NCBI GenBank assembly: GCA_030604975.1
Contig: JAUVUV010000001.1
Location: forward strand, 1 to 24,367
Reading direction: 5' to 3'
Source: Candidatus Glassbacteria bacterium
Lineage (GTDB): Bacteria; Gemmatimonadota; Glassbacteria; GWA2-58-10
DNA: 24,367 nucleotides
Below are positions 1-24,367 of the stretch, one piece after another. Each line of letters starts with the position of its first letter. The stretch's first letter is position 1. A program made the position numbers and the translations under genes. The notes under the pieces are model-generated. The model was given only the letters and a program-made list of their open reading frames with translations. It was not told where the DNA came from and searched no databases.

Positions 1-1
1 A

Positions 2-2248
2 TCACCGGAACTGACTGTGCTCTGGTTCGATGATCTCGAACGTATCGACCGCCTCTCGCTCGAACTGCTGGTACACCTGATACAGAAAAAAGAAAGTCTC
101 TGGCCGCTGCTGATTCTTACCTCCAGCCGTTCCTCTTACAGCAGCATGCTGGACTACCTCGAGGAATTCCACGAGTTTTCCCTTGGCCGGCTCTCCAGGC
201 TTTCCAGAAAAAAAATCCTCACCAAGCTCGAAGCTGTTTCCGGCTCAGGCGCCCTGGCCCCGCAGTTGCAGAAAATTTTGATCGAATGCACACCGGGAAA
301 CCCTCAGCTGCTGATCGAGAGCTATCGGTTGGTGAGCGAAAAATCCTCCGAGCCGGGCGACCGGGAAAGGAAAAAAGGGTTGATCGCCGCACTCGAATCC
401 AAGTCACGCGCCCTGGATGTTATCGACCTGCCGAGGATCATGCGGGAACGCCTTCAGCCGCTGGAATCACGCGAACGGGCTATACTCCAGGCCATTGCGG
501 TCCTTGGTGCGTACAGTTCACTGGAGCTGGTCTCCGGGCTGCTTTCCCGCGTGGGCTATCCACCGGAAAACCTGGAGGAGTTACTCGAGAGTCTGACCAC
601 GGACGGGTTTCTCCAGGATCGTGCCGGTGCCGACAGCTCGATACGTCTTTCCTGCGCTCTGGCCTACAATATCCTGCTCGACTCGATACCAGCAGACCGC
701 CTTACCGCTCTCAAGCAGCAGTGCGCCGAAATGATCCATGAAATCAGCGAGGAGGAAGGCCTCGACATGGTATTCTTCCTGGGAGAATCCCTGACTGGCG
801 CTTATCTGCTCAAGATGGACTGGACCGTGGAGCTGCTTGCCACCTGCGGGGACCGCCGGTATGATCTGGAGGATTACGAAGGCGCAGTCCGGCTGTATAA
901 TGAGGCTGTGTCTCGGCTGGGTCTGGAATGCACGGAACAGGACAGCGACTTGTTCGCGGAGTCTGCCGAAATGCTCAACCTGATGCTAGTCAAAGCGGGC
1001 AAGGCTCAACTCGGTGCCGGCAGGATGAAAGAAGCGTTCGGTACGCTAACCGCAGCACTTGGACTGGCCCGGCACGGCACCTCCTGCAAGGCACGGGTGA
1101 ATGTCTGCCTCGAGCTCGGCGAGATCATGCTTCAGCGAGGAGACTGGAACGGTGCCGAACGTTTTTTCCAGGAAGGCCACAGCGCCGCTCTCGATTCCGG
1201 GGATGAAAACCTGACCGCCACATGCCTGGTTGCCTCCGGCAAGCTGAAAGTCCGCAAGGAGGACTACAAGCAGGCACAGAAGGCTTTCAGCGGTGCACTC
1301 AAGCTCAGCACATGCGACAAATCACCCGACCGGCGCCTGGAAATCCTGCTCAACCTGGGCTACATCCATCAGCAGACAGGCAAATTCAAGCGGGCAGCCG
1401 AGCTGTATAACGAGGCTTTAGAGCTGGCCCGCCTACGGCATGATGAAACCGCCGCAGTGACCGCATTGAGCAATCTGGGCCGGATCAAATACGAACAGGA
1501 TATGCTCGAAGAGGCTCTTGAGTTATTTCACCAGGCCCTGAAAGGTTTGCAGAACTGGGGCGACCTTCTGCAAACAGGCAACTGGCTGGGCTACATCGGC
1601 TCGGTCTACTTTGCAATGGAGGAATACGAGACGGCTATCGATTACTACCGTCAGGCGCTGAGCCTGGCGCAGAGAACCGGAAACCTTCGCAACCAGGGGA
1701 TCTGGCTTGCGAACCTGGGCAACGCCCATTACGAAATAAAAGAGGTCGGCAAAGCGCTCGATTTCTACCTTCGTGCGCTCGAGTTCGCCAGGGAAGACCA
1801 GGACTATTCCTACGTATCCACACTCCTTTCCACAATCGGGGTCTATTACTATAATCTCAAGCAGTACGAGATGGCCCGCCGCTATTTCGATGAAAGCCTC
1901 AATCTGGCGCGGGAAATCGACAACCTCCCGATCACCGTGCAGAACATCCTCTACCGCGGGTCGATCATGGCCTGCCTGGGAGACGAGAAAGGAGCCAGGC
2001 GCGTCCTGAATGAGGGTGAGGCCCTGGCACGCGAGCACGGCATGGATGAACACCTGGCGGTCGTCGAGCTGTTCCGGGCCCAAGCGGACATTCAGAATGA
2101 ACGCCTTGAAGCTGCGCGCGCCCACTGCGAAAAAGCCGCCGGGATCGCCAAACCCACCAGAAACAAGAAGCTGATTGCCGAGATAGAAAGAGCGCTGACC
2201 GCCTGTAAGGAAAAAGAGGGGGAAAGGCAAGACGACCAGGATTGCTGA
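2..2248 (+). CDS. STAND-like (AAA/adenylate-cyclase-associated type) ATPase with C-terminal TPR array; 5'-truncated by the window edge
   Basis: The frame is open from base 2. It has a Walker-B-like motif VLWFDDLERIDRLSLELL, a GxP motif (TPGNPQLLIE) and a winged-helix-like ILQAIAVLG. Many TPR repeats follow, e.g. GIWLANLGNAHYEIKEVGKALDFYLRALEFARE. Stop is TGA at 2246-2248. Confidence 0.8.
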   Translation, partial: SPELTVLWFDDLERIDRLSLELLVHLIQKKESLWPLLILTSSRSSYSSMLDYLEEFHEFSLGRLSRLSRKKILTKLEAVSGSGALAPQLQKILIECTPGNPQLLIESYRLVSEKSSEPGDRERKKGLIAALESKSRALDVIDLPRIMRERLQPLESRERAILQAIAVLGAYSSLELVSGLLSRVGYPPENLEELLESLTTDGFLQDRAGADSSIRLSCALAYNILLDSIPADRLTALKQQCAEMIHEISEEEGLDMVFFLGESLTGAYLLKMDWTVELLATCGDRRYDLEDYEGAVRLYNEAVSRLGLECTEQDSDLFAESAEMLNLMLVKAGKAQLGAGRMKEAFGTLTAALGLARHGTSCKARVNVCLELGEIMLQRGDWNGAERFFQEGHSAALDSGDENLTATCLVASGKLKVRKEDYKQAQKAFSGALKLSTCDKSPDRRLEILLNLGYIHQQTGKFKRAAELYNEALELARLRHDETAAVTALSNLGRIKYEQDMLEEALELFHQALKGLQNWGDLLQTGNWLGYIGSVYFAMEEYETAIDYYRQALSLAQRTGNLRNQGIWLANLGNAHYEIKEVGKALDFYLRALEFAREDQDYSYVSTLLSTIGVYYYNLKQYEMARRYFDESLNLAREIDNLPITVQNILYRGSIMACLGDEKGARRVLNEGEALAREHGMDEHLAVVELFRAQADIQNERLEAARAHCEKAAGIAKPTRNKKLIAEIERALTACKEKEGERQDDQDC

Positions 2249-2261
2249 ATCACCCTCTCCC

Positions 2262-2290
2262 TTGCCTAATCTTACAAAATTTAGTAAGAT
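2262..2290 (+). promoter_or_regulatory. Putative sigma70 promoter for the oxidoreductase, overlapped by a palindrome
   Basis: TTGCCT (2262-2267), 17 nt, TAAGAT (2285-2290). The inverted repeat ATCTTAC-N8-GTAAGAT spans 2269-2290. Confidence 0.5.
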
Positions 2291-2407
2291 AGATTTAATC
2301 TGTTTCTGAGTTATCCCTTTTAATTCACATATCCTCTGCTGAAATCCAACTGGGGTACGTTTCGTAGATTCATTTTCTATTCTGTCTATCTCATTTGAGG
2401 GGGAATA

Positions 2408-3703
2408 ATGGAAAAGGAGAAGAACAAAATAATCTCACGCCGTGATTTCATTGCAACCGGAGCTATCGCTGCAACAGCGATTTCCAGCTTTCCCTTCGTG
2501 AAAAACGCACATGCTCAGGGCAAGAAAAAGTTGAAAATCGGAGTTGTTGGCTGTGGCGGCAGAGGCACCGGAGCATGTGCGAACGCCATTGTTGCAGACC
2601 CGGGTAATATCGACCTGGTGGCCATGGCCGATGTCGCGCCGGAACAGATCGAAAAAAGCCTGAAGGCACTCGAAGAAACCCGGGAACTCCAGGGGGAACT
2701 TCAGAAAAACATCAAGGTCGCCAAAGACCATATCTTCCTCGGCGCGGACGGTTTCAAACAACTGCTTCAGACCGATATCGACTATGTGCTCCTGACAACA
2801 CCCCCGGGCTTCAGGCCCCTGCATTTCGAGGAGGCAGTTCGGCAGGGCAAGCATATCTTCGCGGAAAAACCCGTGGCGGCCGATCCTGTAGGCTGCAGGA
2901 ATATCAGAGCATCAGCGCAGAAAGCAAAGGAGAAAGGGCTTTCTGTGGTTGTCGGGCTCAACGCCAGGCACGACAAGTCAGTGATGGAGACCGTGAAAAG
3001 GATCCACGACGGCGCTGTCGGCGACATCCGCACCGGCACTATTCACCGCCTCGGCGGAGGTCTCTGGCACCGCGGCTCCAACCCGCTCTGGAGCGAGATG
3101 GAATACCAGTGCAGAAACTGGTATTATTTCGTCTGGCTCTCCGGCGACCAGATAGTGGAGATGGTCGTTCATCAGATCGACCTGATGAACTGGACCCTGG
3201 GTGCCCACCCGATCAGCGCCCTGAGCCAGGGAGGCCGCCAGGTCCGCACCGACCCTAAATATGGCAACATCTGGGACCACATGACTATCGATTACGAATA
3301 TCCCGACGACGTGCATGTGTTCTGTATGCTCCGCCAGTGGCCCAACTGTGATAACAAAAACCAGAACAGGGTTGTCGGCACGATCGGCGAGAGCGATTGC
3401 AGGAGGACAATCAGGGGCCAGAACAGGTGGAGATACAGGGATGAAAGGACCAACTCGAGCGTCTACGAGCACCAGGAGCTGATCGAAAGCATACGGAACG
3501 GCACGGCGAGAAACGATTGCCTGGATTTCGCTGTCGACAGTACACTCACCGCAATCATGGGACGCGAATCCGCTTACACTGGTAAAATTGTTACCTGGGA
3601 CGAAATGATCAATTCCGATCTCGATCTTTTCCCCAAGAACTATCAGTTCGGACCGGCGCCGAAAAGGCCGGTGGCCATGCCGGGAGAGCCGAGACCGGTA
3701 TAA
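2408..3703 (+). CDS. Gfo/Idh/MocA family NAD(P)-dependent oxidoreductase with twin-arginine signal
   Basis: Tat motif SRRDFI with an AHA cleavage site, Rossmann motif KIGVVGCGGRG, EKP motif, and NWYYFVWLSGDQIVEMVVHQID. RBS GAGGGG lies upstream of the ATG. Confidence 0.9.
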   Translation: MEKEKNKIISRRDFIATGAIAATAISSFPFVKNAHAQGKKKLKIGVVGCGGRGTGACANAIVADPGNIDLVAMADVAPEQIEKSLKALEETRELQGELQKNIKVAKDHIFLGADGFKQLLQTDIDYVLLTTPPGFRPLHFEEAVRQGKHIFAEKPVAADPVGCRNIRASAQKAKEKGLSVVVGLNARHDKSVMETVKRIHDGAVGDIRTGTIHRLGGGLWHRGSNPLWSEMEYQCRNWYYFVWLSGDQIVEMVVHQIDLMNWTLGAHPISALSQGGRQVRTDPKYGNIWDHMTIDYEYPDDVHVFCMLRQWPNCDNKNQNRVVGTIGESDCRRTIRGQNRWRYRDERTNSSVYEHQELIESIRNGTARNDCLDFAVDSTLTAIMGRESAYTGKIVTWDEMINSDLDLFPKNYQFGPAPKRPVAMPGEPRPV

Positions 3704-3790
3704 TTAATCTGCGTGGAAGATACTACTGCAAGTTGGCTTCCAGGCAGAGTCTATCAGGTTCTGTTTTCCGATGGAAAGATCTTGAAAAAT

Positions 3791-3845
3791 AGCCGGACTT
3801 TGATTTTTCTCTTCCCAATAGTCAAAGTCCGGCTTTATTATTTTA
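3791..3845 (+). terminator. Probable intrinsic terminator (13-bp perfect stem, 18-nt loop, T-rich tail)
   Basis: AGCCGGACTTTGA (3791-3803) pairs with TCAAAGTCCGGCT (3822-3834). It is followed by TTATTATTTT and preceded by AAAAAT. Confidence 0.5.
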
Positions 3846-3872
3846 TTGTCGGCTTGCCCTCGGGAGGTATCT

Positions 3873-4550
3873 TTGGAACAGCAATTGGAAAAGTATTCGA
3901 ATCAATTAAGCAAAAAACTGGAAAGAATTATCCGGCCTTTGGCCGACGGGGTGAAAGCGGAGAAGAAAGAGAAAGAGGCAGCCGAAGAATTCAAGCTTTA
4001 CAGCCTGGGCCTGGCCGATCGGGTCATCAGTATGCTTGATCCCGGCCGCGACTTTTCGGGATCACGCGTTCTCGTACTTGAAAACGGCACGGGCCTTCTC
4101 GCCCGGCGGCTCGCCGAGATAGACATGGACGTGGTGGCAGCTGCACCCACTAGAAATTTGGCCCGCCTGGCTGGTCAGTTCAATCCCTACCCAAGCATCA
4201 TTTACAAGTGGTTCAATCCTTTCCCTGCCACCGAGGAGTTCGACATTATTATCGGCACCGGCATCCTCGCTTTTTACCCGAAACAGCTTACCAAAACCCT
4301 GCTCGAAAGCCTGGCAGGTTTCTGCAAGCGAAAATTAATCTTTGAACTCCCTCTCTCCCTGAGCTGGTACCACCGCCTCTTTCAGCCACAGGCAAATCCG
4401 GGCGGCCTGGAAATGACCGGCTTCACCAGAAAAGAAATCTTCTTCCTGATCGAAAACACCTGCGGGATGCTGATTTCAGAACACAGATCCGCAGGCGGCA
4501 AACTTTTGTTCAAGGCGCTCAAGAAAGCCCACCTGAGTCTTCCCCGCTGA
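3873..4550 (+). CDS. Class I SAM-dependent methyltransferase-like protein with degenerate motifs
   Basis: GGAGG (3863-3867) lies 5 nt before TTG 3873, a better start than 3846. It shows motif-I-like [21 protein letters not shown] and motif-II-like [15 protein letters not shown], after a charged N-terminal helix. Confidence 0.6.
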
Positions 4551-5895
4551 AATAAGCAGATGTCACCCGCACCACCACCCCGCTCAGCAGAAGCAGGCCC
4601 ACCAGGTTCGGCACAGCCATCAGCCCGTTCATCACATCCGAAATCAGCCAGACTGTATCGAGTTTTCCCACTGCACCAACGAATACCACGATTGTGAAAA
4701 TCGCCCGGTAGGGAACCACGGCCCGCTCGCCGAACAGGTACTCGAAAGACTTTTCGCCGTAATAGGACCAGCCGAGAATCGTCGAGTAGGCAAAGAGCAT
4801 CAGGCTGATCGAGACGATTATCCCGCCCATCTCCCCGGGCAGCACCGCGTTGAAAGCCTGCATGGTCAGTTTCACCCCGGTCTCCCCGCCTGTCCAGACT
4901 CCGGTAAGCAGGATAGCGAGCCCGGTCAGGGTGCAGACCACGAGCGTATCGATAAAGGTCTGGGTCATGGAGACCATCGCCTGGCGCACCGGATGGCGGG
5001 TCTGGGCTGCGGCCGCGGCGATTGCCGAGCTGCCCAGTCCCGATTCATTGGAGAAAATCCCGCGCGCCACGCCCCAGCGGATGGTGAGCATCACAGTGGC
5101 CCCGGCGAACCCCCCGCTGGCAGCTGTCGGGGTGAACGCCTGGGTGAAAATAAGCTTGAATACCGCGGGCAAGGCCTCCAGGTTGGCCAGGATCACCCAG
5201 AGTGCGGCACCAATGTAGAAAACGATCATCACCGGCACGAGCAGGCTGGTCACCCTGCCGATCGACTTGATCCCGCCCAGCAGCACGAGACCAGTGGCCA
5301 CGGTCAGGAAGACCCCCGTTATCCTGTGAGCCACCCCGAAAGTGCCGTGCACCGCCTCGCACACGCTGTTGGACTGGACCATATTACCGATCCCGAAAGC
5401 AGCCACCGCGGCGAAAATGGCAAAAAGCACGCCGAGCCACTTCCAGCCCAGCCCGTTGCTCAGGTAGTACATCGGGCCGCCGCACATCATCCCCTTTTTG
5501 TCCGTTGTACGGTATTTCACTGCAAGCAGCGCCTCGGCGTACTTGGTGGCCATGCCGAAAAGCCCGGTAACCCACATCCAGAACAGCGCACCCGGCCCGC
5601 CCCACGTAAGCGCTGTTGCCACCCCGGCGATATTCCCTGTGCCCACTGTGGCGGCCAGAGCAGTCATCAGAGCCTGGAAATGGCTGATATCGCCCTTGCT
5701 GCCCTTGTCCCGCCTCTTCACGAGCGCCAGGTGAAGTGCCGGCAGCAGGGCGCTGAACTGCAGACCCCGCAGCACAACGGTCAGGTAGATACCCGTGCCC
5801 ACCAAGAGAATCAGCATGGGCGGGCCCCAGACCAGGGTGCTGGCATATTCGACTGCGCTTTGAAAGCTTTGAATAAATCCAGTGCCGGTTTCCAA
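4519..5895 (-). CDS. Alanine/glycine:cation symporter family (AGCS) amino-acid transporter
   Basis: Family signatures [33 protein letters not shown] and FIDTLVVCT, with about 11 hydrophobic helices. TTG start has GGAGG 5 nt upstream. Confidence 0.95.
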
Positions 5896-5953
5896 TTAGA
5901 CCTCCGGGTGTTGGGCTGAAAGGGTGAGGATTACGCAGGCTTTAATGTGGGCA

Positions 5954-5982
5954 AATTTAAAGGGTAGGCAGGGAAGGGGCAA
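5954..5982 (-). promoter_or_regulatory. Putative sigma70 promoter for the AGCS gene
   Basis: On the minus strand: TTGCCC, 17 nt, TAAATT, preceded by an A-tract. Confidence 0.45.
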
Positions 5983-6038
5983 TTTTTTTCTTTTGAGATA
6001 AATCCGTTCTATTAAGCTGGAAAAGATACTGCTGGACT

Positions 6039-9000
6039 CTAATCCCGCCAGTCAAAGAGAGAATAAACGGTAGGCAGAAGCAGCAGGGTAAGAAAGGTGC
6101 CCACCAGCAAGCCCCCTATCACCACCACCGCCATGGGCGAGCGCACCTCGCTGCCCTCGCCGATACCGATTGCCATGGGCAGAAGGCCGAGAATCGTGGT
6201 CGCGCTGGTCATCAGGATCGGGCGAAGGCGTACCTTGCCGGCGACAACCAGGGCCTCGTTCTTGCTCATGCCCTCCCTGCGCAGCACGTTCACATAGTCC
6301 ACCAGCACAATCGCGTTGTTCACCACGATCCCGGAGAGCATCACCACTCCGATCAATGCCACCACGCTGATAATCCCGCTTGTGGCATAAAGCGACCAGA
6401 TCACACCCACCAGGCCGAAGGGGATAGTGAAAAGGATCACTAGCGGGTGAAGCAGGGATTCGAACTGGCTTGCCATCACCAGATACACCAGGAAAATCGC
6501 CAGGCCGATGGCAAAGAGCATGCTTTTCATCGCGCGGCGCATCTCCAGGCCCTGGCCGCCGAAAGTGATTGAAATCTCCGGCGGCACGTTCATATCCGCC
6601 AGAGCTTGTTCGATCCTGCCGATCACCGTACCGAGATCCACCCCGGAAAGCCCGGCGGAGATTACCGCAACCCTCTCCTGGTCGACCCTGCGGATTTCGC
6701 TCGGCCCCTCCTCTACAACCAGGTCCGCCACAGCATCCAGCGTGATCGGTCGCCCGTCGATTGTGGCCACTGTCAGCTTGCGGATATCATCCACCCTGTC
6801 ACGGTCTTCCTCCTCCACCCGCACGCGAATGTCCACCTTGCGTCCCATGCGGTGAAGTTCGGTGGGGACCTCGCCGAGCACCTTGCCGCGGATCACCCGG
6901 GCGAGTTGGCTCAGGGTAAGGTTTAGCGCAGCAAGCCGGTCCCTCTTGAAAAGGACCTGGATCTCGGGATTCCCGCCCTCAGTCGAACTTTTAATGTCGG
7001 AAAGACCTTCCACACCAGCCAGGCGGCGGGATGCCTCGTCGCTGATCCTCTTGAGCGTATTCAGGTTGTAGCCCCGGATCTCCAGCTCCACCGGAGTCTT
7101 GAAGCTGTAAAGAACCGGCCTGCCGAACTTCACACTCGTCCCCGGGATCAACTCGAAACGCGAGCGCAACTCATCGATCAGCAAGTCCTCCTCTTGCCGG
7201 GACAGGCTGCCGTCGAACAGAATACTCATCTGGCCGATATCCTCGCGCTCCTCTTTCAGGCTGCCGCCGACCATGGTGCTTACTCCCGCCGAGATATAGA
7301 CAAGCTCCACCTCCGGCTCCTGTTCGGCAATCCGCTGCATCCTTGTCAGCACCTCCCGGGTACGTTCCACCGGAGTGCCGACCGGCATTTTCAGCCCCAC
7401 CAGAATTTCGTTCTGGCTCATCTCAGGAATTAACTCCCGACCCAACCGGGGATAGATCAAAAAAGAGGCGATGAATATCGCCAGGGCAAATGCCAGTGTC
7501 ACCAGCCGGTTGTTCAGCACCCAGGGAAGAAGCCGGGCGTAATTCGGTTCGATCCAGGCGTAGAAGTGGCGGTGAAGAATCAGCAGGGGGCTGATCAGAA
7601 ACCTCAGGCCGCGCCCGAGCCAGAGGCCTGCATACTTGACCACTGTGAGCAGAATGATTGGCAGGTAGTAAAAAATTATCCGGAATAAGAAAGCCACAGA
7701 GTCATACGGCCAGTAGATCCAGCCCGGTCCCCGGCGAGTTCCCTCTCGTTCAGAATCAACTTCTCCAGCAGAGTGAATCTCGCCCGGAGCTTTCGCCTCG
7801 CTGCTTGAGCCGAACGCCTTTCCGCCCTTGAAACCCGAACTCATCATTGGGATTAAGGTCAGGGCCACCAGCAGTGAGACAAGCAGGCTGAAGGTGACTG
7901 TCAGCGACTGGTCGGTGAAAAGCTGTCCAGCCACACCGGTGACAAAGATTATCGGCAGGAAAACGCAGATCGTGGTCAGGGTCGAAGCGGTCACCGCCTT
8001 GCCTACCAGGGTCGCACCCTTGTTGGCAGCTTCAGGCGCACTATAGCCTTCTTTCAGGTAGCGGTCGATCGACTCGAGCACCACAATCGAGTTGTCCACG
8101 AGCATCCCCACGCCCAGGGCCAGGCCCCCGAGGGACATGATATTGAGCGAAACCCCGGAGATGAACATGAAAAAGAAAGTCGCCACCACACAGATCGGGA
8201 TGGCCAGCGAAATGATCAGGGTCGCTCCGATGCGCTGAAGGAAAACATAGAGCACGATTACCGCCAGAATCCCGCCGATCATCGCGGTTTTGAGCACCTC
8301 CCAGATAGAATTGGTGATAAAACGTGACTGGTCGGTGATTACACTCAGATTTATCCCTCTTGACGGCCCATATTCTTTGCGGACATCATCGAGCCTGTCT
8401 TTCACCCGCCGGGCCACCAGTATCGTGTTTGCATCTGCTTCCTTGTAAACAGCCAGTTCCACGTTCTCCTGCCCGTCGACCTCGGTAATCACCGTGCGGT
8501 CCTTGAATCCCCGGCGTACCTCGGCTACATCGGAGAGCCTGATCAGCACATCGCCGCGGCGTTCGATAATGATATCCGCTATTTCATCCGGGCTCTTGTA
8601 CTGGTTCAGGGTGCGCACCAGGTAGTCTGCATCCCCATCGGTGAGAGTGCCGCCGGTGAGGTTGATATTCTCGGCAGCTACCCGGTTCGCCACAGTCTGC
8701 ACACTCAAACCCAGAGAGGCGAGCTTGCGCTCGCTCAGGGCCACATGTATCTCCTCCTCCAACCCCCCGGAGACCTCGATCGCCGCTACTCCGTCGACTG
8801 TCTCCAGCTTAGTTTTCAGCCGTTCCTCGGCCATCGTGCGCAGGGCGATCAGGTCGATCTCTTTCGAAGTCAACCCCAGGCGCATGATCGGCTCAAGACC
8901 AGGATCGTAGCGCAGGATTATCGGTTTCTGCACCTCCTGGGGCAGACGCACGCGGTCGAGTTTCTCGCGCACATCGAGAGAGGCGAAATCCATCTGGGTG

Positions 9001-9293
9001 CCCCACTCGAACTCCACGGTGACATCGCTGATCCCAGCCCGCGAGCGGCTCGAGACCCGGATCACATTGTTCACCACACTCACCGCCTCCTCGATCCGCC
9101 GGGTCACAAGGTTCTCCACTTCTTCCGGGGCCGCGCCGGCAAACCCGGTGCGCACCGAGAGAGTCGGATAGGAGATATCGGGCAGAAGATTGATCGGCAG
9201 ACGCTGGTAGGCCACACCACCGAAAAGCACAAGGGTGACTATCAGCATGGTCACAGTCACAGGCCTGCGGATTGATGACTCGACTATTCTCAT
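6039..9293 (-). CDS. AcrB/AcrD/AcrF family RND efflux permease
   Basis: Motifs RRPVTVTML, LPINLLPDISYP, LALGVGMLVDNSIVVLE, GIVVNNAIVLVD and RLRPILMT. ATG at 9293 gives 1084 aa; an alternative TTG is at 9317. Confidence 0.95.
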   Translation of the reverse strand: MRIVESSIRRPVTVTMLIVTLVLFGGVAYQRLPINLLPDISYPTLSVRTGFAGAAPEEVENLVTRRIEEAVSVVNNVIRVSSRSRAGISDVTVEFEWGTQMDFASLDVREKLDRVRLPQEVQKPIILRYDPGLEPIMRLGLTSKEIDLIALRTMAEERLKTKLETVDGVAAIEVSGGLEEEIHVALSERKLASLGLSVQTVANRVAAENINLTGGTLTDGDADYLVRTLNQYKSPDEIADIIIERRGDVLIRLSDVAEVRRGFKDRTVITEVDGQENVELAVYKEADANTILVARRVKDRLDDVRKEYGPSRGINLSVITDQSRFITNSIWEVLKTAMIGGILAVIVLYVFLQRIGATLIISLAIPICVVATFFFMFISGVSLNIMSLGGLALGVGMLVDNSIVVLESIDRYLKEGYSAPEAANKGATLVGKAVTASTLTTICVFLPIIFVTGVAGQLFTDQSLTVTFSLLVSLLVALTLIPMMSSGFKGGKAFGSSSEAKAPGEIHSAGEVDSEREGTRRGPGWIYWPYDSVAFLFRIIFYYLPIILLTVVKYAGLWLGRGLRFLISPLLILHRHFYAWIEPNYARLLPWVLNNRLVTLAFALAIFIASFLIYPRLGRELIPEMSQNEILVGLKMPVGTPVERTREVLTRMQRIAEQEPEVELVYISAGVSTMVGGSLKEEREDIGQMSILFDGSLSRQEEDLLIDELRSRFELIPGTSVKFGRPVLYSFKTPVELEIRGYNLNTLKRISDEASRRLAGVEGLSDIKSSTEGGNPEIQVLFKRDRLAALNLTLSQLARVIRGKVLGEVPTELHRMGRKVDIRVRVEEEDRDRVDDIRKLTVATIDGRPITLDAVADLVVEEGPSEIRRVDQERVAVISAGLSGVDLGTVIGRIEQALADMNVPPEISITFGGQGLEMRRAMKSMLFAIGLAIFLVYLVMASQFESLLHPLVILFTIPFGLVGVIWSLYATSGIISVVALIGVVMLSGIVVNNAIVLVDYVNVLRREGMSKNEALVVAGKVRLRPILMTSATTILGLLPMAIGIGEGSEVRSPMAVVVIGGLLVGTFLTLLLLPTVYSLFDWRD

Positions 9294-9432
9294 CTCGGTA
9301 AAGGAGCGCCTTTCCAACGCTCGAAAACTTTTACAAAAAAATCTACCTTAAGCCAACGAAGCCGGAAGATCACGCAGCAAGAATGTATAACTAAAATACA
9401 GGTGAACTTCCCTGTCAAGATATTTTAAACTA

Positions 9433-9462
9433 TTGCCATCCAGTTCCTATCTTCTATACATT
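9433..9462 (+). promoter_or_regulatory. Putative promoter for the DUF2264 gene
   Basis: TTGCCA (9433-9438) is followed after 16-18 nt by TATACA/TACATT in an AT-rich divergent spacer. Confidence 0.3.
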
Positions 9463-9544
9463 ACAAGGAAGAATATGGTTACATTAAATCTGGTTTAAAT
9501 TATTAAATCAACCAGTTCTTGAACCGGTTTTTACTGAGAAAAAG

Positions 9545-11569
9545 ATGGCCTCCTGGCAAAAACCACCTAGCCAAGACATTATCTCCCGAAGGGACTTCAT
9601 CGGCAGGACGGCAGGTGGAGCCTTTCTAGCCCAACTGGCCTGCTCCGGCAAGAAAAGCCTGCCGGAGGAGGCTGCCCAGCCCTCTATTATCCCTACAGGT
9701 TACGGTTACGAGAAATGGGATGAGATATTTCAAACGATCATGCGTGGTTTCGTGCGCAACGCCCTTCGTACCTCGGACACTTTCGCTGTCTGCGACTACC
9801 GCGAAGGCCTGATCCTGAAAAATTTCCTTTCGGCCAGCGGCAAGACCTGTGATTCGGTCACCCGGATCATGCCGGCAATCGCCGCCAGGATATTTTCTCC
9901 CGATGGCGCAAAGACTGTCACCGTGGACGGAAAAACCTGGCACCTGGAAGATATATTCGTCTCGGCGCTTAAAAACGCCACAGACCCGGCGAGCAAGGAT
10001 TTCTGGGAATATGTAACGCCCCGCGGCTGGGATCAGCGCCAGGTCGAGTCTTCTATTGTGGCGTTCAGCCTCTGGCTCGTGTCGGACAAGCTGATGGACA
10101 AATTCTCCTCGCAGGAGAGAAAAAACATCCAGAACTGGCTGGCAAGCTGCACGAGTTTCACTGATCACGGCAACAACTGGGAGCTTTTCACCGCGGTTAA
10201 CCATGCCGCTCGTCTGGCACTTTCAGCACGCTGGCCCGAGTTCGAAGGGGATGAAAAATCTTTTCGGGCGGACCTCGAAGTGATAGATAAAATGTACGCC
10301 GGCCACGGCTGGTACCACGACTCCCTGGAGGGCCACGAGTACGACTACTACAATTTCTGGGTTTTCGCCTCGCATACTCTTTACTGGGACATGATGGTCG
10401 GCGACAGATTCCCGGATTTGCGAAACAAGTACCGCCAGAGGGTAAAAAAATTCCTCGAAACCACTCCTTATTTTTTCGGTGCTAACGGGAGCCACATCTT
10501 GTTCGGCCGCTCGCTGATCTACAGATGGGGCACGCTGACCCCGCTCGTGCTGGCCTACCGCATGGGTCTCTGGCCTTATTCAGTCAGCCTGCTGCGGAGG
10601 ATCTGCAACAGCAACCTCGCCTTTCTCTGGGAGAGCGGAGCCTGGGACGCAGAAAACGAAAAGCTGCGGGAAACCCTTACCCCGCATTCGAGCCGAGCCG
10701 TTTGCGAAAGCTATATCAACAACGGCCATCCCTACTGGGGCATGCAGGCCTTTTTCACAGCCTCATTCGATAAGTACGACCCTTTCTGGCACGCCCCGGA
10801 GGAACCCCTGCCGGTAGAGGCAGGGGATTTCGCGAAAAAAATCGAATCTGCCGGTATCCTGTTACACGGATACAAAAAAAGCGGCCAGGTCCAGATGTGG
10901 CAGGCCCGCTGCTCCAAGCATCACCGCAACAAGTACTACAACTTCTCCTACTCCTCGCATTTCCCGTTCAACGTGGAGATAGTCCAGGAGCTTGTGCCAC
11001 CGGATAACATTCTCTCTTTCCAAACCGGCGATGGGGCGTACGGCAGAAGAGACACCCCTTACACAGGTGAAATAATCTCGGACCGCCAGCTTATCTGGCA
11101 GTGGAACACCTCGGTGGGCGAGTCGAAGATAGAAGTTGAAAGCACAGTGCTGATCGACGGCGAAATTCAGTGGCGGGCGCATCGGGTGAATATCACCGGC
11201 AGCCAGCAGTTGTCCGCGGCCGAGTCCACCTATGCCCTGGGGCTTAACCTGGAGGAAACCCCGGAGGTGCGCTCAGGCGGGGTCTGGGAGTACGGCAGGT
11301 CGCCAGCAACAGGGTACGCGGTGTTCATCCGGGCTATTTTCGGTTTCAACCAGCACGAGCCGCTGAGCGGATTCCAGGGCCGGGAGAACCTTAACAGCTT
11401 ACACCCCAGGGGCCTCCAGGCAAGTGTAACCTGCACCCTGATGCCCGGCGAACACGTGCTGATCGCGGCAGCCTACGCAAGTCCGAATCCTCTCTCTATT
11501 GACCAACTCCGGGCCCGGACAAACCAAATGCCGAAAGAGATAGCTGAGTTTGCCGGGATGGAGTTGTAG
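9545..11569 (+). CDS. DUF2264 domain-containing protein with twin-arginine signal (possible glycoside-active enzyme)
   Basis: Tat motif ISRRDFI. DUF2264-type motifs NNWELF, GWYHD, YDYYNFW and FGRSLIYRW, plus a beta-rich C-terminal region. Confidence 0.8.
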   Translation: MASWQKPPSQDIISRRDFIGRTAGGAFLAQLACSGKKSLPEEAAQPSIIPTGYGYEKWDEIFQTIMRGFVRNALRTSDTFAVCDYREGLILKNFLSASGKTCDSVTRIMPAIAARIFSPDGAKTVTVDGKTWHLEDIFVSALKNATDPASKDFWEYVTPRGWDQRQVESSIVAFSLWLVSDKLMDKFSSQERKNIQNWLASCTSFTDHGNNWELFTAVNHAARLALSARWPEFEGDEKSFRADLEVIDKMYAGHGWYHDSLEGHEYDYYNFWVFASHTLYWDMMVGDRFPDLRNKYRQRVKKFLETTPYFFGANGSHILFGRSLIYRWGTLTPLVLAYRMGLWPYSVSLLRRICNSNLAFLWESGAWDAENEKLRETLTPHSSRAVCESYINNGHPYWGMQAFFTASFDKYDPFWHAPEEPLPVEAGDFAKKIESAGILLHGYKKSGQVQMWQARCSKHHRNKYYNFSYSSHFPFNVEIVQELVPPDNILSFQTGDGAYGRRDTPYTGEIISDRQLIWQWNTSVGESKIEVESTVLIDGEIQWRAHRVNITGSQQLSAAESTYALGLNLEETPEVRSGGVWEYGRSPATGYAVFIRAIFGFNQHEPLSGFQGRENLNSLHPRGLQASVTCTLMPGEHVLIAAAYASPNPLSIDQLRARTNQMPKEIAEFAGMEL

Positions 11570-11702
11570 TATCTGGCCTCCTTCCCGGGAGTTTTAGCAA
11601 TATCTAGATTTTACTCCTGTGACCAGTATTTATTTCTTAAACTCTACCTCCCGGTAGCTGTGAAAAAATTTCAATCTTGGTTTCTTTTACCTTTTTTCCC
11701 AA

Positions 11703-11731
11703 TTGACTTTTTACCCATTCGGTGCAATAAT
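11703..11731 (+). promoter_or_regulatory. Putative promoter for the HD-like gene
   Basis: TTGACT, 17 nt, AATAAT with an extended -10 TG element (TGcAATAAT). Confidence 0.4.
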
Positions 11732-11828
11732 AACTCTACCGGACAGGAATTTTTTTATTAATTTATAAACTACATTCCGGCTTTTCCGGTCAATTTCTCT
11801 CTGTCTTAAAATCTGCGAGAAAAGCACG

Positions 11829-13343
11829 ATGAGTTTCGATGACATTTTCTCCGCTGCAGCCGAGACCATAGGACTGCATGGCCTGGATTCAATCCTCAAG
11901 TTCACCCACTTTCACCCGCTGAACACCACATCTTTCCGGGAAGGGCTGGAACTGGCCGAGGACCTTAAATCCGATTCGGGAACGATCCTCTATCCCAAGG
12001 GAACCGAGGTTACCCGGGAGCGGATCGAAAGGCTGCTCAAGTTCCGCGAATCTAACCCCGATATGGACTTCAACCTCATGATCAAGCGCAACGAGAAACT
12101 GACCCAGAAGTTCCGCGAAGAGATCAAGGAACGGATGGACCACCTTCTCACTCAACGTAAAAAATCGAAAGTAACCAGTGACTTGATGAAAAACATTGAT
12201 AACTCCTTTAATACGATAATCGGCAAGATGCTCGACGAACAGAATATCACCCTCGCACTGTATAAGATGCGTTTTTCCTGCGAACTTGCAAAAACGAAGC
12301 TGGCGTCTCGCTATGCCGACTATGCAATGGAAGTAGCCATCTTTTCGCTGGCCCTCGCCACCTCAGAGAAATACGAGCCGATCCTTGGTGGCAACGAGGA
12401 CAAGCTGTACCAGGTCGTCACAGCCGGGCTGTTCCACAACTACGGGGCTGTTTTCGAGATCGATAAAATCCACGAACTTCCTGCCAATAAAAGACCGGAG
12501 ATGTACTGGGAAGAAATCCGCCGGGGGATCGATAATCTCTCTGATCTGGAGCTGGGCGCAGAAATCCTGACTGCCATTAAAAGCCTGTGCGATTACCAGA
12601 AAGGTGAGCGGGGTTTTGTCGCCGAAGACAAATCAGCCGCTCTGCCAAACGTCCTTGTCGTGGTGGATACCTTCCTTCAGAAAGAGACCGGGCTGTTCGG
12701 AGATCCGTTCGAGGCCAAACATGTGGTGGACAAGATGAATATCCAGGCCAAGGAAAAACAACTCAACGAGCTGGCGGTGCAGGCCCTGACCCTGGGATTG
12801 AACCTCTCCGATATCTTCGATTTTTACGCCGAGCTGGACCGGCTGGTCAAGGAATGTCCCTATGAATCGGCAGTATCTTACCCGCTGACCCACTTATACA
12901 GCCCGACTATTTTTATCTGTAAAAGGAAGGTGACCAAGTGTCTTTACCTCGAGCTCGCGGTTAACACTGTTAACCTCGTCCAGCGCCTGGGCGAACTTTC
13001 CCCTGGTGAATACCACCGCTGCAAGCTATTGACACCGAATGTGTCAGCCTTCTATGAGAAACACTATGTAGAAATCAAGGTATCTACTGCCGATAAAGCC
13101 AAGGCCGAAGGGGGATTGAAAGAAGCGACACCTGAAAATGGTGGGACACCAGAAGCGTCTGTTAAAAAAGAAGAAGCTATGCAGGAGGAGAAAAAAGAAG
13201 AAGCTGTGCAAGAGGAGAAAAAGGAAGAAGCTGTGCAAGAGGAGAAAAAGGAAGAAGCTGTACAGGAGGAGAAAAAAGAAGAAGCTGTGCAAGAGGAGAA
13301 AAAGGAAGAGGCAAAGTCAGAGGATAAACCCGCGAATTCCTGA
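11829..13343 (+). CDS. Hypothetical protein with a degenerate HD-GYP-like fold, Cys-containing C-terminal domain and charged repeat tail
   Basis: The N-terminal LAEDLKSDSGTILYPKGTEVTRERIERL resembles the module that precedes many HD-GYP domains. TAGLFHNYG aligns by eye with AGLLHDIG, and VLVVVDTF with IxAVADxF. No GYP or HHE motif is present. Confidence 0.85.
   Translation: MSFDDIFSAAAETIGLHGLDSILKFTHFHPLNTTSFREGLELAEDLKSDSGTILYPKGTEVTRERIERLLKFRESNPDMDFNLMIKRNEKLTQKFREEIKERMDHLLTQRKKSKVTSDLMKNIDNSFNTIIGKMLDEQNITLALYKMRFSCELAKTKLASRYADYAMEVAIFSLALATSEKYEPILGGNEDKLYQVVTAGLFHNYGAVFEIDKIHELPANKRPEMYWEEIRRGIDNLSDLELGAEILTAIKSLCDYQKGERGFVAEDKSAALPNVLVVVDTFLQKETGLFGDPFEAKHVVDKMNIQAKEKQLNELAVQALTLGLNLSDIFDFYAELDRLVKECPYESAVSYPLTHLYSPTIFICKRKVTKCLYLELAVNTVNLVQRLGELSPGEYHRCKLLTPNVSAFYEKHYVEIKVSTADKAKAEGGLKEATPENGGTPEASVKKEEAMQEEKKEEAVQEEKKEEAVQEEKKEEAVQEEKKEEAVQEEKKEEAKSEDKPANS
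13164..13313 (+). repeat. In-frame 27-bp tandem repeat, 5 full copies plus a partial copy, encoding KKEEA(M/V)QEE
   Basis: Units start at 13164, 13191, 13218, 13245 and 13272, with a partial unit at 13299-13313. Differences are almost all synonymous (AAA/AAG, CAA/CAG, GTG/GTA), plus ATG in unit 1. Confidence 0.97.
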
Positions 13344-13389
13344 TTTCTTAACCGGTCCAGAAAAGAATTTTTCAATTAAACGCATACGT

Positions 13390-13419
13390 GGCCGAGGTAT
13401 TATGACCCCGGCCTTTTTT
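13390..13419 (+). terminator. Rho-independent terminator
   Basis: GGCCGAGGT, loop ATTATG, ACCCCGGCC (one mismatch), followed by TTTTTT. It lies 46 nt after the stop of the HD-like gene. Confidence 0.75.
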
Positions 13420-13432
13420 ATTGAAATCTCTT

Positions 13433-13861
13433 CTATACATCCAGAACCACTGTTGCCCTCAGGATTCCTTCGGGTTCGAGCCGCTCTATTTTCAGCCGGT
13501 GCCAGGTGACAGCCTTGACCTCCCCGGCGATCTCGTGACTGGCCTCATCGGCTTTCTCCCCCCGGGCAACCGCGGCCAGAGAGTTCTGCGTTAGCGATTC
13601 GAAAGCGGTCGTTGCGCATAACCAGCCCTCTGAGGTGTAGAGGTAGAGCAGTTCGGTCATCCAGCTCCGCAAAAGCTCCTCCGGGGATTCCTCCTCCAGC
13701 TCGATCTTCCTTTCCTCAGCCGGCTTTATTCGCCTCGGGTCAGTCAACTGCGCCATCAGCGCCTCTGCCGCAGAAGCAAAAAGTTCTTGCAGGTCTCTGC
13801 CGTAAATGTGAAGCCCGATATCTGCGGTATGCTCGAATAACTCGTATTTTTTTGACTTCAT
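13433..13861 (-). CDS. Archease (RtcB activator family)
   Basis: YELFEHTADIG, LFASAAEALM, EVKAVTWH and a C-terminal VLDV; 142 aa. Confidence 0.93.
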   Translation of the reverse strand: MKSKKYELFEHTADIGLHIYGRDLQELFASAAEALMAQLTDPRRIKPAEERKIELEEESPEELLRSWMTELLYLYTSEGWLCATTAFESLTQNSLAAVARGEKADEASHEIAGEVKAVTWHRLKIERLEPEGILRATVVLDV

Positions 13862-13942
13862 CCCTGCCAGCTTTCCTCAAAAAAGTTGTTTTCCCTAACA
13901 AAATCAGCCGCTCCACCGGTGCGAACCGTCAATGGAGCTTCC

Positions 13943-13968
13943 TTGACAGAAAAATCTTTTCTTGTCAA
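13943..13968. promoter_or_regulatory. Imperfect palindrome in the archease/dtd divergent spacer
   Basis: TTGACA-GAAAA-ATC-TTTTC-T-TGTCAA, i.e. two opposed TTGACA hexamers. Confidence 0.35.
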
Positions 13969-14031
13969 ATTGATGCAATATTTCATGGTCGCTTCTTAAC
14001 AAACTTATACCGCAGGAAAGGGAGAAACAAG

Positions 14032-14469
14032 ATGCGCGTTGTAGTTCAGCGGGTCAGTCGGGCATCGGTTACAATTAACAGTGAGGTTGTTGGGTCAATC
14101 GGCACCGGGCTGCTGCTGTTGGTGGCAATGCATGGGGAAGAAACCGCGGAGGATGTTGCCTGGATGGCCAACCGCTGCGTAGGCCTGAGAGTTTTTCAGG
14201 ATCCGGAAGGCAAGATGAACCTCTCGCTCAAGGATGTGGGCGGTTCGCTTCTGGTGGTCAGCCAGTTCACCCTTTACGGCGACTGCAGCAAGGGCAGACG
14301 GCCGTCATTTATCAGGGCTGGTGATCCGGAAATAAGCGAAAAACTGATCGACCGGTTTGTTGAACTGCTGCGCGCGGAGGACGTGAAGGTCGCCACCGGG
14401 CGTTTCGGCGCAATGATGAAAGTTGAACTAGCCAATGAAGGCCCGGTTACCCTGATAATCGAACGGTGA
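14032..14469 (+). CDS. dtd: D-aminoacyl-tRNA deacylase
   Basis: MRVVVQRVSRASV, SQFTL, GRRPSF and the Gly-Pro motif NEGPVT. A purine-rich RBS precedes ATG 14032. The 13612 start in the ORF track is spurious. Confidence 0.97.
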   Translation: MRVVVQRVSRASVTINSEVVGSIGTGLLLLVAMHGEETAEDVAWMANRCVGLRVFQDPEGKMNLSLKDVGGSLLVVSQFTLYGDCSKGRRPSFIRAGDPEISEKLIDRFVELLRAEDVKVATGRFGAMMKVELANEGPVTLIIER

Positions 14470-15128
14470 CCTGGCTGGAAACCGTTAAAATGGTCAAAGA
14501 TACTCTGGGCATCAAAAACCGACACCCGCATTTCATCCTGGCCAGCGCCTCCCCCCGCCGGACCAACCTTCTGACCCAGATCGGGGTCGTACATGAGGTA
14601 ATCCCGGCCGAGGTGGACGAGATCTCGAATGTTCCTGCCGAACCAGGTGCGCATGTTAAAGTGCTCGCTGAGCGCAAGGCTCTCTGGGTGGCCTCACGCC
14701 GCCAGGAGGCACTGGTCCTGGGTGCGGATACCGTTGTTTATCAGGAGAATGAGATTCTCGGTAAACCCTCGAACTTCGACGACGCCTGCCGGATGGTTGA
14801 ACGCCTGGCAGGAAATGAACACCAGGTCTTTACCGGGATCGCTCTCGCCGGGCCGGCCAGCCGCGAGGTGGAAAGCTCTTTCGAGGTAACCCGGGTGCGC
14901 TTCCGGCCCCTGTATAAAAAACACATCAAGCTCTATGTCTCCACCGGGGAACCTTTCGACAAGGCCGGCGCCTACGGGATCCAGGGCTTTGGAGCGACCC
15001 TGGTGGAGAGTGTCGAGGGCTGCTATTTCAACGTAATGGGATTGCCCTTGACACGGCTGTTAAGAATGCTCGCCGCCCGCGGGTACGACTATCCGTTCGG
15101 TCCCCTTGTTCAGTCTTCAAAAAAATAA
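14466..15128 (+). CDS. maf: Maf family nucleoside-triphosphate pyrophosphatase (YhdE-like)
   Basis: ILASASPRR, GADTVV, DKAGAYGIQG and NVMGLP. The GTG start overlaps the dtd stop (GTGA). Confidence 0.95.
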   Translation: MTWLETVKMVKDTLGIKNRHPHFILASASPRRTNLLTQIGVVHEVIPAEVDEISNVPAEPGAHVKVLAERKALWVASRRQEALVLGADTVVYQENEILGKPSNFDDACRMVERLAGNEHQVFTGIALAGPASREVESSFEVTRVRFRPLYKKHIKLYVSTGEPFDKAGAYGIQGFGATLVESVEGCYFNVMGLPLTRLLRMLAARGYDYPFGPLVQSSKK

Positions 15129-15184
15129 CCACATGCCTGTATCTGATAGCATCTCTGAGCTTTTGTCTTGCGCTGTGGAATATT

Positions 15185-15380
15185 GAAGAGATAAAAAATT
15201 TCTGCAAAGTTAACTGTAACGAGAGCTTTCCGCTGTTTTCCAAAATTTCGGTCAAGGGTGATGACATTCACCCGTTGTATGAGTATCTTACTTCCGAGGA
15301 TACCAATCCAGGGTTTGCTGGTGAAATACCCTGAAATTTCACCAGGTCTCTGGTTAACCGGCAGGAGTTTGATTGCCAGG
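15185..15380 (+). pseudogene. Glutathione peroxidase family gene remnant (C-terminal half)
   Basis: The frame from 15185 reads EEIKNFCKVNCNESFPLFSKISVKGDDIHPLYEYLTSEDTNPGFAGEIP*NFTRSLVNRQ, matching the GPx consensus EEIKxFCxxNYGVTFPxFSKIxVKGxxxHPLYxYL...IxWNFTKFLVDRxG. TGA at 15332-15334 replaces the Trp. LIAR follows in a shifted frame at 15369-15380. Confidence 0.85.
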
Positions 15381-17064
15381 CACACAGGCTTCCAGCCCGA
15401 ATTTAGCGGATAGCAAGCCATCCGGCACGCCTATCAGGCTCTGCGTACTGGTAGCGGTGGTGTATTTACTGATCACCCTGCCCTTTCTGGGACGTCCGCC
15501 GCTGTTCGACCCGGACGAGGGCTACTATCCGGAAACCGCCCGCGAGATGCTCGAGCGCGGCAACCTGCTCGACCCGATATTCAACGGCCAGCCGCGCTGG
15601 GGCAAGCCAGTTGCATTTTATCTGGCCGAGACTGTCTCTTTCAAGGTGTTCGGCATGGATGAATGGGCGGCAAGGCTGCCGAGCGTTCTCGCCGGCCTTG
15701 GATTTGTCCTGCTGACCCTCTCCGCCGGCGCCCGGCTCTTCAATGTCCGGGCCGGTTTTTACGCAGGCCTGCTTACCGCCGTGTCTTTGCAGCCGGTGGT
15801 TTACTCGCGCACTGCGGTTCCAGACATGCTGCTTAGCGTTTTCGTAACTCTGTCGCTTTACGCTTTCCTTCGCTCCCGGGTGATTGGCAGGCAAACAGCT
15901 TCTGATAATACAAGGTGGTGGCTTCTGCTTGCCTATGCCTCAGCCGGCCTCGCTTTTCTTACCAAGGGCCCCCTGGGTCTGATTCTTCCCGGCTTGACAA
16001 TCTTTGCCTACCTCCTTTTTTCTGGAAACGCGAAAGGTCTTCTCGAGCTAAAACCCCTGACTGGAATCCTGGTGTTCCTTCTGGTCGCTGCTCCCTGGTT
16101 TATTTACATGTACTCTCTTCACGGGGTACCTTTCCTGAACGAACACTTTATCCAGCGGAATGTCAACCGTTATTTCACCACTAAATGGCAGCACTCGGGC
16201 TCGGTTCTTTATTATGCACCAGTGCTTATCGCCGGGGTTTTTCCCTGGACAGTGGCTTTTCTGGGGGGTCTGGGCTCCATTTTGCACCAGGCATTTGGGA
16301 AAGCGCGGAGGCTGGGAAACAAGACATTTCGCAATGAGGATATTTTCGTTTTCTGCTGGTTCGGCGTGATGTTTATTTTTTTCAGTTTCAGCCATTCCAA
16401 GTTGCCGAATTATGTACTGCCGCTATATCCGGCGATGATACTCCTTGCTGCACGCTTTATCCTGGAACTCGAAAATCGCCCATCGAGCAAGCTTGCCCAT
16501 GCCCTTGTCTGGATTACCGCTGGCTTAACTGCCGCGCTGGCCCTCGCAGGAGGTTCCGTTCTGGCAGGCAAGCTGAAAGAGGATTTCGCAACCATTCTTT
16601 TCTGGCTTTCGCCTTTGGTAATAATAATGGCGGCGGCACCTGTTTTTCTATTCACGAAGAGGCTTACCCACTGGGTGGGAGTCTCCGCTGCCGGGATGGT
16701 GGTGTTCATGGCTGTCATAACCGGGCTTGCGATCCCTGAAATAGACCGGCTGCAGGCGGTTAAAACCTTGAGCCTCGAACACCGGCACCGTTTTGAAGAT
16801 ACCCCGCGCCTGGCGGTCTGGCGGGTCTGGCAGCCCTCCTTTCTGTTCTACACAGGTAAACAGGTTCTGCGTTTCAACCCTGATCTCGACAACTGGGAAA
16901 AGCCCCGAGCCGAGGGAATACGCTGGGTGCTGACCCGCGAGTCTGCACTCGGAGAGATAGAGAAACTCACCGGAGCGCTGCCTGAGGAAGCTTACCGAAT
17001 GGGAAACAGGGTACTGCTCCGGATTGCGGCAAACAACGCCTCTCAGGACGAAAGTGGCTATTAA
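15373..17064 (+). CDS. ArnT/GT39-like (undecaprenyl-phosphate-sugar dependent) membrane glycosyltransferase
   Basis: FDPDEGYYPETAREM, KPVAFY, ARLPSVL, LTKGPLG, PWF and SKLPNYVLPLYP, with many TM helices. TTG start has AGGAG 5 nt upstream; the exact start is uncertain. Confidence 0.9.
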   Translation: MPGTQASSPNLADSKPSGTPIRLCVLVAVVYLLITLPFLGRPPLFDPDEGYYPETAREMLERGNLLDPIFNGQPRWGKPVAFYLAETVSFKVFGMDEWAARLPSVLAGLGFVLLTLSAGARLFNVRAGFYAGLLTAVSLQPVVYSRTAVPDMLLSVFVTLSLYAFLRSRVIGRQTASDNTRWWLLLAYASAGLAFLTKGPLGLILPGLTIFAYLLFSGNAKGLLELKPLTGILVFLLVAAPWFIYMYSLHGVPFLNEHFIQRNVNRYFTTKWQHSGSVLYYAPVLIAGVFPWTVAFLGGLGSILHQAFGKARRLGNKTFRNEDIFVFCWFGVMFIFFSFSHSKLPNYVLPLYPAMILLAARFILELENRPSSKLAHALVWITAGLTAALALAGGSVLAGKLKEDFATILFWLSPLVIIMAAAPVFLFTKRLTHWVGVSAAGMVVFMAVITGLAIPEIDRLQAVKTLSLEHRHRFEDTPRLAVWRVWQPSFLFYTGKQVLRFNPDLDNWEKPRAEGIRWVLTRESALGEIEKLTGALPEEAYRMGNRVLLRIAANNASQDESGY

Positions 17065-17067
17065 ATA

Positions 17068-17096
17068 TTGACTTATCGGATAATTATTTCCATATT
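17068..17096 (+). promoter_or_regulatory. Putative promoter for the S41 protease gene
   Basis: TTGACT, 17 nt, CATATT. Confidence 0.4.
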
Positions 17097-17186
17097 TAAA
17101 ATCTCTTGCTCAATTAAAGGGATGAGTTAAGGGAAGGGGCAAGGTTTTTCGAAACGATCCGGGAATCCCATGGCGAAAGGTCTAAT

Positions 17187-18764
17187 ATGAATTTTAAACG
17201 GGCCAGAAATCCGTATGTTTATGCCAGCATCACGGTGATTGTCCTGATGATGGCGGGTTGGCTGTTCGGCAGGTTGCTGGCCACCTCTGACAACACCTAC
17301 ATGCGCCTGCTGCTTCTCCAGGATGTTGTCAACCAGGTCTCTCTGCGCTATGTAGACAAGATCCCGCCAGACCAGCTTTACCGACGGGCAGCGGAAGGGC
17401 TGCTCAAGGGACTTGATCCCTACACCGAATTGATTCCAGCAGAGGAGTACAAGCGATTCCAGGAACTGCAGGTCAAAAGCGAGTACCTGGGCACCGGCAT
17501 CTCAATCACCCGGACAAACCGCGAAATTGTGGTGATGTCAACTTTTCCCGGCTCCTCAGCCTACCGCGAGGGGATCCAGCCGGGGGACCGGATTATCCGG
17601 GTCGACGGCAAATCCACCAGGAACTGGACCACCGAACAGGCCTCGCTACACCTGCTGGGCGAGGAGGGAACTACGGTCGAGGTGGCAGTTTCCCGCATGG
17701 GAGTACCTGATCCGTTGAACTTCACCCTGACCCGTGAGCAGGTGATCGTTCCCACGGTAACCAGGCATTTCATGCTACCCGACAGTGTAGGATATGTCAG
17801 GCTTGCCAACTTTACCGAGCGCTCTGCAGAGGAACTGAAAAAATACGTGGAAAATCTGCTGGCTGAGGGGATGAAATCACTCATTCTCGACCTGAGAGAT
17901 AATGCTGGCGGACTTACCGAAAGCGCCATAAATATCTGCGGCCTCTTCTTATCCGGCAAAGAACTGATAGTGTCGATCCGGGCCCGAAGGAAAGAAGACA
18001 GCAGCAGCTTTTTCTCCAAAAGCAAACCCGTGTTCAAGGACCAGCCGATGGCGGTTCTGATCAACGAGTTCACCGCATCCAGCAGCGAAATAGTCGCCGG
18101 GGCGCTCCAGGATCACGACCGGGCGGTAATTTTGGGAAAGAACTCATTCGGCAAGGGGCTGGTCCAGACCACGTTCCCGTTGAACTCGGGTGATGTGCTT
18201 AAAATCACCACGGCCCGCTACTATACCCCCAGTGGACGTAATATTCAGCGAGAAAATTTCAGCCGTATCGGCCGATTGTCCGAGAAAGAAGACTCTGAGG
18301 AGGAGCCAGAGACGCAGGCAGTATTTAAAACCGATATGGGGCGGGAAGTGCTCGGCGGGGGCGGGATCGCGCCAGATGTCGAGGTGGCCGAGGACAGCGC
18401 CGCATTCGACCTCTCTATTGTTGAACTTTTGCCCCATTCATTCAATTTCGCAGTGGCCTACAAGAGCGAGCACCCCAACCTCGACAAGTCGTTCCGGGCA
18501 GACAGGGAAGTCTTCAACGCTTTTGTCAGTTTCCTGAAAAACAAGGGCGTGGAAGTGGATGATAAAAAGCTCAACAGGCATCGCGCCTTTATCACGGACG
18601 ATCTGCTCACCTACCGAATCGCCCAGGTAACCTGGGACGACAATACCGCTTATCAGCTCATTGCCGGCTCCGACCGGCAATTGAATAAAGCCCTTGAAAT
18701 CCTTAGCAGCGCCAAAAGCCAGAATGAAATTTTCGAGAAAATTATGAAGGAAGGCAAAGATTGA
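17187..18764 (+). CDS. S41 family carboxy-terminal processing protease (CtpA/Prc-like) with PDZ domain
   Basis: N-terminal TM anchor, LDPYTE, PDZ region (GIQPGDRIIRVDG), LDLRDNAGG, catalytic TASSSEIVAGALQD, FGKGLVQ and TARYYTPSGR. Confidence 0.95.
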   Translation: MNFKRARNPYVYASITVIVLMMAGWLFGRLLATSDNTYMRLLLLQDVVNQVSLRYVDKIPPDQLYRRAAEGLLKGLDPYTELIPAEEYKRFQELQVKSEYLGTGISITRTNREIVVMSTFPGSSAYREGIQPGDRIIRVDGKSTRNWTTEQASLHLLGEEGTTVEVAVSRMGVPDPLNFTLTREQVIVPTVTRHFMLPDSVGYVRLANFTERSAEELKKYVENLLAEGMKSLILDLRDNAGGLTESAINICGLFLSGKELIVSIRARRKEDSSSFFSKSKPVFKDQPMAVLINEFTASSSEIVAGALQDHDRAVILGKNSFGKGLVQTTFPLNSGDVLKITTARYYTPSGRNIQRENFSRIGRLSEKEDSEEEPETQAVFKTDMGREVLGGGGIAPDVEVAEDSAAFDLSIVELLPHSFNFAVAYKSEHPNLDKSFRADREVFNAFVSFLKNKGVEVDDKKLNRHRAFITDDLLTYRIAQVTWDDNTAYQLIAGSDRQLNKALEILSSAKSQNEIFEKIMKEGKD

Positions 18765-19051
18765 GTACGAAAAAAAGCCCCAGGGATAAGACCAAAACAC
18801 TGCCTAAAAGCTCATCCGGCAGCTTCTTTACTCTGATAAACGAAAAACCCTCTGATTTCTGGTGGAACTTTGTCTATTTTCTCATTCTAAGCACAGCGAT
18901 CACATTTATTCTGGTAAACAATTCGGCAAACACCTTGAGGAGTACAACCGCGCTGATTATTCTCGGCCTCCTGCTGAGCCTTGACATATTCCCCACCGTT
19001 TACATGGTCAAAATCCTGCTCCGTTTTACGCGCAACAGATACCTGCAGTAA
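18761..19051 (+). CDS. Small hypothetical membrane protein (2 predicted TM helices)
   Basis: The TTG start overlaps the S41 stop (TTGA). A basic N-terminus is followed by two hydrophobic stretches. Confidence 0.55.
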   Translation: MSTKKSPRDKTKTLPKSSSGSFFTLINEKPSDFWWNFVYFLILSTAITFILVNNSANTLRSTTALIILGLLLSLDIFPTVYMVKILLRFTRNRYLQ

Positions 19052-19149
19052 AAAGTCCTGCTGTGCTCTCCGAATCATTCATCTTCAACATGCCAGTACG
19101 ACCACCTTTTATGCCGGTGTCCACCTGTCTTTCAAATTCTATCACTCAC

Positions 19150-20340
19150 TTATTTTACCGGAAACACCATCAGCTGGCTCAGGGATTCGTCTTCTCCCAT
19201 AAAGATATAGCAGCCGTCCTCTGATGCCGTAACCGTTGCGATCTGGAACCCGCGCCAGGGCAGTTCGCCCCCTATTTCAGGCGCGTAAAGCGGGAACCTC
19301 GGGTTGCCGAGATCGGTGAATCCACTGTCATTCGGATCGTAAACAAAAAGGTGGGCGTATCCGGGAAGCGCTCCAGCCACGCCATAGAGCTTTCCATCAC
19401 AGCCGAAAGCCAGGCCCACCAGCCGCGGCATCATGATCGGTTTTCCCAGGTTGGTTAACCTGCCGGTTACGGGGTCTATCTTGAAAAGCTGGCCGTCTCC
19501 TGCATTGCCTCCGTACAGAGTACCGTCTGGCGCCACAGCCCAGGAATCCACCCTTCCCAGCGAGCGCCGGCCCCAGACAATGGGGAGTTCGTCTTTCAGG
19601 GTCTCTATTTTACCGCTTTGCGGGTTGAAACGGAAAACGCTGTTCACCGGCCTGCTCCCATAGACCCGGCCGCTTTTGTCCACCACCAGTGCGCGGCTGA
19701 GGAAATCCTCCGGCTCGAGTGCATAGGAATGGTAGTAGCCGAGTTGTCTTTGGGTGGCTGCGGTTTCATCGTAAACCTGCACCTTGCCGGACTGGATATT
19801 GTAGGTAAAAAATCTGCCGCTCGGATGAGCGATTCCGTAAAGCATATTCAGCCTGCTGTCCGCTGTGATCGCGAAAATCCCTTCCCCATTCACCGGCTCG
19901 CCTAAATCGGTTACCTCGATTTTTTTGTTGGCAAATCGTACCTTGATCAGATGACCGCTTGCTCCCTCCTTATCCGGCATCGTGCCGGCATAGAGCACAG
20001 TCCCCCCGCGCCCGAAACCGCTCTGGATCGCACGCTGATCCGGTAAAACCTCGGCCAGGTCGTGTACGACCTCGAGGCTGCGGCTGGTCAATGAAACTGC
20101 GAAAAGAAACGGAGAGAGCCCCTCATTGGCCCGGGTACCGCCGATAGCATGGTCGCCGATACAGGTAAGCGAGGTGATCGCGTTGCGGTAGATCGGCAGG
20201 CGCAGCCGGTAAGTATTTTCCAGAGAAACCTCAACAGCGAAACTGCCTTTAGGCGAGAAAAACTTATAGTCGCCAGCCAACGGCCTGAACATTGCAAGCA
20301 CGGAAAAAGCAGCTGCGAGTGTCAATATCTTTCTGTTCAT
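19150..20340 (-). CDS. Secreted beta-propeller-like hypothetical protein (operon gene D)
   Basis: GGAGG lies 4 nt before ATG 20340. Signal peptide MNRKILTLAAAFSVLAMFRPLAG. Recurrent blade-like motifs (G.LYG; F.Y[ND]P..G; DLG). Confidence 0.85.
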   Translation of the reverse strand: MNRKILTLAAAFSVLAMFRPLAGDYKFFSPKGSFAVEVSLENTYRLRLPIYRNAITSLTCIGDHAIGGTRANEGLSPFLFAVSLTSRSLEVVHDLAEVLPDQRAIQSGFGRGGTVLYAGTMPDKEGASGHLIKVRFANKKIEVTDLGEPVNGEGIFAITADSRLNMLYGIAHPSGRFFTYNIQSGKVQVYDETAATQRQLGYYHSYALEPEDFLSRALVVDKSGRVYGSRPVNSVFRFNPQSGKIETLKDELPIVWGRRSLGRVDSWAVAPDGTLYGGNAGDGQLFKIDPVTGRLTNLGKPIMMPRLVGLAFGCDGKLYGVAGALPGYAHLFVYDPNDSGFTDLGNPRFPLYAPEIGGELPWRGFQIATVTASEDGCYIFMGEDESLSQLMVFPVK

Positions 20341-20388
20341 CAAACCTCCCGATTCCATTAGAAAGTAATTTTTGATTTTTTCCTGATT

Positions 20389-21636
20389 TTAAGGTGCAAT
20401 CTCTCTTGTTGGATTGAATATTATCATAAAAGGGCGGCTCGCCCCCGACTCGCCCATATTTTCCGCCTGGAGGCTGCGCCTCCGCCCGGCGAAATAAAGG
20501 TTGCCACGGTCGTCTTTCACATCGCAGCCGGTAACCTCGCTCACAACGTCAACCGGAAAGCGCAGCACGATTTGTTTCTCCCGGGTCAGCGGATCGAATT
20601 CCATGAGCAGCGTAGTGTCACTGACAACGTACTGGCCGTGCCCGCCGATAAAATAGTACAGCTTTCCGTTGTTTGCGAACCCCGAGTTCGGCGAGTACCC
20701 GCGGGGCGGAAGAGTTTCCATGTCATAAGTCGCCCCCAGAGCTTCGACAGAACCGATACCTCGCCTTTGCGGCCTGAAAGCGCAGACCATGTTGCCATAA
20801 GTGATCAGATAGATAACGCCGTTTTCACTGTCTTTGGCATAGGTCGGCACTCCGGTAATTATCCGTCCGGCCGGGGTTCCCGGAAAGGCAGGGATGCTGT
20901 CGCGCGAGAAAAGCAGCTGTCCGCTGTCCCGTTCGTACTTGACCAGGCGCTGGCGCCAGTCCACATAGTAGCCGTTACCCCACCTGTCACTGAATATGCA
21001 TCTCGGTACATGGTCACTTCCCACGCGGCCCAAGTCCCTGAAAATGTTATTTCCGGGGTCCCACAGCAGAAAATGCACCTGCGGATAGCTGACTCCGTAG
21101 ATCAGCCCTCCGACCCTGTCCAGGGCGATATCCTTGATACTATCGTACTTGAGCCCCAGGCCGAGGTTAGTCAGCCTTTCTTTTGCCGGATCCCACTTGA
21201 AAATGTAACCTCCTTGATAGCCGTGGGGATGGTTCATCAGGTACTCTTCACGGGATTCTCAGCCGTCTGTGGAAAAATACATGCAGCCGTGCGGCCCCTC
21301 AACGATCTCCGAATGTACTTTCCCCTGCCACTGGAAATCCCGCAGATTGGCCAGCTCGGGAAGAAATCCCACCAGACGCATCTTGTCCCGAATAACGTCA
21401 AATTCGTACAGACCTACTTTATCCCGGTGATTGGTCACTCCGATAAAGACTTTCTCGTGGGTGGTGCTGTAACCGATCGACCGCCAGGTGGAGTGCGCCC
21501 CGGGAAAGCCCGGGTATTCGACGAAACGGATGTTTTTCTCCGTGATCCGGGCCTCCAACCGGAAAGCACCCGTGACAATTAAGCCGAAAGCTACCGGCAG
21601 ACTCAGCAAGATCGCCTTTCGCACCAAACTTTTCAT
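20389..21636 (-). pseudogene. Secreted beta-propeller-like protein, paralogue C, interrupted by one in-frame TGA (21259-21261)
   Basis: ORF-track pieces 21259..21636 and 20389..21237 are in the same frame. The junction reads GCMYFSTDG*ESREEYLMNHPHG, versus GCMYFSSDGGESREEYLMNHPHG in paralogue A. Read-through gives 415 aa. Confidence 0.85.
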
Positions 21637-22877
21637 TCACCAATCTCGCGTTCCGGGTTGAAAATTACCATGAACGGCCTGCTGGCCCCTGATTCACCCA
21701 TCATCTCAGCCCTCGGGTCTCTCCTTCGACCGCAGAAATAAATATTACCCTCTTCGTCTTTAACGTTCGCTCCGGTAACCTCATTGATCTCTTTCAAAGG
21801 GAAAGACAGCACCATCCGTTTCGTCTTTTTTTCCGGATCGAACTCCATCAGCACGTTTTGTTCAACGCCGTCCACGTAATTCCCGTGCCCGCCGATAAAG
21901 TAATAGAGCAGGCCATTATCACCCAGTGCGAGGTTCGGGCAATAATAGTCGTAGGGCTGCTTCTGGTCGCTGTCGTAAATACCACCCAGGTCCTCGCAGT
22001 TGCCGAATCCGAGCCTGGTTGGGTAGTAAGCGATCATTTTAGAGCCGTAGGTGATAAGATAGATCATTCCTTTCTCCTGATCCTCGGCCCATGCAGTGAT
22101 CCCGGTAATGATGCTGTAGGGTGGTGTGCCTTTGAAAAAAGGCAGACTTTCTTTGGCAAAGAGTAATTTCTCCGTGTCATGCTCGTATTTGACCAGGCGC
22201 TGGCGCCAGTCCACATAGTACACGTTTCCGTAGCGGTCATTGAACAATACCCTCGGCACGTGGGTCGAACCGACACGTCCCAGATCGCGCAGATCGTTTT
22301 TTTGGGGATCGTACAGCAGAAGGTGCACCTGGGGGAAAGTGGTAGCCAGGATTTTGCCGCTCTTGCGATCTATCATCATGTCTTTCAGGCTGTCGAACCT
22401 TGGCCCCATGCCAATATTGTCCAGGCGTTCAGCCACGGGATCCCACCTGTAGAAAAAACTGCCGCCATAGCCGCGTGGATGGTTCATCAGGTAGAGCATG
22501 CGGGTCTCGCCGCCATCTGTGGAAAAATACATGCAGCCGTCCGGCCCTTCGACAACCTGTGAATGCATTTTGCCCTGCCACTGGAATTCCCGCAGGTTGG
22601 ACAGCTCGGGCAGAAATCCGTGGAGTCTCATCTTCCTGCGCTTTATATCATACTCGAAAAAACCCACCTTGTCCCGGTGATTTGTCACCCCGATATAAAC
22701 TTTCTTATGCGTTTTACTGTAGCCGATTGAACCCCACGAGGAATGCGCATCCGGGAAATCGGGATATTCCTCGAAGCGGATATTTTTCCTGGTGATCTCC
22801 GCCCCGGCAGGATGATAGCCGGCTCCGAGAACAAGCAAGACCATGAAAATACAGGCTCCCAGAACAGTGCGGTACAT
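21633..22877 (-). CDS. Secreted beta-propeller-like hypothetical protein, paralogue B
   Basis: Signal peptide ending AGA; colinear with A and C. Its start abuts the stop of A (TAGATG) and its stop overlaps the start of C (ATGA). Confidence 0.9.
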   Translation of the reverse strand: MYRTVLGACIFMVLLVLGAGYHPAGAEITRKNIRFEEYPDFPDAHSSWGSIGYSKTHKKVYIGVTNHRDKVGFFEYDIKRRKMRLHGFLPELSNLREFQWQGKMHSQVVEGPDGCMYFSTDGGETRMLYLMNHPRGYGGSFFYRWDPVAERLDNIGMGPRFDSLKDMMIDRKSGKILATTFPQVHLLLYDPQKNDLRDLGRVGSTHVPRVLFNDRYGNVYYVDWRQRLVKYEHDTEKLLFAKESLPFFKGTPPYSIITGITAWAEDQEKGMIYLITYGSKMIAYYPTRLGFGNCEDLGGIYDSDQKQPYDYYCPNLALGDNGLLYYFIGGHGNYVDGVEQNVLMEFDPEKKTKRMVLSFPLKEINEVTGANVKDEEGNIYFCGRRRDPRAEMMGESGASRPFMVIFNPEREIGE

Positions 22878-24119
22878 CTATTTGATCTCCCGTGTTGGAT
22901 TGAAAATTATCATGAACGGCCTGCTGGCCCCTGATTCACCTCTCATCTGGGCCTCTGCGTCTCTCCTTCGGCCGCAGAAATAGAGGCCGCCGTTCTCATC
23001 CTTGACATTTGCTCCAGTAACCTCGCTGATCTCTTTTAAGCGGAAAGATAGCACCATACGCTTGGTTTTTTTCTGCGGGTCGAATTCCATCAGGACATTT
23101 TTCTCTTCGCCATCTACATAACTTCCATGGCCGCCGATAAAATAATAGAGCATACCATTATCACCCAGGGCCAGGTTCGGGCAGTAGTAGTCATAGGGTT
23201 GTTTGGTCTCGAGATCGCCGTCATAAATTCCGCCCAGGTCTACCATTTTGCCAATACCGACTCTGGCTGGATAATAAGCGACCATCTTCGAGCCGTAGGT
23301 GACCAGGTAGATCACTCCGTTGGCCTGGTCCTCGGCATAGGCAGTAATTCCTGTTACCACGCGATAGCCAGGTGTGCCCTCGAAAGCAGGCAGGCTGTCC
23401 CTTGCGAAAAGGAGCTTACCTGTATCATGCTCATATTTAATCAAGCGCTGCCGCCAGTCAACATAATACATGTTGCCGAACCAGTCGCTGAACAGTGTCC
23501 GTGGCACGTGGTCAGAACCCACCCTGCCGAGATCGCGAATGTCGTTTTTCTCATGATCGTAAACCAGAAGGTGCGCCTGTGGGTAGGATACTCCCATGAT
23601 CCTGCCGCTGATTTGATCTATGGTAATATCCTTGACACTTTCGTACCGCATACCATAACCGAGCTTGGTCAGGAGTTCTCCCGCCGGGTCCCACTTGAAG
23701 AAAAACCCGCCGCCGTAACCGTGAGGATGGTTCATCAAGTACTCTTCCCTTGATTCCCCGCCGTCGCTGGAAAAGTACATGCAGCCGTCCGGCCCCTCGG
23801 TTATCTTCGAATGGATCTTTCCCTGCCACTGGAAATTACGCAGGTTGGCCAACTCTGGCAGAAACCCGCAGAGACGTATCCTGTCACGGATTACGTCGTA
23901 TTCGAAAAGACCCACCTTGTCCCGGTGGTTGGTCACCCCGATAAAGACTTTCCTATGGGTTTTGCTGTAGCCGATCGAACCCCAGGTGGAATGGGCATCC
24001 GGAAAGCTCGGGTATTCGACGAAGCGGATGTTTTTTTTCGTGATCTCCGCGCTTAGTATTCCAAAAACCGTCAACATTAAGGTCAAAGCCGTAAACATTA
24101 CTATTTTTATCTCTCTCAT
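22878..24119 (-). CDS. Secreted beta-propeller-like hypothetical protein, paralogue A
   Basis: AGGAG lies 7 nt before the ATG. Signal peptide ending ILSA. Repeated W/YDP....L..LG and G.(M/L)YF blade-like motifs. Confidence 0.9.
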   Translation of the reverse strand: MREIKIVMFTALTLMLTVFGILSAEITKKNIRFVEYPSFPDAHSTWGSIGYSKTHRKVFIGVTNHRDKVGLFEYDVIRDRIRLCGFLPELANLRNFQWQGKIHSKITEGPDGCMYFSSDGGESREEYLMNHPHGYGGGFFFKWDPAGELLTKLGYGMRYESVKDITIDQISGRIMGVSYPQAHLLVYDHEKNDIRDLGRVGSDHVPRTLFSDWFGNMYYVDWRQRLIKYEHDTGKLLFARDSLPAFEGTPGYRVVTGITAYAEDQANGVIYLVTYGSKMVAYYPARVGIGKMVDLGGIYDGDLETKQPYDYYCPNLALGDNGMLYYFIGGHGSYVDGEEKNVLMEFDPQKKTKRMVLSFRLKEISEVTGANVKDENGGLYFCGRRRDAEAQMRGESGASRPFMIIFNPTREIK

Positions 24120-24184
24120 TCACGCGCTCCTTTCTGAGGGTTATATGCACCTCTCGGTAAAAATCTCGTGTGCACTTTTAAGCG

Positions 24185-24207
24185 TTCAAATTCTATGATA
24201 ATTTGAA
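24185..24207. promoter_or_regulatory. Perfect 8-bp inverted repeat in the leader of the propeller operon
   Basis: TTCAAATT-CTATGAT-AATTTGAA. Confidence 0.4.
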
Positions 24208-24236
24208 GTTTATTGTTATTTTAAATTAGGTCTCAG

Positions 24237-24265
24237 AATTTATACTTATATGTAAGAGCTGTCAA
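24237..24265 (-). promoter_or_regulatory. Putative sigma70 promoter for the propeller operon
   Basis: On the minus strand: consensus TTGACA, 17 nt, TAAATT. Confidence 0.6.
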
Positions 24266-24367
24266 TCGGCTCTTTGGTATCCGGTAAGATACCGCCGACC
24301 ATAATGCTCAAAAGCCTAAAAACGCTTAAATATCTTTGGAAACCTGCTTAAAAACTACAAACGCGGA

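Follow-up and report, generated by a model that had tools for sequence, protein, structure and literature searches.

Four genes, which we call A, B, C and D, run in one direction on the minus strand of a 24,367-nucleotide stretch of DNA (the window, that is, the whole stretch analysed), and the question raised by this locus is which of their secreted products work together, and on what substrate. The features concerned are as follows:

24237..24265, minus strand: promoter-like site upstream of A, TTGACA-17-TAAATT, 10 of 12 positions matched
22878..24119, minus strand: gene A, an ORF of 413 aa; A-type propeller subunit with a Sec-type signal peptide
21633..22877, minus strand: gene B, second A-type paralogue, 414 aa; Sec-type signal peptide (by eye)
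20389..21636, minus strand: gene C, "C-type" paralogue of A, 415 codons with one TGA inside; Sec-type signal peptide (by eye)
21259..21261, minus strand: in-frame TGA of C, at the invariant Gly of a D-G-G-E motif
19150..20340, minus strand: gene D, partner propeller subunit of 396 aa and distant paralogue of A; Sec-type signal peptide

The layout described in the original prediction (A of 413, B of 414 and C of 415 aa with read-through, TAGATG and ATGA junctions, and D 48 nt after C) agrees with the ORFs and their translation, given that the TAG stop of A directly abuts the start of B, that B shares 4 nt (ATGA) with C, and that the C–D spacer is 48 nt when D starts at 20340. The longest ORF of D is 19150-20358, and we take D as a 396-aa protein because a Shine-Dalgarno sequence, GGGAGG, lies just ahead of the ATG at 20340 and this Met is invariant in 31 orthologues. 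The four Sec-type signal peptides proposed earlier also stand, since the N-termini of A, B, C and D, and likewise those of their orthologues, look Sec-like by eye; in the A and D families their features are those of signal peptidase I substrates, for the most part with no Cys of a lipobox, and suggest that the proteins are soluble in the periplasm. GGAG precedes the ATG of A by 8 nt. The "one strong promoter" claimed for the operon has to be toned down: the single TTGACA-17-TAAATT match is there, but the scan overall gave 7 sites vs. 5.3 expected from shuffling, which is not above chance, and the promoter of A is thus plausible only.

The TGA of gene C, which splits it into ORFs of 125 and 282 aa, stems either from a nonsense mutation that arose recently or from a mistake in the assembly, and is not a recoding site. 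The intact orthologue of C at locus L010, 95–96% identical, carries GGA at this codon, so a single GGA>TGA change separates the two. An alternative code or selenocysteine was considered and discarded, given that B terminates on TGA, which makes TGA a stop in this genome, that the codon falls on an invariant Gly, with GGA in the orthologue, that no SECIS was found (no Rfam family matched at the TGA and no stable hairpin lies downstream, z = +0.95), and that no SelB scored above the cut-off in this 88%-complete genome. An old pseudogene was discarded as well, since the dN/dS of C against the L010 orthologue (0.30) is like those of A (0.27) and D (0.31).

With regard to relatedness, B, C and D are 72%, 64% and 24% identical to A, respectively, and B and C are 59% identical to each other, in keeping with the earlier description of A, B and C (mutually 59–72% identical) as colinear paralogues and of D as a distant one. 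Profile-profile comparison shows the A and D families themselves to be colinear homologues (probability 95.8%, E 6.5e-9, 282 columns). We found 465 homologues of A, the best 120 of these 465 being 59–97% identical, and their database names either read "hypothetical" or are plainly wrong ("ribosomal protein L37E"). Against Pfam-A and NCBIfam, A, B and C reached no family cut-off (B had a chance NAC match, E 0.15), and D gave only short repeat-level matches (DUF6923, 30.3 bits; Kelch_6, 26.9 bits; GloVer, below the cut-off). The Pfam search found no Reg_prop repeats in A to D and no BNR repeats in A or D, and the A-family profile matched nothing among the sequences of solved structures, even at E 10. 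Our literature search on DUF5107, DUF6923, heterodimeric propeller glycoside hydrolases, galactosaminogalactan loci and Dyadobacter GalNAc loci found nothing relevant. As far as sequence comparison reaches, the A and D families are undescribed, and the original prediction was right not to recognise the family of A, B and C, which have no Pfam, NCBIfam or PDB-sequence match. Most of the motifs that it listed are invariant over 31–36 family members, except for the GESGASRPF block, which is kept only in the lineage of the window and its nearest relatives; across phyla, 86 of the 413 positions of A are invariant.

The propeller fold suspected from the start was obtained with confidence by structure prediction: the AF2 models of A (pLDDT 89.3) and D (pLDDT 88.9) are both seven-bladed propellers with 28–31 strands assignable to seven blades, and VIA aligned both to seven-bladed propellers with Z 24–31 over about 290–330 residues. 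YncE, virginiamycin B lyase and WD40 proteins tie as structural neighbours (Z 25–31), and being generic and tied, these neighbours leave the fold silent on chemistry. Fold searches by PDB Foldseek, VIA-wide, AFDB clusters and ESM Atlas gave only generic propellers or unnamed clusters, the ESM Atlas feature search returning "hypothetical protein" clusters with nothing beyond loose Reg_prop, SSL_N and SGL leads. Virginiamycin B lyase, PL22, PL24, PL25 and GH145 each consist of one seven-bladed propeller whose top face bears a polar or metal site, and the A-type proteins could be read as anionic-glycan polysaccharide lyases of this kind (PL24/PL25/PL22-like), with a His/Tyr/Arg cleft, A, B and C being adapted to uronic or sulfated substrates of related kinds. 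The seven-bladed fold, the many invariant Arg, His, Tyr and Lys residues, and the presence of virginiamycin B lyase among the best structural matches (2z2n, Z 27.5 with A and 30.9 with D), albeit tied with unrelated propellers such as WD40 proteins and YncE, would suit this reading. However, the known propeller lyases and hydrolases share no sequence or Pfam match with A or D and have no counterpart of the partner subunit D, and the top 50 of Foldseek PDB or VIA-wide held no known polysaccharide lyase, although absence from such a list excludes no family. We consider the lyase reading improbable, also on account of the gene neighbourhood given below.

The conserved unit at these loci is the A–D pair, not the A/B/C triplet. 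We surveyed 80 related loci, one per different species genome, by tblastn for A and D, and D was found beside A in 74 of them; five of the six exceptions end 550 nt or less from the last A copy. The architectures were AD (64), AAD (5), ADA (4), DA (1), A (4) and AA (2), and none of the 80 loci had two D copies. In 61 pairs from other genomes, the A–D spacing ranges from -8 to +127 nt, mostly a 4-nt overlap, and identity to the window copies drops in parallel, within a range of 50–86% for A and 47–87% for D. These loci belong to at least five phyla by label, including MAGs labelled Glassbacteria and Gemmatimonadales, Acidobacteriota, Bacteroidota, Balneolota and one MAG labelled Chloroflexia, and the cultured hosts of the pair include Dyadobacter, Larkinella, Mariniflexile, Arenibacter and Reichenbachiella.

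Both propellers also occur fused in a single chain. In eight proteins of about 800 aa, the N-terminal half is matched best by the A profile and the C-terminal half by the D profile, in the same order as the A-then-D genes; in the AFDB protein A0A1G3PW73 (799 aa), the A model superimposes on residues 6-393 (TM 0.78) and the D model on 405-799 (TM 0.77), and in the fused protein P0177, the A profile lies at 35-381 and the D profile at 580-807 (iE 1e-41). Unlike the pair, these proteins are single chains; they share only 17–21% identity with it and are themselves uncharacterised. The annotation of A0A1G3PW73 reads only "SMP-30/Gluconolactonase/LRE-like region domain-containing".

The predicted A–D complex reached an ipSAE of 0.85 (0.84–0.88 over three runs), against 0.00 for the best control, and the runs shared at least 70% of their contacts with a partner pLDDT of at least 90. 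The ipSAE mark is reached by 58 of 80 solved complexes and by 2 of 110 mismatched pairs, counts that apply only roughly to A–D because its score came from alignments supplied by the analyst. Mean conservation is higher at the predicted interface than on average, both in A (0.80 vs. 0.71) and in D (0.78 vs. 0.66), and the invariant residues predicted to lie there include Y159, P180, Q181, G198, R199, H204, W222, R223 and F238 of A, and N48, G333, W368, R369 and E391 of D. Adjacency, fusion elsewhere and a predicted interface above controls, the three signs of a two-subunit protein, are thus all present for an A-type subunit with D, and by the model A and D probably form a two-subunit complex. 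The heteromeric complex suggested originally is therefore likely, and can be narrowed to an A-type subunit with D, as the fusions, the adjacency and the ipSAE of 0.85 indicate. The contrary reading, in which A, B, C and D each act alone as a monomeric enzyme or lectin and have no more than their transcription in common, adjacency reflecting a shared pathway, draws on the facts that operon neighbours often do not bind one another and that a high interface score is no proof of binding. We give it little chance, in view of the fused A-like/D-like proteins, the near-obligate adjacency in fixed order with overlapping stop and start codons, the parallel divergence of A and D, and the conservation of an interface predicted with an ipSAE of 0.85 vs. 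0.00 in controls.

The invariant residues of A are unevenly distributed, 42 of 137 top-loop residues being invariant vs. 10 of 72 in the bottom loops (Fisher p = 0.007), with 13 of 38 in inner strand A, where the assignment to the top face comes from propeller blade topology and not from measured distances. On that topology, the top-face loops and inner strands are favoured; the original prediction had named the mapping of invariant residues as a check, in which one face would imply an active site. Some of them fall in the predicted interface and may thus serve assembly and not catalysis.

A 640-aa GH123-like protein is encoded directly after D in 37 loci, and the other recurrent neighbours are SusC (25 loci) and SusD-like clusters (19 and 8) in Bacteroidota, DUF5107-TPR proteins (24), an AgaS-family SIS protein (23), EamA (21), an S9 hydrolase (19), AgaR (19, passing the NCBIfam equivalog cut-off), a class II aldolase (18) and PfkB (17). 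In Bacteroidota, the pair lies mostly at a fixed position, with SusD on one side and the GH123-like gene on the other, and the adjacent SusC- and SusD-like genes are those by which a polysaccharide utilisation locus is recognised. Some loci add sulfatase, GH20 or GFO/IDH/MocA (GH109-like) genes. The 640-aa neighbour has a match (E 4e-22) to a beta-N-acetylgalactosaminidase of solved structure, 8k2f, an oligosaccharide-releasing enzyme that, like the related GH123-type enzymes 8k2j and 8k2h, still has no known natural substrate (Sumida et al. 2024, PMC11087588). These enzymes are kin of the downstream neighbour and differ in fold and family from A and D, for which they provide functional context only. 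This recurrent context suggests hexosamine/GalNAc glycans, in broad terms only because the Aga-type set beside the pair showed no obvious GalNAc-6-P deacetylase and no second kinase.

The same context bears on the lyase reading. Five loci have sulfatase genes close to the pair, which speaks for it and makes an anionic decoration of the substrate possible, but the constant partners are hexosamine-related, and among the identified recurrent neighbour clusters there was no GH88/GH105, KduI/KduD-type or other unsaturated-uronate processing gene. The idea of a PL24/PL25-like activity, raised originally, has accordingly found nothing specific in its favour, the context pointing to hexosamine/GalNAc glycans instead.

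In the window itself, the genes next to the operon code for an S41 protease and a PMT-family glycosyltransferase, and no SusC/SusD or other Bacteroidota-type neighbour adjoins it. Instead of glycan use, the propellers might serve envelope protein turnover, for instance by acting as adaptors of the S41 or S9 peptidases encoded nearby, and in this sense the S41 gene is a conserved neighbour in the family of the window, S9 hydrolase genes are found repeatedly at the loci of Bacteroidota and Acidobacteriota, and an M14 carboxypeptidase gene adjoins the GH123-like orthologue in the genome of the window. We find this most improbable, because the S41 gene is on the strand opposite to the operon and is associated with it in a single family-level clade only, whereas the partners shared across phyla are SusC/SusD, the glycosidase relative and sugar-catabolic genes. 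The genome of the window also encodes orthologues of the 640-aa protein (56% identity) as well as four DUF5107 proteins, and it has an AgaS-family gene next to a kinase gene of the PFK family. A divergent 399-aa gene upstream of A in relatives, with no Pfam match, was considered as a third propeller of the A/D families and rejected (hhalign probability 0.85%).

Building on the observed gene order, coupling, folds, fusions and context, and on the predicted binding, we propose, with about an even chance of being right, a periplasmic two-propeller complex of an A-type subunit and D that acts on hexosamine (GalNAc-type) glycans, for which we infer both the catalysis and the substrate. One A-type propeller (A, B or C) would pair side by side with the single D propeller, A/B/C plus D being the putative split counterpart of the single-chain A-like/D-like proteins of about 800 aa. 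The functional site would be on the A-type subunit, formed by invariant His, Asp, Arg, Gln, Trp and Tyr residues that are arranged in a ring on its top-face loops and inner strands, and loops of D would reach its rim beside blades 3-5. This complex may work in the periplasm on imported hexosamine-rich glycans or glycoconjugates (GalNAc/GalN-type, sometimes sulfated), together with the GH123-related beta-N-acetylgalactosaminidase-like enzyme, the DUF5107-TPR proteins and the S9-type hydrolases, and its products would feed the AgaS/kinase/ketose-bisphosphate aldolase route. By duplicating the A-type gene while retaining one D, a lineage might gain alternative specificities that have one partner in common.

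More tentatively, and as a possibility that we hold with some doubt, the A–D pair might found a new family of carbohydrate-active enzymes, a heterodimer of distantly related seven-bladed propellers with a composite site, which would cleave or modify a GalNAc/GalN-rich glycan linkage beyond the known families, its specificity being tuned by multiplying the A-type subunit only, with one D in common. GH74 xyloglucanases, with two seven-bladed propellers and the substrate cleft between them, would be a precedent for a composite catalytic site; they differ in being single chains with BNR/Asp-box repeats, for which A and D have no match, and GH74 is absent from the top structural matches in the Foldseek PDB and VIA-wide lists, an absence that does not speak firmly against a GH74-like arrangement.

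Alternatively, the A–D heterodimer could be non-catalytic and serve in the periplasm as a module for glycan binding or as a scaffold, keeping oligosaccharides at hand for neighbouring enzymes or for transport, or sensing them. Tandem propellers of hybrid two-component sensors bind glycans, and the best Foldseek PDB match of A is the tandem-propeller heparin sensor domain of BT4663 (4a2l; 12–13% identity, TM by query 0.55), in which two seven-bladed propellers also stand together in the periplasm within a glycan-utilisation system; the remote fused relatives carry Reg_prop repeats, and no catalytic motif of known families is recognisable in A to D. However, BT4663 is one polypeptide with membrane, kinase and regulator parts and Reg_prop, whereas A to D are stand-alone secreted proteins of 396–415 aa with no transmembrane or kinase part and no Reg_prop match, which is not the build of a hybrid two-component sensor. 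The loci already have regulators of their own, namely AgaR and an ECF sigma factor accompanied by FecR, a soluble periplasmic binding protein would be uncommon in a SusC/SusD locus, and 86 invariant residues of 413, with many His, Asp and Arg on one face, look more enzyme-like. We therefore regard a non-catalytic module as rather unlikely.

Whichever of these roles applies, the A and D families are unnamed, lack a curated model and include no member that has been studied, and yet recur as a coupled pair, which makes this pair a good lead to an undescribed carbohydrate-processing module. Solving its role could identify the glycan targeted by these loci and extend the carbohydrate-active repertoire by a new family of enzymes or binding proteins, and the pair would exemplify a split tandem propeller with one subunit multiplied for specificity; the cultured hosts make its role directly testable. 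On the tree, A-type duplications arose separately in the lineage of the window and in Cytophagales. B falls inside the 10-row A-type clade of the lineage of the window and is, by this placement, a younger duplicate, whereas C lies in a separate starred 7-row clade, present in related MAGs too, and is placed as the older paralogue of A.

The window is one entire contig (24,367 bp) of a MAG that is 2.8 Mb in size and 88% complete. The interval 19150-24119 is filled by four co-directional minus-strand genes, A, B, C, and D:

22878-24119, minus strand: A, 413 aa
21633-22877, minus strand: B, 414 aa
20389-21636, minus strand: C, with one in-frame TGA at 21259-21261
19150-20340, minus strand: D, 396 aa, ATG preceded by GGGAGG

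The four reading frames, with their junctions, motifs, and signal peptides, are as the original prediction had given them. The A stop directly abuts the B start, the B/C junction is an ATGA overlap, and a 48-nt spacer separates C from the D ATG; given the GGGAGG ahead of this ATG and the invariance of its Met in 31 orthologues, D is a protein of 396 aa and not the 402-aa longest ORF. A GGAG stands 8 nt ahead of the A start. One strong promoter had also been proposed, and a single sigma-70-like site does lie upstream of A, although the whole scan did not exceed shuffled expectation; the promoter is plausible at most. Read by eye, the N-termini of A-D and their orthologues appear to carry signal peptidase I-type signal peptides, and most have no lipobox cysteine. 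Identity to A is 72% for B, 64% for C, and 24% for D, the A and D families being colinear distant homologues (profile-profile probability 95.8%, E 6.5e-9). Only 248 nt of contig remain upstream of A (24120-24367), and therefore a divergent 399-aa gene found just upstream of A in relatives (L009:2307-3506 and L011:2238-3437, two related loci) would fall off the assembly; this gene has no Pfam match and is unrelated to A or D (hhalign probability <1%).

The in-frame TGA of C replaces the second Gly of an invariant D-G-G-E motif and stems either from a nonsense mutation of very recent date or from an error in the assembly, in agreement with its earlier reading as a non-recoded change. The C orthologue on a related contig (L010, 95-96% identical) has GGA at this site, and dN/dS against the L010 orthologues is 0.30 for C, 0.27 for A, and 0.31 for D. 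Recoding was considered and rejected because, besides the GGA of L010, B itself terminates on TGA, so that the organism reads this codon as a stop, no RNA family matched around it, the sequence 3' of it folded no better than shuffles (z = +0.95), and no SelB above cut-off was found in the 88% complete genome.

That the family is unassigned was borne out, given that A, B, and C have no Pfam or NCBIfam match and that the A-family profile matched no solved-structure sequence even at E 10, while D gave short repeat-level matches only (DUF6923, Kelch_6, and GloVer). A word-indexed search returned 465 homologues, of which the best 120 listed are 59-97% identical, and all source names among those listed are "hypothetical" or evident misannotations ("ribosomal protein L37E"). 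An exhaustive search of cluster representatives gave 246 relatives at E ≤0.001, some of them of ~800 aa. The alignment-built AlphaFold models of A (pLDDT 89.3, pTM 0.89) and D (pLDDT 88.9) have strands assignable to seven four-stranded blades, as the propeller reading had anticipated. Their structural neighbours are generic, with YncE and virginiamycin B lyase tied with many WD40 proteins at Z 24-31, and the best Foldseek PDB match is the tandem-propeller sensor domain of BT4663; the modeled fold thus confirms "propeller" and tells nothing of the chemistry. In one remote relative, P0179 (658 aa), an A-like propeller (266-597) is fused behind a SASA-type carbohydrate esterase domain (15-241), which independently hints at carbohydrates as the targets of the wider propeller family.

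The conserved unit is the A-D pair. We examined 80 loci with A-family genes, each from a different species genome, and found D beside A in 74 of them by tblastn; in five of the six exceptions the sequence runs out no more than 550 nt past the last A copy, leaving just one informative locus without D. The architectures are AD in 64 loci, AAD in five, ADA in four, DA in one, A in four, and AA in two, with AAAD in the window itself, and two D genes were never found in one locus among those examined. In 61 called pairs from other genomes the spacing runs from -8 to +127 nt, a 4-nt overlap being the commonest, and identity to the window copies drops in step (A 50-86%, D 47-87%). Moreover, the 799-aa AFDB protein A0A1G3PW73 accommodates the A model on residues 6-393 and the D model on residues 405-799 (TM 0.78 and 0.77), and in eight proteins of ~800 aa the best A-profile score falls in the N-terminal half and the best D-profile score in the C-terminal half. 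We class the pair as a tandem propeller split over two genes, its members being secreted propellers, probably of glycan-utilisation systems, that belong to unnamed families.

A and D likely form a complex. With mature A and mature D and an alignment of 31 rows each as input, the predicted complex reached an ipSAE of 0.85 (runs 0.84-0.88) vs. 0.00 for the best of three controls; 58 of 80 solved complexes attain this ipSAE, as do 2 of 110 mismatched pairs, these counts being rough since own alignments were used. At least 70% of the contacts agree among the A-D runs, and the partner pLDDT is at least 90. The prediction supports A-D binding. The predicted interface comprises, on the A side, the outer strands of blades 3 and 4 (197-200, 236-242) with the adjoining top-face loops (157-159, 180-181, 202-204, 222-223, 245-255), and on the D side the N-terminal SLENT segment (46-50), the loop 354-372, and residues 391-393. 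Conservation at its positions exceeds the average of either protein, and among them are the invariant residues R199, H204, W222, and R223 of A and N48, W368, R369, and E391 of D. A heteromeric complex had originally been suggested as a possibility; adjacency, fusions, and the ipSAE favor one, with D as the predicted partner.

The residues of A were assigned to blade elements from the strand list of the model by propeller topology, not coordinates, and 86 of its positions are invariant in 31 sequences from several phyla. As had been expected, these are biased to one face: 42 of the 137 residues in top-face (D-A and B-C) loops are invariant vs. 10 of the 72 in bottom loops (Fisher p = 0.007), in addition to 13 of the 38 in inner strands. 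The polar invariant residues of the top face and inner strands include H65, H103, H204, H331, D119, and D221, and the same set also holds R94, R207, Q99, Q181, Q224, K101, W46, W98, and W222, while those of the bottom face are turn-type Asn or Asp. D is devoid of the A-family invariant motifs and has its own invariant set instead. By blade topology, the pattern is consistent with an A-type subunit that has its functional site on the top face, the rim of which would be reached by D as the partner.

The tandem triplet of paralogues is real and represents a lineage-specific multiplication of one subunit. In a tree of 86 A-family sequences, the A and B of the window group in a starred clade of 10 rows and C in a second starred clade of 7 rows, and both the A-type and C-type clades occur in several related MAGs; the A/C split is therefore old within the lineage, and B arose by a later duplication. 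All 12 genomes examined from the same family carry the gene (one to three copies each), and at E 1e-30 it was not found in 28 genomes from other families of the phylum; Cytophagales have an independent A-type duplication arranged A-D-A'. Eleven positions separate the two clades, mostly in blades 5-6 and including the top loop 309-313. Cys313 and Cys382 of A (window ~23181-23183 and 22974-22976) are found in the A-type clade only, with Ser and Ala in the C-type, a co-variation that possibly reflects a disulfide special to this clade, close to the top loop of blade 6. Since most predicted-interface residues are identical in A, B, and C, each of them could pair with D. One tree clade (loci L011-L018 and L012) carries conflicting MAG labels ("Candidatus Glassbacteria", "uncultured Gemmatimonadales", and "archaeon"), the last being probably a binning or naming error.

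Neighbours were clustered over 81 loci (80 fetched plus the window), and cluster representatives were identified. The recurring Bacteroidota order is SusC, SusD, A, D, and a 640-aa protein. The latter, present in 37 loci, weakly matches GH123 domains and aligns at E 4e-22 with 8k2f, a solved oligosaccharide-releasing beta-N-acetylgalactosaminidase; the natural substrates of such enzymes are unidentified, according to Sumida et al. 2024 (PMC11087588). Also recurrent are a DUF5107-TPR protein of ~1,090 aa (24 loci), an AgaS-family SIS protein (23), an EamA transporter (21), an S9 hydrolase with PD40 repeats (19), AgaR (19, above the NCBIfam equivalog cut-off), a class II ketose-bisphosphate aldolase (18), and a PfkB kinase (17). 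An esterase, an ECF sigma factor with FecR, and FG-GAP/UnbV proteins are also found around the pair, as are, in few loci each, sulfatases, GH20, an Amidohydro_2 protein, and a GFO/IDH/MocA oxidoreductase; in an Acidobacteriota locus the pair is surrounded by DUF5107-TPR, a GH42-like protein, and the S9 hydrolase. Together with its counterparts elsewhere in the window's genome, this set suggests that a glycan or glycoconjugate rich in hexosamine (GalNAc/GalN-type), and in some cases sulfated, is processed in the periplasm, and the pair probably works in hexosamine glycan use. The Aga-type genes come without an obvious deacetylase and second kinase and so do not single out one sugar. Between catalysis and binding, we lean slightly toward a catalytic pair. 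The lyase of anionic glycans originally envisaged agrees less well with this recurrent context, which is that of amino-sugar glycan use and not of uronic-acid lyase pathways, although the sulfatase neighbours allow anionic decoration.

The window's own pair has no adjacent SusC/SusD, 640-aa, DUF5107-TPR, S9, or Aga-type neighbours. Other contigs of its genome carry genes for an orthologue of the 640-aa protein, with 56% identity, and for four DUF5107 proteins, as well as an AgaS-family gene adjoining a PFK-family kinase gene (contig C509, L100). This orthologue of the GH123-like 640-aa protein lies on contig C157 (L091) between DUF4922 (HIT/GalT-like) and M14 carboxypeptidase genes. In the window, these plus-strand genes accompany the operon, the first three being convergent to D:

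18761-19051, plus strand: 96-aa hydrophobic protein
17187-18764, plus strand: S41 C-terminal processing protease
15373-17064, plus strand: PMT-family glycosyltransferase
2408-3703, plus strand: GFO/IDH/MocA oxidoreductase, 431 aa, 15 kb from the operon

The first three follow D in several related MAGs (L008, L009, L011, and L012), a synteny that is conserved inside the family-level clade. The GFO/IDH/MocA cluster lies within 10 kb of an A-D pair in 7 of 81 loci, the window's own counted, and the gene at 2408-3703 may be part of the same functional set as the pair. A 674-aa DUF2264 protein (9545-11569, plus strand), adjoining an AcrB-type pump gene, was not found near the pair in other loci and is thus probably unrelated to it. 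Finally, the D-Tyr-tRNA deacylase ORF (13612-14469, plus strand) measures 285 aa, with a Pfam match to 142-284 only and a product of 145 aa in relatives; its TTG start is probably placed too far upstream.
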